This document shows positions 1-64,000 of a stretch of 64,000 nt of DNA, piece after piece. The stretch is from a virus (taxonomy: Duplodnaviria > Caudoviricetes). Position numbers and translations under genes: made by a program. The notes beneath the pieces were generated by a model. It saw only the letters and a list, made by a program, of their open reading frames with translations. It made no database searches and had not been told where the DNA came from. The DNA lies in the IMG/VR virus record IMGVR_UViG_3300033075_000428, positions 1 through 64,000 of that record; one strand, written 5' to 3'. How positions within the stretch are numbered: the first letter of the stretch is position 1; the number at the start of each line of letters is the position of its first letter.

Positions 1-1007
1 TCTTCTTCTTCTTCCTCTTTCTTCTCGCCTTCTTCATCTTCTTCCTTAGAATCCTCTGGTTCCTTTTCCTCTGCATCGTCTTCGGCAGGTTCCTTGTCGT
101 CTTCACCAGACTCTTCATCGTCCTTGGTCTCTTCAGCATCGTCTTCACCAATGCCTAAGTCCAATTCAGTGGAACCAGCTTTGTCATCTGTCTTTTCAGC
201 ATCTTCAGAGTCATCTTCTGGCTCTTCAGTTTCAGCATCCTCTGGATCAGCTTCTTCTGAATCGTCTTCCTCTGGCTTCTCTTCTGGTTCTTTTTCTTCA
301 GTGTCTTCCTCTTCCTTTTCTTCGTCTTCAGCTTCACCTAAGAATGCTTCGTTGAACTCTTCATCTTCCTCGTCGTCTTCATCAGCAAACGTAGAAGGAA
401 TGTGGTCAACACTGTAAGAAGGAGCACCGTCTTCAGCTACTTCGTAATTAGGCTCTGAGCCTTCTTCATCTTCACACTCTTCATCTTCTTCGTCTTCATC
501 ACCTAAGAAGATGTTGATGTTCACTTCTTTCTCTTCTTCAGACTCTTTCATACCATCAATGCGTTCTTTTTCGTCTTCGTCATCATCATCTGTATGACTC
601 TTGAACGCATTGTCGTCATCATCGTCGTTGTCCGACGAGAAGATATCCGAAGGATTATCTACTGAAGCAAACTCATTGGACAAGAGAGCATCCTTGTCTA
701 CATCATACGTAGAAGCTGGTGTAGCTGGAATCTCGGGGAGCATGACTGGCTCGTCGACCATGCCAGATTCTGGGCTCGCCGACAGAGCTTGGTCAATCTT
801 GTCACCAACGTCAGCAGTAATGTCTTCAACAGTGGTGTTTACTTCATCGAAGTTACCATCTTGAATGTACTTCGTTACAGCATCACTATTTTCAAAGACT
901 CGAATTTCTCCGTCAATGTCAATAGTGACCCGTCCACCCTGTTCAATGTTTTGAACAGTTAGAACTTGACCACCATCACTGACATACTTTTGTTGTGTTG
1001 CCAACAT
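1..1007 (-). CDS. Extremely acidic (D/E-rich) protein, 3'-truncated by window edge; absent from ORF track
   Basis: ATG at 1007 reads MLATQQKYVSDGGQVLTV...DNDDDDDNAF...DEDEEDEECEDEE, and the frame continues with GAA/GAT-rich codons toward position 1; the + strand Ser-rich ORFs are its shadow. Confidence 0.85.
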   Translation of the reverse strand, partial: MLATQQKYVSDGGQVLTVQNIEQGGRVTIDIDGEIRVFENSDAVTKYIQDGNFDEVNTTVEDITADVGDKIDQALSASPESGMVDEPVMLPEIPATPASTYDVDKDALLSNEFASVDNPSDIFSSDNDDDDDNAFKSHTDDDDEDEKERIDGMKESEEEKEVNINIFLGDEDEEDEECEDEEGSEPNYEVAEDGAPSYSVDHIPSTFADEDDEEDEEFNEAFLGEAEDEEKEEEDTEEKEPEEKPEEDDSEEADPEDAETEEPEDDSEDAEKTDDKAGSTELDLGIGEDDAEETKDDEESGEDDKEPAEDDAEEKEPEDSKEEDEEGEKKEEEEE

Positions 1008-1098
1008 TTCTTGACTCCTGCGGTAGAAGGATTGTGTTTCTTTTTGTGTTGAAGTATACAATTTGTTAAAACGGGACTACTGATAAAACTGTCAGTAA

Positions 1099-1548
1099 TT
1101 ACTCTCCCCATTTATGATCAAGGTCTATGACCGCTGTTATATGCAATGGGGTATGGGTACCAATAATGAAATCCTCATACTCAGCGGACATAATCTCATA
1201 CTTTTCGTCTGTGTTGAACACAGGGAATAGAATGATGTCGCCTTTCTTTACTACGTAGTTATTGTCATTCAATTGACGGCAACAGAACTTAACGTTGATT
1301 CTATTGGTCTTGACCCAGACACCTTCACGTAGCTCGTTAATCTTCCTAGCTCTGTCGTAGTCAGCGTTAACCCACATCTTGTTTGTCTTGTAGACTTCAT
1401 CAATGCGGACACCAAGACGCTCGTGAACGTTACTGGCAGAAGTATCGTAACGCAAGATAGCCACGGAAGGAAATCGTGACTCGAATAGCTCGAGTTCATT
1501 CCTTTCGATGAGGTCTATCTCTTGTGGGGTGTACGTTACACGTATCAT
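1099..1548 (-). CDS. Putative neck/head-closure protein (T4 gp14-like)
   Basis: VKKGDIILFP...KYEI motif resembles gp14-type neck proteins; head-module context. Confidence 0.5.
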   Translation of the reverse strand: MIRVTYTPQEIDLIERNELELFESRFPSVAILRYDTSASNVHERLGVRIDEVYKTNKMWVNADYDRARKINELREGVWVKTNRINVKFCCRQLNDNNYVVKKGDIILFPVFNTDEKYEIMSAEYEDFIIGTHTPLHITAVIDLDHKWGE

Positions 1549-2111
1549 TTTTTAGCGTCCAATATCTCTAGTATCGTTGCTATCGCTTTCTTTGGTTCAA
1601 TTGACTTGTTCGCAAAGCATGGGAGTTTGATTGCATCCATCATGGAAAACTCTCGACTACGAACCATCTTTCCGCCACCAAAGTATGCTTGAACTTCTGT
1701 TGAGTGCATTAAGTAGAAGCGTTCTGTTGGTTGACTGTACACGAGAATCCAGTAGTTGTATCCAAACTCAATGCTCTCAACTAGACCAGCCCATTGTTTG
1801 TCGTTCAACTTTTGAAAGCTGAACACGTCTTGTGAAATGAACTTGAATTCGACATAGTGACCAATTGAACCCGACGTCGTAATGTGATAGTCCGAGAACT
1901 GAGCAGGAAGTCGGAACCCTTGTGACGAATATGAATCGTAGAACCTTGTGAATCCAAATTTACGCTTCTTACAGGCATTCTTTAGCTTCGGGGTGAGGTC
2001 ACTTTCAAAATCCTTACCAAGCTTCAGTAGTGAGACGTTAGCTTGGTTCTTCGGATTCTTGACCCTCTTCACCGTCACCTTGGTAGTAGATTTTGCCATA
2101 GTGTTCAACAA
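1545..2111 (-). CDS. RecU-like Holliday junction resolvase (PD-(D/E)XK nuclease)
   Basis: GKDFE...SDY...YVEFK...LNDKQW pattern typical of the RecU family. Confidence 0.7.
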   Translation of the reverse strand: MLNTMAKSTTKVTVKRVKNPKNQANVSLLKLGKDFESDLTPKLKNACKKRKFGFTRFYDSYSSQGFRLPAQFSDYHITTSGSIGHYVEFKFISQDVFSFQKLNDKQWAGLVESIEFGYNYWILVYSQPTERFYLMHSTEVQAYFGGGKMVRSREFSMMDAIKLPCFANKSIEPKKAIATILEILDAKK

Positions 2112-2556
2112 CAGCTTGCTTCGAACGTACCAAGAATGAAGCTAGTTCAAACTTATGTAACGTTGATTCACTGACAGTGTTAGTTTCGAGATTGTTAATA
2201 ACATGTTGGATAAAGACTTCAATCTCTTTGAGACTGATTTTGGAGTTGATGTTATATTCAATGTGTCCATCTTCGCTGTATGGTATGGCCTTATTACGAG
2301 TACCATCCCAAAGGACAAGTGAGTACTTTTGCTCATTAGCATCATGAGCATGTTGGGTCAAGTCTATCAACTCCAATACAACTTTGGTTCTTCTCCACCA
2401 ATTCTTCTTTGGCCGTTGAATCCTTGGGAAAACAAGTATCTTCAGCTCACGATGGACAACACCATTTGCTCGTATCACTCGAGACTTATTGTAATCGCCA
2501 TTGGCAATCATCTCAGCGAGAGCTTGTGTTGGCCGTATGAAATCTGGTTCTGTCAT
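2038..2556 (-). CDS. Hypothetical protein
   Basis: 172 aa ORF in gene-dense minus-strand run. Confidence 0.7.
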   Translation of the reverse strand: MTEPDFIRPTQALAEMIANGDYNKSRVIRANGVVHRELKILVFPRIQRPKKNWWRRTKVVLELIDLTQHAHDANEQKYSLVLWDGTRNKAIPYSEDGHIEYNINSKISLKEIEVFIQHVINNLETNTVSESTLHKFELASFLVRSKQAVVEHYGKIYYQGDGEEGQESEEPS

Positions 2557-2558
2557 TG

Positions 2559-3302
2559 TTACAAGGATTGGAGAATGAAGGCACGTTCAGTGAACATTGT
2601 TTCCAAGTCTGCGAGTTCTTGAGTACCCTCAGTCACAAGCTCAGCACCATCATTTTCAGCAGCTTGCTGACCACCACGTAGCTTACGGAGTGCCCGACCT
2701 TCTGAGATTTTCAATTGAGCAGAGGTATGGCGGAGTATCAACTCGGAGTGCAGATTCGGGTAGTTAATCGACTCCATCTTTGGGTCAGCTGTATCCGTTG
2801 GTGGGTTCTCGAGATATGTTGTGAACTTCACATACAACGAGTTTGTAGCCGCTGGAACGTCGTCAATGTACACACGACGTGGGTCATGGTTGCTTTGTTC
2901 CCAGTCAAACTCCTTACCCGTCATTACCTGCATTGCACGAATGTTCTGACGAGCACGAATGTAGTCCATCACTCGTGTATAAGAATCTGAAGCATTACTA
3001 CCCATAGCAAATATTGCTGGGTGAATGTCAAATAGATTGTAAGTCAGACCATCAGTTGCGTCACGGATTGGGGTAACTTCTAGAACTGTCCACACATTGA
3101 ATTGTGGGTCAATGTCGAAGTACCGTGTTGATAGAGGAACGGTTACGTCCCAAGTCGTAGGGAAGTACCTTCCAACTTGATTAACAGCACGGAGCATAAA
3201 CAATAGAATGGTGGGGTCACTGGTCAGGATGTTTACTCCTGAGCCATCAATCCCACCACCTATGTTTGCTTTCGTAAGACGCAGAATCTCTAAAGGAGTC
3301 AT
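2559..3302 (-). CDS. Putative neck/adaptor protein (T4 gp13-like)
   Basis: C-terminal GRALRKL..ENDGAELVTEGTQELADLE resembles gp13-type adaptors; lies next to capsid genes. Confidence 0.55.
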   Translation of the reverse strand: MTPLEILRLTKANIGGGIDGSGVNILTSDPTILLFMLRAVNQVGRYFPTTWDVTVPLSTRYFDIDPQFNVWTVLEVTPIRDATDGLTYNLFDIHPAIFAMGSNASDSYTRVMDYIRARQNIRAMQVMTGKEFDWEQSNHDPRRVYIDDVPAATNSLYVKFTTYLENPPTDTADPKMESINYPNLHSELILRHTSAQLKISEGRALRKLRGGQQAAENDGAELVTEGTQELADLETMFTERAFILQSL

Positions 3303-3321
3303 GGAACTTACTTAGTGTTAA

Positions 3322-3816
3322 TTACAGAGTTGGAAACTTTGCATTCCAAGCGTTTTGAACACCCTTGCGTTGCTCATCTTCAGCCAAGAATCCTTCAAGT
3401 TCCTCTGGCGTGTGCGACTCGATATACATAATCGCATCACGAGCATTCATGCTTGCACTAGTGACTGGTGCGTCTGGGTCACTTCCACCAGTTGTTCCTT
3501 CAGAGCCTTCTCCGCCAACTTCGGGGGGCTTGACTTCGTTTACCACTGGTGCTGGCTCTTGGTCAGAAACAGGCTTAACCTTGTGAGACTCAGGAATCTG
3601 GGCTTCAACAGGGGCGATTGGGATGATTTTGATTCCAGGAACAAGGCTGTGAAGATATGCGACTTCTTCATCAGACAAGTCAAACTTGTGAGGTTCATTC
3701 GGGATTGGAAGATTGACTTTCGGATATTCCAAGCCAATGGGAATACCTGATTGTACAACGTAAGACTTCTTCTCTACATGGTCGTCTTTTTGCGAATAGA
3801 ATTCTTCTGCGGTCAT
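3322..3816 (-). CDS. Hypothetical virion-associated protein (Pro/Glu-rich linker, small C-terminal helical domain)
   Basis: Directly downstream of major capsid gene. Confidence 0.6.
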   Translation of the reverse strand: MTAEEFYSQKDDHVEKKSYVVQSGIPIGLEYPKVNLPIPNEPHKFDLSDEEVAYLHSLVPGIKIIPIAPVEAQIPESHKVKPVSDQEPAPVVNEVKPPEVGGEGSEGTTGGSDPDAPVTSASMNARDAIMYIESHTPEELEGFLAEDEQRKGVQNAWNAKFPTL

Positions 3817-3899
3817 GCTGTATGTTCTCCGAGGTGAGGATTAAATCAGGTTTCCTTTATAACGCATTAGAGCGACGGAATTGCCTGAGTAGTTATTTA

Positions 3900-3933
3900 A
3901 AACATAATGGGGAAGAGATTTCTCTCTTCCCCA
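3900..3933 (-). terminator. Intrinsic terminator after major capsid gene
   Basis: Inverted repeat TGGGGAAGAGA/TCTCTTCCCCA followed by TTATGTTTT on minus strand. Confidence 0.75.
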
Positions 3934-3961
3934 CATGCTACAAAGTAATCACTAACTAATC

Positions 3962-5380
3962 TTAGCTATAGTTCGTGATGGTGCCCTTTACGTACATGTA
4001 TGGGTTGATCATCTTCTGACCACCAGACGTGTACAGACCACGACGACCAATGAAGTCATCCAGAACAACTGGAGGATTCGTCGTGTAAAGAGGACGGTAA
4101 GGAGCCCAGACATATCCAGCATACAGGTAGCTGTTACCCTTGTAACCAACGCAGAACGTGTTTGCGGAGTAGTTCGGATTCTTTACAATCAAGAAGCGAC
4201 CAGACAACGTGCCAGCTACATATGGACCGCTGAACGAGCCATTTGCTTCGACGCCATTCGACTCAAAGCGAGTCATACCTTCGATGATCGATGCTACGTT
4301 CGTACCAGCGATACAGAAGTTACCCGACACCATGCGCGTTGCTTGATAAATCAAGTTCTGTGCACGTGTGAGAGTGTGAATGAACGAGTCATAGTGCTCT
4401 TGCTTCGACACACCGAGTGGCAGTGTGCAGTCGAAGTTAACGATACCACCTTGTGCCTGATTGTACAGGTTAGCCATGATGTTCGAGTCGATTTCAGCAC
4501 GAATGATCGATGCTGTTGCGGCCACGAGTTCATCATCTGCATTGATGTTGTGTGCTTGTTGTAAGTCCCAAGCAGCATCAAGCGTGTACAGAGCACGGAG
4601 CTTGTAAGGACGAGCCGTTACAGTGGACTGGTCAAGGTCAATATCAACTTCGCCAATCAGCGAAGGATTTTGCTCCATGTCATACTCATACGTCGCCGTG
4701 ATGGGCGTGTTGTTCGTAGGAGCGGCAGAGAACGTGACCGAAACTGCACCAGAGGTGTAGTTGATAGTACCAGCAGAGATACCAGTACCCGAAAGAGTAC
4801 CAGAACCATTGTCGGTAGCCGTAACCGAACCAGTTGTGATGGAGAACGTTCCTGGCTTAACAGGAATGTACGACAGTGTTGGGGTGAACACCGTTGTTAC
4901 GCCATCGCCAGTACCAGCAGATTCTTCTTCAACAATCTCCGAAGAGTAGTTGTTCGAAGTTGGAGCGAAACCAGTGTTCGCGCCAATTGCTGTGCTATCC
5001 TTAGCAATCTTGCCCTTCGTGCGACCATAACGGAAGTTAAGGAAGAACACTTCGCCAGACTTCATCTTGAGCGGTTGAACGCTCACGATTTGGTCAGCAA
5101 CAAGGTTTGGCAAAACAGCCGCTACAAGCTTGTAGCCATAGTCAACAAACGAACCTGCATTGATTGCGCGGGTCGTTTCATCCATCGAGTTCAACCACTC
5201 GGTGGTATTGTGAAGGGAACGTGCAGTAGTAGCAATGATGTTTTCGCTCAATGCCTTACCGCCACGCTTTTCCTTCATCGCCGCTTTCATTGGATCCAAG
5301 TACTTCTTGTACTTTTCAGCCAATACCAAGCTCTCGCTTAGCTCTTGACGGCTTCTTTGCTCTAACAGTTGGTCTCTCAT
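3962..5380 (-). CDS. gp23: Major capsid protein, T4 gp23-like, with beta-rich insertion
   Basis: PNLVADQIVSVQPL, TVTARPYKLRALYT, DLQQAH, AEID and AGYVWAPY motifs of the gp23 family. Confidence 0.93.
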   Translation of the reverse strand: MRDQLLEQRSRQELSESLVLAEKYKKYLDPMKAAMKEKRGGKALSENIIATTARSLHNTTEWLNSMDETTRAINAGSFVDYGYKLVAAVLPNLVADQIVSVQPLKMKSGEVFFLNFRYGRTKGKIAKDSTAIGANTGFAPTSNNYSSEIVEEESAGTGDGVTTVFTPTLSYIPVKPGTFSITTGSVTATDNGSGTLSGTGISAGTINYTSGAVSVTFSAAPTNNTPITATYEYDMEQNPSLIGEVDIDLDQSTVTARPYKLRALYTLDAAWDLQQAHNINADDELVAATASIIRAEIDSNIMANLYNQAQGGIVNFDCTLPLGVSKQEHYDSFIHTLTRAQNLIYQATRMVSGNFCIAGTNVASIIEGMTRFESNGVEANGSFSGPYVAGTLSGRFLIVKNPNYSANTFCVGYKGNSYLYAGYVWAPYRPLYTTNPPVVLDDFIGRRGLYTSGGQKMINPYMYVKGTITNYS

Positions 5381-5422
5381 TTGGAGAATTCCTTAGATGC
5401 TTGTTAAAAATTTGGTTTCTTA

Positions 5423-6904
5423 TTAGCCCATACTCGCAATGATGTTTGCGACGGAAGATTCAACTGGGTCACCCGAAGTGCGGGAGGTTTGTTCAGTACG
5501 AATTTCCTTACGTTCACGCAACTTACCTACATTGATAGGCTCATTGCTTCTCTCTGGTCTACGAGTCGGTGCAATCTCACGGCCTTCGACAAGCGCGGTG
5601 ATTTGTGCAACCTTCTCTTTTGCCTCATTGATGTCCTTGACGTCTCCGATAAGTGTGGAGAACTTTTCAAAGCCACCAACGTTACGCAGTTCTCTGCGTA
5701 AATACGATTCAACTTTGCTTTCACTGATACGGGAGTTGACTTGGTCAAGAGTCTGAAGTGCACGGTTGTAGTGACCTTCAACCATTTTCTTCGATTCTTG
5801 AATCTTCTTGTGCTCAACTACTAGTGTCTCAATCACACGAAGAGACTTAACATAGTTCTTCACAATACCTTCAACCAACTCTGCATAACGCTTGTGAAGG
5901 TGATTCACTGTCTGCTCATGCAAAGCATTAGCCGTCTGGTCTTGATTCTTGGAAGACTCGCTCAAAGCTTGGAAACGATTACGCATTTCTGCGATCACGT
6001 TAATCGACTTTGCGCTTACCTTCTGCTCATTCTTATAAGCTTCTACCAATTCATTCGACTTGGTAGCTAACGTTGTCAATTGCGAACGTTGCTCTGCAAC
6101 CTTGCTCTTCAGAGCCTTGATAGTTCTTTCGTGTTCTGCAATGGCTACCTTCGACTCACTCAAAGAGCGAAGCGAAGCATCCAAGCGAGACACAACAGAC
6201 TTCATTTGTTGGCTGTTGTCGGACATTTTCTTTCCTTGGGTTGATTCATTTACTAAAGTAACTTTAGGTTTCGATTTCTTGTCTTGGACATTCAGAAGCC
6301 GTTCCATGAGAGTATAACAAGATTCGTTAAGTTTTACATTGCTTTCCATGAGCTTTGTAAACTGTGTGCGCATCTTGCTTTCAACAACTGCTGGAAAAGC
6401 TTCTCCTACCGAAGGATCCATGGTCATGTCAAAGGTGATTAGTTCATAGTCATCACCGCTAACAATCGTTTGGCCAGCCTTCTCTACCACTGAGCCTTCG
6501 CCTCTGGAAGAAACTCCAGGGACGATTTGTACACTCAACAGTGCCTCAAGGATAGCCCCTGGCGTTGGTGCTGGCAATACCTCAGCTTCACCCATGACGT
6601 AGGAACCTTCTGCCCATAGCTTCGTGACCACGAATGCAGAACGTTCTGGATCGATGTCACGATATTCGGGGTGTCGAAGTTCCCCTAACATGCGACGCTT
6701 TTCCAACTTGGTTTTCAACTTCGGGTCTGCCAATACCTTTTCCCAAAGGGAACGTGGGTAAATTCGACCATTGCCGTTTTCCTCATCCATCTTAGCAAAG
6801 ATGCCTCTAATCTTGAGTGGCTTAGAGTTTCCTTGCTCATCTGATTCTCTGATGATTTGCAGAGATTCGTTGATGAATCCTGACAATAGTTTCTTTTGTC
6901 CCAT
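5423..6904 (-). CDS. gp21: Prohead protease (T4 gp21-like) fused to coiled-coil scaffold; likely start MGQKKLL at 6904
   Basis: IRGIF..D..NGNGRIYP, MLGELRHP, TPGAIL, GVSSRGEGS and DPS motifs; long coiled-coil C-terminal half. Confidence 0.88.
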   Translation of the reverse strand: MGQKKLLSGFINESLQIIRESDEQGNSKPLKIRGIFAKMDEENGNGRIYPRSLWEKVLADPKLKTKLEKRRMLGELRHPEYRDIDPERSAFVVTKLWAEGSYVMGEAEVLPAPTPGAILEALLSVQIVPGVSSRGEGSVVEKAGQTIVSGDDYELITFDMTMDPSVGEAFPAVVESKMRTQFTKLMESNVKLNESCYTLMERLLNVQDKKSKPKVTLVNESTQGKKMSDNSQQMKSVVSRLDASLRSLSESKVAIAEHERTIKALKSKVAEQRSQLTTLATKSNELVEAYKNEQKVSAKSINVIAEMRNRFQALSESSKNQDQTANALHEQTVNHLHKRYAELVEGIVKNYVKSLRVIETLVVEHKKIQESKKMVEGHYNRALQTLDQVNSRISESKVESYLRRELRNVGGFEKFSTLIGDVKDINEAKEKVAQITALVEGREIAPTRRPERSNEPINVGKLRERKEIRTEQTSRTSGDPVESSVANIIASMG

Positions 6905-6977
6905 GCTGTCAGTATGAATTAGGTTGGCGAAATTACTTATCTTATAACGTACATTTATGTAACTTTGTACACAGTAC

Positions 6978-7613
6978 TTAGTGACTTGTCTTGCGGTAGT
7001 TCGTCTCCTTGCCAGAGGCAAGGTCTTTAGCGATACTAATGCCAAACAGGTTCAACTTCATGAGTGTGCTAAGTGCATGCTTACATGCGCTCCCCTTGAG
7101 CTTTGGATTCCGTACGTTAGGTGGTCGTAATTCAGGCACAAGACCATAATCGAGGTGCCAAGAGATGTAGGTGAATCCTTGATACAAGAAGTCTTCACAA
7201 GAGCAGTGAACTTTGATGTCACCAGCATTCATTGCAAGATGAAGCTTCTCAATGTAGTCAACACCCTTCTGATTACTCAGTTCTTTGTACGATGGAATCT
7301 GCACCATGATTTGGTGAACTCGTCCAGTACCCAATGGGTCAACACCATCAAAGAACAACGTAACTTCACGTTCCTTAGCAGTGCGGAATCTCAACCCACG
7401 ATAACGTACCTTACACCGCTTACCACGCACTGACCGACCAAGGTCAGCAGACTTGGTAATGTCAGACAGAAAGACTTCATCAAGTGGCTCACGTTCACGT
7501 AACGCTTGCTCAACCAAGTTGATGACTCTCTCTGGATTATGGTCGATGTGTTGGCACACGATTAAATCTTGCCGTAGAAATTGCTGAAATACTTCTCGAT
7601 ATAAGACATGCAA
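6978..7613 (-). CDS. SWIM zinc-finger protein
   Basis: VHCSCEDF...ACKH CxC/CxH motif; true start probably downstream of 7613. Confidence 0.7.
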   Translation of the reverse strand: MHVLYREVFQQFLRQDLIVCQHIDHNPERVINLVEQALREREPLDEVFLSDITKSADLGRSVRGKRCKVRYRGLRFRTAKEREVTLFFDGVDPLGTGRVHQIMVQIPSYKELSNQKGVDYIEKLHLAMNAGDIKVHCSCEDFLYQGFTYISWHLDYGLVPELRPPNVRNPKLKGSACKHALSTLMKLNLFGISIAKDLASGKETNYRKTSH

Positions 7614-8167
7614 ACTGGAGTGAATGCATCAATCTTTCCACCACCATAGTTTGGATTCTTGTACAAGCGGATATAGTACTTCAAATCGCTTGGTGACACA
7701 GAACCTTCGTAGTCGAATCCCTCATTGTAGTATTGAAGGAACTTCAGGATGCTGAAGTCATCCAAACTACCACCATGTTTGTAAACACGATAGATATTTT
7801 GAAGGTACTTCCCACTTGCCTGAACAGCTTCGTCTTCTGACGTTGGGAAAGGTTCCTCAGACCAGAAGAGCCAACCAACAGGAGGGTCATAGTTGTTGAT
7901 GAACCCAGAGAGCTTGTTCAGCATCTCTCGTTCATTTTTGAAGTACCCCGAAGGATTCAACATGGAATCGATTACATTCTTCTTTTCAGCGAGACGAAAG
8001 AACTTCTCAATGTGGTTGATTGTCCAAGCTGAGGCATGTCCAGTTTCCGCAATGTCTTGCAACACATGTGCTGCATAGTAAGCAAGCAATACCTGTGCAT
8101 GCGTTACTCCTGCGGTAGGATTACGACTGTATCCTACTTTGCCTAGTACACTGTCTATGAATCCCAT
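7562..8167 (-). CDS. Hypothetical protein
   Basis: 201 aa ORF, coupled to upstream gene. Confidence 0.75.
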   Translation of the reverse strand: MGFIDSVLGKVGYSRNPTAGVTHAQVLLAYYAAHVLQDIAETGHASAWTINHIEKFFRLAEKKNVIDSMLNPSGYFKNEREMLNKLSGFINNYDPPVGWLFWSEEPFPTSEDEAVQASGKYLQNIYRVYKHGGSLDDFSILKFLQYYNEGFDYEGSVSPSDLKYYIRLYKNPNYGGGKIDAFTPVCMSYIEKYFSNFYGKI

Positions 8168-9267
8168 TACTTCTTTGCACCTTTCTTGGGCTCTTCAACT
8201 TCAAATGGCATCTCGTCCTCATCTGGCTCAGGTTCAGGCTTACTCTTCATGAGGTCTTCAAACTCAGCTTTTAGCCTTGTGAGTTCCTTGTCGAGATTGA
8301 ACTTCAGATAGTTCGAGATGATGACACTAACAGTATCAATCTTCCCTGTATTGAATGTTGGCTTCGACGTCTTTTCGATGAACTTGGTAACGAGTGCCTT
8401 CGGTGCATCGAAACTCTCTTCACCAAAGAACTTGAACCCGTTGAAGTGGCTGTACAGTTGCGGTATCTTCTTGTCTGGTACCACATAGTTCTTGAAGATT
8501 ACAATGAATTGGTCTTCGACCATTTCCATTGCGTCTGAGGACGTTACTGGTTCTTCTTTGTAGAAGATGACTGCAGTGTATGGTGCCTTGAAGTGACGAG
8601 GATTGATAATCTCGTTTTTCTTCAGGAGACGCTCAGCTTCTTTCTTCTTGTCGGATTCCTTTTCTTTCTTCTTTTGGATGATACCAACAAGGTCTGCCTT
8701 GCGCTTCCCAAACAAGTTACCGTCGTCATCTTCCTCATCATCGTCTTCATAGTCGTCGAAAAGACCTTCGTTGAGATAGGCAATACGGTCAAGATGTATG
8801 TTACTAGCATCTTCAATCTCTTGCTTCCGAAGCTTACGATTCTTGATAGCCTTGCCCGCAACCTTAAAGAGCGAGTACCCTGGGATCAAGACGTTGAGTC
8901 CTAGCTCCTTAACAGCATTGGAACCCATTCTCTTCAGGTCTTCAATAGACTTACCATCGAGCTTTGCCCACTTTGCTTGAAGGTCTTGATACTCTTTGAA
9001 ATTCCGTTGGACAGCCTTCTTTACATATGCGTAGAAGTCACCTTTGTACATCGTTGCTTCACGAAGCAACATGTAGCTAAGACCGTACATAAGTCCAATG
9101 ACCTTTTCAGTATCATCTACTGTTGCGTTCTCCAGTGCATCGGTATTGCGTTTGAACAAATCAGTCAAGGAAATCTCAGTGATGAGGTCTTCTTGAAGGT
9201 CTGTCTCGAGCAATTTTCGTAGATAATCTTGTTCTTGATTCATGTCATCTTTGTGAATTCGAAGCAA
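8167..9267 (-). CDS. Hypothetical protein, possible internal head protein
   Basis: 366 aa; LLET/LITE motifs near N terminus. Confidence 0.7.
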   Translation of the reverse strand: MLRIHKDDMNQEQDYLRKLLETDLQEDLITEISLTDLFKRNTDALENATVDDTEKVIGLMYGLSYMLLREATMYKGDFYAYVKKAVQRNFKEYQDLQAKWAKLDGKSIEDLKRMGSNAVKELGLNVLIPGYSLFKVAGKAIKNRKLRKQEIEDASNIHLDRIAYLNEGLFDDYEDDDEEDDDGNLFGKRKADLVGIIQKKKEKESDKKKEAERLLKKNEIINPRHFKAPYTAVIFYKEEPVTSSDAMEMVEDQFIVIFKNYVVPDKKIPQLYSHFNGFKFFGEESFDAPKALVTKFIEKTSKPTFNTGKIDTVSVIISNYLKFNLDKELTRLKAEFEDLMKSKPEPEPDEDEMPFEVEEPKKGAKK

Positions 9268-9631
9268 TTATCTCTGCTTCCAATTTTGAAAACGTTTGAA
9301 ATGGAGGAACACCGTAATATGGGTCACCATATTCTAACAGTGTATACTCCATCAAACTAATCGTCATTGTACTGACTATTTCTTCGATGTTAACATCCCA
9401 GTTAGGGAACTTGATATTCAAACGTAGAAGTTCAGACTCTTTCTTCGCCTCTGCAAGAATCTTTGCTATGGCAGGAACATCAGTATTAAGACTCTTTCTG
9501 AGTGCTTCTTTATACTGAGTGTTGAGTGACTCTTCCAAGAAGTCTTGTAGACGTACTTCCATCGAGCCTGCAATCTCTTTTACACGTGCTTCTGCTTGAC
9601 GTAACTTACGAACTGTATCGGGTGTAAACAT
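9245..9631 (-). CDS. Hypothetical protein
   Basis: 128 aa ORF with GGAG SD upstream. Confidence 0.7.
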   Translation of the reverse strand: MFTPDTVRKLRQAEARVKEIAGSMEVRLQDFLEESLNTQYKEALRKSLNTDVPAIAKILAEAKKESELLRLNIKFPNWDVNIEEIVSTMTISLMEYTLLEYGDPYYGVPPFQTFSKLEAEIIASNSQR

Positions 9632-9647
9632 ATCACACTCCGTAAAC

Positions 9648-9683
9648 AGAAAAACCCTTCACTTGCGAATAGCAAGGAAGGGT
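9648..9683 (-). terminator. Intrinsic terminator
   Basis: ACCCTTC-CTTGC..GCAAG-GAAGGGT hairpin followed by TTTTTCTG on minus strand. Confidence 0.65.
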
Positions 9684-9798
9684 CTGAACTTTCAGTAAAC
9701 TGTTTACACCGAACCTATTTATGGTCTTGTCTTGCTTGAGCATTCTTGGTACAGTGTTTTGAGTACCAAGTTAAAACTCTAGAGTTCAACAAGTTGTC

Positions 9799-10329
9799 TT
9801 ATCTTCGATGTTGCCAATCAGGTTTAACTGGACAGATATGAGCTTGGAACCTGAGGGAGAGCTCATTGTGCTCTGTATCAACATACTTGGCACTCTCATA
9901 TCGGTATTCGAGTTTACCGTTGTACTCTGAAATGGACTCAGTCTCAGGGAAATACATCTTGAAGTACTTGGAGATGAACTTGTACTGATCCATGTATCCA
10001 GCAACGAGGAACTTCTTCATGTCCTCACTGGAGCCTTGTACAACTATATGGAATACATTGTCCTTGAAGAACTCAACTCGCTTACATGTAAGGGTGAGTT
10101 TCGCACCAAAAGTCCACCGACCAAGTGGTGCCTTAAAGTAGTCGTCCTTGAATAAAATGTTGTCGGGCTTTCCCGCTAAGGATAGCCCGACAGTTTGTTC
10201 TGCAAGTTTTGTCTTGTTAGTCTTCATTAGGTTGAGGTTCTGGAACGTAGGGTCGGTCTTTGATGGTTGCTCGTTTGAAGCTAAAGTCTGGGAAAATGGC
10301 TGGGATGTACTCAAAATCTGCAAGTCCAC
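9799..10329 (-). CDS. Hypothetical protein (start probably MKTNKTK)
   Basis: ORF in coupled minus-strand run. Confidence 0.6.
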   Translation of the reverse strand: MDLQILSTSQPFSQTLASNEQPSKTDPTFQNLNLMKTNKTKLAEQTVGLSLAGKPDNILFKDDYFKAPLGRWTFGAKLTLTCKRVEFFKDNVFHIVVQGSSEDMKKFLVAGYMDQYKFISKYFKMYFPETESISEYNGKLEYRYESAKYVDTEHNELSLRFQAHICPVKPDWQHRR

Positions 10330-10816
10330 AGACCACAGCGTAGTTGTCTTCTGAATTCAGAAGTAGGAATTTGATTCCCTTGACAATGAACGCATGTGAC
10401 CAGTATTCACTGGAAGCTTTGAATGTATCTGTCACTTCTCCACGTTTTGTTATCTGGCGCACGAAGGCAATCATGTCCTTCGAATTGCTGTACTCAGTTG
10501 TTATCAGGTTGTCAATCGGTGTCTGCAAGAAGTCTGAAGCGTGGATTGCGTTCAGTTTGTTGGAACCCTGCATAAGCTGTTGAACGAATGCAGTCGTGTA
10601 TAGGTCTCTAGGGTTGTAGAAAGTTATGCACGGTTTCTCCCTTGAGGACATTCCAGGCTCAAAGGACGTGATGATGGAGCCTACAACGAATTCAATGTCT
10701 GTTTCTTCAGTCTCAATTAGCTGTCGAATCTGGGTTTCTGTTAGGCTCATCAGTGTTCTCTTGGTTATTGACATTGTCTGGTTTCTTGAAGACGATTTCA
10801 ATCGTGTTCTGTTCAC
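10217..10816 (-). CDS. Hypothetical protein (start probably MSLTETQ)
   Basis: ORF in coupled minus-strand run. Confidence 0.6.
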   Translation of the reverse strand: MNRTRLKSSSRNQTMSITKRTLMSLTETQIRQLIETEETDIEFVVGSIITSFEPGMSSREKPCITFYNPRDLYTTAFVQQLMQGSNKLNAIHASDFLQTPIDNLITTEYSNSKDMIAFVRQITKRGEVTDTFKASSEYWSHAFIVKGIKFLLLNSEDNYAVVCGLADFEYIPAIFPDFSFKRATIKDRPYVPEPQPNED

Positions 10817-11087
10817 TGTTGAACTTCACAGATTGTATCTGACTTGCAAGTGCTTTGTCCGCACTCTTGATATAAGACCGAACTAGTGACAAAAGCGTAT
10901 TCTCTTTCAGCTTGGGTTCAAGAATGAACACCATTCGTAATGGTGAAGTACTCAACGCTGTGACCTTCATCTCAATGGTGCGTATTGATTGCGTACGAAG
11001 GAATCCAAGTGTCTTCATTCTGAGACGCTGAACGCCTTGTGTTAACTTCTGAAGTGGTGTTGTCATTTTTATGCAATCACTAACCAA
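10713..11087 (-). CDS. Hypothetical protein
   Basis: ORF in coupled run. Confidence 0.6.
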   Translation of the reverse strand: MVSDCIKMTTPLQKLTQGVQRLRMKTLGFLRTQSIRTIEMKVTALSTSPLRMVFILEPKLKENTLLSLVRSYIKSADKALASQIQSVKFNSEQNTIEIVFKKPDNVNNQENTDEPNRNPDSTAN

Positions 11088-13051
11088 CGTTGAGTGGTAT
11101 TATCGTAAACAAGTACCACAACACTGTCTGCTGCAAACGCTAGGTCAGCACCTGAGCCAGTGATGATACGATTCGCTGCTGTGGAGTTAGCGTTCTGGTT
11201 CGCCAGCGTCATTATCTGACCAGAACGATTTGCGAGTAGGATATATCTACCGTCTGCAACGTTTGTTATACCACGGATGGTAAATCCTGCTGTTGGTCCA
11301 GTCACACGAATGAATACTGCATCAGGGATATTGATATTATCTTGGACACCATTTACTGCAGTAAATCCAGCTGCAGTGAATCTAACTTGCTGGTCAAGTA
11401 ATGTTCTCTTGGTATTCCAGATACCAGTTTGTCCAACATTCACTTTAATACCAACTCCAGTGGAGGAACCGCCTTCTACCAGTACCGCAGTGCCACCAGT
11501 ATTCGCATTGATGAATGTGGCAGTGGCGTATGAAGCTGCTGAATTCTGACAGTAGATACCCTTTGTATCTGTAGCACCACCATCTTGACTTTGGTCGTAC
11601 ATGAACGCACAGGCACTTCCACCACTAGAAGAACCAGTTAACTTAGCATTGAATGCGTACCCATTCTTATGCGCTGCGAAAACTGCAGCAGTAGCACTTG
11701 CACCAAATGTTGCTGTGAATGACGCTACTGAGTTTCTCGCTGTAGCTAACAATGCGTAGGTATTATTAGTTCCGTTGTCAGTTGAGGTAACTTCAAAGAT
11801 GGCAACTGCTGAGTTTACATTGGTAGCGGTTGTTATTTTCGCATAGATAGCATTTGCAACGTTTGCACCAGAAGGGGAACCAGTATTCTCAAAATAGGAT
11901 GTAGGGAAAGAAGCTGTTGCGCCTGCTGAAATACCTACCACAGCACGAGAGCTCAACGTTGCAGCATCTGCATAGAGTGCGTCTTTGTTAGAACCTGTTG
12001 TCTTAGCGTAGACGCCATAGCCAGATGATTCGCCATACACACCATATCTATTTGTGCCTGCGCTTGCTAATCCGAAGACTCCATATGCTGTGGTTCCACC
12101 GCCGATGTTCGCTCCATAAACTCCGTAAGTAGTTCCTGAACCACCATCAGCATTACCATAAACACCATAAGTGGCACCAGTACCGTGAACACCATAAGAG
12201 CCTGCGTTATTACCGTCAGCTTGTACCCCATGTGAACCCCCTGAACCATAGACACCGACATTTGAAGAACTTGACCCGTACACTCCATAAGCAGTTCCTG
12301 AGAAGTAACCACCACGAGCACCGCCGATACCTTCGAAAGCATAAGCACTCAAGCCACTGGTATTCGATGAGACACCTTTTGCGGCTGCATTACTAGCAGT
12401 AACATATATTCCATAGGTAGCACCTTCAGCATATACCGCTGTTGAACCAGAGGAAACAGCGTGCACACCACGTTGAGAACCTTCAGCCTTTATCCCATAA
12501 CCGTTTGAGCCTGAATTCACAGCCCAAATTACAGGCACGAAATCGGCAGAACCAGTAGCCTTAATAGAAGGTGAACCACCAGCACCCGCTGTATTAGTGG
12601 CTTCAATCGCAAATGTTCCTGCTCCTGTCCCCCCGCTTGAGAAGAACCCTGCAGAACCAGAGCCACTGTAAGCTACAATTGCAGTTTGAGTATTTGAAAA
12701 ACTAGTCGAGCCTACATATAACGTTGGTAAGCTATCTCCACTCAGCCAGTTCAACTGGATATGTCCACTTGAACCGTACGCTTTCATGCGTGTGGAAAAC
12801 TCAAGACCGCTTGGAGTGTTGTTTACATGTACAAAGTAACCGTTGTTAGCAGTGTACGTAGTAGGGTCAGTGTCAGATAATTCGAGGAAAGAGTTTGCAA
12901 GAGTCTTCCAAGCAGTGCCATTCCAGTAGTATGGTAAACTGTCTGTGGTTAAGAATGCAACAGTACCTTTGTGTTGCGTGGAAAGAGTTCCACTCAACGA
13001 GGTAATGTTGTGCAACCTTGCTTGCTCTAGTTCAACGAAGCTAAACTGCAT
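11069..13051 (-). CDS. Gly/Ala-rich fibre-like structural protein (GVYG repeats, beta-solenoid-like)
   Basis: Many YGVYG/GVxG repeats; C-terminal ITGSGADL..VVLVYDNTTQRW typical of phage fibre ends. Confidence 0.7.
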   Translation of the reverse strand: MQFSFVELEQARLHNITSLSGTLSTQHKGTVAFLTTDSLPYYWNGTAWKTLANSFLELSDTDPTTYTANNGYFVHVNNTPSGLEFSTRMKAYGSSGHIQLNWLSGDSLPTLYVGSTSFSNTQTAIVAYSGSGSAGFFSSGGTGAGTFAIEATNTAGAGGSPSIKATGSADFVPVIWAVNSGSNGYGIKAEGSQRGVHAVSSGSTAVYAEGATYGIYVTASNAAAKGVSSNTSGLSAYAFEGIGGARGGYFSGTAYGVYGSSSSNVGVYGSGGSHGVQADGNNAGSYGVHGTGATYGVYGNADGGSGTTYGVYGANIGGGTTAYGVFGLASAGTNRYGVYGESSGYGVYAKTTGSNKDALYADAATLSSRAVVGISAGATASFPTSYFENTGSPSGANVANAIYAKITTATNVNSAVAIFEVTSTDNGTNNTYALLATARNSVASFTATFGASATAAVFAAHKNGYAFNAKLTGSSSGGSACAFMYDQSQDGGATDTKGIYCQNSAASYATATFINANTGGTAVLVEGGSSTGVGIKVNVGQTGIWNTKRTLLDQQVRFTAAGFTAVNGVQDNINIPDAVFIRVTGPTAGFTIRGITNVADGRYILLANRSGQIMTLANQNANSTAANRIITGSGADLAFAADSVVVLVYDNTTQRWLVIA

Positions 13052-13058
13052 TGTCTAC

Positions 13059-13634
13059 TTACTGTGTCTTTCTCTGTGTGAGTAGGGCATCAATTTTACT
13101 GATGACTACTCTTGCGTCGGTTAATTCTTCTGGTTCTTTCTTCTTGCCAAGAACCTTACTCACTTCTTCCGTTCCTGCTGGTGCTGGGTGTCCATCTTCG
13201 AATGAAGTCAAATCACCCTTGTAGTCTTCGGGTTTTCCCCATGCATGTGGGTTGTTTGGATAAGAACCCATATTTCCACTTGTCGTCATCTCGTCAGCGG
13301 CAACCATAGCATCGTTCTTCCAAACTTCTTTTCCCTTACTATTGAACACAGAAACAAACTGTGTCTTTGGAATTGACTTCAGAATCCATGCACTCGTTGG
13401 TTCATCTGTGTTCTTCACAATCGAGTTCTTTGGAACAGAAACAGCGAACACCCAAGTGCCAAGCTCAGGGAAAGTCCGTAGTGTCTTGAGAATGAACTTC
13501 AATGAGTACCAAGCTTGTAGTGGATTAGTCTTCGACACACCTTTCATTCCGATGTTCAACGTTGCTTTGAACGAGTTGAACGGAACGTAGAGAATGTAAT
13601 TACTCTCGTTATTTGGGTCTACTTGTGGTCTCAT
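13059..13634 (-). CDS. Hypothetical protein
   Basis: 191 aa ORF. Confidence 0.7.
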   Translation of the reverse strand: MRPQVDPNNESNYILYVPFNSFKATLNIGMKGVSKTNPLQAWYSLKFILKTLRTFPELGTWVFAVSVPKNSIVKNTDEPTSAWILKSIPKTQFVSVFNSKGKEVWKNDAMVAADEMTTSGNMGSYPNNPHAWGKPEDYKGDLTSFEDGHPAPAGTEEVSKVLGKKKEPEELTDARVVISKIDALLTQRKTQ

Positions 13635-13661
13635 TATTCTTCTTTGGTTATAAATTCAAAG

Positions 13662-14360
13662 TTAATAGTCACGTTTTTGATACTCATCTGATATCATCTC
13701 TGGTATCACTTCCTCAATATAATTCTTCACAAACTCCTTAATAATCTTCGTATTGAGTTGATTTAAAGGTACTCGAGTTTTGCGGTTAAACGCTTTATTT
13801 GCTGTAAACACCTTGCTGCCTTTGAGTTGTGCATATTGTTTATTAATATCAAACTCTGGGTTTAGAGTAAGAGGTTGTTTCCTATCAAGACAGTTTTTTA
13901 ATACTATCTCTAAAGTGAACTCAAAATTCAAATCAATAAACTTTTCTCGAACATTTTCAGAATTCACCACCCAAAAAGTTGCTGTGAATGTACGTATATA
14001 GGTGCCAACAACTGTCCCAGTTGAATCAGGGTTAACTGGTGGTAAGTAATTACCGCCTACTCTACCAAGTATTTTAAAAGTAACAGTCAAGTCTTTAGGC
14101 AAGTTTGGAATAGAAGATAAATCTAAATCTGTTAGTAACTTCCGAACGAAAATGGTACCACCAAAAGATTTTTGAATTAAATAGGGTATAGAAGAAAAAT
14201 TAGAAAGCTGGTCAAGCTGTCCATATACTATTTTGCCGATATTTTCTCTATTATTCCCGTCTTTATCAGTCGATTGAGATTTACCTTCAGATAGTAGCTT
14301 TGAAGCAATATCTTCTGTGGTTAAAGATGACTCAACTAGGGTCTTGATGTCGTTATTCAT
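13662..14360 (-). CDS. AT-rich hypothetical protein with putative cleavable head-targeting leader
   Basis: Visibly lower GC; N-terminus KTLVESSLTTEDIASKLLSE. Confidence 0.7.
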   Translation of the reverse strand: MNNDIKTLVESSLTTEDIASKLLSEGKSQSTDKDGNNRENIGKIVYGQLDQLSNFSSIPYLIQKSFGGTIFVRKLLTDLDLSSIPNLPKDLTVTFKILGRVGGNYLPPVNPDSTGTVVGTYIRTFTATFWVVNSENVREKFIDLNFEFTLEIVLKNCLDRKQPLTLNPEFDINKQYAQLKGSKVFTANKAFNRKTRVPLNQLNTKIIKEFVKNYIEEVIPEMISDEYQKRDY

Positions 14361-14380
14361 AGGATGTTTCCTGTGTTCTT

Positions 14381-14839
14381 TTAGTTTGTGAATTTGCGAA
14401 CGAACTTCATTAGGAAAGTTGCAACAAAGAGCTTCTCAAGTCCCTTGGCAAACTGTGATTTCTGGATTGGTTTATCTGGCACAATGTCCATGAACCGTAT
14501 ATAACCATTGATGACCTGCTTGTCTGGCTGGTCTTTCATGCGTCCTGCAAAGATGACAAGTTCTACACCACGGTCTTTCCCAATTAACTTGGTGATGTTC
14601 CACTCCTTCTTGTCTGGGAGACCATAGGAAACTGTTGCTCTTTTGGATTTCTTTGTAGTTGGAAGATTGGTGTCCCCACCTTCGTCACCACCAATTGGCT
14701 CATCTTCTGCTTCACGGATTACTTTCTCTATCAACGAACTGACTTGCTCTTGAAGTTCTTTGATTTGCTCTTCAGTTGTCATTGTTTTCACTTGTAAATC
14801 TGATTGTTGACAAGATGGTGCGCACTGCTTGTTGCGCAT
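14381..14839 (-). CDS. Hypothetical protein (start probably MTTEEQ)
   Basis: ORF; LIEKVIREA motif. Confidence 0.65.
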   Translation of the reverse strand: MRNKQCAPSCQQSDLQVKTMTTEEQIKELQEQVSSLIEKVIREAEDEPIGGDEGGDTNLPTTKKSKRATVSYGLPDKKEWNITKLIGKDRGVELVIFAGRMKDQPDKQVINGYIRFMDIVPDKPIQKSQFAKGLEKLFVATFLMKFVRKFTN

Positions 14840-15869
14840 CTGACTCTTTGAGTAAGTTGTGAAGCTCAGGAATCATCGAAGCATTCTGCTGTCGACCAAA
14901 ATGCTGTATTTGACGTAGCCTAGCATCAGCTTCTTCTTTCGTGTCATAGCAACCGAACTTACGTTTGCTCTTGTGGCTGATTACACAGAACTGTCCTTGA
15001 CGCTTGACTACCTTCTCGTTCATTGATGGGTCAATCATCTGTGATGCAATCAAGTACGCTGTTTTCCAGAAACGCTTTGGCGTTGGGTCACCAGCTGGGA
15101 ACACGTTTTGTCCTGAGTAGGACTGTGCTGGATAGTTATCAGCATCTGCCAGTTGTTCCTGCCCTTGTTGAGTCTTCGCTAAGCGTATGAACTCTTCAGG
15201 GGTTCCACCTTGACCTAAGAAAATCTCAACTGCTTGACGTGCATGTGCTGTAATTTCAGCTGGGTCGGAGAAGTAGATTTGCCAGAATCTATTGGTCTGA
15301 CCCTCACTTTGGAGTACTGAGTTGTAGTACTTGTCAGTGAACTTGTTCTTCGATGCCCACATCTTCATTTCCTGATACACATGAGTATACTCATGCTTAA
15401 TAACAGGAATGAGTTGCTCTTTCACAAACTTCAGCCAAAGTAACTTTGGGTCATCTTGCTCCAGGAACATCTGGAAGAACGCGTACGTTGAGAAATTGAT
15501 AATCAACGTATACTTTGGGGGTCCATCAGGCTGTGGCTTCACTCGTGTAAACGCTTGGTCAAACCAGTGTGTGAAGTTGTTTGGTTTTTGAAGGTCTTCA
15601 TCTTCAGCATCCCACGTAGAGACCAATTGAAAGTCCAATGGGAATGACTCACGAAATACATACTCTGGACTCATCATGACTTTGAGTACGTAATTCAGGA
15701 ACATCAGACCATAGTTCTCGATTTTCGTAGTCGTCACAGCACGCTTGGTACCAACGTAGTCTTGCATTGGCTGTGACACCAGAATCTCTATCCCAGCATT
15801 GATGAATCCCTGTTCCTCAGCTTTCAGATTCGGAACTGGAATGACTCCTTCTTTCAATTGGTCTTGCAT
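14772..15869 (-). CDS. Zincin-like metallopeptidase-domain protein
   Basis: IKHEYTHVYQ (HExxH) plus downstream YFSDPAEITAH. Confidence 0.65.
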   Translation of the reverse strand: MQDQLKEGVIPVPNLKAEEQGFINAGIEILVSQPMQDYVGTKRAVTTTKIENYGLMFLNYVLKVMMSPEYVFRESFPLDFQLVSTWDAEDEDLQKPNNFTHWFDQAFTRVKPQPDGPPKYTLIINFSTYAFFQMFLEQDDPKLLWLKFVKEQLIPVIKHEYTHVYQEMKMWASKNKFTDKYYNSVLQSEGQTNRFWQIYFSDPAEITAHARQAVEIFLGQGGTPEEFIRLAKTQQGQEQLADADNYPAQSYSGQNVFPAGDPTPKRFWKTAYLIASQMIDPSMNEKVVKRQGQFCVISHKSKRKFGCYDTKEEADARLRQIQHFGRQQNASMIPELHNLLKESDAQQAVRTILSTIRFTSENNDN

Positions 15870-15967
15870 GCTCTGGAATGAGATTAGTTTACGACTTCCC
15901 TACAGTAAGAAAACTGCCAAGGGCAAACAAGTTACCACTTGGCAGTAAATCTTTTGTTCACTTTGAT

Positions 15968-17308
15968 TTAGTCTACCAACTTGAATCCTTCAGTCTTGCA
16001 CATCTCTGTGATGCGAGACTTAGCTTTTCCGTCGATACCATACTTGAATTCCTTCAAGAGGACACCGTTGTCATTGTAAAGGTGAAGTGTCGCTGGATTC
16101 TCATCGTTCAGCGTACCTTCTGTGTACACCTTTACAGTGTAACCGTCTTCACTTTGGAATTTCGTCAAAGTGAATTCGTTGTTGGACTCGTTCATGTTAC
16201 TCTTTCTTTGATTACTGTGACGTGACTCTTTCAAGTCCTTAAGCTTCCACACAAGTGCTTGTGGATTGTCAGCACCACCGAAGAGGAAAGTAACAAATGC
16301 TAGTTGCTTTCCTTCCTTAGTTTGCTGATTCTTCATTATCTTACCGAGTTCGTCTTCAAGCGACCATGTCGTGAGCTTCAGCTTCTCACGGTTCAACTCA
16401 ATGTGCTTCTCTGCTTCTTCCTTTGGAACAGTCATGTTAGCAGTTACTGTGTGAACCACTGGTTCTTCTATTTCTCCCTTTTCGTCTTTGTAGTACGCAA
16501 GGAGACTAAAGACTAGGTTCACAGTAGCTTCATCATCTTTAATGAACGGCTTATTGACTGATACCTTTGGTTTCTTCGTTGGAAGATTTGTTTTCGTGAA
16601 TCCACCGCCCTTTTGGTAGTTCTTCATAATGGTATCAACACCCATTACAAGCTCACCAGCTGGCTTCTTACTTCCACCAAACAAACCTTCTTCCAAAGAC
16701 TCTCCCTTGATGAGCTCCTCAAACGTGTCCTCGTCTTCAATTAGCTCACCATCATTTGGCATGACCTTCAGGTCTTCAATGAGGTATTCCTGCCATCCTT
16801 CAATGTCATGAGGATGTTTTACCCAACCGTCTTCGAAGAATGTATCGTCTTCACTATCTGGGTATACAAAAGAGAACACTTCTTTACGATTCTCGTCCTC
16901 AACGTGCATCCTGAACTCACCACGCTCGTCAAGGTCTACACAGAACAGGAAGTACTTGCCTTTGGCTTCTGCTTCAGTCATTGAACTATTGATTTTCTTA
17001 TCCAGTTCAAGATAACGCTCAACTGCTCCCTTTGCGTCTTGCATTGGGAATTTATTCTCGCTTCCACTCCGTCCTTTTACTGAAATCGTACCATCTGGAG
17101 AAATGTAGAAGTCATTACTTTGGTAGGTAACATCAAGAACTACCGTTTGTGGGTCTTGACTCCCAGTTAATGTCCCACCAACACCTTCAAGTCCATGTCT
17201 TTTAAGAGCTTTGGTCAAAAGTTGAATTGCTTCAACCTGTTCATCTGTTTGTGCTAGTCTGAGTAGGTTCATTTTGCCAAGTATATAGTTTCTGTTGGAG
17301 TTCCACAC
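15968..17308 (-). CDS. Multidomain hypothetical protein, possible processed head protein
   Basis: 446 aa; segments separated by MTEA, LEEG, LKES and MNES motifs. Confidence 0.7.
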   Translation of the reverse strand: MWNSNRNYILGKMNLLRLAQTDEQVEAIQLLTKALKRHGLEGVGGTLTGSQDPQTVVLDVTYQSNDFYISPDGTISVKGRSGSENKFPMQDAKGAVERYLELDKKINSSMTEAEAKGKYFLFCVDLDERGEFRMHVEDENRKEVFSFVYPDSEDDTFFEDGWVKHPHDIEGWQEYLIEDLKVMPNDGELIEDEDTFEELIKGESLEEGLFGGSKKPAGELVMGVDTIMKNYQKGGGFTKTNLPTKKPKVSVNKPFIKDDEATVNLVFSLLAYYKDEKGEIEEPVVHTVTANMTVPKEEAEKHIELNREKLKLTTWSLEDELGKIMKNQQTKEGKQLAFVTFLFGGADNPQALVWKLKDLKESRHSNQRKSNMNESNNEFTLTKFQSEDGYTVKVYTEGTLNDENPATLHLYNDNGVLLKEFKYGIDGKAKSRITEMCKTEGFKLVD

Positions 17309-17374
17309 AATGGAAGCTTGTCCAGATATTAAGACTATCTAGACAGTTCAAAATAGCGTCGTTCAGACTAGGTG

Positions 17375-18316
17375 TTAAACTAGTCTGTTGCCCATGATTT
17401 TCTTGTTGATGACGTCGAACTTTCCACCGTCTTCCATTATGACGTCAGCGAACCCATGGTTCCAGTTGTTATTAGGAGCATAGTAGGGGTTTAGGTCACA
17501 AAGGCAACCCAATGACCAACCACCCATAACGGAGCCGCGAATGCGCCTAGAAATGTCCTCAGTGGAACGATGGAAGTGGTTTACGAGGATGTTATCGTTG
17601 GCCTTTAGGCGCATTGTTCTTGCGATGTTGATAAGTCCAGGAGCACTGTAGAACTCATGACCGTGGACGATGTTCAACTTACCAAGTAGGATGGTGCGTC
17701 GGTCATTCACATACTCGATACCCAATTGAGGAAGTTCCAAAAGCTCTTCCAACTTGAACGCTTTCACATTGAAGAACTCTGGAGCCTTTGTCCAGATGAA
17801 GTGCTGATAGCGTTCTTCATGATTACCAACCTTGAAAATGATTCTTGCATTTGGCAAGAAGTCACGTATCTGGCGTAGCAACTTTACTGTGATGTTCAGT
17901 TCTTTGGCGAAATCACGGTTGTCTGGACGGTTCACGAACTTGCTCATCGAGTGACAGTCCATGAAGTCACCGTTGATGATTAAGCAATCCGTGCCAACCA
18001 GTTTGGCATACCGAAGTGCTAGAGTAAGTGCTTCAACAGTATGATACGGAGCGTGAACGTCTCCAATGACGATAACACGATTTACGTTGTTGACCTTATA
18101 GGGCTGAAAGGTCTTTTGCTCACTCTTGACAAGGTTCAAGCTTAGTTCGTTGAACGTTGTTTCGTCAAGGTTCTTCGCTCCTGAATACTTGGTCAGCACT
18201 TCGCTGATGCTGAGCTCTTGTTTCCTAAGCTTCTCTAGTAACTCTTTCTCTGATTCAGTGACTACTATTCTAGAGTTTGTATTAGGCTTACTTGTTTTCG
18301 CCAAGGTGTCACCCAC
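17375..18316 (-). CDS. Calcineurin-like metallophosphoesterase
   Basis: GDVH, NGDFMD, GNHE, HGHE and HFH motifs. Confidence 0.9.
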   Translation of the reverse strand: MGDTLAKTSKPNTNSRIVVTESEKELLEKLRKQELSISEVLTKYSGAKNLDETTFNELSLNLVKSEQKTFQPYKVNNVNRVIVIGDVHAPYHTVEALTLALRYAKLVGTDCLIINGDFMDCHSMSKFVNRPDNRDFAKELNITVKLLRQIRDFLPNARIIFKVGNHEERYQHFIWTKAPEFFNVKAFKLEELLELPQLGIEYVNDRRTILLGKLNIVHGHEFYSAPGLINIARTMRLKANDNILVNHFHRSTEDISRRIRGSVMGGWSLGCLCDLNPYYAPNNNWNHGFADVIMEDGGKFDVINKKIMGNRLV

Positions 18317-18422
18317 TCGTTGTTTACAATGTAGCTTTCTCTCATATATCGAGAGTAATATACAGTGAAACGATAACTAGTGGCGAATTGATTCTAACAT
18401 TACAGAGCTAAGTTTTGTGGAT

Positions 18423-19073
18423 TCATTTGCTTAGTGCTTGAACAATACTCTTGGCCTTTTCGGGAGTGACCTCAAGATTGAACTCAATTGTATTGTCCAA
18501 TCGCTGTAGTATTGTTAGTTGGTGCTGTTGAAACTTCTTTGTTTCACGATACATTTCTGCTGACATCAGTTTCTGCTTGTGTATTATGTCTTTCAAACGA
18601 ACGTATTTCTGCTCTTTCGTTGTTCTGACACGGTCAAACTGCTTCCGCAAGTTCTCTTGGTATTCGTCGGTCAAGAGCAGGAATTCGTCTATCCTTGACT
18701 GGAACTTCGCTATTGTACAGTGTGTGTTTATCAATATTCGATACATGTGAATGATGTGTACACTTGCGCTACGCTCAAGTCTTGCTTGAGTAAGAATCTG
18801 AGCCTTCATGGGGTTGTTGTCTTCCAACTTGTCAGCCCACTCAATCCGCTTCTTGAAAGAGAGAGTTAACTTATCAATCACCACTCGGTGGGTGTGAATG
18901 TGCTCTCGTGCAGGAGAGAGTTCTAGCAACCGTATATACACATGCTGTAGCAATTCGATATTGCGTCTTCGATAGTCATTCTCAGTCAGTTCTCTTAACT
19001 TCAATAATAGAACCTTGTCAGTTGGATGACAATCTTGTTCCAGTTCAGGTAGGCTCTTTCTCATAACTCTCAC
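18423..19073 (-). CDS. Hypothetical helical protein
   Basis: 216 aa ORF. Confidence 0.65.
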   Translation of the reverse strand: MRVMRKSLPELEQDCHPTDKVLLLKLRELTENDYRRRNIELLQHVYIRLLELSPAREHIHTHRVVIDKLTLSFKKRIEWADKLEDNNPMKAQILTQARLERSASVHIIHMYRILINTHCTIAKFQSRIDEFLLLTDEYQENLRKQFDRVRTTKEQKYVRLKDIIHKQKLMSAEMYRETKKFQQHQLTILQRLDNTIEFNLEVTPEKAKSIVQALSK

Positions 19074-19088
19074 GTCAATTGGGTTAAG

Positions 19089-19125
19089 ACAAAATCTCCA
19101 GACTGTCTTTTGAACAGTCTGGAGA
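19089..19125 (-). terminator. Intrinsic terminator
   Basis: 12-bp perfect inverted repeat TCTCCAGACTGT/ACAGTCTGGAGA then TTTTG on minus strand. Confidence 0.75.
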
Positions 19126-19306
19126 CAGCAGCATAAAGAGAGTTCGTGAAACGAACTAGGGGGTTATTCCATTCTCATCCACTCCGTTTGTAACAATACC
19201 TTCCGCATGGTGACGGAATAGGTGATTTGTAAAACACATTCAAAGGACAAAGTGGGTCGGGAATCAAATTGGGGTCAAGAAACATAGGTGCGTGTTTTCT
19301 AGCGCA

Positions 19307-19708
19307 TTACCATCTGATAATTGATTCGTATACTGGCTTGATTTCAAACGGTGTCACCAGTATCTTTACAATGTCTTCAGGACAGTCGTAGTCCTTGTGA
19401 CCACCATGAAGGCGATCCGAGCTATACTTATCAAATGACTCTTGTGTGACGCTTCCGTCTTTCCACCAGCAAGACCATGAATCTTGAAATACGTAATTCA
19501 TCTGCACATACTCTTTGTTGAACATCCTACACCCATATATTCTACTAGAAGGGATGTCAATCCAAATTGGTTCAAGGGGTACCCGTTTGATTCCTTTTGT
19601 GATTGGGAGAGACCTTTGTTCTTCACGCTTGTCTCTCAATTCTTGCTCAAGAGCAGCTATCCACTCTTCCAATTTCTCGTACTTTTGTATCAGTTCATCG
19701 GATACCAT
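19307..19708 (-). CDS. Hypothetical protein
   Basis: 133 aa ORF. Confidence 0.7.
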   Translation of the reverse strand: MVSDELIQKYEKLEEWIAALEQELRDKREEQRSLPITKGIKRVPLEPIWIDIPSSRIYGCRMFNKEYVQMNYVFQDSWSCWWKDGSVTQESFDKYSSDRLHGGHKDYDCPEDIVKILVTPFEIKPVYESIIRW

Positions 19709-19730
19709 GACATGCTCTTAGTTTGGTTAG

Positions 19731-19815
19731 TACACCAGAACGGACTCGAACCGTCACGACACTTACGTGTCAGGGGATTTTAAGTCCCCTGCGTCTGCCA
19801 TTTCGCCACTGGTGT
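19731..19815 (-). tRNA. trnL: tRNA-Leu(UAA)
   Basis: ACACCAG/CTGGTGT acceptor, GGGGA-CTTAAAA-TCCCC anticodon arm, long variable arm, GTTCGAGTC T loop; no encoded CCA. Confidence 0.93.
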
Positions 19816-19823
19816 CTTAGACA

Positions 19824-20156
19824 TCAATCGTAGTTGATGACTTGCTCAATGTTAGAAACCATCGTGCCCTCATAAGGTACACCTGGTTCCGTCTTGACAA
19901 GATTGATTTTGGAAGTTACTTCGTCAGTGCTTGTTTCATCACTAAACAAGACTTCAACGTGGTCGAGCGTTCCCTTTGTTCCCTTGCGCCAAGTGAAGTA
20001 CTCCATGGTAATTCCACTTGGAATGTTCAGTGCACGGATTGACTCCGTTACCATTTGCAGAGTGAGCTTCTCCTTGTTCTTGTCGCAGTTGTCCAACAGT
20101 CCGAGAACTGTTGTTGAAAACTCACGTTCAGCCGTATCAATTGGCCTTGCGTCCAT
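19824..20156 (-). CDS. Hypothetical protein between two tRNA-Leu genes
   Basis: 110 aa with AGGAG SD. Confidence 0.7.
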   Translation of the reverse strand: MDARPIDTAEREFSTTVLGLLDNCDKNKEKLTLQMVTESIRALNIPSGITMEYFTWRKGTKGTLDHVEVLFSDETSTDEVTSKINLVKTEPGVPYEGTMVSNIEQVINYD

Positions 20157-20209
20157 GCTGTACTCCTGAAATTATTGAAAGATAGACTCTAGGATAAGAG
20201 TCTAATACG

Positions 20210-20291
20210 TACTCACAGCGAGAGTCGAACTCGCACGGATTTCTCCACTAGCTCCTAAGACTAGCGTGTCTGCCAATTCCACCATGTGAGC
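20210..20291 (-). tRNA. trnL: tRNA-Leu(UAG)
   Basis: GCTCACA/TGTGAGT acceptor, CTAGT-CTTAGGA-GCTAG anticodon arm, variable arm, GTTCGACTC T loop. Confidence 0.93.
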
Positions 20292-20308
20292 TACTTTATT
20301 GAAGGGAG

Positions 20309-20614
20309 TTATGCGCTTGGTGCTGAGAAGGGTGGTTCAGAGTTTTCGTTGCTATCCCTAGAAGCTAGGACACCTTCATGAAACGCTCTAAAGTTGGCTT
20401 CAAATCTATGAAGGAACGCTTTGTATAGTATCTCCTTTATGCGTTCCCCTGACTGAACCAACTTGTACTCACCGTTACCACGGGATACCATTATCGCTTG
20501 CATGCTTTCTGATTCATGAATCAGAACATCCTCTTGTGGTACTGTGACGAGGACGGGATTATTGAATCTGAGAAGGTCTAGATTCAGGACTTCAATTACA
20601 GTATCTGCTTGCAT
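20309..20614 (-). CDS. Hypothetical protein
   Basis: 101 aa ORF between Ro60 and tRNA. Confidence 0.65.
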   Translation of the reverse strand: MQADTVIEVLNLDLLRFNNPVLVTVPQEDVLIHESESMQAIMVSRGNGEYKLVQSGERIKEILYKAFLHRFEANFRAFHEGVLASRDSNENSEPPFSAPSA

Positions 20615-20665
20615 GTTATGCTCAGAGTGTATGTGTTAGAAAATGGAGAGAACGAGTTGGAAAGC

Positions 20666-22096
20666 TTACTGAGCAGATGCGTCATAAGCGGTTTCGAGTT
20701 GCTCAGCTACTTCCAAACCTTCATAGGCACGGATGTAGTCAAGGAACTTCTCTGACCAGCCACTGATTTCAGCTGTCCACACACCCTTGTAGTTAATGCC
20801 CTTTGCGTGTGCAGAAACATCAATAATGTAGTTCCGAGTGCCGAATGGGTTTGGCGTCTTGTTCACACGGTCACAGTCTTGGCTGTCAGAGAACACCAAG
20901 ATGCGGTCGACAGCTTCACCGTTCAAATCCTTCTTGATGTACTCAAGTGCTTGACGGGTGAAGATTCCGCCACCACCAAGTTTTCTTGATTTGTTCTCCA
21001 GCAATTCTGCCAATGCAAATCCACGAGTTGGAGTCACACGTTCGGTGTTATGAGTTCCTGCGTGGTCTTTGCCAGCAGTTGCATATACTGTGATGTTCTC
21101 ACATTGTTCACAAGCGAATACAGCCAATGCGATTGCAGCATCTTGCCGTGTCAACTGTGACTTGCTTGAAATTGCAGCACCCATGCTTCCTGAAAGGTCG
21201 ATGACCACCACGGTGTGACCCTTGATTTTCTCAACCGACTGGAACATCTTGAACATTGCTTCCTCAATCTCCCGTGCATATTTTGGTTGTTGCTTGTATG
21301 CAGAGTAGAAGTTCAATGGGAGTAGCCATTGATTGGAAACGTTGCGGAGTGCGTTCTTGATAATAGTACGGCTAACGCCAGCCTTCTCCATGTTGTTCAA
21401 GTTGCGCAACAGTGCCAGACCACCCAACTTGTTCTCGTTGAGCAAGCGAGTCCAAGAAGCTGTCTTGTCCTGTGAAGCAGACAATTCAACTTCCCAAGTG
21501 TCAGGAGTCTCAAGCTTGTTGTCTGCTACACGCTTGAATAGGTCTTCTTGAATCTTGTTCTGTGGCTTTGGGTGCACGAGGAACATGATGTCACGAAGGG
21601 TAACAGTCTTGCCATCGCCACGATACTTCGCCAAAGAGTACTCATTGAACTTCAGGAAGCAATTGGCAAGTGCACGTTTCACGGAAGCTGGCACAGGAGA
21701 TTTCTTGGTGTCACCCCAGTACAAAGCCATGAAGTCTGACATCTGGTCTGGACGCGTAATGATTGCTTCCAACACACGCTGTACATGCTTTTTGTGCTCA
21801 GGGTAGAGAAGCATCTCACGTGCGATGAACAGAGGCATGTGGCGAAGCTTCTGTTGGAGTCGGCATTCAATTGCCAAGTCAGCACAATCCTTTGCGTCAA
21901 CTTTCGGAATCAGTTCCTGAACCTTTTTGGCGTTGGCACTACCCGTGGTATATGCAAGGTCTTCCCACAGTAGGGAAGCCAGCACACAGCGACGAAGTTC
22001 GTCAAGCATAGATTGCTTTGCGGAACCCATCCCACCTGGGAGTGGATTCTCATTGTCAAATCGTTCGTCTTTCTTCTTCGGGTTAAGCTTGGACAT
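20666..22096 (-). CDS. rsr: Ro60/Rsr-family RNA-binding protein (TROVE + vWA)
   Basis: LRHMPL, RPDQM, KFNEYSLAKY, LRDIMFLVHPKP, LETPDTWEVELS, ALLRNLNNM, MIDAS IDLSGSM, VFSDSQ and C-terminal ISGWSE motifs. Confidence 0.93.
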   Translation of the reverse strand: MSKLNPKKKDERFDNENPLPGGMGSAKQSMLDELRRCVLASLLWEDLAYTTGSANAKKVQELIPKVDAKDCADLAIECRLQQKLRHMPLFIAREMLLYPEHKKHVQRVLEAIITRPDQMSDFMALYWGDTKKSPVPASVKRALANCFLKFNEYSLAKYRGDGKTVTLRDIMFLVHPKPQNKIQEDLFKRVADNKLETPDTWEVELSASQDKTASWTRLLNENKLGGLALLRNLNNMEKAGVSRTIIKNALRNVSNQWLLPLNFYSAYKQQPKYAREIEEAMFKMFQSVEKIKGHTVVVIDLSGSMGAAISSKSQLTRQDAAIALAVFACEQCENITVYATAGKDHAGTHNTERVTPTRGFALAELLENKSRKLGGGGIFTRQALEYIKKDLNGEAVDRILVFSDSQDCDRVNKTPNPFGTRNYIIDVSAHAKGINYKGVWTAEISGWSEKFLDYIRAYEGLEVAEQLETAYDASAQ

Positions 22097-22112
22097 GAGC
22101 AGACTCCATGTG

Positions 22113-22499
22113 TTAGTGTTTCAGTTCAGTGTTTAGTTCTTGCAAATTCGGAATGTCGATTTTCATGTGTTTTTCATTGGTCATGACATTATGAACTTCA
22201 TCTTTGAAGAACAGTGTCAGTGAACCATATTGTTCAAACCCAATTTCAATGTCTCGTCCCACCAATTTGTCAACGGAAAGATACTTGTGACTACCATACT
22301 TGGTAGGGAGCAATGTATTTGTCCTCGGGTCATAGCCTTGATAGCTAGCTTTAATGAATATCATTGGTGAATCCCAACCATAATAGGCTTGGTCTTCAAT
22401 ACCGTATTCAATGCGCTTTTCAAGTGCTAGAGCAGGGTAGATTCGATAGAGGCTCAGTAGCACTCTATTTCGTTCATCCGTGCTGAGCCTCATGACCAA
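22113..22499 (-). CDS. Hypothetical protein upstream of Ro60
   Basis: 128 aa ORF. Confidence 0.65.
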   Translation of the reverse strand: MVMRLSTDERNRVLLSLYRIYPALALEKRIEYGIEDQAYYGWDSPMIFIKASYQGYDPRTNTLLPTKYGSHKYLSVDKLVGRDIEIGFEQYGSLTLFFKDEVHNVMTNEKHMKIDIPNLQELNTELKH

Positions 22500-22611
22500 C
22501 GTACAGTTGTGTGTCTTTTCATGAATGCGCTCTCGTTGGAAGGTGGGGTACCCAACAGAGAACGAATTAACCAGTGTAAAACTTGGTAGGCTGACCTAGG
22601 AATTGGTCTAC

Positions 22612-22941
22612 TTAGCGAGTCCCAGAGCTTCGGGCGAAGTGGTCATGACTCACTGGCGTGAAGAACTTATTCGTGAATTCGATTCTGAGCATGTCAATGC
22701 CACTGAATTCCGAGATTTCTTCTAGCGTTACTGTTCTGTTCAAGACACGAGTTAGTCTTGAGAGGAAGTCATCGATTGGCATACATAGCCGTTCTTCAAA
22801 CAGCTGAAATTGCACTACTTCAAGGTCTGAGAACTGGAGCCAGAACTTGGTTTCTCCTAATTGAATCGCTTGTTCTCTGGTTAGCATAACGGTAGGTGTT
22901 ATTTGGGTACAGTGTCCTTTGGTTCGAACTTCGTTTTCCAA
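22612..22941 (-). CDS. Phage hypothetical protein (start probably MLTREQAI)
   Basis: ORF in coupled run. Confidence 0.65.
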   Translation of the reverse strand: MENEVRTKGHCTQITPTVMLTREQAIQLGETKFWLQFSDLEVVQFQLFEERLCMPIDDFLSRLTRVLNRTVTLEEISEFSGIDMLRIEFTNKFFTPVSHDHFARSSGTR

Positions 22942-23189
22942 CCATAGTTGAGCAAGAAGAATCCAGCAACCTTATTCGCGGAGTAGTCATTGTACTTCAG
23001 CCGTTTCTTCAAAGCAGAGAGGAACCAAGTCTTGAACTTGGATTCTTGCTCGGGAGTCCATTCACGAAGTGTGTACCAGTTTGGTTGCAACGTGAACTCA
23101 TAGTCATATTTTTCAAAACCAACTGCTTGAAACATCTTGTCAAGTGCTTCATCAATTAGTCGGTCATATGCTTTTGAAGTGCTGGTCAT
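22899..23189 (-). CDS. Hypothetical protein
   Basis: 96 aa ORF. Confidence 0.65.
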   Translation of the reverse strand: MTSTSKAYDRLIDEALDKMFQAVGFEKYDYEFTLQPNWYTLREWTPEQESKFKTWFLSALKKRLKYNDYSANKVAGFFLLNYGWKTKFEPKDTVPK

Positions 23190-23190
23190 A

Positions 23191-23242
23191 GCGAATACAA
23201 ATGTCCCACGTTGTGAGCCAGAAGGAACGACAACGTGGGACA
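23191..23242 (-). terminator. Hairpin, probable terminator
   Basis: 13-bp inverted repeat TGTCCCACGTTGT/ACAACGTGGGACA then TTTGTATTCGC on minus strand. Confidence 0.6.
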
Positions 23243-23264
23243 GTAAAGTGTTCTCAGCATGATA

Positions 23265-23597
23265 TTAGTCGATGCCTGCCCACCCAGTAGCAAATGCTAA
23301 CAGGGTTGCAATATTCACTGCGAAGATTGGAGAACCGTCTTTGTAAACGATAAGAACCATCTCACCAGGGGTTCCAGCGTTGTCAAAGGTCTTACCCTTC
23401 ACCTTTGCAGTCAGACCTTGTTCATCAGGCTCGTGCCAACTGTCTCGAACACCCAAGGTACGAGCAAGTGAACGCAATTGCTGACGAGTATTGATGTACT
23501 TCGCTTCCGTCAACATCTGCTCGTTGATGAGTTCTACTTCCCTCTCTTTGGAAGTTGACTCACTGATGGCGCGGATTACGTCGATTTCACTTGGCAT
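23265..23597 (-). CDS. Hypothetical protein with gp21-type cleavage-like leader
   Basis: ISES...LINE..LTEA in N-terminus. Confidence 0.65.
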   Translation of the reverse strand: MPSEIDVIRAISESTSKEREVELINEQMLTEAKYINTRQQLRSLARTLGVRDSWHEPDEQGLTAKVKGKTFDNAGTPGEMVLIVYKDGSPIFAVNIATLLAFATGWAGID

Positions 23598-23644
23598 CTT
23601 ACATCCTTGAATAGAACAACAGTAGATATAACTGTCATCGTTGC

Positions 23645-23941
23645 TTAGTTGTTCTTGGTGTCTACAATCTCACCACGACTGAGACGATAGTGGTAGAGAT
23701 GAGCAAAGTCTTTTAGTAGATACCAATTGTTTTCCGTCACAGGACAGAAGCCGTAGAGTATCTGATTCTCATCATTGTCTTTAATGAGAGCAAATTGCCT
23801 CACACCAGCTATCAAACGATAGATGATTTGGTACTTAAGTTTCCATGAGTCTATCTCATCAGGCACATACCCACCAGCGTTCAGTGTTGAAATCTTTGGG
23901 TCAAAGTAGGGTTGCCAGTGTATGCTGTTGTCCATTGTCAT
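23645..23941 (-). CDS. Hypothetical protein
   Basis: 98 aa, ATGA overlap with def. Confidence 0.65.
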   Translation of the reverse strand: MTMDNSIHWQPYFDPKISTLNAGGYVPDEIDSWKLKYQIIYRLIAGVRQFALIKDNDENQILYGFCPVTENNWYLLKDFAHLYHYRLSRGEIVDTKNN

Positions 23942-24639
23942 CTCCTCACAGGCAGGTCTGACAGATACTGCTCCAAGCTACGGCTAGGAAACTCTCTGAA
24001 GAAGTTGTGAGTGCGTTCATTCTCATATAGTCTACGAGCATGCTTAGATACTCGTTGAAGCTTTGGTCGTAGTAGTATCTTCTGAGTTTCTTCTACTCGG
24101 TCGAAGAAGTACAATCCATTGAGATGGTCAACTTCGTGTTGGATGATTCGTGCGTTCATGTTTTGAAACACACCGTCACATTCTTCAAAGAACTCGTTAC
24201 GGTATGTAACACGTATTCCATTGTGCCTCTTGACTGGTGCCGTGACTGTTGAATGTCCAATAGCCACACGAACTGACATGCAACCCTCAATGTCAAAAGA
24301 CGTCTCGTCAGAATACTCTACAATCTTTGGATTCAACAAAGTGCGCACAGTAGGACGTTCTGCTTCTTGGTCGCGAATCATAATGATTGAGTATCGTGAA
24401 CCAACTTGATTGGCAGCTAATCCAACACAACTACGTTGTGTACGAATTGTCTCAAACATTGAACGACAGAATTCTTGAACGTTCTCATTAATCTCAACAA
24501 CATCTTGAGATTTAAGCCTCAACGTTGGATGGTCATACAACACAATATTTCTTGCTGAGGGAAATTTTGATTTACCTTCAACTCGTGTAAAAACAGAAAG
24601 CCTATCAGTTTCTTGCAGTCGAAGTGGTATTGCTTCCAT
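23938..24639 (-). CDS. def: Peptide deformylase
   Basis: GLAANQVG, EGCMS and QHEVDHLNG signature motifs. Confidence 0.95.
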   Translation of the reverse strand: MEAIPLRLQETDRLSVFTRVEGKSKFPSARNIVLYDHPTLRLKSQDVVEINENVQEFCRSMFETIRTQRSCVGLAANQVGSRYSIIMIRDQEAERPTVRTLLNPKIVEYSDETSFDIEGCMSVRVAIGHSTVTAPVKRHNGIRVTYRNEFFEECDGVFQNMNARIIQHEVDHLNGLYFFDRVEETQKILLRPKLQRVSKHARRLYENERTHNFFREFPSRSLEQYLSDLPVRR

Positions 24640-25292
24640 TACAAAAGTCCTGCCATTGAAAGAAGCTTCTCTACTACTTCGATGTCCATCTTTGAGTAGA
24701 GTCCTTTGTTGGAAAATCTGTCAAGTGGTGCATTGCTGAAACATGTTGCTTTGTAGTTCGGGTCTTCTTTGCCTTCGTAAACAAACCAAGCAGAAGGAAC
24801 TTTGGAACCAACTGTGTGGATTTCAGAAGCGTGCATTGCGATGTGGTCACCTTCGTTCAACACCGTGAGCTTATCTTCAAGCATCGGCACTGTGCCAAGA
24901 GAATCGAACCCAATTCTTCCATGGGTGATTTGTGACGTGTACTCCCACTCAGTAATCCAGAAAGCGTGAAGGTGGTCGTCTTGCGTCTTCTTTGGCTTAC
25001 GAATAGTCCAATTAGTGATTGAACCTTTGACGCAATGAAGGGTCAAGTTACAATGGTGTGGGTGGAATGACAGAGACATGTTGCGACCGAATCTACCACT
25101 ATGCTCTGGGAGATTCATATACAACTCACAATCCTCTTCAGTGATGAAGAGACGAATGGTGTCTCCTTGGTTCTCTTTCAGAACAATGCTGTGAAGTCCA
25201 CGACAATGGCAGTTCAGCAAAGAACGGGAGAGGATTGTTTCCAGATTGTTCTGGAGACAGTGTTGGATGAATGGTTTGAAGTCAACTGACAT
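24639..25292 (-). CDS. Cupin-like (double-stranded beta-helix) protein
   Basis: FHPHH...EIHTV His motifs. Confidence 0.5.
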   Translation of the reverse strand: MSVDFKPFIQHCLQNNLETILSRSLLNCHCRGLHSIVLKENQGDTIRLFITEEDCELYMNLPEHSGRFGRNMSLSFHPHHCNLTLHCVKGSITNWTIRKPKKTQDDHLHAFWITEWEYTSQITHGRIGFDSLGTVPMLEDKLTVLNEGDHIAMHASEIHTVGSKVPSAWFVYEGKEDPNYKATCFSNAPLDRFSNKGLYSKMDIEVVEKLLSMAGLL

Positions 25293-25296
25293 GGTG

Positions 25297-26187
25297 TTAT
25301 CTCCGATACGGGGAATCCCAGTTTTCGACGTAATTCCTCCTTACGTCGGAGAACACACTGGCAATTACCGCACAGATAAGTGCAGTCATTGCAGTCCCAA
25401 CGAAAATCCCACCAACAATGCTCTCGGTGGTCTCGTGCTTAAGGTTGAATACACAGCTAAGGGTGATTGCATATCCGAGCAAGATAACTGGGAGCACCCT
25501 CATGAATACAAACTTCTTACTGCTTTCCCAAAACAGATATGGAAGTTTTCGAAGTGATGTCATGTGCTCTTCACCCCACTTGTGGACTAGAAATGTTCCA
25601 TTACTCTCGGAACTTGCGTGTCTCACATAGGCAAACAGCAATGGGTCTCTGCTCACGACGCGTGGGCGTTCTTGCAACTTGAAGTACTCTTTTGGTGCCA
25701 GAATGTAGTACTCAATTGTAGGAACAAATTCACGAAGTGAAATAGGGTCTAACGTAGACTTTACCTTTGTTGATTCGAACTCCTTCATCTTTTGAACAAT
25801 ATCAGATGGAAGTTCCCCGTTGTAGTGCTTAACGGGAAGGAACCGAAGTCCATACGTTAATGCGATGTGACGGATAGCTTCCCAGTTGTAGGACAAACTA
25901 TACGGGTCAGCACCCATTATCTTATGGTACTGTTCTGAAATGTCAGACTGTGTGCGTTCTATTTTACTCTTCGATTCAAGATGCTGAAACCCACGTTTAG
26001 TTAAATACACAACGTCTTCGCCTTCTGCGTCTTTCAACAAGGTCTTTGTCCACTCAACAATGTCCGTGGGTTTCACTCGATTGCCATTCTCATCTTCTGG
26101 CAAAACGAATTTAGCTGTGAGCTTCTTTAGCTCTTGTTCAATGATGACTGACATGTGCAAACTCCTAGGGTTTCTTCTTTGGTACAA
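25297..26187 (-). CDS. Hypothetical membrane protein (two C-terminal TM helices)
   Basis: Two hydrophobic segments near C terminus; start likely MSVIIEQ. Confidence 0.65.
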   Translation of the reverse strand: MYQRRNPRSLHMSVIIEQELKKLTAKFVLPEDENGNRVKPTDIVEWTKTLLKDAEGEDVVYLTKRGFQHLESKSKIERTQSDISEQYHKIMGADPYSLSYNWEAIRHIALTYGLRFLPVKHYNGELPSDIVQKMKEFESTKVKSTLDPISLREFVPTIEYYILAPKEYFKLQERPRVVSRDPLLFAYVRHASSESNGTFLVHKWGEEHMTSLRKLPYLFWESSKKFVFMRVLPVILLGYAITLSCVFNLKHETTESIVGGIFVGTAMTALICAVIASVFSDVRRNYVENWDSPYRR

Positions 26188-26677
26188 TGAACTCAGTTGC
26201 CACAGGTAGTAGAGACTTCATTGGACAAGTGTCGATGAACTCTGAAATCTCTCGCCGAAGTGTCTTTGGGAAGTTGCGACTAGCAGGGTGTGGCATGAGG
26301 ATGACAGTCTGTGCTTCAATTGCCTTAATTCGCGGCAACACCGTTTCCTTCGCAACTGAGCCGCAGATTATCACTAGTGTCTCTAGTTTGTGCTCTTGAA
26401 ATCTCGTGTTGATTTCTTGAATCACCTTCTCCGCATGGTCAACGTCAGGCTTCTTGTGGTCAGATGCAGAAGTGCCAATTTCTAGCGCAACGTTTCCGAA
26501 GTAGAGAACACGCTGGTCGCCGATAATTTGTCTTATCACCTTGGCACTATGGTTCCGTGGGTTGGGGACAAACAAACGACCACAGAAGCGTTTCATCGCT
26601 TCTGGATTGGAACTCCAAGCAGACTGTAGTATGCAGACAACGTTTGTTATCATTTGATGTGATGGAGTATCTTCCAA
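26165..26677 (-). CDS. Uracil-DNA-glycosylase-fold protein
   Basis: VIICGSVA...MPHPASR resembles UDG motif B. Confidence 0.5.
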   Translation of the reverse strand: MEDTPSHQMITNVVCILQSAWSSNPEAMKRFCGRLFVPNPRNHSAKVIRQIIGDQRVLYFGNVALEIGTSASDHKKPDVDHAEKVIQEINTRFQEHKLETLVIICGSVAKETVLPRIKAIEAQTVILMPHPASRNFPKTLRREISEFIDTCPMKSLLPVATEFIVPKKKP

Positions 26678-28628
26678 TTGCCAGAACCAAGATGTCGGTC
26701 AAGCTCCGTGGAATACCCATCAATGATGGTTTGGACAGGGTCGGCAGACTGCTCTTCTGTGAAGTCGAAACAGAATGGGTCTGCGCTTGGATATCCGTCG
26801 ACATAAAGCAAATATCTATTCTTCTCCTGCTCTTGCAGTCCTAACTTGTAGAGTACTAAACTAAACACGTCTTTTCTCGTAAGATGACACAAATTTCCAT
26901 TCTTGTCGACAGCCAGATTGCTCAGCATGTTGTTCTCCGTTCCTCTTGGTGATGGGTTCTTTGTCCGTCTGACGTTTGTGTTCTCTCAGCAATTGGCTTC
27001 GACAAATTATCTTTGCCTCTTGTGCAGTGGTATTACAGGGAGTGGGATTAACTTCGGTATCGATTGAAGTGCTAGTTCCTTGTCAATGAACTGTTGAAGT
27101 TCTTCCAGCAACTCACCAGTTACTGGTGCAATGACATGCTTTCCATTTATGGACTCTATTCCGCACTTAACACGAATCGCTTCCTGCAATGAGTGGAACG
27201 TCTCCTCTCCATTCTTGCCCATGATGGTGATGTTCTCACCAATCATTTGAGAACCACTCTGTATTGCGCAGAGCATACGACCATAAATGGTCATATAGAA
27301 CTTGGCAGTTGCATATCTGGTTGCTTCATCCCGTGTCACTGTTCTCCCTGCTCTGATAGTTCTTGTTCCTTCACATGCAAGAATTTGAGATACTTGACTT
27401 CACCTTTTGGCATCTTCATAGGTTGTATAGACGCTAAATTGTCTATTCCAAAGACACGGAAAGCATGTCTGTAAGAGTACACCGAGTGTTTGTTCCCAGC
27501 TTTGTCAATCCAATGGAGTGGCTTACCTTGCTTCCTCTTGAGTTGGGCTTTCCAATTCTCAAGTGAGAACATACGTTCAATCAACTTAGTACCAACTGAT
27601 GACCAATCAGGAAGTATACTGGGTTTGTCACTTGGTTCAATATTCATCGTTGTCAGTCCAATCGTATTTGTATGGTGCTGATTTTCCAGAGAACAGAAGC
27701 AATGTGCCTACGTTGAATAGCCACAGAATGCCAAACAGGAAGTCGGTTTCTCGTTGGTATTGTTCTTCCCCGAGGAAAAGAAAAATGAACATGGTAATCA
27801 TGCTCACAGCAATGACTGACATGAACGCGTAGAATCGAAAGTTACGAATTCTTGCCAAACGATGATTTGGTGTAGATTCCATTACAGGTTCCAATGTAGG
27901 TAGATGTTCCTTGCGGTTGCCCTCAGCAACCCAGAGTGTTTTATCTTCTACGATTTTGTTGTAGCACTCTATCAAACATTTGCCCTGAACACCAAACCAG
28001 CAAGAGCGAAATGTGTAATCGTTGTACATTACATAGAGCGTATGCCCAAGTGAAATGTAAACGCCAAAGACTTTGTTCTGCTTCTTTGCTACTTCTCGAA
28101 TGACATCGTTGTAGAACCCATCAGAGCAGGATTCGTCACACCCACAGGAATTCTTGTTCTCATATACGAAGTTCTCAGTGTTGACTATCATTCAACGCAG
28201 CCCTTCTTAGCTCTCTTGTAAATCTCTTGCAGGTCATCTGTGTGGACAGAATCGCACTCTTCACTGGTTTTGAAGAGATTGCCGAATTCGAACAATTCAC
28301 GATGGAAGTCTAGGTAATGGTCAAAGATGAAACCTACGGTCTTTCCAACGGAATCCTTGTAGAAGACTTTATCTCCATTTTTGGGGAACCAGATTTCTTC
28401 TTCAATGAATCTTGGTGGTATCTCAATAACGTGATACGCTTTGATGCTCTTCGGTGTATTCTCTGATACAACGTAGTGTGCAAACCTATGACGGTCTTGT
28501 ACTGGCACCATTACAGAATAACCTAGAAGCTCTGGTGGGAATTTGCCATCAGCTGGAAGTCGTGTCCAAAACTCATTGGATGCCTTGTGGTCAAGTTCCA
28601 GCTGTTCAAACTGCTTCATTGTCATCAT
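26650..28628 (-). other. Run of five small hypothetical CDS (26650-26928, 27007-27339, 27336-27647, 27637-28191, 28188-28628)
   Basis: Tightly packed, overlapping start/stop codons. Confidence 0.6.
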
Positions 28629-28745
28629 GTTTCGTTCCCCAATTTCTGTTCAGCGTCATATCACTGTAAGGAGAAGAACGAAATCTAGGGTCATATAACA
28701 GGATGAGTGGGAGAACAACCGATGATATTGGTATTGACTAGTTAA

Positions 28746-29810
28746 TCAATACAAGTCGTTGTCATTATTATCAAAATCTATCATCATCTCCTTATGACTT
28801 GAGATGTCGACTAATTCAATCGGGCGTTTGGCAGTTGATGCTAGTTCTTTGTAGAACTCTAAATCTTTTCTGGTCGTCTTGTTGTACCAAATTTGGATAA
28901 TGAATGTATTCTGCTCATTCTTAGACAGATTTATTACCACGTAGTTATTTGGTTCCTCAACTACTAGCTCCTGAAATTCCTGTGGGTTTATTCTTGAGAT
29001 TAGCTCTGTCTGTTCTTCAACAGGGAGAGAGCCCAGTGACACCACTTTTCCGAAGTACTCGCTTTCTGGATTCAAATCATATTCGAAATAGAACTCATCA
29101 CGATTGTTGTTAACGTACTTATACAAATCTCTAGGGTTGCGAAGTACAAGCTTCTTATCCTTGTATACACCCTGTATCTTTGTTACTATCTCTGTCTCTT
29201 TTGGGTTTACAATCCCCATACTCTTGAGCCATTTTAGCTCTTCATTAGCAGAGTGAATTGAACCTCCATGTCCGTCTTTGATAAAGACCTTAATGTGAGG
29301 GTACTTTTCTAAGAAATCTAGTAGAGTTGAAGAAATCTCTGTGTTTGTAACCCCGTGAAAGAAGTCGTTGTAAGTACCCTTATCATAGCCTCGAGATTTC
29401 CATGGTAACATCTTCTTTCTGATTACGATGATACCTGTAATGTACTTTCCAATTTGATTGATTGTACTCCCCACAAACTCTTCTGCTTCATCTGATACCC
29501 AACCATCACTATGGTCTACTGGTTCTACTTTAAAGTTATCTGACAACTTATCTCCGTCAACCACAATCTGATAGGTATAGTTCTTTTCTCTCCCAGCGAC
29601 TGCATCGTAGTTTTTGTTACGAGTGAAAGACGTTGGTGCATCTAGCTTGTTATTTCTAAGCATGTAAATGAACTTTGTAGTGTCCATAACATGATAAATA
29701 GTACCAACTTGTTTGCTCTCTATTAACCTAGATACAATGAAGCTAATAGAATCAGATGATTCTATCAAATCTCGGGTTGACGGCATAACGGTAGTTCGCT
29801 CACTGTTCAC
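28746..29810 (-). CDS. AT-rich protein with putative head-targeting leader and ADP-ribosyltransferase-like domain
   Basis: DLIESS..RLIESK leader; IYH...TSFTR...DEAEE pattern resembles ART fold. Confidence 0.5.
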   Translation of the reverse strand: MNSERTTVMPSTRDLIESSDSISFIVSRLIESKQVGTIYHVMDTTKFIYMLRNNKLDAPTSFTRNKNYDAVAGREKNYTYQIVVDGDKLSDNFKVEPVDHSDGWVSDEAEEFVGSTINQIGKYITGIIVIRKKMLPWKSRGYDKGTYNDFFHGVTNTEISSTLLDFLEKYPHIKVFIKDGHGGSIHSANEELKWLKSMGIVNPKETEIVTKIQGVYKDKKLVLRNPRDLYKYVNNNRDEFYFEYDLNPESEYFGKVVSLGSLPVEEQTELISRINPQEFQELVVEEPNNYVVINLSKNEQNTFIIQIWYNKTTRKDLEFYKELASTAKRPIELVDISSHKEMMIDFDNNDNDLY

Positions 29811-29873
29811 GAAGAATTGCCTCGAACAGATTAAAACGAATCTGTATAGTATTACCCAACTAGCGGAACAGTA

Positions 29874-32800
29874 TCATTCTGCAGTCGCTTCTTGGATTGC
29901 AGCTGAAATGCTCATTCCAATCCATATCCCAAATAGGAATGGTCTCACAGGTTCTGACCACTCACGAAAGAAGATGAACAACGTTCCTAAGATTATAAGA
30001 AAGACCGTGTTTATAATCGGAAGTGTAATCAGGCCTTTTGGTATTTTCCTTGGTATAGGCATTGGGTCACCTTTCATTCAGCTAGTTGTTCTCCGATTTC
30101 CTTTATTACTTGACGCCATAATCTATGCTTATCTTGTTGTAATCTCACTTGTTGAGCTACTTCTTCAATGGTGGTCAGTTTTTCAAGAACGTAACAGGAT
30201 ATCTCGGGACTGCACTTTCCGAGAAGACAGTCTTGAAGAAATGCGTCACCAGTTTCTGCTAACTTGTGTAGATTGGTGCGTTCAGGAAACAAACGTACCA
30301 CATCAGGATACACGTTAGGACTAAACTTCACTGTTGTTTTCATGTGTTGTCCTCAGGACGATAAGGGTGATAGGCATTGACCTTTTCCTCTTGCCAGAAG
30401 AACGGGGTGTTACAGATTGAAGTAAACAATCCCTTGATGTCGTCCTCTTCTGGGGTGTCAGATGAGATTGTTCTCAGGAATCCACTGCTAAACCGCAAGA
30501 AGAGTGAGTCATCATATTCTAGCATCATGAATGCTAACGGGTCTTTTTGCTCAGCACATTGACGAAGCAAGTTGAGAAGTGCAGCATTGTCGTCAAGGTG
30601 TTGTGGCTGTCCGAAGATTTCTTCTGAGGGCTTCACGTTAGTTATTCCTAAAGTCTGTGTTGTGGATAATCTCTCGCTTGTGCTCTAACTCGTAGTCTGT
30701 CATTGCGTTGTACATATCAGCAAGTGTCTGTTCAGACGGTCTACCATTCTCAAGTTCAAAGCCATTGATGCTCAGAAACTTGGAGCCACCGTAGCCATAT
30801 GGAAAATTGGTAATCCAGAATGATTCGAACATAGTACCATCGTTGAACAAAACATTTGCAGTACATCCAGAAGGGCAATATTCTACTGAGCGTATACCAC
30901 TCTTGAGAGCATACTTCAACCTTTCATCATAGGACTGATTGTACTTATTCAAGTGGCCAACAAACATGTGATGTGTTGCTATCCATCTCTTGCGTTGTCT
31001 ATCGTAGGTAACGTAAGGCCACGTTACTTTCGGCAATAGTGTAGTATACAGTATCTTTCCAAGCGTATAGAGGCATAAGCCTATAATGTTGACAAAGAAT
31101 ACTTGCGCTATAAACTGGCAAAGTGGTGAGTTCATGGTTTGTTTGTCTCGTTGGGTATTGAAAATTCAACACACTTCAGAAACCGTGACGCTTCTCTGGC
31201 TATTGCCGACCGTGTTTTACGATTGTTTGGCTTCCCAATGTATTTCTCAAGAACAATAAACAACTCATCGAACAGTTGTTCCTTCGTTAACAGAGAAACT
31301 TCTCTTGTAGCCCACGCATATAGCTGACCTCCGTCAAGAGTCTTGAACCACTCAACACACATTGCTTGTGCTTCTGGGAATGTCATCGTCTCGTCAAATG
31401 TTCTCTCTTCAAAACGAAAGTGATAGTTTCTAAGTGGTATATCATTGACTCTAGCTTGAAATTTCCAAGTTGGATATGTATTTTGATGAAGTTGAATTAG
31501 TCTCAATTCTCCAAAATCACCGATTTGACATGCAACCCAACCAGTGTCAAGCTCTTTCCAGTCAAGTATGTTACTCATTGTTTTCCTCTAGTGCCTTTCG
31601 TACTGCGTACGATATTGATACTCTCAATACCTGTTTGTGGTGCAACGCAAGTTGGATTGGAGACACGTTGTTATAAACAGGAACGAACATACCGCTGGCT
31701 TGCACGAGCGTGAAGCAAGAGCCACAAACAGAAGTTCCGTTATCGTCTGAACGTGACGTCGGTATAGTACTACTACAGAATGAGCAAGTTAGACTCACTT
31801 GATTTCTTCTGTATGTTCTACACAACCAAACTCGTCATCGACTTTATCAAAATATGGACAGTAGTAATAGACAATGATTGATGGGTCATACGTTGCTAGC
31901 TCAGGTGTCCTGCTACCACATGTTTTACACCGAGGCATCGCCGCGATCAGTTCGTCGTGGGTGGCTTTCTTAGGGCGGAAATAGGACTTGCCATCACCGC
32001 CAATCGTATAATCCATGCTGTCAATCACATACAGCGTCGGTGTGGTGCTCATACCCTATCCTTGTGTTCAGTGCACTTGATTATGCTGTGTCCTGACATC
32101 ACGAGTTGCTCTGACAAAGCCAGTGCGTTTTTGACGAATTGGTCTACTATTGCACAGACGATTTGCTCTCTCAACCATTCTTTGTGCTTCTTATTTCGTA
32201 TGCGCTTGTTCATGCACGCTCCTTGTGTTCCTTACAACCAAAGTCACTTGGCATATTCAACTTCAAGTACTCACAGTAAGTGATTTGGCATTTAGCACAT
32301 GTACTACACTGAGGCATTCCTTCAATGAGTTGGTCATGAGTAGCTCGGATAAACTCTGGTTCACCACGTGAAATATTGCTATCTGGACGTACGTATACAT
32401 ACAGGGTCAGTGGCGTGCTCAAGGTATCACTCCAATCTTGATGAGGAACCAAACTTTGATACGTGACCAGAATGATGTACCATATGGGTCTTTCATTGGA
32501 ACTGCGTCACTCCACGAACCATCTGGGTTTTGTTGCTTATTCATTTCTTCGTCCATGCTTGAATGATTTTATTGAACTGTTGCTTGTTGTGCGCGTTGGC
32601 GGCGGCTTGGGCTTGCTTTTTCGATTTGCATTTGTGTGTTTTTCGTTCGATGCTGTGATACCAGAACCAATGGCCGCCCTCTTCTATAAGAGCGTAGAAT
32701 GATCCATGTAGTAATGCGTCCGCACGATCCCACTTGTCCCACTCCAAATCCTTGCATTCAATCGCAGCAATAATCTCGTCTGGAGTAGCAGGACGTTCGA

Positions 32801-33802
32801 ACTTGACGTCCACATAACCAGTCTCTACGTGCCCTAAATCATAGTCGACATAGTGCTTTTGCTTCATACCTTTTACGTACAATATCTGCTTAGCGCTCAT
32901 GATATTAACGTTCTTTCGGTATGTAGTTCATTCGGTAGTCATCTAATAGACGTTTTTGCAATGCGATCATCCGCTCTTGTTCCTCCAGCGTTTTTGCTGC
33001 TTCTTCAATGATAGCTAAGTCTCGTGTCTGTAATCGTTCACATTCCCTTTGTCCTGCTTTGCTACACGCGGTATCACTGCCATGATCACTCACTTCTACT
33101 TCACGCAGTGCTTTGGCTAGTTGTGTAGGTGTCATGATGTTAGTCCTCTCCATGCTCTGGTGATGATGTTAACAGGAAACCAGATAGCTATGGCAACGAG
33201 AATGACGAGTCCTGTGTTTCCATGCATGATGTGGTAGATGACTAACAAGCTATCCCATATGAGAAGCACAACTCCAAATATGAGGAACACAACATCGATG
33301 TTTTTGTTACGAGTACTCATCTAGGTTAACTCCACATCGGTCACAATAGCAAATTTAGTAACACCAGTAAAGCTGTCAGCATCTCGTCCATTATTCCAGT
33401 CAAAGTTCTTAGCACTGCCAATTTCTGGGTCACCATATTTGTGGTCAACGATGACGATGTCATCTTCTTTGACATAGGGAGGCATGAACTCACCAGTATG
33501 ATTGACCAAGTGTTGCCCCTTGACTTTGATTTTCATTCCTTGCCCCATGTGTCAATCAAGTTCTGGAATGCTTGTCTGTTGAGTTCATTGGCATTGAATT
33601 TAGCTTGGTCTACAGATTCAACAGTCTTGGGATTCTTGTTGTCAAGTGACCATTGCCAATTATTAGTCCCATCTCTCGTAATGAAGAAGTGCCCGATGAT
33701 TCCCATTGCGAAAAGAAGATTCCCATCAACTGAACCATCCCATTCCAAGTCTTTGCATTTGATTTTCATAAGGTTTCCACTTCTTGGTAGAATATCTTCC
33801 AC
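29874..33802 (-). other. Run of small hypothetical CDS (e.g. 30074-30343, 30340-30636, 30638-31135, 31132-31578, 31795-32052, 32541-32900, 32905-33153, 33321-33548, 33533-33802)
   Basis: Coupled minus-strand ORFs, several sharing short motifs. Confidence 0.6.
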
Positions 33803-34170
33803 ATCTCTTCAGGATGAATACTATCGAGAAACTTCTCTAGTTTTCGAAGAGTAGCTATTGTCAGTGGCTTTCCTTCACCTATTCCATTGATATCATCTAG
33901 TGACTCTTCAATGCTCATTCCTATTTCTCGAGTGTTCCACCAGTGACGTAGGGTGAATGGCCGACGATTTTCTCCAAGCCAGATGCCTAGCTTTGTTAGC
34001 GACGATGTCGTAATCCTATCGATGCTATGTACCTTACCATGGCATTTCGCACACAGGGTAACAGTCTTAGTGCCACCGAGTGACTTTGGTACAACGTGAT
34101 GCTCATGCAGGTCATAGGTGCTCCTGCATTCGAAACATGTTTTTGCTATGGTGTTTGTGCCTGTGCTCAA
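33766..34170 (-). CDS. HNH endonuclease-domain protein
   Basis: CFEC...HEHHVVPKSLGG..TVTLCAKCHGKVH. Confidence 0.85.
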   Translation of the reverse strand: MSTGTNTIAKTCFECRSTYDLHEHHVVPKSLGGTKTVTLCAKCHGKVHSIDRITTSSLTKLGIWLGENRRPFTLRHWWNTREIGMSIEESLDDINGIGEGKPLTIATLRKLEKFLDSIHPEEMWKIFYQEVETL

Positions 34171-34703
34171 CTCGTCTGAGTATCAATTGACTTCGTAATC
34201 TTCTGAATGACATCTGCAAGAGGCTTGAACATTGCGTGCAATTGAGACTGCTCAATTGCTGAGCGCAGTTGCTCGAGTAACTCCCATTGATGCTTTATCG
34301 TCTTCTCAAGAGAGATGATTAGTAGTGACTGGCCTTCTAACATCGAAGCAGCATGTAGCACTATTGCATCAAACTCATTTTTGTTGTATGAGTTAACGCA
34401 ACGTAGCTCGTGAGCCAACTCTTCTGGTGTCTTCTTCCCAGGAAGTGGCGACGGTATCTCGTCGCTCTTACTGACACAAGGGATACACATGCTTGGGCTA
34501 CGTGAACCAGTGGTGAGTTCATCTTTCACAGTTGCTGTGTCTGACCATGCGTGGACAGTGAATGCCCATCCCTTTGAGATTCTTCTTCGAAGAGCATTGA
34601 CTGTTAGACGTTCACAGTAGTAGTGTTGACGTAAGCTGTATTCAACAAACACTACTCCTTCAACGGGCAATGTCTTCATCGGTTGCGGATTGACTAGCTT
34701 CAT
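34167..34703 (-). CDS. Chimeric 'PQPM.TLP'-family hypothetical protein
   Basis: N-terminus shared with 38134-38559 and 38563-38796; C-terminus resembles 32905-33153. Confidence 0.65.
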   Translation of the reverse strand: MKLVNPQPMKTLPVEGVVFVEYSLRQHYYCERLTVNALRRRISKGWAFTVHAWSDTATVKDELTTGSRSPSMCIPCVSKSDEIPSPLPGKKTPEELAHELRCVNSYNKNEFDAIVLHAASMLEGQSLLIISLEKTIKHQWELLEQLRSAIEQSQLHAMFKPLADVIQKITKSIDTQTS

Positions 34704-34960
34704 TGTCTACCAGAATGAATAGGGTTCGGACAGTCTCCCGCATGCAGCATTGTGGCAGTTTCAGAGTAGTAAGGTGACCAATGATGGAAAAATACATAGT
34801 CACAACCACGAACGCGCTTGATTTGTGGTTCCCATTCATCACGCTTTTTGGGCTGAGTTACTGAATCCTTACGCTCAGTCACAGTTGATACTGTTTGTTT
34901 CTCAGAGCTACAACCTACTACCAAAAGTAGAATAGTAGCGAGAATGAGGTGACGTTTCAT
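34700..34960 (-). CDS. Putative lipoprotein
   Basis: MKRHLILATILLLVVGC lipobox-like signal. Confidence 0.65.
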   Translation of the reverse strand: MKRHLILATILLLVVGCSSEKQTVSTVTERKDSVTQPKKRDEWEPQIKRVRGCDYVFFHHWSPYYSETATMLHAGDCPNPIHSGRQ

Positions 34961-35126
34961 TTGGCATCCTTTGATGTTTGATTGTGGTAGTTACAGGAGT
35001 CGTTGTATATGTCCAGTTTACAACCACTGTTGTTGCTTTCTTTACTATTGCAGAACCAGTACTTGCGAGGATAGCATGATGAACTCTCGTAAGAGATTTT
35101 CTTTAGAGTGCAAGTTTCACAGGTCT

Positions 35127-38100
35127 TCATTTGGCAACCTTCTTGGCTTTCTTGCGTGCTTTCCTTGACTTACTGGTCTTGCGTCCCTTGAATGGCGTCT
35201 CCTCTTTAGGAGCTTCAGTCTTCCCAGTACGCTTGGGTGGTGCATAACCTGTGATGTCTTCTACAGACTTCTTGAGTGTACCTTCGAAATCATATCCACC
35301 CCCAAGTAGGAGTCCAGCAAGAATGATGTCAGATGCCTTCATTGAGATGCTTACTCCTTATCGTGCTGAACATTTTGGGCAAGGACAACTGATTCCATGG
35401 ACACAAATTCCACCACCAACTCGAATACCAGTACCATGACACTCGGGACATTGGTCATGGAGACAGGGTTGCCAATCAGGCTTCTGATTTACTTGCTCCA
35501 AGTGCTCACGCTGCCGCTTTCTGAGTTCACGTTCGTACTCTTCACGATTGACGTTATTAGATTGACCCCAACTCATGTTCACTCCTTGTGTTTAACTCTC
35601 AAAACTTGTCTTGTATCTCTCTGAGTACTAGAAGACCGAGAATCACTGCTGATGGCCAATACCACCCATTGCTAGCGAGTACATAAATGGCGTAAATTGA
35701 GATGCCATAAATGAATGCTCTAATGGGTACACCAATCAAAAGCAGAAGAATCTTCCGATTTCTTTCCTCAACATATGCTTCGTGGTAGTAGTATCTACCA
35801 GGAACATGTACTCCTTCGGGCATAGTCAAGTTCAACATCTCTGCTGCGTGAACTGCTTCATGTTTGAACGGAAAAGAAAAGTAACGAGCAGTCGTGTCCT
35901 TTTCCGCAAAACGAACATAAACCCACTTGCGTTTTGCTAGGACAAAATAGACAACCCAGCGTTCTTTACGCAGAAGAGATGTTAGGAGTGGGATGCGCAT
36001 CGTTCAATTGCCTCTGTTCGATTTCATCTGTAAGAGACGTTGAGCTTGGTAGTGAGTCTCACAAAGTTGCTTTGCACGTTCGTGGAAAGGTGAATCACCT
36101 TCGCAGAGTACACCTTCCTCGTCAGAAACGAATCTCCAAGTATAGATACTGTTGCTATTCCTAGTGACTCGATAGTATGTACCCTGTATTAACCCCTCAG
36201 CATAGGCACTGCCAGAAGGGTGTGTTTCCCATAGAAGTTTCTCAGAAGTGACCACAACTTTCTCAGTCCAAGATTCAATATTGGCAATCAGTTTATTGAA
36301 CTCATCCCTATTGTGCTCGTCACAGATTGATTTTGCGTCAGCAAACGAATATGATTCACCGATTGTACTGCTTGCGTTGATTCCAAACTGCTTAAATTCG
36401 ATGACGATTATCTCTGGCAAGAATCCAAGTGTGTAGTACCCTGTGATACCCTTATACGAGAGAGCAGTAAACTCTTTCGGTTCACCATTTACTTGAAAGA
36501 AACGTGATTCATGCTCTCCGTTTTCAAGCTCCTTACACGTCCTATTGAACTTATCAGACATGCTCATTCGCCCTTCTTCTTCTTCTTTTTGACAGTCACC
36601 TTAGCAGACTTGTTCTCAGTTCTCACCAACTTCCCTGTCGTTCTGTCACGATACATTGGAAGTTTCAGTACAGTAGGTGGCTTCTCCTCTTTCTGCTTCT
36701 TCTTGCTCTTCACCTTGATTTGTATCGGCATATACCACAAGACGTCGTCTTGAGGAACAAGTAATCCCCATTCCCAGAAGTAACAAATTGCAGTGGAAGC
36801 TGAGATGCGACCGTCTCGATGTTTACACAGCACAATCTGGCTGTCGGGGACAGGTGATTCCCCACCATGGTGGGGAATGAATTCAGACTCATCAACCTTC
36901 AACGTTACCATTGCTTAGTTCCTTGTGTTCTCCATACCACCTGTCCCGTTCTCTTGTCGCTTCATCAAATGCGTCAAGACAGTTCAACAGATACTTTGCC
37001 AATACGAAGTCAGGAGTGTTCGAACTATTCTCTGCTGAGTTCATGTTAATGGCCGCTCTGACCGCTTCGCCCAGCCCGTCTGGCTCTGAGAGGAACGAAA
37101 AGGAGTCTGTTGCAGCAAACTTTCCGCTAAGATTAGGAGAGCTGATAGGAGACCAAGCGAAGATTCCAAATCCGTGTTGAACCTTGTCAATGGCGAAAGA
37201 TGTTGTTTTACCATTCCACATCAGCACATTCACTTCATTGTATTCGTTTGCGTCTTTCTTTGTTGGTAACTGCTTATTCAGTGGTATCCAAATTGTAGAC
37301 TTTTCAAGTGCATTAGCTAGTGCTGAAAACATCTTGTAGTCATACATGTATGTTTCTTCATCACCATACCTTGCTTTGTCACGAAGATATGCTGCCAGTG
37401 TACTTCTGGTGAGTTCCGTAAGGTACATATCGAGATGGTCTCAAAGATTATGAAAAGAGTCGTACAATCAAGTATACAGGGAATGCGACACAGATAGCAA
37501 TCAGCGTCAGCACTCCACCGAATACGAAAGCGTACGCTAGAAACTTACCGAAGAGCGTTTCTGCTCCAAACAGTTCTGGTATTGAACTTCGGGAAACATC
37601 AAAACTCATTGTTCTACCTCAAATTCAACTGGAAGATAGTGAGTGATTCTCTCACCTGGATTTGACACGTCAGCCCATTCCCACGTCCAAAGTTCAGGAA
37701 GACCAAGGGTGAATCTGCCGTCACGTTCTAACACTAGAACATAGGTGCCGTCATACTTGGAAGGCCGATGCCCACCGTTGTGGACAAACATGTTCTTCTT
37801 GTCAATTGTGATCTTCATCACGTTTACTTTCAAGAGTCATTCGCTCATAGATTATGAACTCAGGTTCTGATTGCAAAATCTCAGCGTCTGCTGGGACTTC
37901 TGGAAAGAACTTGACATCATTAATATCTATCTCATTGACAGTAACAATTGTCTGACCTAATTTCAGTCCTGCTGAAAAGTCATAAAGTGCAGAGTGCACC
38001 CAGTTAAGGAGTTGCTCTTTTGATGCAAACTTTATGTTTGTGCTGATATCAATTGTTCCTTCGGTACATCCGTCAGAATCTAGGTCAATATCAATGGCAA

Positions 38101-41100
38101 AATGAAAACACATAATACTCTCTCTGTTGGTTATTATACAATCTCGTGAGACCACGCATGAACTTTGATATAAATTCCTGAAGTACTCTGTGGTTTACGA
38201 AATGCGGAAGCGTCACCACGTTGCACCTTTCGCAATGATTCTATCGATGCAGCAAAAGTATACTCCACATCAGCCCATACTTCACCACTCTCAGGAAGAG
38301 TGTCGGTTGGCTGTGGATTCAACAGACGAACGTGTTCGTCAGCAACTGATGCGGCGTATGCCCATGCAAGGAATTCACCTGTTCTACCACTGCCACTACG
38401 AAACAACATTTCATAGTCGCTAAACTCGAACAAACCTATGCTAGGTGGTCGTGGAGAAGAGTCCCAAGGTTGCTGTAAGATATACTCAAAGTGCAATCGA
38501 GTACCATCGCGAAAACTCTCTGGGAGAGTACTCATTGGTTGTGGGTCAATTAGCCGCATCGCTTAATCCTTTACGGTTGCAGTGTGTGACCATGCAACCC
38601 CAACGTAGTTAGGGAGTTTTAGAAGTGCATTTACAACACGTACTCTTTCTTCTTTTGTATATCGAAATATTCCGTTTGAGTTTGTGCGCTCAAATTCCCA
38701 GAATACTCTCCCGTCTTCTGGTAACGTCTCCATTGGTTTTGGGTCAACGAGCTTCATTGTTTTCTCCACTCCTCTCGGTGTGCTGGATGTGTCCACAATG
38801 GACTGCAGATAGCTTGGTCTGCGTAGTACTGTCGAAGTTCCTTTGGAATGGTCTTGTTGTACATGCCATCAAGGCACCACTGAAACCACCAAAGGTCAAA
38901 TCTGGTTTGTCACGAAACGTTGAACGCGTAGAACATTTTAGTCCTGCTCTTCAACGACACCAGTACCGTTGCAAATTGGACATTCCATGCCTTCTCCCAA
39001 ACCGTCTTCAGGAAGATAACCGTTGCCAGGGCATTCTGGGCATTCTACTTCCATCACTGTTTCTCCTTGTTAGTTGCCTGTAATTTTGCTTGTTCTGCTT
39101 TCCACTTCATGTTGCTGAGTCCTCAGTAGGCTGTTGACTACCACTAATGATGTTAGTGATTGGTCGTACAATGCTCAACGCTGATTCAATCGCTCCGTTT
39201 GGCCAGCCTTCGTCTCTTGACACTCGAGCTTCCCACTCCAAAGCTGGTACCAACTTTACAAGATTGTTCCAGTCAACAGTAGAATCAGCAATGTTCAGTC
39301 CAATGGCTCTTTTGATTGCAATGTCTTCATGAATACAACTGATGGTTTGCCAACCGTTCGTCACATCCCAACTACCCTCAGCATTCTTCTTTGCTTGCCA
39401 ATTCCCAACACTGCTGTTTTCAATTTTGTCACTCATAGTCCTCTTGCCTTAAGTTGTTTATAGTTTCTCGTGCATGTAGAAATTTCAATTCAGTCAGTGA
39501 CCACAGGAAGTCCTCACTGTAGATTGTATCTTTCAGTGTTGGTACTTGACCTGCTTCGTATGCAATTCGTGCAGCTTCCTCACGTTCAACGAAGCGATTC
39601 GTAGAAGTAAGAAATCCTTGCACGTCGTCACGAGACGGAAGTCCAGAAACAGCATGGTACTGTGACATTGCAAACCCATGTCCAACTCCAGCAAACACAA
39701 TGCCTTTGTCAATGTTACAGGGACGATGTACAACTACTCGCTTACCAACATAGTTGGGATACCAAACAGCAGAACACACCAAGCGTTCTTTCGAATCTGC
39801 TCCCCAAACTGGGTATTCTGGCTCATCAACGTCAGGACTCTCAGAAAGCTTAGGATTGTGCCTCAACAAGATGATGAGTTCAAGAATTCTTGCTGTACGA
39901 TGAGCTTGTGCTAAATGCCCGTATCCTGTAATACCTTGTGACAAACCTGCTGCATGTAGCGCTTCCGTCATCTCTTCATCAGTGAGCACACCACCAAACT
40001 TTCGTTTAGACTGGAGGTTCAGATTCATCTGGTCATGGTCTTCATTGTTAAGAGCAGTATCTATCTCTTTGAGGAACCGAAGGACTGCTCTCATTTCTGT
40101 GCCAAATTGTCTGTCGTCTCTCCGCAAACAAGATTCAAGAATGTCACACAACAGTGTGACTTCACCAAGCTCAACACCAGCGTCAGCTACCATCAGAGCA
40201 GTTCTACGCAAACCAGCAAGATGCTCATTTGTACCACAGAGTACTTTGCTCATGCCTTGTTCAACAACCCACTGACCACTGGACTCTTCCAGATACGTCC
40301 AATTTGAACTCATTTTCCTTCCTCCGATGATTCTGGTGGAATGGGGATAATCTTGACCTTAGCAATTGAGCGAAGGTAACGCATTAGCAGGTCGTATACA
40401 CTTCGCTCAATAGTAACATAGTCTTCATCACCTTGCGCTGTATCATACAACTCTTGACTAATGGCGTCTGCTTTGCTTAGGTCAACACCAGAATCTACCA
40501 CGGCTAATGCAATTGCATACAGCTTTGCTTTCTCTTCTGTCAAGTTTGGGACTGCTCCCTTGTTGGTCAATTTGAAGAGTGAGTTCTCAACACTGAAGAC
40601 AACACCATTACCAGTTACTTTCCAATTAGTCTTAGGAGTGTTGCTTGTTGGAATACTATTTGCTGGAATGCTCACTTACTTGTCTCCAAAATCTGGGTCA
40701 ATGTCAAGCTCCGAGTCACCTTCAAAGTTGAAGTCCCACGTGTCGTCTTCAGGTTCTTTAGAATTGTCTTCTCCACGAAACTTGTCTGCAAGTCTCTGCA
40801 GAGCAAAGTGAATCAGCGTTGGTTCACGGTCTCCGAGACCACCGTCCTTCCAAAGCTTATGTGCTCTCTTGAAGTTCTCTTCAGCAATGACAAAGTCTTC
40901 TGGGTCTAACAGTTGTCCACTCTGAATGCGTCTTGCCCAATGTCCAGGGATGATAGTAACAGGAATGGGATACAATACATCCTCAGTCTGAATTGTCGTT
41001 GCGTTGACTATTGCGTTCTCCCCACCCAGAAGGTCGGCCAACTCATTCGCATCAGACCATCCCTCTAGAACATTGCATGAAGTACTCATGTGGTTGTCCG

Positions 41101-41985
41101 TTGTGATAATGCGGATTTAAGTACATTTACTGTAGCTTCCGAACTGACATCGTTGTCGTGAATTCCAATTAGTCGATCATTGACATACAGACCATAACTG
41201 TGGTCGTGGCCAGCATTCATTTGCTTCGATTCAATCTTGGGCATCGGGATCAACCCGTATGCTGTCATCGCTTCTTCTCGTGTCATCACACATCCCCTGT
41301 CATTTTGTCGGCAATAGTTTTCATGAGCATGTGCTCCCATGAAGGCTCTTCCTCTTTGGGTCTACCTTTGTCCACCCATTTATCCAACTCGTTCAAATAA
41401 TCGTAACGAGTAAGACTGAGTTCTTCAACTGTGAGCAACTCACCACTCTTTATTCTCTCAGTCCAATTTCCTGAAATCAACGTACAAGGGTGGTCACCTT
41501 TCTCTTCTGGTATCTTAACGCCAATGTCACAAGGGATGTTAAGATTCTCAAGAGAGATGTGTTTGATTCCGCCGTCTCGTGGTTCAAATGTGGTCATTCC
41601 TTTACCTGTGCCTGATTATAAAGTTTACAAATGGAACGCGCTAGCTTCACTGCTTGCGTCTTGTTGTTTACATCAGCATCGTTTACAATGCCAATGAACC
41701 AAACCTTTGCAACAGCCCAATCAGTTCTACGGTCAAACACTGCAGAACAATGGTCATCTGTCTTGACAAAATACCGTGCCATTACTCACTCCGTTTCGTA
41801 TACGTGTCTTCGTCTTCATTGTGAACTTTATAGCCCATTGCTAAGATGACGCAATCCAACTTCGACCTACCGTTGTACTCCTGCATATAGTCAAGTGCAT
41901 CATAGAGGACTTTCGTCTTCTCCTTACACTTGAGTGCGTTGTACTTGTCTACAAAATCTTGGCTTGTGTAGGTCTTCTGTGCCAT
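35127..41985 (-). other. Run of small hypothetical CDS, many paralogous (e.g. 35599-36000, 36004-36567, 36564-36911, 36892-37428, 37802-38155, 38134-38559, 39107-39436, 39429-40313, 40310-40675, 40676-41089, 41286-41597)
   Basis: Coupled minus-strand ORFs; also short ORFs below the track cutoff (TM peptide ~37448-37609; CPEC/CPIC peptide ~38938-39054). Confidence 0.6.
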
Positions 41986-41986
41986 G

Positions 41987-42499
41987 CTATAGCAACTCCG
42001 CTAATGATGGTGTTGGTTCATACCATGATGGAATGGGACGATTAGTCCACTTAGCTAGATGCTTCTTCTCCTGCTGGTAGTATGCTCTGTAAGAAATCAC
42101 AGGATTGTTTGACTTCAGATGGTCTGGGATAGCTAGGGCAAACGGAGTGAGACCGCTCTTCTCTGTTATTTGCGGTGGGTTACTTCTCATCCAGTTTAGT
42201 ATGTCCTCGCATGCATGTGTCTTCCCATATCTGTGAGTGTACTCAAGACAAAGTGCATCAGCTAATTCAAGAAGCCATCTCCAATTATACAATGTCTCCA
42301 CAGACCACTTAGAACAGGGGTGATTCTTGTGCGTCGACTTGTAAGGATTCGCTCGTGGGTATCCGTCAAATGAGTGATTTGTTTCGTAGTATGCGAGATG
42401 CAACATCTGAGTTGATTCTAGAATCATCTTGACAACGTGCTTATCGTTATGATAAGTAGCGCATACATATGGATTCATATCAAGGATGAAGATGTTCAT
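41987..42499 (-). CDS. Pyrimidine-dimer DNA glycosylase / endonuclease V-like
   Basis: MNIFILD..P..CA.YHNDKHVVKMILES.QML, YKSTHKNHPC and EYTHRYGKTH motifs. Confidence 0.85.
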   Translation of the reverse strand: MNIFILDMNPYVCATYHNDKHVVKMILESTQMLHLAYYETNHSFDGYPRANPYKSTHKNHPCSKWSVETLYNWRWLLELADALCLEYTHRYGKTHACEDILNWMRSNPPQITEKSGLTPFALAIPDHLKSNNPVISYRAYYQQEKKHLAKWTNRPIPSWYEPTPSLAELL

Positions 42500-42613
42500 G
42501 TCGATTCTACTTCTTCGTGCTTCCTAGGATTCTACCTAGCTGTTGCTGAATCCACACCACACTCAGAAGTGTGGCAGTGGCAAGGTATGCTCCAAAGAGG
42601 AAGTCAAGAAATG

Positions 42614-43560
42614 TCATTTGGTCGGCCACGAGTCAGTGACAGGAATATGTTCAATACGCTCCCACTCAAGCCTAAACACTTGTTTGGCATACTCTCCACG
42701 GAATTCCTTCCGCAACTTTTGTGCGAAGAACTTAATCGACTCCACTGTTGGGTGTAGGAATGATATCATTGTATCATCTTCTCCAGATTTCCCAATGCTC
42801 TTCAGGTCATTTACCGTTAGCATCGTGAATAGCTCTTTGTAGTTCTTTCGGATGTAGGTCTCAAGAGCATATTCCATCTGTTCTTCGAACTTCTCCATCA
42901 CAATGTGTAGTGTTGTCAATGATGTCGAACCTAGCTCCTTGGGAGCTACAGTGCTTATGAAGCCATCACGCGTGGTCTCTTCAGACTTAGCGTACGCTTT
43001 GGGTTCTCCTTGAAGACCTTTGTTTTGCTGGTCAAGACGAAGATTTTGAATGACATGATATACGTCTGTAGCTTCACTTGGTGAGATGGGAATACTGAAT
43101 CCAGGTCTTGGGTTACTACCATCAAATGATAGGTAGAAGTTGGTTCCTGTCTTATTGACTTCTTCAATCACTACTGGTATCATCGCTTCATCTCCTATTG
43201 TGTTGCTTCTTGGCTTGCCGATTCATATGAATGGAAGCAGTTGTTTGCGTTGTAAAGAATCAAATCTGTTTCAGTGTCTGTCCAAACACGTGTACGAATC
43301 TCAAGAGCATTGTCAGTTCCAACGTTGATATACCAGAAGATGTCGCCGTGTCTAGGTTTGTCATCTTCCCTCATCTCTGTCTCATGTTGCAAACGAAGCT
43401 CACGCTCATGTTCAAGAAGTTGTTTCTTCTCTTCTTGAATGTCGTTGAAGCAGTCATAGCAGAATCCCCAGTCAGGGTCACCACCTGAGGACTTAATGTT
43501 GGTACCACACTTTCCGCAAAGTGCGTCTCCCCAACCTGGCTCAAGCCACCAAAGTGCCAT
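42614..43560 (-). other. Two hypothetical CDS (42614-43183; 43195-43560 with CxxC pairs)
   Basis: ORFs in minus-strand run. Confidence 0.6.
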
Positions 43561-43580
43561 TGTCTGTTACTCTGTTGTGT

Positions 43581-44387
43581 TCAAAACTGCAAACTTTGTA
43601 TGACATCCTTGTACATCAAGCGTCTTTCATATGGGTCAGCATCAATCCACGCTAATCCCATTTGTGCCAAGTCGATATGCTGAACAATTGTCGCACCTTC
43701 ATTCTCGTTTGGCTTTGCCAAGACTAGAATCGAGTCACTAATCGCTAGTGAACTTTCAATGTCGTGGCTCACCACAATCATGGTGTTGTACTCGTTCAGC
43801 GTCGAAACTCGTCTCAGTAGTGCAATCACACGCTCCTTGACGATTGCGTCTAGACCAGAGAACGGCTCATCAAGCAGGATAAATTTGTTGCCTGTGAGTA
43901 TCTGCTGAATGATGCTTACACGTTGACGTTGTCCACCTGACAGTTGCAATGGATACTTATCCAAGTGTTCTAAGATTGAGAACTCAGTTGCGTACTGTTC
44001 GATGGTGTGTGTAATCTGTTCTTTGGTCAGCGTGACACCAGAGTTCAGAAGCGATAGCAAAAGGTTCTTTCGAACCGTTCGGTGATTGAACAAAAGGTAG
44101 TTCTGAGCAACGACACCAACTTCTCCTGCCCTGACTGGTTGTAGCTCCCGACCGACCAACACATTTCCCGAGCTTGGGGCAGTCAAGCCTGAGAGCACTT
44201 TAAACAACTGTGTTTTACCTATTCCAGAGCGTCCGAGGAGAGTGGTCACTTGTCCTTGCGCAACGTCAGGACGGGTGATGTTGCTGATTTGGAAGTTGAT
44301 GTCCTTCAAGATGGGTTTGTCGTAGTTCAGACACACATTCTCAACTTTGAAAATAGGCTCTTCTACGTTGTAGGCAATTGTGCTCAT
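43581..44387 (-). CDS. ABC transporter ATP-binding protein (NitT/TauT-like)
   Basis: Walker A GRSGIGKT, LSGGQRQR, Walker B ILLDEPFSGLD, H-loop SHD. Confidence 0.95.
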   Translation of the reverse strand: MSTIAYNVEEPIFKVENVCLNYDKPILKDINFQISNITRPDVAQGQVTTLLGRSGIGKTQLFKVLSGLTAPSSGNVLVGRELQPVRAGEVGVVAQNYLLFNHRTVRKNLLLSLLNSGVTLTKEQITHTIEQYATEFSILEHLDKYPLQLSGGQRQRVSIIQQILTGNKFILLDEPFSGLDAIVKERVIALLRRVSTLNEYNTMIVVSHDIESSLAISDSILVLAKPNENEGATIVQHIDLAQMGLAWIDADPYERRLMYKDVIQSLQF

Positions 44388-45157
44388 TTGACACCTATCT
44401 TGACGTAAGGGAACAAGAGTTCACGAAGCTTTCTCAGTGTGTAGTCAATCAACAGTCCCAACACAAAGACTACCACGAGCAATGAGAACACCGTCGAAAG
44501 GTCAAGGTACTTGTTGGACTTAATGATGAGTGAACCAAGTCCACCCTCGGACATCGACAATCCTTCAACCATTGTAATCATCATCCAAGCAATGGCGAAG
44601 TTCTGGCGTACCGTGTCAATTGCTGAGTCCAGTCTTCCAACAACAATCACTTCCCACATGGTCTTTAACGGATTCATCTTCAACGTTTTCGCCAATTCGT
44701 ACTCTTGAACGTTGATGGACGCAATTGTTGACATTAAGCTGGTGACAAAGAACGGGACAATACCAAAGATGAGCAACGAAGTCTTTAGCTGGCTACCGTC
44801 TTTCGTCAAGAGTGTGAACACAAAGACCAAGCCAGAAAGCGTCAGATAACGAAGCTTCGTTACCAGTTGAGTGACAGGTGTCAAAGCAGGGATGACTGAC
44901 ATGTAGACCAAGGCTAGTGAGATTATGATTGACAATCCCATTCCAACAGTTGTCAGATACAAGCTGGCGATGAAGTTTTCCCAGAAGACAGGAGTTGTGG
45001 CAAGGTTGGCAACTGACGTCAAAACGCGTATCGGTCCAGGGATAAGGCTATTGCCTAACAATTGCCAAAGCCCTAGACCGATGACGCATTCAACCACCAC
45101 CAGAACTGTCTTCTCTGCTCTTGAAAGGGTTTCAAGAGGAGTGAAGAATCTTTTCAT
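44384..45157 (-). CDS. ABC transporter permease (NitT/TauT-like)
   Basis: Multiple TM helices, EAA-like YELAKTLKM, EGGLG motif. Confidence 0.9.
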   Translation of the reverse strand: MKRFFTPLETLSRAEKTVLVVVECVIGLGLWQLLGNSLIPGPIRVLTSVANLATTPVFWENFIASLYLTTVGMGLSIIISLALVYMSVIPALTPVTQLVTKLRYLTLSGLVFVFTLLTKDGSQLKTSLLIFGIVPFFVTSLMSTIASINVQEYELAKTLKMNPLKTMWEVIVVGRLDSAIDTVRQNFAIAWMMITMVEGLSMSEGGLGSLIIKSNKYLDLSTVFSLLVVVFVLGLLIDYTLRKLRELLFPYVKIGVK

Positions 45158-45160
45158 TGG

Positions 45161-46930
45161 TTACTCGCCCAACACGATTTGTACTCGTCTGTTCTTCGCA
45201 CGTCCTGCTTCTGACGTGTTGTCAGCAATTGGCTGAGACTCACCGAAACCACGTGCCTCAATGCGTGTAGCAGAGATTCCCTTCCGCACAATATACGCCT
45301 TGACTGATTGTGCACGACGTTCAGAAAGGTCTTGATTCCTACCGTCATCCCCAACGTCGTCGGTGTGTCCGTAGATTCCCAGTGTCAGACCTTCAGCAAC
45401 AACAGCCGCATTCAAGATTTGGTCAATGTCGTCGTATGACGATGGGTCAATCTCTGCGCTTCCTGTTCGGAAGTTGATGTTGTAAGCTTTCGAAGACACT
45501 TCAGTGCTAATGGAAGAAGCATAGTTGACCTGAATGGTCTTGCCTTCCAATAGCTCAGGATGGTTCGACAGTACAGACAACATGAATGACTTGTCAACAA
45601 CTTTCGAGTACTCAGGATAGGTCTTCATGTACTCAGGGTACATCTTGGAATTGATGTCTCCAAATGTCTTGTACACAATCTTGTACCTGTCAAGCTTGTC
45701 ACCTGAGAGTCCAAACATCAAAGCGGCATCTGACAAGTTGAATGCCATCGAACCACCAAGGTCAACGTTGTTGCCTTGAACGTCTTTGGTCTTCACTCCG
45801 TTGTAGTACTTCAGCCAGTAGTCACCAGACTTCTCAGCATAAACTTGAGCAGAAACGTCTGCAGCAAACTTCTTCGCTGAGGTGAATGAGCGTACTTGGT
45901 CACCTGCTTGTGCTAGTGCAATGATGATACCTTCAACAGTCGAGCGATGGTCGTAAGCCCACTTCTTGATTGTGATGGTAATGTTCGGCATCTGTGAAGC
46001 ATACTGTCGAGTGGATGCAATCGTCACGAGTCCACCCTTCTTCTCTGCGACACTTACGTCACCTGGAGTCCATGTGGAAACTGCGTCAACGCCTACCGTA
46101 GTGTCCTGACTTGTCTTCTTACCGTTGACAATTAGCTTTCGCTTCTCAGTGTATCCTGTGATGTACTTGTTCGGTGCGTCCAAGAAGTCACTAGCAGCTA
46201 CAAGGTTGATAGCTTTAGCGTCAAACGAAGTTTCGTCAGGATTGACCTTGATTCCGTTGTCACCTGCCCACTTGAGCAAGATGTTCATGTCACCGTCACG
46301 CAATACGCAAGCAACAGTCTTTCCAACAGCTGACTGAGGATTGCGCTTCCACTCGGGTGGTGCCATCAATTGGTCTTCACCGTAGGACTTGCCCATTGCA
46401 TAGAATGCGATTGGCTGGTATTCTTCTCCCAAAGGTTCTAGCTCTTTCACCAGTGCTGAGAAGAACGCTGGCATACCGTCACCCATGAAGGATGCGAAGA
46501 CAGCTGGTGTCGCTGGGTTGTCTTTGTAATTGTTCGCAAAAGCAACAAGGTCTGCAATGGTCTTGTTACAATCGTCTTGACGCTGAATGCTTAAGTTGAC
46601 CCCATTCTTTTGCATGAGGGAACCTGACTTCGTCAATGCTCCACCGTTTGCGAACATCAGGGGGAACTGTGAGTTCCACGCCATAATCTTCCAAATCACT
46701 TGTGGTGCTCCACCAGCGTCTTCAGAAGATGGCAGTGGCAACTGCATCACGTTACCTGACAACGATGCTTCTGGTGCGTCTGGGAGTGCAAGTGCACCAA
46801 TGGTGACTGCGTCCTTGGCGTCTTTTGGTAGTTTGTCATACCAGAAGACTTTCCCGAGACCTAGACATGCTAGGAACAATACTGCGATGATGATTTTACC
46901 TGAGGCTTTTAGCTTGATTTTAGTAGCCAT
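45161..46930 (-). CDS. Membrane-anchored solute-binding protein fused to OmpA-like peptidoglycan-binding domain
   Basis: N-terminal TM; NMT1/PBP2-like core; INF.TGSA, GHTD, N..LSERRA, GFGESQP and NRRV OmpA motifs. Confidence 0.9.
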   Translation of the reverse strand: MATKIKLKASGKIIIAVLFLACLGLGKVFWYDKLPKDAKDAVTIGALALPDAPEASLSGNVMQLPLPSSEDAGGAPQVIWKIMAWNSQFPLMFANGGALTKSGSLMQKNGVNLSIQRQDDCNKTIADLVAFANNYKDNPATPAVFASFMGDGMPAFFSALVKELEPLGEEYQPIAFYAMGKSYGEDQLMAPPEWKRNPQSAVGKTVACVLRDGDMNILLKWAGDNGIKVNPDETSFDAKAINLVAASDFLDAPNKYITGYTEKRKLIVNGKKTSQDTTVGVDAVSTWTPGDVSVAEKKGGLVTIASTRQYASQMPNITITIKKWAYDHRSTVEGIIIALAQAGDQVRSFTSAKKFAADVSAQVYAEKSGDYWLKYYNGVKTKDVQGNNVDLGGSMAFNLSDAALMFGLSGDKLDRYKIVYKTFGDINSKMYPEYMKTYPEYSKVVDKSFMLSVLSNHPELLEGKTIQVNYASSISTEVSSKAYNINFRTGSAEIDPSSYDDIDQILNAAVVAEGLTLGIYGHTDDVGDDGRNQDLSERRAQSVKAYIVRKGISATRIEARGFGESQPIADNTSEAGRAKNRRVQIVLGE

Positions 46931-46978
46931 GGCCTTTCCTTATTGAAAAATTGAACAGTGGTGGTTGTGGGTGTTTTC

Positions 46979-47953
46979 TTATGACAGAAGGTTGTCGTAC
47001 TTGGACGTGTCGACTTGGCCAAGTCCTGGGAACTGCTGAGCCGTTTGTCCAGTAATAGAGACCAAGTTCGACTCCTTGAGCATTTCAAGACCTTTCAACT
47101 CATACGTAGCGTTTTCAAGGTCGATGTTACGCATGAACTCAGACGTTACTTCCATTGCTTGACGCATATCTCCAAGCTTATTCGCAATGTCATCTTTCAA
47201 GAATTCCATTGACTGCTCAGCAAGGAGCTTCTTCTCAGGGTCACCAGTGAAGAACTTCAGTGCACTGTTCACAGCATTCCTACCAGCAGTGACTGAATTG
47301 TACATGTCCTTCTTGTTTTGCAACTCCGCTTGCGCGTCTTCAATGACATACTTTGAGTTGCTGTAGATGTTTTCCAAGTATGTTGTCAACCGCTCGAGTA
47401 CAGTACGAAGCGGAGTTAACTTGTCAATGTACTCTTGGTCACGAGCTATTTGACGAGAGATGACGTTAAACTCCTGTGACATGCCATTCTTTTGTGCCGC
47501 AACGAGCTTTTCTTTGTTCTTCTTGATATTGTCGAAACGCTCTTGTATGTTCGTCACAATCTTCTGAAGCTGACCTGCAAGAATCTTCAGTTGTTTGAAT
47601 ACTTCATCACGCTGGTGTAGCATGTCTTTGATGAAGTCTTCAGCAATGATGAATGGGTCAAGCTCAATGACCATACCGACGAGCTTCTTCATCAGAATCT
47701 CGTACATGTAGAACACTGACAATCGAAGCTTCCGATTCGACAGTGCCATATACAGCAAGACACAAGCAGTGCCAGCTATCATGACGTTGAGTGTTGTCCA
47801 AGCGATTACTGCCAGAATTGGCATAACGAACCATCCGACGAGGCCTAACAGCACAATCCCAATGACTGTGCCAATCTTCCCTCCTGGTCTGTTCCAGTAA
47901 CTCTTCAGCTTTGTTTCTGCTGAAGAAGTCATTGGTACAATTGAACCTTGCAT
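46979..47953 (-). CDS. Membrane-anchored coiled-coil protein (PspA/IM30-like)
   Basis: Two TM helices, IELDP motif, then long coiled coil. Confidence 0.65.
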   Translation of the reverse strand: MQGSIVPMTSSAETKLKSYWNRPGGKIGTVIGIVLLGLVGWFVMPILAVIAWTTLNVMIAGTACVLLYMALSNRKLRLSVFYMYEILMKKLVGMVIELDPFIIAEDFIKDMLHQRDEVFKQLKILAGQLQKIVTNIQERFDNIKKNKEKLVAAQKNGMSQEFNVISRQIARDQEYIDKLTPLRTVLERLTTYLENIYSNSKYVIEDAQAELQNKKDMYNSVTAGRNAVNSALKFFTGDPEKKLLAEQSMEFLKDDIANKLGDMRQAMEVTSEFMRNIDLENATYELKGLEMLKESNLVSITGQTAQQFPGLGQVDTSKYDNLLS

Positions 47954-47998
47954 CTTTGTTCTTTCCGTAAAATAGTGGTGGTTGGTGGTTTCTTCTGG

Positions 47999-48685
47999 TT
48001 ACAAGTACTGAGTTATCAGGTTAACGTCAGATTCAATTCTGCTCAACGTCATGGAGCAGACTGAACGGTAGGCGTTTTCAAACTGAACAATGTTGTCCTC
48101 AGCAGTCTTGATTTCTTGGGCGAGTGTTACGTTTGCTGTGCGTAGCTGTTCGTTCTGTGCTGTGAGTTCAGCAATCAACTTCGTGTTGGTTTCAATCTGC
48201 TCGGTGTTGGTAGTGATTTGAGTCTTGCGATTCTGGATATCACCCGACATCTTCGTGTCAAGGACATTTTTGAAGTTGTTGCTGTCTGTCTTAATCATCT
48301 CAACATAGTGTTGAGCGCTTGACAATAGCAATTCCTTGGTCACACCTTGCACAGCGAGTGCAGAGAACACTGCTTTGACTCGGTCACTGTCCTTTGGAAT
48401 CACTGACAATGAGTCACTCATTTTCATGAACTCAAAGTAATCAGGTCCAGGGAGATTTGCGGTCTCCATCAATGAGTTAAAGTGCTGTGTGTACTTGTCT
48501 GCGTTCTCTTTCGACACGTTCACATAATTCTGCTGGGTGAACGTTGGTTGCTGTACCTGTTGCTTAGAAGCTAATCCATCCATAAATGGATTCGACGCAA
48601 CGGGTGTTGACTGTGGTGCTTGTGGAAGCGGTTGGTCTTTTTCAATGTCGACGAACGTTCCAATTACCTTGTCAAAGATGCTCAT
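47999..48685 (-). CDS. Coiled-coil protein heading the ABC/OmpA module (start MSIFDKV)
   Basis: NLPGPDYFEF motif, C-terminal coiled coil, AGGA SD. Confidence 0.7.
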   Translation of the reverse strand: MSIFDKVIGTFVDIEKDQPLPQAPQSTPVASNPFMDGLASKQQVQQPTFTQQNYVNVSKENADKYTQHFNSLMETANLPGPDYFEFMKMSDSLSVIPKDSDRVKAVFSALAVQGVTKELLLSSAQHYVEMIKTDSNNFKNVLDTKMSGDIQNRKTQITTNTEQIETNTKLIAELTAQNEQLRTANVTLAQEIKTAEDNIVQFENAYRSVCSMTLSRIESDVNLITQYL

Positions 48686-48695
48686 TGATTTCCTG

Positions 48696-49578
48696 TTAGA
48701 TTGTTTCCCATAAGTGCGAATCCCTGTCAAGTTCTCCTGGGTGAATTTGATGCCCAGTAAGCTCACGTTCAATTCTGGTTTGACGACAGTACCCACAAGT
48801 GCGAGTACGCTCAATGTACTCTTTTCGGTCAGGGATAACGTATCGAATGACGATTGTTTCTCCCTTGCAACGATTGTTCTTCACCCACAACTTTGCGCTT
48901 TCTGCTGTGTCAGTGAGTACTCGTAACACAAGACGACTTTTTGGTGCTGACGGCAAGTGATACATCACTTCAAAAGTAGACAGTGCCATTTCATTTCCCC
49001 AGTATCGCATCTTCAATGATTTGACGACGAGTGTTCGCGCGGAAGTGATTTGTATCCCAGTCAACGTTCTTTCCGTTAATCACCACTACGTATGGTCGAT
49101 ACGGAGCTTCCTTGTCATTTGTCTCACCACAGGGAGCGATGCTGCACACTGGCTTTGGAATAGTGTCGTTGACATAAGCAATTGTCTCTTCAATCGTCTT
49201 AGCAATCTCAAGGACAATCGGTGCATGGGTGCTTACCATAGCAAGCTTCCCTAATGTGTCTTTCAACTTCCTCAACTGTTTTTGCTTCCGTGTCACAAGT
49301 CACCTTCAAAGAATTGGGTCTCAGCCCATGTGTTCACAGAGCACACCGCTCTACACACAGGAACGACGAACCCATTGGGATACTTGCTAGTCCAATGACA
49401 GCAATTCGTTACAGTAGAAGTAGGATTTGGTTTTAGGACAAAACCAAAGTGACCTTGCATTGGTCATGTTGATACGGTCACCGTAGATGTTTTCCTTCCA
49501 CACCAAACCAAGACGTTTGACATGGCTGACACTAGTGACGTTGATGAACCCGTAATAAATACGCTGGAGGAAGTTCAT
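48696..49578 (-). other. Small hypothetical CDS (48696-49064, 48991-49296, 49387-49578)
   Basis: Coupled ORFs. Confidence 0.55.
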
Positions 49579-49994
49579 TTAGATTTGAGGCTATCAGACA
49601 CCTTGACGGTGATGCCTGTTTCTGGTGCGACACGTTGGAAGAATCCGTTTGATACTTCATCATGTGCACGTACCACAATGTGTGACGATGGTACTTTCAA
49701 CGTTGTAATCATCTTGTTGAGGAGTCTTCTCGCCAAACCCTTACGACGATAGTCAGCCCTTGTGTAGAAGTCAGCGAGAAACTTGTTGTCGCTAATTGGA
49801 ACAGTAATACTCCAAGAGAGCACCACGTTATTCGCTTCAATCCACCATACACGAGAGTGATAGTCCTCGTGCAGAAGCGTGTCAAGCATATTACCACGTG
49901 TCCTGAAATTCAACCGCTCCATCTGTTCGAATACATACGGTGGAATGTTACGACCAACTCGTGTGTAGAGCTTACTGTCCTTTGGTACTTTCAT
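49575..49994 (-). CDS. GNAT-family acetyltransferase
   Basis: FYTRADYRRKGLARRLL acetyl-CoA-binding motif A; NGFF. Confidence 0.8.
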   Translation of the reverse strand: MKVPKDSKLYTRVGRNIPPYVFEQMERLNFRTRGNMLDTLLHEDYHSRVWWIEANNVVLSWSITVPISDNKFLADFYTRADYRRKGLARRLLNKMITTLKVPSSHIVVRAHDEVSNGFFQRVAPETGITVKVSDSLKSK

Positions 49995-50282
49995 GCTCTT
50001 AGACTCTCACGAAGTGGTGTGCTGAATAGCCTCTGAGTTGATTTAGCGAGTTGAATAGCTTCTTCACGGGTTAGAACAAAGACTTCAGTCTTTGAGTTCT
50101 TCTCACCAGAGAAGAATCCGTCAACATAGCTTCCGTCCCACAATCGAGTGAATCTCCTGTCACTGTCAAAGAGAAATGAACAAGGATTCTCACGACGGTC
50201 ATGATGTGTCAATACGTCAGTGAAGTACGTTTCAGGAGCTAGTTTAGCGATTGTAGTCCTCTTGTTCGCGGAAGCAATCTTC

Positions 50283-51221
50283 TCATACGTCAGATGGTTG
50301 CGCATCGTCTTGCTCCGTTGGTTTCTGGAATGCTTCCTCAGGAATCTCGAGCTTCTTCTCTTTCAGGATTCTCAGGTAATCAATGTCACCTTCTCCTGGC
50401 TTCTCAATGCGATAGGAACACTCAGCTAGTGCCATGTCAGTTATCCACCAGTCACCTTTTGTGTCTTGAAGAAAGTCAATTGACCACTTTCCTCGGAAGT
50501 GTCCAGCAACGTAAAGTGCTTGAAGATAAATCTCGTCAGCGTCAGACTGGGTGATTGTCTGTAGCTCAATGAGCTTATCTCTAAGGTCTGGGGGCAATTG
50601 AACGAACACATTATTGCGATAGTTCTCTCGCTTGAATGCTTCGGTTGGCCAATACGGGTGTCCTGACTCGACGTGACCCTCTTCAACGAATACACGAACT
50701 TCTTTCGTGATTGGCATACTGTTGAACGCATGAAACATTGGAGCAGTTGGAATGAGCTTCCGAACAGCAAAGACCGAGTGTGGTAATCCGTTTGGCATTG
50801 CTACAATAGAGCTGAACTCAAGCATCTTATACAGTCTGCTATACATCTGTTCTTTGGTCTGCTTCTCAGCAATGTAACACGTGTCAACCCAGTCATGCTT
50901 GCAAGACAATGACTCAGTGCGCAAGAAGCAAGGATAACCGATGGAGTCCATTGCTCTGGTTAGGTCATCTACAAATCGCTCTGTGTGCTCATCTTGAATA
51001 CCCTCGAGGAGCACAATTGCTAGTTCTGGCATTTGCACAAAGTGTGTCTCTGGCACTCTCATTCCAATTTGGTCAAGAATAGGGAACCAGAAGGTCATTG
51101 AGTTCATGCGGTCATTGTATCGTCCACGACTTACAATGCGAGGCATCACTGCGTCCAAGTCAGAAGACTCAACCTTGTGCATGAATGATGTTAGCTGATG
51201 GGTTTCGAGGAGTTCTTGCAT
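50283..51221 (-). CDS. ATP-grasp-fold protein (R2K-like)
   Basis: RVPET, PCFLRT..SCKHDW, KEVRVFV and WSIDF...WWITDM motifs. Confidence 0.6.
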   Translation of the reverse strand: MQELLETHQLTSFMHKVESSDLDAVMPRIVSRGRYNDRMNSMTFWFPILDQIGMRVPETHFVQMPELAIVLLEGIQDEHTERFVDDLTRAMDSIGYPCFLRTESLSCKHDWVDTCYIAEKQTKEQMYSRLYKMLEFSSIVAMPNGLPHSVFAVRKLIPTAPMFHAFNSMPITKEVRVFVEEGHVESGHPYWPTEAFKRENYRNNVFVQLPPDLRDKLIELQTITQSDADEIYLQALYVAGHFRGKWSIDFLQDTKGDWWITDMALAECSYRIEKPGEGDIDYLRILKEKKLEIPEEAFQKPTEQDDAQPSDV

Positions 51222-51374
51222 TGTGTTAATCTTGCGAGTTGGTTGGTGATTTTTCTTTCAGTGACTTCAGTTGCTCTTCAAGAACTATCTCAGTAGATTG
51301 ACACCCAGAAAGGTATCCGATAATGTAGATGACTGGGGTATACACAAAAGCTATCACCAACATAAGCCATGGAT

Positions 51375-53094
51375 TCATTGTAGTGACTCCTGTTTCTTGC
51401 CTTGACGATACTCCTCAAGTGCTGTGCGAATCATCGTCTCCAAGTCTTCGATGGACTCTGCACGTTTCCTGTTTTTGTTTGCCTTTGACGCGCAGTAGTC
51501 ATCGGTACAAGTTATCGGGTAACTTGCGGAGCAACGAACGCAAGGTGACTGCTTGACAACGAGGTTGTAGAAGTAAGTTGGATTTTGTGCCAGTGCTTTG
51601 TCAATATGAATCATATCGATAAGAACATCTAATTCACACCGATATGTTGCAGAGCGTAAATCACTCACTTTGGTGCCAAGATGCTGAACGCTAAAATTAC
51701 GTTGGCTCTGTACTACTGCAGTAGCAAATAGCTGTTCTCCTCTCAGTTCAACGTAAATCGTATAGTTAGACTTGATACCCTCAACAAAGATGTCGAGTGC
51801 ATCTTCCCCAACCTTGTTGATTGTCCATGGAAGCCAGATGGTTAGCATCTTGCTTGGATTGTCCTGCATGTTATCCATTGGGATGCCTTATCATGTATGG
51901 CTCACGATAGTTTCTCTTCATCAACTCAACACCGTGGTCTTCATGCACAGCGTAGAGTTCAACTTCAGAGTTGTATTCAGCAGACTTCCACCACTCTTCA
52001 AAGGTGCGGAATGCAGATTCCACGTCATCCGTGAAGAACAATTTCTTGATTTCTTCCGAAACTGGATAGAAAGCAACTCCCTGAACATACACCCCACATG
52101 TGCCATACTTGACAGCAAAGGATTTTGCATGTAGAATCAACTCTTCAAAGCGTGTTGTTGTCATTTGTATCTCAGGACAAAGTAGGGCGGATTATTGATA
52201 TCGACAATCGTCCTGAGTTCATTCTCGATTGTTTCTTCATATGCAAATCCACGAAGCTCTAGATGGTAGATATTATTCTCTGCTTCGTGGTGTGTGCGCC
52301 AACGTGAGAAGATAGCGTCACCAATCTTTGACATTCTTATTCTTGCCCCACCAGTCTTAGCGCAAGCTTCAAGACTGTAGATGTCAAGTGTTCCAATCAC
52401 AAGTGTCTCGCCATCGTCAAGATTTGGTAACACAACAGGAATTCTAGAAGTGAACTTGTTTGTCTTTCTAACATAGTCGACAAACAATGTAGCCAACTCT
52501 TGGTTAGAAAAGAGGTCTACATTTAGGTCAACACATTCAAGCCAATCACCTAACGTAGCATGCCACCAGAACTTTCGGTCGGCATAGTTGAGGCGAGATA
52601 TAGAATCTAACGTACAGTCAATCAGGGTGTTTTCATGATACAGAAGATTGGCACTGCGCTTCACTTCACCAATTGTTACTGGAATTCCAATTCTGGTTCT
52701 ATTTGTCTTGTTAACAAGACCATTAGGAGAAGCTTGTAACGTCATCTCAATTTCTACACTTTGCCCACCGATTGGAGTTGCTCCAAGAGGCAATGGTAAG
52801 TTCTTGAGTTCTAGTTCTGAGTGCATGTTGTCAGTCTTTCCAAGTGATGTAAATCATGCCAAAAATGAGATACAGGATGATGGACTTGCGACTCTGTGAG
52901 TACTCAACGGAGAGTGCATAGTCTGTTCCACCACCAAAGCGGCCAAACTCATTGATGAACGTCTCACTACCATAGCCACGAACCAGTCCCCAGCCAAACC
53001 GCTTTGGTGCGTCTGGTGAACGTTTCATCGCTTCAGTGTAGACTGTATCACAACGTTGCCATGGCCAGCGTTCAAACTCGATTCTTATCATCAT
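51375..53094 (-). other. Hypothetical CDS run (51375-51878, 51871-52164, 52161-52826, 52831-53094)
   Basis: Coupled ORFs. Confidence 0.6.
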
Positions 53095-53114
53095 TTCCTC
53101 AATGTATCGTGAGT

Positions 53115-53191
53115 TGGTACTCCCTACTGGACTCGAACCAGTGACCTACAGCTTAGAAGGCTGTTGCTCTATCCAACTGAGCTAAGGGAGC
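53115..53191 (-). tRNA. trnR: tRNA-Arg(UCU)
   Basis: GCTCCCT/AGGGAGT acceptor + ACCA, ACAGC-CTTCTAA-GCTGT anticodon arm, GTTCGAGTC T loop. Confidence 0.95.
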
Positions 53192-53198
53192 AGAAGTG

Positions 53199-53660
53199 TT
53201 ATTTACGAAGTGCCAAGACTTCAGGACTCGTTGCCAGCCAATCTTTCTTCAACTGAACCAGTGTTTCCAATCGCTTTTCTTTTTGTTCAAGCTTGTAACA
53301 GATGTTGTCCATCCTGTTTACATCGTAATATCCATTGCAGTCTACTGCGTCCTCACACTCTAATGCTTCTTTGCAGAGTCCAGAGACTTCCCGCTTCAAG
53401 ACATTAATCTCACAAGAGATATCATCCACAGAAGAGAAGAGGAAATATTCAATGTAGTCACCTAGTGTTGAGTTCTCATTATCGAGTCTTATGGTCTCTT
53501 CCATGAATAAGTCATCGACAGAAGAAATACCAATGGTTTCGTAGCGTCCCTCAAGAACTTTCTCATTCTCCTTGATTAAGTTGAGAGCGTGTTCTCGAGA
53601 CATTCCAACACAGTTGTAGAACTTTGCGCTCATGACACGAAGTCTTTCAAAGATTATCAA
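53199..53660 (-). CDS. Hypothetical protein
   Basis: ORF (start probably MSAKFYN). Confidence 0.6.
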   Translation of the reverse strand: MIIFERLRVMSAKFYNCVGMSREHALNLIKENEKVLEGRYETIGISSVDDLFMEETIRLDNENSTLGDYIEYFLFSSVDDISCEINVLKREVSGLCKEALECEDAVDCNGYYDVNRMDNICYKLEQKEKRLETLVQLKKDWLATSPEVLALRK

Positions 53661-54673
53661 ACACGGAAATACATTGCGAAGGTCATGAAGGTTATCGTCT
53701 TGGAACCGTTGAATATCGGTTTCGTTGCTGAAGACGTGCGAATCTCTCCACGAACACCAAACATCTTTGACAATGCATAATCAAGGTTCACTGAGAAGTT
53801 GTCACAAACAAACTCTTCGTTGTTCATCGACTTGAACACAACTTGGTCTATGTCGTTGATGTTCTCCCAGCGTCCCGTAACAGCAAACTCTTTCGACAAC
53901 TTGTACTGTGCCTGCATTCCAAGATAGTGCATCGGTCTCTTGTTCCGCTCGAATGCAGCGTTGGCAATAACAGCAAGTGTCGTTCGACTGTTCTTGTATT
54001 CAGCCCAGACGTCATGATATGAACGGACGGAACTTCCTGTGTCCAAGTCATTGCCTGTCAGCGTATTGTAGTTCACCTTGAACGCTGAATCAGCTTGCCA
54101 ACACAATGCAGTCCCAATCGAATTATCCTTGTTATTGTCGATGATTCTCTGCCAACCTTGAACGAGTAGAACAGCCGCTGTGACGTTTTGAAAGGCATAT
54201 TGCACCTTCAAACCATTTTCGTAGTACAGGGTAGCGTCGGCCAACATCGTTTGTGTGACAACAAGGTTGTTGATGCCAATCGTGTTACAGTATCCTGTAT
54301 GTGCTGGCATGATACCCGCTGTTATCTCCAACTCTTGGGCTTTGAACTGAAGATTCAGTTCTTGTAGGAAACGCACATTGTAATCAGCACCTGAGTAGTT
54401 GGCTTCCGTGTACTTCCCAGTTTGGAGTGCAACGTGTGCAGACAGAGACTTGTACGTAGCAACTGAAGAGACGCAAGCCAAGTCAATGTGTACTTGGTTG
54501 TTCACTGATGGTTGCATTGAGTACGGTATCGTGGTAAGTGAGTTGTCGAAGCGTGTTGAATACATGGCGTCGACATATCCATTCACTGTGACAACGATGC
54601 CTGTGTCTTGATTTTCAAACACTGCACCATGACATAGTCGTGTGGCACAGAAGAACACTACTAGTAACTTCAT
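53657..54673 (-). CDS. Outer-membrane beta-barrel porin-like protein
   Basis: Signal peptide; GYVDAMY, ALQTG.Y..ANY, AGIMPAH.GY, YYENG and GWQRI motifs; amphipathic C-terminal strand. Confidence 0.8.
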   Translation of the reverse strand: MKLLVVFFCATRLCHGAVFENQDTGIVVTVNGYVDAMYSTRFDNSLTTIPYSMQPSVNNQVHIDLACVSSVATYKSLSAHVALQTGKYTEANYSGADYNVRFLQELNLQFKAQELEITAGIMPAHTGYCNTIGINNLVVTQTMLADATLYYENGLKVQYAFQNVTAAVLLVQGWQRIIDNNKDNSIGTALCWQADSAFKVNYNTLTGNDLDTGSSVRSYHDVWAEYKNSRTTLAVIANAAFERNKRPMHYLGMQAQYKLSKEFAVTGRWENINDIDQVVFKSMNNEEFVCDNFSVNLDYALSKMFGVRGEIRTSSATKPIFNGSKTITFMTFAMYFRV

Positions 54674-56704
54674 GTTGTCTTGCTCTCGCTATTAGTCGAG
54701 AGTATTCTCTCACGAAGCTTCTGTATTGTTGGTAGTACCTCATTGAAGTCCATGTCGTCAGACACTCCCCACTCAATCAGGTGCATCATCTTACCCGCAG
54801 TTGCGATAAACTCTCTGGTCTCTTGCAACAGAGCGAACTGTTCCTCAGTGAACTTTCGATTGGAATCCAAGTTGGTATTCACAATCTCAAACTCTTTAGC
54901 CAACCAAGCAGGAACGTCGATGACTTCTTCTTTACTCCACTGTTGAATGTCTTCAACAAGCTTTGTTGCGCTTTTTCGCTCTTGATGAAAGGCATTCAGC
55001 TTCCGAATAAACTCTATGAAGTCTTTCGTTGGATAATTGAATGTTCTCTCAATCTGAGCCAACGTGACCTTGAGTAGCGTTGGAGTTGACTCCGACATCA
55101 AACGTTGCTCTACCACGAACTGGTCAAACCGCTCGCAGAAGTCTTCAACGTTTCGATATGCATAGAAGAAGGAACCACCACTCATGGTTTGTCTTTTCCT
55201 TGATTCGTTAACTGTAGGTTACAATTACCTGTGGTTTGGTCAAACATTGGTGCAACGTAATACACCCAACTTGGAACAGATTGTTGTGAACCACTTACTG
55301 CTGCAGACGTGATTTCAACGTGCAGTGCGTGACGTTGACACTTGTCTCGCAATGGACACAACACAGGTTGTCCGCCACGGTGAGTGTATTCGCCTGTACA
55401 ATGTGCAATGTCGTGATTCATTTTCTCTCGCTTGGTAGACAACCGCTTGGGTCAATAGACAAAAACCTGAACGCCTTTCGTTACAACACGAAATTCGCTC
55501 AGGCTGAAGAAAATTTTGAAACTCAGGGAGTGAGCTATGCCAACTCGCCATTCAACAAGTCTAGGTGTACTTGGTTAGCAAACTTTACAGCATCTTCGTA
55601 TGTGTCGTGCTTGTTGTCTGCAAAGTAAAGTCTACTGCTAACTTTCCAGTGAGTCATATCGTTGTACTTGAATACGAAGTATTCCAACATACCGTTGAAC
55701 GTTCGTGCACAGAACAACTGTCCGTTTCGAACATGATGAAAGTGAAGTGGCTTGAGTTGTTCTTGTTTTAGCATATTTAACCAGTAGTTAGTCTCATCAG
55801 CTACTAAAACGCTACCAGATTGAGTTCTTTGTGTGCTCATGAGCTTCGTCTTCATGCATTGTACTGGGAAACATTGAAAACTTCCTAGGAGTGTCTGTTT
55901 CCTTCGGAGGAATATCCAACAAGAGCTTTATGAACTTGTCCAAGTGACTCTGGTTTTCAAACACTATTGTCGTGCAATCCTTGTCAGGAGAGTTGACGGC
56001 TGTTCCGTTGACGTAGATTTTCACACTCATAGTACCGATAGTTCAATTGATTAGCTCTTTTGCGTGGAGAACGAAGTGTCTGCACTATCCACTTTCGTTA
56101 GGATAACTTCAGGCTTATACCCGTGACCGATTCCGTGCCATGTAGGCTTCGGGAACTGAAAATTCTTCTTGAAGAATATCGCCACCTTATGGTAGCAACG
56201 TTGTAATACTAGCATGTCGTTTCTTCTTTTTGATTCGAACACGTAACGTCCAGTTACGTAGAACGGAGACACGAAATCTCCCAATGGTGAAATCCAACAC
56301 AATTCGTTGCTGGTTGTCGAGTCGTTTCATCGGGTGAATTGACATCACAACTCCAACTGTGGATGAAGGATAGTTAAAACTGATAGCGCAGTGAATACTG
56401 ACTAGGTCTTCTTGTTCTCTTTCTTCTGTAGGAACTGGGAGTACGCTACCAAGACTCGTTCAGCATTGTGCTCATTCACGAATTCTTTCGCTCGCTTGAA
56501 CGTAGTAGACTCAAACACTGGGTCGGATTGTCTGCTGTTTTCATACACTCTCCAAGTTTTGTTGAATCCCCAAGGACGCACGATATAGTATACACATGAG
56601 ATACCATGACCTGTGTAATAGGTATCATAGCTATGCCACTTGAACCACTTTATTTCCTTGAGTTCAACTTCCATTGTGTCTCTTTCCAAGTTCTCGTTCC
56701 ACAA
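54670..56704 (-). other. Small hypothetical CDS run (54670-55185, 55182-55442, 55535-55855, 55812-56030, 56051-56302, 56402-56704)
   Basis: Coupled ORFs. Confidence 0.55.
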
Positions 56705-57254
56705 AGCTTACCACCTTACAAGCATGAGTCCAGATGACATGGTCTATGCTAATTGCTTCAAGTAGTGCTAGACACTCAGGAATATAGACCTTCGCGAACT
56801 TTGGGTCATAGGTGTAGATACTTCGGGTGTTGTCAATGATGTCTGCGCATTTGATTATCTTGGCAGTGTAGCTTACGTTGGATAGGAAACGACGATCAAT
56901 TTCCTTGCGCACGGCTCTATTGCCATCTTCTGGTTTCGACCGTTGAGTCAACTCTACAACGAGGTCAACAATCTCTTTCGAGAAGCATCTGCGCAAGAGT
57001 TCTTCAGTAACTTCAGTAACTTCAGTGTCCTCTATAGTGTCGTGCAGATAAGCTGCACTAATCATTGTCTCTGTCAAACTAGGGACAAAGTTGCGAAGCT
57101 CAGTGACCACACCAGCAAGATGCACGAAGTAAGGTTCACCTGTGTACTTACGCTGTTGGTTCTTATGGGCTGTAGCCGCGAACATCTTAGCGTATTCACT
57201 CTCGGTGAATAACATAGTATTCTTGTTTAGCTCTTTGAGTTCTTCAAGTATCAT
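56664..57254 (-). CDS. HD-domain small alarmone hydrolase ((p)ppGpp hydrolase/Mesh1-like)
   Basis: AHKNQQRKYTGEPYFVH, AAYLHDTIEDT and IKCADIIDN motifs. Confidence 0.85.
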   Translation of the reverse strand: MILEELKELNKNTMLFTESEYAKMFAATAHKNQQRKYTGEPYFVHLAGVVTELRNFVPSLTETMISAAYLHDTIEDTEVTEVTEELLRRCFSKEIVDLVVELTQRSKPEDGNRAVRKEIDRRFLSNVSYTAKIIKCADIIDNTRSIYTYDPKFAKVYIPECLALLEAISIDHVIWTHACKVVSFVERELGKRHNGS

Positions 57255-57646
57255 TCTGGTGTGTTCTCTTTTTGAAACTCAGACAAGATAGAGTAGTCAA
57301 GCTGGCGATCAATTGCGAGTTCTCGTAGACGCTTTGGCCACTCTTCAGGATTATGACCGTCATGTACACTTTGAAGTCCAATCAATAGACGAGTTGCCCC
57401 TGGTACATCTTTAAACACTCGCAGAGATGGTGGGCACAGGGTGCTTTGGAGCAACTCTCGAATACCACTAGTCTCCATTTCAATGTTAGGATTATACTCT
57501 TCTTCAGGAATCAGGACTCCGATGGCACACTTCAATCCACCTTCTCCTGAGAAGTATAAACATCTTTCATCCCAAGAGAGTGACCGTTCATTCTGTGTCA
57601 ACAAGTGTCGGGCAACTGTGTCAAAGATTTCTTGTTTGGTCATCAT
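57251..57646 (-). CDS. Tandem paralog 1 (QEIFD..HLLTQ / KCAIG.LIP family)
   Basis: Shared motifs with adjacent three genes. Confidence 0.8.
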   Translation of the reverse strand: MMTKQEIFDTVARHLLTQNERSLSWDERCLYFSGEGGLKCAIGVLIPEEEYNPNIEMETSGIRELLQSTLCPPSLRVFKDVPGATRLLIGLQSVHDGHNPEEWPKRLRELAIDRQLDYSILSEFQKENTPE

Positions 57647-58053
57647 GATACACTCTTCTCTTGGAATTGTCTCAAGACACTGTTGTCAAGATTGAAATTT
57701 AACGCAGTAACTAGAAGACCGTTTATCCAATCCTCTATAATCATCTCGTCATGAATGCCCTGAAGTTCCTCGAGAAGCATCATTGTCTGAGTGTTATCAC
57801 AGTAGACTGAAAGTGACTTTGGGCATGATGGGTGATAGTTGATAAGGTATCTAACATCCCCACTGTTTTCAATAGCAGGCTTGTACTCCTTATCAGGAAT
57901 CAACACACCGATAGCACACTTCTTACCATCGGGAGAATGATATAAGCACTTCCAAGGGTTTAAGCAATTTCCTTGAACTGGAATAATGCTCTTCTCATTC
58001 TGAGTCAGTAGGTGCTTAGCAACGATATCAAAGATTTCTTGTGGAGTCAACAT
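57643..58053 (-). CDS. Tandem paralog 2
   Basis: QEIFD..HLLTQNEKS..CLY..DGKKCAIGVLIP..LQGIHD. Confidence 0.8.
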   Translation of the reverse strand: MLTPQEIFDIVAKHLLTQNEKSIIPVQGNCLNPWKCLYHSPDGKKCAIGVLIPDKEYKPAIENSGDVRYLINYHPSCPKSLSVYCDNTQTMMLLEELQGIHDEMIIEDWINGLLVTALNFNLDNSVLRQFQEKSVS

Positions 58054-58445
58054 GATATACTCCCCTCTTGGAATTGTCTCAAGACTGTATCTTCTAGCCC
58101 CCAGTGAAGCGCAAGCTCACGAAGACGACTAGGCCATGTTTTGGGTTCGAGATTGTCGTGTACTCTTTGGAGTGTCAACAATAGATCCATAAATGACTCA
58201 TTCGTTCGGTAAGCCAATAATGACTTGGGACATAAGTCAGAATGATTATAAACAAGGGAGTGAACATCACCTGTAGATTCCATGGAGACATTGTACTCGT
58301 CATCAGGAATCAGCGCTCCAACAGCGCACTTCTTACCATCAGGAGTACGGTATAGACATGTCCCTCTAAATGTATCAACGCTCTTTTCATTCTGAGTCAG
58401 TAGGTGCTGGACAACGGTATCGAAGATTTCCTGCATAGTCAACAT
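58047..58445 (-). CDS. Tandem paralog 3
   Basis: QEIFD..HLLTQNEKS..CLY..DGKKCAVGALIP..LQRVHD. Confidence 0.8.
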   Translation of the reverse strand: MLTMQEIFDTVVQHLLTQNEKSVDTFRGTCLYRTPDGKKCAVGALIPDDEYNVSMESTGDVHSLVYNHSDLCPKSLLAYRTNESFMDLLLTLQRVHDNLEPKTWPSRLRELALHWGLEDTVLRQFQEGSISC

Positions 58446-58455
58446 GGTGAGTTCC

Positions 58456-59004
58456 TTACAGCTTTGCCGTTGACGTTGGTTCTGTGTAGGTGAAGTTCTT
58501 GATTGCGTGTCCGTTCCAGCTTCTAATGGAATGGACTAATGAACTGTTGAGTTCATGGTCAATAGCAAGGTTCATGAGCTTTGAACGAAGCATCTTGACT
58601 GAACGAGACTCATCATGAATCTGTTGAAGACTCTGCAAGTACTCAGCCATCTCACCCTTGCTCATCCACTTTGGTAATGGTGACGAAGGCATGTCCAGAA
58701 GCTCCTTGATGCTATGGCCTTCCATGTCATTTGAGTAGTTCTTTTCAGTGATAAGGATGCCAATGGCACACTGATGTGTAACATACCCGTCACGAGAGAA
58801 AATCTTGTACCGAGGTCCGCTGTTCACTGCATTGCGCACCTTTGACTGTACACCTTGCTCCGCAAAGTGAGTGCAAACTCGGTTGAACACTTCCTGCTTC
58901 GTCATGACTTCTCCTGTGATAGTGGCTTTGAGGTCTTCCTCAATTGTGTGCTTATTATTGTGTCCCAGTCCAACCTGTGAAGATGCGAGTGCATGATGAG
59001 ACAC
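58456..59004 (-). CDS. Tandem paralog 4 (divergent; start probably MTKQEVF at 58905)
   Basis: QEVFN..HF..QG..CAIGILI..LQQIHD. Confidence 0.75.
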   Translation of the reverse strand: MSHHALASSQVGLGHNNKHTIEEDLKATITGEVMTKQEVFNRVCTHFAEQGVQSKVRNAVNSGPRYKIFSRDGYVTHQCAIGILITEKNYSNDMEGHSIKELLDMPSSPLPKWMSKGEMAEYLQSLQQIHDESRSVKMLRSKLMNLAIDHELNSSLVHSIRSWNGHAIKNFTYTEPTSTAKL

Positions 59005-59423
59005 ATCTGACTGCTGACATCTATGTCCAATTTAATGGACTGGAATATGTATCTGAACACTTCACCCCAGTTAGAATGAAACATCTCCTCTGAGTTTGGG
59101 CTCTCGAGAATCTTCTCAACCAATGAAATCTCTCGTTGACAATTCTCAGAAAGTGAGTCCCAAATGGATTTACCAGTGCTCGTTTTGACGTTACGAACAA
59201 GACAAACAGCGAGTGTTGCATACTGTTTTGGTGTCATCGCTCTAACACATAGCCAATGTAACCAGTCAGGACGGTGACAGTTCATTAGCACCTTTTCCAT
59301 GTTCAAGAACTGGAAAGCCCAATCCCTTGCCTTTTGACAAGCTCCAAGTTGCTTGAGATACTCATCCTTGAGAGGAAGTGTTTCAGCGCGTTGACAGTAG
59401 AGGTAGTGATTCATTAACATCAT
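58902..59423 (-). CDS. Hypothetical protein
   Basis: LGAC...W...RPDWL.W motif seen in phage proteins. Confidence 0.65.
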   Translation of the reverse strand: MMLMNHYLYCQRAETLPLKDEYLKQLGACQKARDWAFQFLNMEKVLMNCHRPDWLHWLCVRAMTPKQYATLAVCLVRNVKTSTGKSIWDSLSENCQREISLVEKILESPNSEEMFHSNWGEVFRYIFQSIKLDIDVSSQMCLIMHSHLHRLDWDTIISTQLRKTSKPLSQEKS

Positions 59424-59677
59424 TTGTCCCTTGGTTGACGTACACCCGAGGTGAACGCACGCTTGGTTGCGTTTTTCATCATTATCAATTCAAGAAGCGT
59501 GATGTTCCAAGTTCCTTCAGCATACGCCTCAATCGCCCCAATGAGGTCAGAAAGTTCCACAAGTTGCAACACAGGGCTTTGCTGTTCAACTGCATCCATG
59601 AATTCATGGTACTCCTCAGTAATCTTTGAATGACTACCAAAGGTACCACGGGGAATTTCTCTCAGGTGATAGGACAT
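59420..59677 (-). CDS. MazG-like all-alpha NTP pyrophosphohydrolase
   Basis: KITEEYHEF...VELSDLIG (EExxE...ExxD). Confidence 0.6.
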   Translation of the reverse strand: MSYHLREIPRGTFGSHSKITEEYHEFMDAVEQQSPVLQLVELSDLIGAIEAYAEGTWNITLLELIMMKNATKRAFTSGVRQPRDK

Positions 59678-59690
59678 GATGTTCGAGAAG

Positions 59691-60335
59691 TTACTTGAAG
59701 ACTTTACTGAGGAAGAACTTTCTGACCAACTGCTCGTCGAGACACTCCATTGTCTTGCGCCAGTTCACGATGTTCGTCAATCTTGGTTCAGCACACGCTG
59801 TACCGTATACCCACATGAACCCTTGAAACGAACGTATCCCATACGAACCTAGTTCAACAAGTTCAAATTCCTTCGACGGTGGAACGTTCACCACAGCACA
59901 GATGTCGTAGCCATTTCCTTCGTCGTTTTCAACAATGTCACAGTCAACGTACCGACGAAAGAATTCCAATGCTGATTTCATCACCAGTTCCAACTCAGCC
60001 ATTGCAGTAAGCTCATTCACTGCAGAAGAAATCAGTTCATTCTTGAGGAAGTACTTCGTGTGCAGGAAGTCGAATGATTCTTTCCGAAAGCAGGGTGTCA
60101 CCGTCTGGAACCGTCCTTGGGGCAAGAACCCTTTGGACTGCAAGTAAAGGAACGACTGTTCACCCGACGCAACTAGGACTTTCCCGTCAGGGTGAACGAG
60201 TTGAAAGTCTTCTCGGTCAGAGGGTTTCGTGATGGCAGAGATTGCCTTCGTAACAGTCCAAGGGCTTTCGATTCTTGTGTACCCAATGTTCGTAAAGAAC
60301 TCAATAGAGTCCTGAATCTTTTGATAGTCAATCAT
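59691..60335 (-). CDS. Stand-alone class II aminoacyl-tRNA-synthetase-like catalytic domain
   Basis: Motif1 GYTRIESP, LVASGEQ, motif2 TPCFRKE...F.K.E, ELGSYG, motif3 GTACAEPR; no anticodon-binding domain. Confidence 0.75.
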   Translation of the reverse strand: MIDYQKIQDSIEFFTNIGYTRIESPWTVTKAISAITKPSDREDFQLVHPDGKVLVASGEQSFLYLQSKGFLPQGRFQTVTPCFRKESFDFLHTKYFLKNELISSAVNELTAMAELELVMKSALEFFRRYVDCDIVENDEGNGYDICAVVNVPPSKEFELVELGSYGIRSFQGFMWVYGTACAEPRLTNIVNWRKTMECLDEQLVRKFFLSKVFK

Positions 60336-61185
60336 AGTGACTTGTTTCGTATGTTCTTATTGAAGTGTTTCAGGCACGCGTCCTTACACTCAGTGATTGA
60401 ACCAAGCACGAGAATTTGTGATCTTTCATGTGCGTCACTGTCATCGATGAATCGTGCTCGGTACATTGGCAGAGTCACATCAATGAGCTCAATCACATAT
60501 TCCAAGTCAACTGTTATCACAGCGCGATAAACAACTACTGCTGTAACTGTCTTCCAAACAATGTCACGTGCTGGTTCAGACAATGGATTCTCTTTGGTTT
60601 GTGGTTTCCTAACAACAACGATTGACCAACTAGGTCTCAGTGTAGAAGACTTCGCGACGAAAGATTCGTACTGAACTACATTCTTCGAAAGATGTTTACA
60701 GGTAAACACTCTGCTATCGTGGGTGGTTTGTAGGTAGGAGAACAAGCCCACTTCATCATGGTCTTCTGGAATCGTGACACGTACTGGCCTTCCGTTAGCA
60801 ATACTGTCTTGAACAGCATTATTAACTTTGTCAAGAGTATTCTGAGCTATCTTAGTTACCATTTGATTTTCTCCAATGCGGCGTTGACAACACGCGTGTT
60901 GAAGCGTTCTTGTCTTGTTGTTTCCCAGTCAGACTGCATGACGTCTTTAGCTACCAGTAGTGCTCTGGCCATCAAGATGTGAGCACCATCTTCATAGTTG
61001 TGCTCAAACGTGAATTTGTGTTCACTGTTAAATCTGTGTTCACCATTACACAATGTAAGGGTCAACTCATAGACAAAGTCACCAACGTTAGTGGTGCTCT
61101 TGCCCCTGTTCACAATCTTGAACTTGTAAATCGTGTCTCGGTTAACCTTGACGTCAAACGTTAGCATGCTTCTTTCTTGTGTCAA
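60332..61185 (-). other. Two hypothetical CDS (60332-60862, 60856-61185)
   Basis: Coupled ORFs. Confidence 0.6.
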
Positions 61186-61239
61186 ATTAGTTGACAGCTA
61201 AGTGCGCGGGTTGGCACCCTTGGAAGAACGAGCAACCAA

Positions 61240-61282
61240 GCGAATACAAAAATCCCCACAGTGCGTTACCAAAGTGGGGATT
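61240..61282 (-). terminator. Intrinsic terminator closing the Y-RNA array
   Basis: AATCCCCAC/GTGGGGATT hairpin then TTTGTATTCGC on minus strand; preceded by a second hairpin at 61294-61319. Confidence 0.7.
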
Positions 61283-61341
61283 GCTGGCTTACAGTAGTGA
61301 TGTCTATACCCATCACTACCACCAGTGAGGCAAAATACAAG

Positions 61342-61468
61342 TTCTAACAGGAACAGTCGCTAACGGAAATTAAGTGCTCTACCAACTGAGCTACAAGCAA
61401 TTGCTCGCTTGACAGGACTTGAACCTGCGACAAAAGGAGAAGTATCCGTTGGCTACACCATGTTAGAA
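61342..61468 (-). ncRNA. Y RNA (YrlA-like) copy 1 with circularly permuted tRNA domain
   Basis: UUCUAACA/UGUUAGAA terminal stem; UGGUGUAG..AUACUUC; T arm GCAGG-UUCAAGU-CCUGU; closed acceptor CAAGC/GCUUG; D arm UAGCUCAGUUGGUAGAGC; 3' CUGUUCCU. Confidence 0.85.
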
Positions 61469-61475
61469 TCGTTGT

Positions 61476-61505
61476 GTTTTCAAACGTACTGAAATCAGTA
61501 CAACA
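61476..61505. repeat. Array spacer copy A (GTACTG/CAGTAC hairpin + TTTGAAAAC on minus strand)
   Basis: 25/30 identical to 61673-61702; four of five differences lie in the loop. Confidence 0.8.
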
Positions 61506-61522
61506 GACACTCAATAAATAAC

Positions 61523-61663
61523 CCTGTAGGAACAGGCGTTGACGGGCTTTTGTGACCACTTGTTTTGCCAGTTAAACTACAAGATTATAGAAATCTTGGA
61601 AGGATTTGAACCTTCAATCAGCGGTTTTTTGTTACGAAGTAACCGTTAACTACACCATACAGG
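61523..61663 (-). ncRNA. Y RNA (YrlA-like) copy 2 with a different permuted tRNA domain
   Basis: CCUGUA/UACAGG terminal stem; same core motifs; T arm GAAGG-UUCAAAU-CCUUC; acceptor CAAGAUU/AAUCUUG; D arm GUUU-AACUGGCA-AAAC; residual stem ACCGC/GUGGU. Confidence 0.85.
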
Positions 61664-61672
61664 TATCATTGA

Positions 61673-61702
61673 GTTTTCAAATGTACTGTTGACAGTACAA
61701 CA
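61673..61702. repeat. Array spacer copy B
   Basis: GTTTTCAAATGTACTG-TTGA-CAGTACAACA. Confidence 0.8.
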
Positions 61703-61718
61703 AGCAGTCAAAAATAAA

Positions 61719-61788
61719 ACCGACAGGAACAGGCGTCTACGGGTTGTGGTTCATAACGTGAAGTAACCGTTGACTACACCATGTCAGT
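61719..61788 (-). ncRNA. Minimal Y-RNA-like copy 3 (no tRNA domain)
   Basis: ACUGACA/UGUCGGU stem; UGGUGUAG-UCAACGG-UUACUUC...CCGUAGA-CGC-CUGUUCCU. Confidence 0.75.
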
Positions 61789-61789
61789 C

Positions 61790-62113
61790 TTACTTGGGGG
61801 TATCCGAGGGACGAATGGTTACGTTGGCAGCGTTGATTGTTACTTCATTCGCTGTTGCCGCAACTCCTGGTACATAGTTTGTACCAGTCAATGTGTCGTT
61901 GTTACTAGTTCCTGAGCTCTTAGTGCCCGTATCACCAGAGGTGATGACGTCAAGTGCCATGAAGTTGAATTCATGCTGTGCAGGATAGTTCTCTTGAAAC
62001 CAGACACAAACACACATACCATTTGGACGGATATCATTCACCGTCATGCTTGGGCTTCCCGTCTTCAGACGGACGATGTCTCCAATTTTCACGCTGTCTG
62101 TTGTAACAAGCAT
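61790..62113 (-). CDS. YodC/DUF2158-like small protein with low-complexity tail
   Basis: KIGDIVRLKTGSPSMTV...CVCVWF...F...AL. Confidence 0.75.
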   Translation of the reverse strand: MLVTTDSVKIGDIVRLKTGSPSMTVNDIRPNGMCVCVWFQENYPAQHEFNFMALDVITSGDTGTKSSGTSNNDTLTGTNYVPGVAATANEVTINAANVTIRPSDTPK

Positions 62114-62144
62114 GTCTCAATCCAAATTTCTGTTTTAAAAATGA

Positions 62145-62219
62145 AAGCGGCTAGGAACAGACGCAAGTAGGTGATTTCGTGCAAATGTGAAGTAACCCAC
62201 CGCTACACCATAGACGCTT
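62145..62219 (-). ncRNA. Minimal Y-RNA-like copy 4 (no tRNA domain)
   Basis: AAGCGUCUA/UAGCCGCUU stem; UGGUGUAG-CGGUGGG-UUACUUC...CCUACUUG-CGU-CUGUUCCU. Confidence 0.75.
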
Positions 62220-62281
62220 ACAATACATAGAACGGGTTGAAATTCTTAGAGCCTTTTCTCGAGGCTACCAGAAGAAAAGAT

Positions 62282-62947
62282 TCAGGTCACTGAAACCAAG
62301 TCTTTTGGACTGATGTTCAAGTGGAATGTCTGAATCAGTCCAGGGAGTTTCCTTGCGTCGATTTGAACCACACCAGCAGTGTCTGGCAAGTAGACTTCAA
62401 TGTAATTCAAGTCAGTGTCAAGAGTCTTGGTTGACTTCTCATACAATGGGTACTCGTCAATGTAGACGTACAACTCACCAGATGACTCGAACACGTCTCC
62501 ATGTGACAGAAGTGCTTGAGTCTTTGGGGTGGTCTGAATCTTCCCAGTCTGCATCAAGCTGATAACTCGAGACACAATGATTCCAGCGGAACTCTTGTGT
62601 GCCTTGATGTCGTTGATGAGTCGAGCAAGCAGTTCATCTTTCTTCCCAAACGGGAACTCATGCTCAGCTTCGTCAACTACACTTCTGAGTCCTGCATTGT
62701 CAACAGCAATAAGTGCCTTGCTCCCATTGCCTGCAATGTCAGTAACAAATCGATACAACGAGTTAACATCAAAGCGATTAGCAACGTGGGCTGAATCAGG
62801 GAACTTCGCTTTTGCTCTCTTCAGTGAAGTGAACAAGTCAGCGGAAGTTGAGAAAGAATACACTGGACTGTCACGCTTCTGGTACTCAACGAAGTACCTA
62901 CCAAGCGACTTGTCTAGTGTGATGCTTACCAGAAACTCTTTCACCAA
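62282..62947 (-). CDS. Hypothetical protein
   Basis: 221 aa ORF with GAGGAG SD. Confidence 0.7.
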   Translation of the reverse strand: MVKEFLVSITLDKSLGRYFVEYQKRDSPVYSFSTSADLFTSLKRAKAKFPDSAHVANRFDVNSLYRFVTDIAGNGSKALIAVDNAGLRSVVDEAEHEFPFGKKDELLARLINDIKAHKSSAGIIVSRVISLMQTGKIQTTPKTQALLSHGDVFESSGELYVYIDEYPLYEKSTKTLDTDLNYIEVYLPDTAGVVQIDARKLPGLIQTFHLNISPKDLVSVT

Positions 62948-63438
62948 CGTGACTCCTCTTGAGTTGCAATTATAAGAGGTGGAACGGTGCCCGAGGTATA
63001 TAGGGTTAGCCCGTTAGAAGCGTTATCCAACATCGTAACTGGTGGATTCGCCAAAGTGCTTCGGTCAGCGATTAAGATTGTCTCTGGCTTGTTTAGCTGA
63101 CTTCTCACCAGGGATTCGATTGACGAGGAAGTCAAGTCTCCATCGGGTATTGTCTGATTGCTAAGGAACTTCTTACCTTCTTCAGTTAGCTTGTATGTAC
63201 GTTTCAACTCACCTGAAACGAGTGACCCACTACGAACATCATAAACGATTGACTCATAGATGAACGTTACAGCATCATGGATTGTAATCAGTCCAAGGAA
63301 CTCTCGTGTCTTGCAGTGGTACAACGGACGTTCAACCGTTGACGAGTGCCCTGTGTGCCCATCACAAAGCTTCTGAACGTTATTGCGGTCTATCGTTATC
63401 TTTGACATTCTTTGTATTCTTAGGTGGTATCGGACCAA
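62941..63438 (-). CDS. Hypothetical protein (start probably MSKITID)
   Basis: ORF coupled to downstream gene. Confidence 0.65.
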   Translation of the reverse strand: MVRYHLRIQRMSKITIDRNNVQKLCDGHTGHSSTVERPLYHCKTREFLGLITIHDAVTFIYESIVYDVRSGSLVSGELKRTYKLTEEGKKFLSNQTIPDGDLTSSSIESLVRSQLNKPETILIADRSTLANPPVTMLDNASNGLTLYTSGTVPPLIIATQEESRW

Positions 63439-63612
63439 GTGTAAAGTACAGGAAGACGCAGAACAATTGAGTGAAGACGTCGTTCACAAATATCCCAAAC
63501 AAGAATCCAGCGAACAACACTGTGCGAAGTGTAATGTCAAGTTGTCGCTCTTCAAACATGATAGCTCCGAGGTATAACGTTAGCTTGTGAGTAATATAAC
63601 ACTAGTGGTGGG

Positions 63613-63996
63613 TCAAGTGATTCGTCCATAGCTACCTTGCTCACCAGACTTACTTGACGGGCTAGAAGACGAGAATGTCAGACTCTTACCAGCAGGACTA
63701 TTGTTGGTTGTCCTGATGTACTGTAGCTGGTCTTTGTACTCTAGGAATTCAATAAATAGCTGTTTGTCTTCCTCAGACATATTTTTGAACTCCTCGAATT
63801 CTTTCTGCTCCCTCTGCTTTACACTTTTACGGAAGCTATCAGAAATCTCGTCGAACATGGCATTGAGGGAACGGAAAGAATTCATTGCGTCCCCAAATCC
63901 TTGCTTTCTAAAACGACGCTCTTCGAGTCTACCACCGATGATTACAGTCAGAATTAGAAGAACTATAAATCCCAAGAGAAGCAAGAGAAAAAGCAT
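63613..63996 (-). CDS. Hypothetical membrane-anchored protein
   Basis: N-terminal hydrophobic helix. Confidence 0.65.
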   Translation of the reverse strand: MLFLLLLLGFIVLLILTVIIGGRLEERRFRKQGFGDAMNSFRSLNAMFDEISDSFRKSVKQREQKEFEEFKNMSEEDKQLFIEFLEYKDQLQYIRTTNNSPAGKSLTFSSSSPSSKSGEQGSYGRIT

Positions 63997-64000
63997 GTCG

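What the first reader, a model, noticed from the sequence alone, without database searches (positions are those of the whole stretch)
19731..22096. Jumbo-type phage Ro60 gene beside tRNA-Leu genes, with its candidate Y RNAs about 39 kb away
Seen: an intact TROVE+vWA gene (MIDAS DLSGSM) just upstream of tRNA-Leu(UAG) and tRNA-Leu(UAA). The copies of the core motif I found lie at 61.3-62.2 kb, not next to it, and no rtcB/rtcA is in the window. Established: bacterial rsr is usually adjacent to its Y RNAs and often to RtcB RNA repair genes, and Rsr/Y RNA can tether PNPase for structured-RNA decay. Ro60/YrlA is known from some phages, so the parts are not new. Inference: a dispersed phage Ro60-RNP system with several interchangeable RNA adaptors, possibly countering host anticodon nucleases or redirecting host RNA decay. 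Neighbourhood-based searches would miss it.
Basis: partly seen in the sequence, partly recalled or inferred. Interest (0 to 1): 0.85.

Follow-up and report, generated by a model that had tools for sequence, protein, structure and literature searches.

The report
Phage Ro60 gene split from Y RNAs
A 190-kb uncultured phage has an intact gene for the RNA-binding ring protein Ro60, but its four partner "Y RNA" genes lie 39 kb away instead of next to it; this is a known phage protein-RNA particle in an unusual, though not unique, gene layout.

Summary
ORF 20666-22096(-) encodes an intact Ro60: TROVE domain, vWA domain with DxSxS MIDAS, and a predicted fold whose best 13 PDB matches are all Ro60. 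It is followed tightly by ORF101, tRNA-Leu(UAG), ORF110 and tRNA-Leu(UAA).

The only Y-RNA-like genes in the complete 190,353-bp genome are four on the same strand at 61343-62216, two YrlA-type with a tRNA-like module and two short. They lie 39.2 kb upstream.

The same RNA family lies within 1.5 kb of the Ro60 gene, on the same strand, in 45 of 52 IMG/VR phage loci. Named phages carry adjacent arrays of 2-9 copies. So the pairing is well supported, and several adaptors per phage is normal.

The separation is rare but not unique: Ralstonia phage RsoM2USA (4.8 and about 30 kb) and probably Vibrio phage Va1 (about 20 kb).

The genome has no RtcB, RtcA, Rnl2-type RNA ligase or PNPase, so an RNA-repair or anti-anticodon-nuclease role has no support. 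Neighbouring tRNAs are common at phage Ro60 loci and are rarely Leu.

The scan already reported the array itself on this window (e1-5748075) and Ro60-like/handle-RNA arrays in other phages.

Verdict: a new member of a known kind, of modest interest.

The parts
20666..22096 (-). Ro60 (Rsr) orthologue, 476 aa: TROVE HEAT-repeat ring plus vWA domain with MIDAS DLSGS (residues 300-304)
   Evidence: Pfam TROVE 4.1e-17 and VWA_2. phmmer to 9KOP/9L5Y at 1e-15. AF2 model pLDDT 81, and the top 13 Foldseek PDB hits are all Ro60. It is the only TROVE gene in the genome.
20309..20614 (-). ORF of 101 aa, unknown family, between Ro60 and tRNA-Leu(UAG)
   Evidence: ORF list. No Pfam or PHROG hit. No homologue in 174 fetched loci, mostly Ro60 neighbourhoods.
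20209..20291 (-). tRNA-Leu(UAG)
   Evidence: ARAGORN; Rfam tRNA 52.1 bits.
19824..20156 (-). ORF of 110 aa with an AGGAG ribosome-binding site, unknown family, between the two tRNA-Leu genes
   Evidence: No Pfam or PHROG hit. No homologue in the other fetched loci.
19730..19815 (-). tRNA-Leu(UAA)
   Evidence: ARAGORN; Rfam tRNA 53.9 bits.
62147..62216 (-). Y1: short Y RNA (YrlB-like; handle only)
   Evidence: Model R1 61.3 bits, R2 43.1 bits; shared handle.
61790..62113 (-). DUF2158 small protein gene (107 aa) embedded between Y1 and Y2
   Evidence: Pfam PF09926 3.6e-9; PHROG 3261 1e-12.
61719..61788 (-). Y2: short Y RNA
   Evidence: R1 70.1 bits, R2 55.8 bits.
61522..61664 (-). Y3: long YrlA-type Y RNA with a tRNA-like module (T arm, closed acceptor-like stem, D arm)
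   Evidence: R2 101.9 bits. Rfam YrlA partial hit 26.5 bits. Covarying consensus structure.
61343..61467 (-). Y4: long YrlA-type Y RNA with a tRNA-like module
   Evidence: R2 113.8 bits. Rfam YrlA RF02553 full-length match 41.6 bits, E 3e-7, below the gathering score of 69.
61245..61280 (-). Likely intrinsic terminator closing the array: CCCCAC...GUGGGG stem followed by a U run
   Evidence: Read from the sequence. The consensus scanner missed it because the loop is long.
61486..61501 (-). Spacer hairpin (GUACUG..CAGUAC) between Y3 and Y4. A near-identical copy lies at 61683-61698 between Y2 and Y3. This is a trace of tandem duplication or a processing site.
   Evidence: Apart from one unrelated GTACTG..CAGTAC palindrome near 129.3 kb, the only copies in the genome are these two; the extended spacer motif (TGTTGTACTG; GTACRTTTGAAAA) occurs only here.

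Best explanation
Gene 20666-22096(-) encodes a functional phage Ro60 ring protein. Its RNA partners are most likely the four Y RNAs at 61.3-62.2 kb, made from a separate transcription unit 39 kb upstream on the same strand, which assemble with Ro60 in trans.

Shown:
- The protein is an intact Ro60 by sequence and by predicted fold.
- The four RNAs belong to the YrlA/YrlB-type family. Its conserved handle (R-UGG-Y-G-N-AG ... NUACUUC ... UGUUCC) and covarying stems sit directly beside Ro60 genes in dozens of other phages.
- These four are the only such RNAs in this genome, and this is its only Ro60 gene.

Inferred by analogy with Deinococcus Rsr/Yrn1/PNPase and Thermus phage phiLo Ro60/Yrl/PNPase:
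- The handle binds the outer face of the Ro60 ring.
- The variable part (a tRNA-like module in Y3 and Y4, a simple loop in Y1 and Y2) gates the ring or tethers a host enzyme, most likely a 3'-5' exoribonuclease such as PNPase.
- This redirects decay or processing of structured RNA during infection.

The layout is a rearranged version of the usual adjacent module, not a new system. The tRNA-Leu genes are ordinary phage tRNA genes that share the Ro60 transcription unit.
For: - Ro60 identity. It is the single TROVE gene.
- RNAs: four copies, found only at 61.3-62.2 kb. Rfam YrlA gives sub-threshold hits on Y4 and Y3. The consensus structures covary strongly: 23 of 32 pairs in the long form and 12 of 17 in the short form carry compensatory changes.
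- Co-occurrence, RNA to protein: the 5' handle pattern hit 22 IMG/VR contigs, of which about 17 are real Y-like RNAs. Twelve have a TROVE gene in the same short locus and two more have one within 1 kb.
- Co-occurrence, protein to RNA: 39 of 52 phage loci with intact Ro60 relatives have a same-strand hit within 1.5 kb. Six more do by whole-record search. So do 18 of 25 long metagenome loci.
- The closest Ro60 relative found (69% identity) has two such RNAs immediately upstream.
- Handles next to the nearest Ro60 relatives match the handle here.
- Dispersal has precedents: RsoM2USA has Y pairs 4.8 and about 30 kb from its Ro60, inside tRNA clusters. Va1's only YrlA-like hit is about 20 kb from its TROVE gene.
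- The two loci have the same base composition as the rest of the genome.
- Known biology: PMC4201824 and PMC12135203.
Against: - There is no expression or binding data.
- No close genomic relative of this phage could be found, so it is unknown whether the split layout is conserved or recent.
- Rfam's YrlA model does not reach its gathering score on any of the four RNAs.
- The 5' motif is GGUGUAG, not the published GNCGAAN0-1G.
- The exoribonuclease partner is pure analogy. The phage encodes no PNPase and the host is unknown.
- Part of the co-occurrence evidence is circular, because the models were trained on hits chosen by the handle pattern.
Confidence: 0.75

Rival explanations
1. The two loci are functionally uncoupled. 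The Y-like RNAs act on their own as tRNA mimics, for example as decoys or sponges for host tRNA-targeting nucleases or tRNA-modifying enzymes. Ro60 would then work on other RNAs, such as misfolded transcripts or the tRNA-Leu precursors co-transcribed with it.
For: - The loci are 39 kb apart, and the array has its own terminator.
- Y3 and Y4 carry full T-arm/D-arm mimicry.
- Ro60 proteins are known to bind misfolded RNAs without Y RNAs (PDB 2I91 and 9NEP appear among the fold matches).
- Ro60 sits in one tight unit with two tRNA-Leu genes. The same two Leu isoacceptors flank Ro60 in Rhizobium phage RHph_Y65.
Against: - The conserved part of all four RNAs is the handle, not the tRNA-like part, and Y1 and Y2 lack the mimic altogether.
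- That handle is found beside Ro60 genes almost everywhere else.
- In RHph_Y65 four Y RNAs also sit beside Ro60.
- tRNA-Leu is not enriched near Ro60 overall: 1 of the 58 ARAGORN tRNA calls within 2 kb.
- The tRNA-Leu sequences of the two phages are not specially alike.
Confidence: 0.1
2. It is an RNA-repair or counter-defence module: Ro60/Y RNA works with RNA ligation to rescue tRNAs cut by host anticodon nucleases, comparable to the bacterial rsr-yrlBA-rtcBA operon.
For: - In Salmonella, rsr and the Y RNAs are part of the RtcR-controlled rtcBA operon (PMC7790460, listed).
- Jumbo phages often carry RNA ligases together with ROT/TROVE proteins (PMC7824862).
- A calcineurin-like phosphoesterase gene lies 2.3 kb downstream of Ro60.
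Against: - The complete genome has no RtcB and no RtcA.
- Its only PF09414 hit is an ATP-dependent DNA ligase.
- The Rnl1 search was negative, although its control genomes were also silent.
- The Metallophos hit is generic (E 2e-7), and no homologue of that gene was found in any other fetched Ro60 locus.
Confidence: 0.07
3. The separation is not biological: the contig is a chimeric assembly, or one of the two parts is a decaying remnant after rearrangement.
For: This is a metagenome-assembled record, and no read-level check was possible. One other contig (L108) does carry a frameshifted Ro60 remnant without any Y RNA.
Against: - The record has direct terminal repeats and is rated 100% complete.
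- GC content and tetranucleotide use are uniform across both loci.
- Nearly all large ORFs lie on one strand.
- The Ro60 ORF keeps every column that is invariant in 32 homologues.
- All four RNAs score 43-114 bits and keep the invariant handle.
Confidence: 0.05

Closest known systems
Bacterial and phage Ro60 (Rsr) with YrlA/YrlB Y RNAs (Chen et al. 2014, PMC4201824; Rfam RF02553)
   Same: - TROVE+vWA ring protein.
- At least one Y RNA with a tRNA-like domain in the order T arm, closed acceptor-like stem, D arm, plus shorter YrlB-like RNAs.
- RNAs on the same strand as the gene.
- The 5' motif GGUGUAG grades through GGCGUAG (CcrPW) into GGCGAAG (Mvi-JY20). That last form is the published GNCGAAN0-1G motif.
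   Different: - The RNAs are 39 kb from the gene, whereas the paper found nearly all within 4 kb and reported only those.
- Rfam's model scores them below its gathering score (41.6 against 69 bits).
- There is no rtcBA.
Thermus phage phiLo Ro60 with Yrl1/Yrl2 and host PNPase (PMC12135203; PDB 9KOP, 9L5Y)
   Same: - It is the best sequence and structure match of the protein.
- It is a large phage of 178 kb.
- It has several phage-encoded Y-like RNAs.
- It relies on a host exoribonuclease, because the phage encodes none.
   Different: - The phiLo RNAs lie just upstream of the gene.
- They have a CGAA-type motif and are not detected by the models built here.
- Protein identity is only about 22%.
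Adjacent Y RNA arrays of Caulobacter phage CcrPW (9 copies), Xanthomonas phage Olaya (5), Rhizobium phage RHph_Y65 (4), Brevundimonas phage Papperlapapp (4) and Microcystis phage Mvi-JY20 (2)
   Same: - They carry the same RNA family, with long and short forms mixed in tandem on the Ro60 strand.
- tRNA genes are often next door.
- RHph_Y65 even has tRNA-Leu(UAG) and tRNA-Leu(UAA) flanking the module.
   Different: In all of them the array directly adjoins the Ro60 gene. Here it is 39 kb away and has a DUF2158 protein gene inside it.
Ralstonia jumbo phage RsoM2USA (MG752970) and Vibrio phage Va1 (MK387337)
   Same: - Both have a split layout in large phages.
- RsoM2USA has long+short Y pairs 4.8 kb and about 30 kb from its Ro60 gene on the same strand. 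Its Ro60 is 42% identical to this one.
- Va1's only detected YrlA-like RNA is about 20 kb from its TROVE gene.
   Different: - In RsoM2USA the Y RNAs sit inside tRNA clusters, and one pair is still fairly near the gene.
- None of these RNAs is annotated in the records.
- The Va1 handle is degenerate, so its case is tentative.
Deinococcus radiodurans Rsr/Yrn1/PNPase (RYPER)
   Same: This is the working model for function: the Y RNA tethers the Ro60 ring to an exoribonuclease for decay of structured RNA.
   Different: - The order of tRNA-like elements in Yrn1 differs.
- It is a bacterial stress response rather than a phage infection.
- No binding data exist here.

Membership tests
Ro60 / Rsr (TROVE2) proteins | TROVE (HEAT-repeat ring) domain | tested here: met
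   Pfam PF05731 E 4.1e-17, 62.9 bits against a cut-off of 23; whole-genome scan.
Ro60 / Rsr (TROVE2) proteins | C-terminal vWA domain with a MIDAS motif (DxSxS) | tested here: met
   VWA_2 at 24.3 bits, slightly under its cut-off. D300-L-S302-G-S304 are invariant among 32 homologues. The alpha/beta vWA fold appears in the model at residues 291-445.
Ro60 / Rsr (TROVE2) proteins | Overall ring fold like solved Ro60 structures | tested here: met
   Foldseek top 13 PDB hits are all Ro60: 9KOP E 4.4e-20, TM 0.69; 1YVP; 2NVO; 9NEN.
Ro60 / Rsr (TROVE2) proteins | Binds Y RNA through the conserved stem | not testable with these tools
   Needs pull-down or EMSA. It is only inferred from co-occurrence.
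YrlA/YrlB-type Y RNAs | Stem formed by the 5' and 3' ends, carrying a conserved 5' motif (published: GNCGAAN0-1G) | tested here: inconclusive
   The stem with a bulge and internal loop is present and covaries. The motif here is GGUGUAG, two substitutions from GNCGAAG. It grades into GGCGUAG and GGCGAAG in other phages detected by the same model.
YrlA/YrlB-type Y RNAs | tRNA-like domain (T arm, closed acceptor-like stem-loop, D arm) in at least one RNA per genome | tested here: met
   Y4 aligns to Rfam YrlA across model positions 1-114, and Y3 across 26-82. T, acceptor-like and D helices covary in 13 sequences.
YrlA/YrlB-type Y RNAs | Reaches the Rfam RF02553 gathering score | tested here: not met
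   Best score 41.6 bits against 69. The Rfam seed is dominated by bacterial sequences with a different handle.
YrlA/YrlB-type Y RNAs | Encoded within about 4 kb of the Ro60 gene on the same strand (the operational criterion of Chen et al. 2014) | tested here: not met
   The strand is the same, but the distance is 39.2 kb. Nothing lies within 6 kb of the gene with filters off.
rsr-yrlBA-rtcBA RNA repair operon | RtcB ligase and RtcA cyclase encoded with rsr | tested here: not met
   No PF01139 or PF01137 match in the complete genome, and the control genomes were positive.
Phage RNA-repair sets (Rnl1/Rnl2 with Pnkp) | An RNA ligase of the Rnl1 or Rnl2 type | tested here: not met
   The only PF09414 hit is an ATP-dependent DNA ligase (DNA_ligase_A_M plus OB domain). 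The Rnl1 search was negative, but its controls were silent too. Pnkp was not tested.

The most novel reading that the evidence does not exclude
Large phages treat Y RNA genes like tRNA genes and scatter them. In this phage the split could allow Ro60 and its four adaptors to be expressed at different times or amounts. Ro60 is made in one unit with two tRNA-Leu genes, while the array is a separate, terminator-closed unit. The RNP's specificity could then be switched during infection, or the Y RNAs could have an additional Ro60-independent role as tRNA mimics. A recurrent link between Ro60 and the tRNA-Leu(UAG)/tRNA-Leu(UAA) pair, seen here and in Rhizobium Cuauhnahuacvirus phages, would then point to class II tRNAs as clients.
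Probability: 0.12. Interest if true: 0.6.

Novelty: new member of a known kind. Interest (0 to 1): 0.3.

Why it matters
Phage Ro60/Y RNA particles are known but poorly understood. This case adds two practical points.

First, Y RNA genes need not be next to the Ro60 gene. Three large phages now show separations of 20-39 kb. Surveys that accept only hits within a few kb, as the 2014 reference survey did, will under-count Y RNAs and may wrongly list some Ro60 genes as lacking a partner.

Second, the complete genome has Ro60 and four Y RNAs but no RNA ligase, RNA cyclase or PNPase. The phage particle therefore cannot be part of a self-contained repair operon and must work with host enzymes.

Neither point changes the accepted picture of how Ro60 works.

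Tried and rejected
- Extra Y RNAs near Ro60: an Rfam E-value scan of 18.5-23.5 kb and filters-off scans with both models over 15-27 kb gave nothing.
- Close relatives of the phage, to test whether the split is conserved: none was found by megablast, by MCP peptide patterns, or by MCP tblastn, where the best hit is 38%. The best Ro60 relatives are 64-69% identical and sit in unrelated genomes. A metagenome scan gave only relatives of 55% identity or less.
- RNA ligase lead: the PF09414 hit at 127.5-128.8 kb is a DNA ligase.
- aaRS-like ORF 59691-60335, 1 kb from the array: the weak Pfam tRNA-synt_2 hit has no PDB or NCBIfam support. The protein does belong to a phage family that RefSeq labels 'histidyl tRNA synthetase' (276 records), but most of those phages lack Ro60, so it was rejected as a specific partner.
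- Conserved protein partners: none of 16 neighbouring ORFs recurs in 174 fetched loci, mostly Ro60 neighbourhoods, apart from that one hit.
- Second Ro-like protein next to the array: there is no TROVE or DUF2828 hit (the DUF2828 control was silent), and no ORF of 350 aa or more lies between 46.9 and 75.4 kb.
- Shared ancestry of the Ro60-linked tRNA-Leu pair with Rhizobium phage RHph_Y65: the tRNA sequences share only universal tRNA-Leu positions.
- Sigma-70 promoters: none was convincing at either locus.
- Spacer hairpins: they are local to the array, not a genome-wide promoter motif.
Full report
**What is in the sequence**

The window is the first 64 kb of a 190,353-bp IMG/VR virus record with direct terminal repeats, rated complete. 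The phage has a T4-like gp23 capsid protein, portal and prohead protease. It has no close cultured relative: the best capsid-protein match is 38%. Nearly all large ORFs lie on the minus strand.

ORF 20666-22096(-) encodes 476 aa. Several lines show it is an intact Ro60:
- Pfam gives TROVE at E 4.1e-17 and VWA_2 just under its cut-off. PHROG 850 'RNA-binding protein' also matches.
- phmmer aligns residues 26-465 to the solved Ro60 of Thermus phage phiLo at E 1e-15.
- In an alignment with 31 homologues of 50-64% identity, the protein keeps every invariant column, including the MIDAS residues D300, S302 and S304.
- The AlphaFold model (pLDDT 81) has as its 13 best PDB matches only Ro60 structures from phage, frog, human and Deinococcus.
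- It is the only TROVE gene in the genome.

Downstream on the same strand, with gaps of 8-52 nt, come a 101-aa ORF, tRNA-Leu(UAG) at 20209-20291, a 110-aa ORF, and tRNA-Leu(UAA) at 19730-19815. The upstream ORF ends 17 nt before the Ro60 start. The gene therefore sits in a long, tightly packed unit.

**The RNAs**

Four elements on the minus strand share a 5' AUGGUGUAG-N5-GG-N-UACUUC and a 3' CG-N-CUGUUCCU:
- Y1, 62147-62216, short
- Y2, 61719-61788, short
- Y3, 61522-61664, long
- Y4, 61343-61467, long

Y3 and Y4 contain a T arm, a closed acceptor-like stem and a D arm. Rfam's YrlA model aligns Y4 end to end at 41.6 bits (E 3e-7), below its gathering score of 69.

Exact-motif and covariance-model searches of the whole genome find only these four. 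Filters-off scans find nothing within 6 kb of Ro60. The nearest element, Y4, is 39.2 kb from the Ro60 start codon, upstream on the same strand.

A DUF2158 gene lies between Y1 and Y2. Duplicated spacer hairpins separate Y2/Y3 and Y3/Y4. A G+C-rich hairpin with a U run follows Y4.

**Is the distant array really Ro60's partner?**

*From RNA to protein.* The 5' handle pattern hit 22 IMG/VR contigs. About 17 of them are genuine Y-like RNAs with the matching 3' half, and often with a tRNA-like module. Twelve have a TROVE gene in the same short locus. Two more have one within 1 kb, including a 341-kb phage with five Y RNAs. The two without a TROVE gene are fragments rated 16% and 22% complete.

*From protein to RNA.* Alignments of long and short forms gave consensus structures with abundant compensatory changes, and from these I built two covariance models. 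The survey of intact Ro60 relatives gave:

| Set | Result |
|---|---|
| 52 IMG/VR loci | 39 with a same-strand hit within 1.5 kb |
| Same 52 loci | 6 more adjacent, by whole-record search |
| Same 52 loci | 5 with the nearest hit at 2.4-4.4 kb |
| Same 52 loci | 2 fragments with no hit |
| 25 metagenome loci with long flanks | 18 with an adjacent hit |

Named phages show adjacent arrays: five copies in Xanthomonas phage Olaya, nine in Caulobacter phage CcrPW, four in Brevundimonas phage Papperlapapp, four in Rhizobium phage RHph_Y65 and two in Microcystis phage Mvi-JY20. The closest Ro60 relative recovered (69% identity) has two directly upstream. One contig with only a frameshifted Ro60 remnant has no Y RNA at all.

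The protein and this RNA family therefore travel together, and the pairing here is a strong inference. One caveat applies: the models were trained on sequences picked by the handle pattern, so part of this evidence is not independent.

**How unusual is the separation?**

Chen et al. 2014 state that nearly all best matches were within 4 kb of Ro60 on the same strand, and that only such hits were reported. That survey would have missed this array.

In my survey, no IMG/VR or metagenome locus had its nearest hit beyond about 4.4 kb. However, whole-genome scans of named phages gave two further split cases:
- Ralstonia jumbo phage RsoM2USA, whose Ro60 is 42% identical to this one, has long+short Y pairs 4.8 kb and about 30 kb from the gene. 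They are embedded in unannotated tRNA clusters.
- Vibrio phage Va1 has its only YrlA-like hit about 20 kb from its TROVE gene. The Va1 handle is degenerate, so this case is tentative.

The layout is rare but recurrent in genomes of roughly 190-340 kb. Base composition is uniform across both loci here, which argues against a chimeric contig.

**What the system probably does**

The genome has no RtcB, no RtcA and no RNase PH/PNPase domain. Its only RNA_ligase-family hit is an ATP-dependent DNA ligase. The Rnl1 search was negative, but its controls were silent as well.

The Salmonella-type repair-operon reading and the anticodon-nuclease counter-defence idea therefore have no support from gene content. 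The most likely mechanism is the generic one: the handle binds Ro60, and the variable module recruits or gates a host exoribonuclease. This has been shown for Deinococcus and, in vitro, for phage phiLo (PMC12135203). That step is inference.

**The tRNA-Leu neighbours**

tRNA genes lie within 2 kb of Ro60, always on its strand, in 27 of 52 phage loci. Only one of the 58 ARAGORN tRNA calls within 2 kb is Leu, and some of those calls may be Y RNA modules. Being next to tRNA genes is thus typical, and Leu is not.

One coincidence remains unexplained. In Rhizobium phages of genus Cuauhnahuacvirus the order is tRNA-Leu(UAG), four Y RNAs, TROVE, tRNA-Leu(UAA). Mvi-JY20 also has a tRNA-Leu just upstream of its Ro60. 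The tRNA sequences share only universal Leu features with those here, so I treat this as an observation, not as evidence.

**Relation to published motifs and earlier scan notes**

The scan already reported the array on this window (e1-5748075) and called its handle apparently undescribed in print. My comparison shows the handle varies continuously: GGCGAAG in Mvi-JY20, GGCGUAG in CcrPW, and GGUGUAG here. The first of these is exactly the published GNCGAAN0-1G motif. According to PMC12135203, a Caulobacter phage (CcrColossus) was among the phages in which the 2014 paper identified Y RNA-like ncRNAs; its relationship to CcrPW was not tested here. I therefore regard these RNAs as YrlA/YrlB family members with a drifted motif that Rfam's model under-scores. 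Other scan notes describe Ro60-like (DUF2828-type) proteins with adjacent handle-RNA arrays in other phages; all of those arrays are adjacent.

**Verdict**

It remains a known kind of particle in a rearranged layout that has precedents, and its proposed anti-defence role is unsupported. Interest is modest.

Noticed in passing
L043:6074-6232 (Bacteroides phage crAss001, NC_049977, in the unannotated 0.9-kb gap downstream of its TROVE gene): This is a tRNA-shaped RNA with an open acceptor stem, a D arm and a T arm. Its anticodon arm seems to be replaced by a closed, permuted Ro60 handle (UGUUCC, a loop, then UGGUGUAG..UUACUUC). That is the reverse topology of YrlA. Two short handle-like RNAs lie just before it. 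The fold is plausible but not statistically distinct from shuffles.
   Followed up: partly
MG752970.1 49.8-50.1 kb and 75.2-75.5 kb (L193, L194; Ralstonia phage RsoM2USA): Two unannotated pairs of long+short Y RNAs sit among unannotated tRNA genes, 4.8 and about 30 kb from the phage's Ro60 gene, which is annotated 'hypothetical protein'.
   Followed up: partly
NC_070967.1 138306-141279 (L195; Rhizobium phage RHph_Y65), and likewise MN988560.1: The order is tRNA-Leu(UAG), four Y RNAs, TROVE, tRNA-Leu(UAA). These are the same two Leu isoacceptors that follow Ro60 in this window, although the tRNA sequences are not specially similar.
   Followed up: partly
window 59691-60335 (-): This 214-aa ORF, 1 kb downstream of the Y array, belongs to a family of small class II aaRS-like phage proteins. 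The family is found in 276 phage records, and RefSeq often labels it 'histidyl tRNA synthetase' although it is about half the size of HisRS. Most carriers are tRNA-rich phages without Ro60.
   Followed up: partly
L108:10001-10361 (IMG/VR contig of 138.7 kb): A frameshifted C-terminal remnant of a Ro60 gene, 74% identical to this one at the protein level, sits in an otherwise unrelated phage contig that has no TROVE domain and no Y RNA hit.
   Followed up: partly
L062 (IMG/VR contig of 305.8 kb), locus 11513-20260: Six Y RNA hits are spread over 9 kb downstream of Ro60, interleaved with 17 tRNA genes. This is an intermediate between adjacent and dispersed layouts.
   Followed up: no
window 17375-18316 (-) and 23938-24639 (-): A calcineurin-like phosphoesterase gene and a peptide deformylase gene flank the Ro60/tRNA-Leu unit at 2-3 kb.
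   Followed up: no
G000 102347-102765 (-) and 106618-106691 (-), outside the window: ARAGORN calls a tmRNA-like gene and a tRNA with anticodon CUA (amber suppressor type). The suppressor tRNA is already covered by other reports of this scan.
   Followed up: no
L057, L061, L067, L068, L070, L075 (IMG/VR Ro60 loci): ARAGORN 'tRNA' calls lie 52-89 nt from the Ro60 ORF. They probably include tRNA-like modules of Y RNAs rather than true tRNAs, so tRNA counts near phage Ro60 genes are inflated.
   Followed up: no

What the first reader, a model, noticed from the sequence alone, without database searches (positions are those of the whole stretch)
61342..62219. Array of four phage-encoded Y-RNA-like ncRNAs with a shared core stem
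Seen: four minus-strand units (61342-61468, 61523-61663, 61719-61788, 62145-62219) share the scaffold [terminal stem]-UGGUGUAG-[7-nt helix]-(A/U)UACUUC-[variable domain]-[helix partner]-CGN-CUGUUCCU-[terminal stem]. The terminal helices differ almost entirely in sequence yet pair in every copy. The upper helix also covaries (CCAACGG/CCGUUAG vs CGGUGGG/CCUACUUG). This pattern indicates selection on RNA structure. A terminator closes the array at 61240-61282. Established: bacterial Y RNAs bind Ro60/Rsr through a terminal bulged helix with a GNCGAAN0-1G-type 5' strand, and the YrlA class has a T-acceptor-D permuted tRNA domain. Inference: GGUGUAG/CUGUUCC is this phage's variant Ro-binding helix, and the array is a polycistronic set of Ro60 adaptors.
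Basis: partly seen in the sequence, partly recalled or inferred. Interest (0 to 1): 0.92.

Follow-up and report, generated by a model that had tools for sequence, protein, structure and literature searches.

The report
Phage Y-RNA array with new handle
This 190-kb phage carries four small structured RNAs that are very probably partner RNAs (Y RNAs) of its Ro60 ring protein; they belong to a large family, apparently not described in print, found beside Ro60 genes in many phages and some bacteria.

Summary
Exactly four minus-strand units (61341-61469, 61520-61666, 61717-61790, 62145-62219) share one scaffold. It runs stem1, bulged U, GG:CC, an internal loop (5' UGUA, 3' G-N-Y-UGUU), an 8-bp stem2, UUACUUC, a payload, and back. 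Units 1 and 2 carry a permuted tRNA-like payload (T arm, closed acceptor hairpin, D arm). Units 3 and 4 carry a small hairpin.

The scaffold is not peculiar to this phage. A covariance model found it in 54 of 116 viral loci picked up by a 15-base pattern. Of those 54, 48 have a Ro60/TROVE gene on the same strand, usually directly downstream. None of the 62 chance-pattern loci does (Fisher p 2e-26). Both stems covary strongly. Caulobacter phage CcrColossus, Xanthomonas phage Olaya, Rhizobium phage RHph_TM30 and crAss001 carry such arrays.

Rfam YrlA matches only below threshold (41.6 bits against a cut-off of 69), through the tRNA-like part. The published GNCGAA motif is absent.

In this phage the array lies 39 kb from the only Ro60 gene, which argues for RNAs acting in trans. 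Binding and expression are untested. The conserved loop does not behave as a Watson-Crick helix.

Verdict: a real new variant of a known kind (Ro60/Y-RNA systems). First-reader notes of this scan record the same handle on other DNA.

The parts
62145..62219 (-). Unit 4, short form: stem1 AAGCGUCUA/UAGCCGCUU, U-GGUGUAG, stem2 CGGUGGG/CCUAC(U)U, UUACUUC, small payload, GCG-U-CUGUUCC
   Evidence: R1 42.4 bits, E 1e-8, not in the training set. Fold.
61790..62113 (-). 107-aa ORF (DUF2158 / phrog_3261) lying between unit 4 and unit 3. Context only, not a recurrent part of the system.
   Evidence: Pfam PF09926, 36.7 bits; phrog_3261. No homologue near arrays in the other loci.
61717..61790 (-). Unit 3, short form. 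It starts at the stop codon of the DUF2158 ORF. Payload is a UUCA...UGAA hairpin.
   Evidence: R1 53.2 bits, E 2e-11, not in the training set. Fold.
61673..61703 (-). Conserved spacer element TTGTTGTACTG-N4-CAGTAC-A-TTTGAAAAC (7-bp hairpin) between units 3 and 2. Possible processing site or promoter; function unknown.
   Evidence: Only two copies in the whole genome. Fold.
61520..61666 (-). Unit 2, long form: handle plus permuted tRNA-like payload (T arm GAAGGUUCAAAUCCUUC, closed acceptor hairpin, D arm)
   Evidence: R1 106.4 bits. Rfam YrlA 26.5 bits over 61561-61620.
61476..61506 (-). Second copy of the spacer hairpin element, between units 2 and 1
   Evidence: It is part of a 115-nt direct repeat with 197-nt spacing.
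61341..61469 (-). Unit 1, long form: stem1 UUCUAACA/UGUUAGAA, handle, T arm, closed acceptor hairpin, D arm GUAGCUCAGUUGGUAGAGC
   Evidence: R1 113.1 bits. Rfam YrlA 41.6 bits, E 2e-7, gathering cut-off 69.
61246..61282 (-). Terminator-like hairpin AAUCCCCAC...GUGGGGAUU followed by UUUUGUAUU, preceded by a 10-bp hairpin at about 61293-61320
   Evidence: Fold of 61236-61345: -38.4 kcal/mol, z -3.74
20666..22096 (-). The phage's only Ro60 gene (TROVE + vWA, 476 aa), the presumed protein partner, 39 kb away on the same strand. It is followed by tRNA-Leu(UAG) and tRNA-Leu(UAA).
   Evidence: Pfam TROVE 62.9 bits and VWA_2. Single TROVE locus in the genome. Full-length match to Thermus phage phiLo Ro60 structures 9KOP/9L5Y, E 1e-15. 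tRNAs.

Best explanation
The four units are genes for small trans-acting RNAs of the Y-RNA type. Each consists of a constant 'handle' and a variable payload held at its tip. The handle is stem1, a bulged U, two G-C pairs, a sequence-conserved asymmetric internal loop (5' UGUA, 3' G-N-Y-UGUU), an 8-bp stem2 and UUAC. I infer that the handle is the docking site for the phage's Ro60 ring protein (20666-22096). It would correspond to the bulged conserved helix of animal Y RNAs and to the GNCGAAN0-1G region of bacterial YrlA. The payload is either a sealed, anticodon-less, permuted tRNA mimic (units 1 and 2, YrlA-like) or a short hairpin (units 3 and 4, YrlB-like). I infer that it decides what else the particle contacts, such as tRNA-handling enzymes or host exoribonucleases like PNPase, as in the published Rsr/Y RNA/PNPase and phiLo complexes. 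What is shown: the four units, the covarying structure, the family-wide genomic link with Ro60, and homology of the tRNA-like module to YrlA. What is inferred: direct Ro60 binding to the handle, expression and processing of the units, and the role of the payloads.
For: (1) The pattern occurs 4 times against 0.07 expected, and the genome holds only four units and one TROVE gene. (2) In a MAFFT alignment of 28 long forms from 24 viral loci plus the window, RNAalifold predicts 33 pairs, 26 of them with compensatory changes. 92.6% of cells are paired against 66% in shuffles and 38-48% with slid partners. The covariation score is 0.705 against 0.19, reached by 0 of 500 shuffles. Short forms aligned independently give 84% against 62.5%, covariation 0.596 against 0.20, 0 of 500. 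(3) Link with Ro60: 48 of 54 loci with an R1 hit have a Ro60-like ORF on the same strand, against 0 of 62 loci with only a chance pattern match (Fisher p 2e-26). All 10 tested neighbouring ORFs are Pfam TROVE. Three of five 'RNA only' contigs have TROVE elsewhere on the contig. (4) Cultured phages show the same arrangement. CcrColossus has 9 units upstream of its TROVE gene, Olaya 4 and RHph_TM30 5. crAss001 has units downstream of its Ro60 (gp96), which at 49% identity is the closest relative of the window's Ro60. (5) Rfam YrlA matches units 1 and 2 through the T, acceptor and D module (41.6 and 26.5 bits). The architecture of helix, asymmetric loop, helix and YUAY parallels the Rfam YrlA consensus. 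(6) The handle is constant while payloads differ, as expected for a protein-docking module. (7) The array is 39 kb from Ro60, so a role in cis on the Ro60 mRNA is excluded here.
Against: There is no expression or binding evidence of any kind. The published Ro-recognition motif GNCGAAN0-1G (PMC4201824) is absent. Rfam YrlA stays below its gathering score in the window and in every relative tested. Unlike most relatives, the array is not next to the Ro60 gene. Single-sequence folding energies of units 3 and 4 are unremarkable (z -0.8 and -0.9), so the case rests on comparative data. The association shows a functional link with Ro60 but not which part of the RNA is bound, nor that the RNA is a cofactor rather than a substrate.
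Confidence: 0.8

Rival explanations
1. The RNAs are functionally tied to Ro60 but are not its stable cofactors. The handle would be recognised by another factor, such as a host or phage tRNA-processing enzyme, an exoribonuclease or a defence nuclease. The RNAs would act as decoys or substrates, for example tRNA look-alikes that absorb host anticodon nucleases, with Ro60 acting on them only secondarily.
For: The tRNA-like payloads and the neighbourhood of tRNA genes fit this. An aaRS-like ORF lies 1 kb downstream of the array. The association test shows linkage, not contact. The handle lacks the published Ro motif (PMC4201824).
Against: The constant part is the handle, not the tRNA mimic. Short forms lack any tRNA-like part yet keep the handle and the Ro60 linkage. 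No second protein family recurs with the arrays in the loci examined: DUF2158 does not, and neighbours other than Ro60 vary.
Confidence: 0.1
2. The units are cis-acting leader or processing elements of the Ro60 transcript, for example autoregulatory Ro60 binding sites or RNA-stability elements, and not independent RNAs.
For: In most relatives the array lies directly upstream of Ro60 on the same strand, often within a few nucleotides of its reading frame.
Against: In this phage the array is 39 kb from Ro60, with dozens of genes between. In other contigs it lies downstream of Ro60 or elsewhere. One to nine tandem copies with different payloads, each closed by its own terminal stem and followed by a U-rich tail, look like separate RNA genes.
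Confidence: 0.06
3. The units are decayed or rearranged tRNA genes, or repeat debris, with no function of their own.
For: tRNA finders sometimes call parts of such units as tRNA: the annotated 'tRNA-Gln' in CcrColossus, and ARAGORN 'tRNA-Asn' in Olaya. Rfam tRNA gives 17 bits on unit 2.
Against: The element order is permuted and there is no anticodon arm. ARAGORN calls nothing in the array. There are compensatory changes in 26 of 33 pairs. Handle sequence is strictly conserved across phages of unrelated hosts. The linkage to Ro60 is tight.
Confidence: 0.02

Closest known systems
Bacterial and phage YrlA / YrlB Y RNAs with Rsr (Ro60): Salmonella, Mycobacterium smegmatis, 22 phages (Chen et al. 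2014, PMC4201824; Rfam RF02553)
   Same: Both have a long form with a permuted tRNA-like domain (variable arm, T arm, closed acceptor stem, D arm) plus short companions without it. Both have paired 5' and 3' ends, an asymmetric internal loop between two helices, and YUAY (here UUAC) leading into the variable arm. Both are encoded with Ro60 on the same strand, in several copies.
   Different: The handle sequence differs: U-GGUGUAG ... CG-N-YUGUUCC replaces GNCGAAN0-1G. Rfam RF02553 reaches only 26-50 bits against a cut-off of 69, through the tRNA-like part. Arrays are usually upstream of Ro60 and hold up to nine units. In this phage the array is 39 kb from Ro60, whereas the paper found nearly all best matches within 4 kb. 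The partner Ro60 proteins are shorter (about 435-480 aa). By sequence the window's Ro60 matched only the phage phiLo structures in the PDB search, E 0.01 or less.
Thermus phage phiLo Ro60 with Yrl1 and Yrl2 (PMC12135203; PDB 9KOP, 9L5Y)
   Same: A phage Ro60 with phage-encoded Y-like RNAs. It is the only solved relative of the window's Ro60 found by sequence (E 1e-15). The proposed function is capture of host PNPase.
   Different: The published Yrl1 and Yrl2 were chosen upstream of the gene by a CGAA motif. Model R1 instead finds two weak handle-type RNAs downstream of phiLo Ro60 (25.4 and 19.4 bits), with UACUUC and ACUUUCC. The window's handle has no CGAA.
Animal Y RNAs bound by Ro60 (Stein et al. 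2005 and Green et al. 1998, as cited in PMC4201824; details partly from my own knowledge)
   Same: The general plan matches: 5' and 3' ends pair, a conserved helix is interrupted by a bulged nucleotide and extra bases on the opposite strand, the interior is variable, and the 3' tail is U-rich.
   Different: No sequence or covariance-model similarity: Rfam Y_RNA gave no match even at E 10. Animal Y RNAs have no tRNA-like payload. They are single RNA polymerase III genes, not bacterial-type arrays.

Membership tests
YrlA (Rfam RF02553; Chen et al. 2014) | Score at or above the Rfam gathering cut-off (69 bits) | tested here: not met
   Unit 1 scores 41.6 bits and unit 2 scores 26.5 bits. Units 3 and 4 give no match. 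Relatives in CcrColossus, Olaya and RHph_TM30 score 36-50 bits.
YrlA (Rfam RF02553; Chen et al. 2014) | tRNA-like domain in the order variable arm, T arm, closed acceptor stem, D arm | tested here: met
   Units 1 and 2 meet it: GGUUCAAGUCC and GGUUCAAAUCC T loops, 7-bp closed hairpins, and D arm GUAGCUCAGUUGGUAGAGC. These helices covary in the family. Units 3 and 4 lack it and are YrlB-like.
YrlA (Rfam RF02553; Chen et al. 2014) | GNCGAAN0-1G motif near the 5' end | tested here: not met
   The corresponding position reads U-GGUGUAG in all four units and in over 90% of 117 family members.
YrlA (Rfam RF02553; Chen et al. 2014) | Encoded within about 4 kb of a Ro60 orthologue, on the same strand | tested here: not met
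   The strand is the same but the distance is 39 kb. The feature is met by the family at large: 48 of 54 loci.
Y RNA in the functional sense (Ro60-bound ncRNA) | Physical association with Ro60 | not testable with these tools
   Only genomic co-occurrence is available. No run on record as RNA holds the stretch.
Y RNA in the functional sense (Ro60-bound ncRNA) | Expressed as a discrete small RNA | not testable with these tools
   The listed runs hold the stretch only as assembled contigs and none is on record as RNA. The U-rich tail after stem1 is modestly enriched across the family.
Ro60 / TROVE protein (the partner, 20666-22096) | TROVE domain followed by a vWA domain with a MIDAS motif | tested here: met
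   Pfam TROVE 62.9 bits and VWA_2 24.3 bits. DLSGSM is present in the translation. Full-length match to the phiLo Ro60 structure.
tRNA genes | Cloverleaf with an anticodon arm, detected by ARAGORN or Rfam tRNA above cut-off | tested here: not met
   ARAGORN finds no tRNA in 61.3-62.3 kb. Rfam tRNA gives 17.4 bits against a cut-off of 29.

The most novel reading that the evidence does not exclude
The handle defines a second major class of prokaryotic Ro60 partner RNAs, one that Rfam and the searchable literature do not capture. In this class one docking module is combined with interchangeable payloads (sealed tRNA mimics, small hairpins and others) in arrays of up to nine. A single phage Ro60 would thereby be programmed to engage several different host RNA-handling or defence factors. 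The unlinked array in this phage would then mean that the RNAs are regulated separately from the protein.
Probability: 0.3. Interest if true: 0.75.

Novelty: new variant of a known kind. Interest (0 to 1): 0.58.

Why it matters
Ro60/Y-RNA particles are conserved from bacteria to humans, where Ro60 is a lupus and Sjögren autoantigen. How bacterial and phage Ro60 recognise their RNAs, and what the tRNA-like parts are for, remains open.

This finding gives a sharply defined, strongly conserved handle with hundreds of natural variants. Many natural variants of stem sequence and payload are therefore already available for comparison. The handle occurs in tractable systems: CcrColossus on Caulobacter, crAss001 on Bacteroides, and Xanthomonas and Rhizobium phages. 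The recognition rule and the role of the payloads are therefore directly testable.

It also suggests that phage genome annotation misses these RNA genes or mis-calls them as tRNAs. The RNAs studied with the only solved phage Ro60 (phiLo) may not be the conserved partners.

For this phage specifically, the array is separated from the Ro60 gene. That is natural evidence that the RNAs act in trans.

Tried and rejected
1. Rfam at gathering thresholds on the window and on 12 related loci gave only tRNAs.
2. blastn of the array against 50,697 phage records gave no match.
3. The search for related loci with the upstream 221-aa ORF found no relatives. Orthologous arrays in close kin of this phage could therefore not be compared.
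4. Sequencing runs: no RNA holder is listed. Three runs hold the stretch as contigs, one probably being the source. This says nothing on expression. One contig from a groundwater metagenome differs at 61733, the variable N of CG-N.
5. Sigma-70 promoter scan: nothing on the minus strand of the array.
6. I considered that TACATTTG and TACGTTTG in the spacers are Bacteroidota-type -7 boxes. TAnnTTTG is not enriched in non-coding DNA of this genome (11 of 107 sites against 12% non-coding), so I dropped the idea.
7. DUF2158 as a system component: no homologue near the other arrays.
8. RtcB is absent from the genome. There is only a borderline ligase-family match at 127.8 kb.
9. Reading GGUGUAG/CUGUUCC as a Watson-Crick helix is rejected for the four middle positions.
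10. Host identification: the major capsid protein is T4-like, with at most 38% identity to any cultured phage. A 660-aa ORF has no match.
11. The supplement of Chen et al. 2014 and the 2020 Annual Review are not held. I could not check whether individual handle-type RNAs are listed there.

Full report
**What is there**

The minus strand of 61.2-62.3 kb carries four units with the same plan. The 21-nt pattern GGTGTAG-N5-GG-N-TACTTC matches four times, all on the minus strand. Shuffles give 0.07 matches on average. There is no other copy in the 190,353-bp virus genome, which has direct terminal repeats and is rated complete. Each copy is followed by CTGTTCC 48-121 nt downstream.

Single-sequence folds pair the outermost 7-9 nt of every unit although these stems share no sequence. 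ARAGORN finds no tRNA in the array. At relaxed thresholds Rfam YrlA (RF02553) matches unit 1 (41.6 bits, E 2e-7) and unit 2 (26.5 bits). Both are below the gathering score of 69, and both matches run through the T arm, closed acceptor hairpin and D arm. A 107-aa DUF2158 ORF lies between units 4 and 3. A strong hairpin with a U run at about 61246-61282 closes the array.

**The scaffold is a large family**

About that number is expected by chance from my own rough estimate, so I sorted them. Many hits have the complete scaffold with a complementary partner of the 7-nt helix, CG, (Y)UGUUCC and a pairing terminal stem: 62 distinct RNAs, both long and short.

A MAFFT alignment of 28 long forms (A1) gives an RNAalifold consensus of 33 pairs, 26 with compensatory changes.
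- On that alignment 92.6% of cells are paired, against 66% in column shuffles and 38-48% with slid partners.
- The covariation score is 0.705 against 0.19, reached by 0 of 500 shuffles.
- An independent MAFFT alignment of 21 short forms, including window units 3 and 4, gives 84% against 62.5%, and 0.596 against 0.20.

The covariance model R1 finds exactly the four units in the window and in the whole genome. Units 3 and 4 were not used in training. They score 53.2 and 42.4 bits, with the tRNA-like module skipped as a local end.

**Anatomy of the handle**

Over 117 distinct family members the consensus is as follows. Numbers after a base are its percentage at that position.
- stem1, 7-8 bp and free in sequence
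- R9
- U10 (94%)
- G G U G U A G (90-99%, with the fifth base U75/A15)
- N4-C-G-G
- U-U-A-C-U-U-C (U70, then 94-100%)
- payload
- C-C-G-N4
- C-G
- N, then Y
- U-G-U-U-C-C (U76, G74, then 95-98%)
- Y75
- stem1'

R9 and Y75 covary cleanly (G-C 82, A-U 24, C-G 5, U-A 2), which leaves U10 as a conserved bulge. G17 pairs with the C of CG. In contrast, U13, G14, U15 and A16 show no Watson-Crick covariation with U-G-U-U on the other strand. For example, A at position 15 goes with G in 17 cases.

In short forms the UUC of UUACUUC starts a small hairpin closed by GAA. In long forms it starts the variable arm. UUAC thus corresponds to the YUAY that Chen et al. describe at the start of the V loop (PMC4201824).

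The overall plan parallels the Rfam YrlA consensus printed: helix, asymmetric loop, helix, YUAY, then V, T, acceptor and D. By position, U-GGUGUAG occupies the place of GNCGAAN0-1G.

**Link with Ro60**

The window encodes one TROVE + vWA protein at 20666-22096. It is the only TROVE locus in the genome. It aligns over its full length with the Thermus phage phiLo Ro60 structures 9KOP and 9L5Y (E 1e-15).

In the viral loci, the ORF just downstream of the RNA is TROVE in 10 of 10 tested cases. I built an HMM from these proteins and cross-tabulated:

| Loci | With a Ro60-like ORF in the fetched locus | Without |
|---|---|---|
| 54 loci with an R1 hit | 48 (always same strand; array usually just upstream, five times just downstream) | 6 |
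| 62 loci with only a chance pattern match | 0 | 62 |

Fisher's exact test gives p = 2e-26. Three of five 'RNA only' contigs that I could search have a TROVE gene elsewhere. In one of them the neighbour of the RNA is a COOH-NH2 ligase. Unlinked arrangements like the window's therefore occur elsewhere.

In bacterial genomes the handle is again mostly beside Ro60-like genes: 22 of 32 handle loci, against 5 of 88 others. The record titles of the scan name contigs from Acidobacteriota, Caulobacter and Sphingomonas, among others.

**Named phages**

The window's Ro60 is 49% identical to gp96 of crAss001 and its relatives. It is 33-38% identical to proteins of Brevundimonas, Caulobacter, Xanthomonas, Rhizobium and Microcystis phages. 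R1 results:
- CcrColossus: nine units in the unannotated gap upstream of the TROVE gene.
- Xanthomonas phage Olaya: four units.
- Rhizobium phage RHph_TM30: five units. Its TROVE gene is flanked by tRNA-Leu(UAG) and tRNA-Leu(UAA), the same two tRNA species that follow the window's Ro60.
- crAss001: three weaker units downstream of gp96, some with a variant handle (AGUGUAU ... UUACUUC ... UUGUUCU).

Rfam YrlA stays at 36-50 bits in these phages.

**Arrays and transcription**

Loci hold one to five units within the fetched flanks, and more in CcrColossus. Among 92 adjacent pairs the median gap is 7.5 nt, and 52 gaps are 10 nt or less. That leaves no room for separate promoters and implies a common precursor that is processed. 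T is enriched to 40-45% over the seven bases after stem1, against about 23% further downstream.

In the window the gaps are larger (50, 50 and 354 nt). The two 50-nt spacers share a hairpin element found nowhere else in the genome. Whether this is a promoter, an operator or a processing site is open. No sigma-70-like promoter was found.

**What it most likely does**

A constant handle with variable payloads, obligatory company of Ro60 and a YrlA-type tRNA mimic together point to Ro60-bound Y RNAs. The published functions of such particles are:
- tethering Ro60 to PNPase for degradation of structured RNA (PMC4201824);
- for phage phiLo, capture of host PNPase (PMC12135203).

I therefore propose that the handle docks on the phage Ro60 and that the payloads select partners. 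The 39-kb separation excludes a purely cis role on the Ro60 mRNA in this phage. No step of binding or expression has been observed. The genome has no RtcB.

**Comparison and novelty**

Phage Ro60 with Y-like RNAs is published: 22 phages in Chen et al. 2014, with CcrColossus, Bacillus phage G and mycobacteriophages named in PMC12135203, and phiLo itself. A general statement on jumbo phages is in PMC7824862.

I found no description of this handle, of the short and long arrays that share it, or of its spread. Motif and keyword searches returned nothing relevant, and no Rfam family covers it. The supplement of the 2014 paper is not held. Some individual RNAs of this class, such as one in CcrColossus, may well be listed there as YrlA.

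I rate it a new variant of a known kind. First-reader notes of this scan describe the same handle beside phage Ro60 in other genomes (e1-5690439, e1-5925555). Follow-up agents described other Ro60-array classes.

**Limits**

- The family sample was seeded with an exact pattern, so conservation of the pattern positions is overstated. About half of the 117 members were found by the model only.
- R1 E-values are rough.
- No close relatives of this particular phage were available.

Noticed in passing
L138:3969-4038 and L138:4160-4243 (Thermus phage phiLo, MH673673.1, just downstream of its Ro60 gene): Two handle-type RNAs (UACUUC ... ACUUUCC with pairing stems; R1 25.4 and 19.4 bits) overlap the annotated CDS phiLo_25. 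The 2025 structural paper used two other RNAs, upstream of the gene and chosen by a CGAA motif. The conserved partners of phiLo Ro60 may be these downstream RNAs.
   Followed up: partly
L132:3112-3282 (Caulobacter phage CcrColossus) and L134:2748-2889 (Xanthomonas phage Olaya): The annotated 'tRNA-Gln' of CcrColossus (L132 3119-3186) and an ARAGORN 'tRNA-Asn(gtt)' call in Olaya (L134 2752-2822) lie inside Y-like units. The 5' half of these RNAs is evidently mis-called as tRNA. The arrays themselves carry no other annotated gene in these records.
   Followed up: partly
window 59691-60335 (-): A 214-aa ORF resembles the catalytic core of a class II aminoacyl-tRNA synthetase (phrog_4806 'histidyl tRNA synthetase', E 1e-35; Pfam tRNA-synt_2 17.7 bits, below cut-off). 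It lies 1 kb downstream of the array of tRNA-mimicking RNAs.
   Followed up: no
window 19730-22096 (-) and L135 (Rhizobium phage RHph_TM30): In the window, tRNA-Leu(UAG) and tRNA-Leu(UAA) both follow the Ro60 gene. In RHph_TM30 the same two tRNA species flank it, one on each side. The two Ro60 proteins are only about 33% identical, so this is a conserved neighbourhood or a recurrent association.
   Followed up: no
window 61476-61506 and 61673-61703 (-): A 31-nt element with a 7-bp hairpin (YTGTTGTACTG-N4-CAGTAC-R-TTTGAAAAC) occurs only twice in the genome, in the spacers before units 2 and 1. It is part of a 115-nt tandem duplication. Its function is unknown.
   Followed up: partly
whole genome G000: TTGACA occurs 273 times on both strands. 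I estimate about 93 for random sequence of this length. It is not concentrated in non-coding DNA, and the cause is not examined.
   Followed up: no
window 3962-5380 (-): The major capsid protein is T4-like (phrog_138). The best cultured relatives are only 38% identical: Listeria phage LIS04 and Bacillus phage SP-15. The host of this phage remains unknown.
   Followed up: partly
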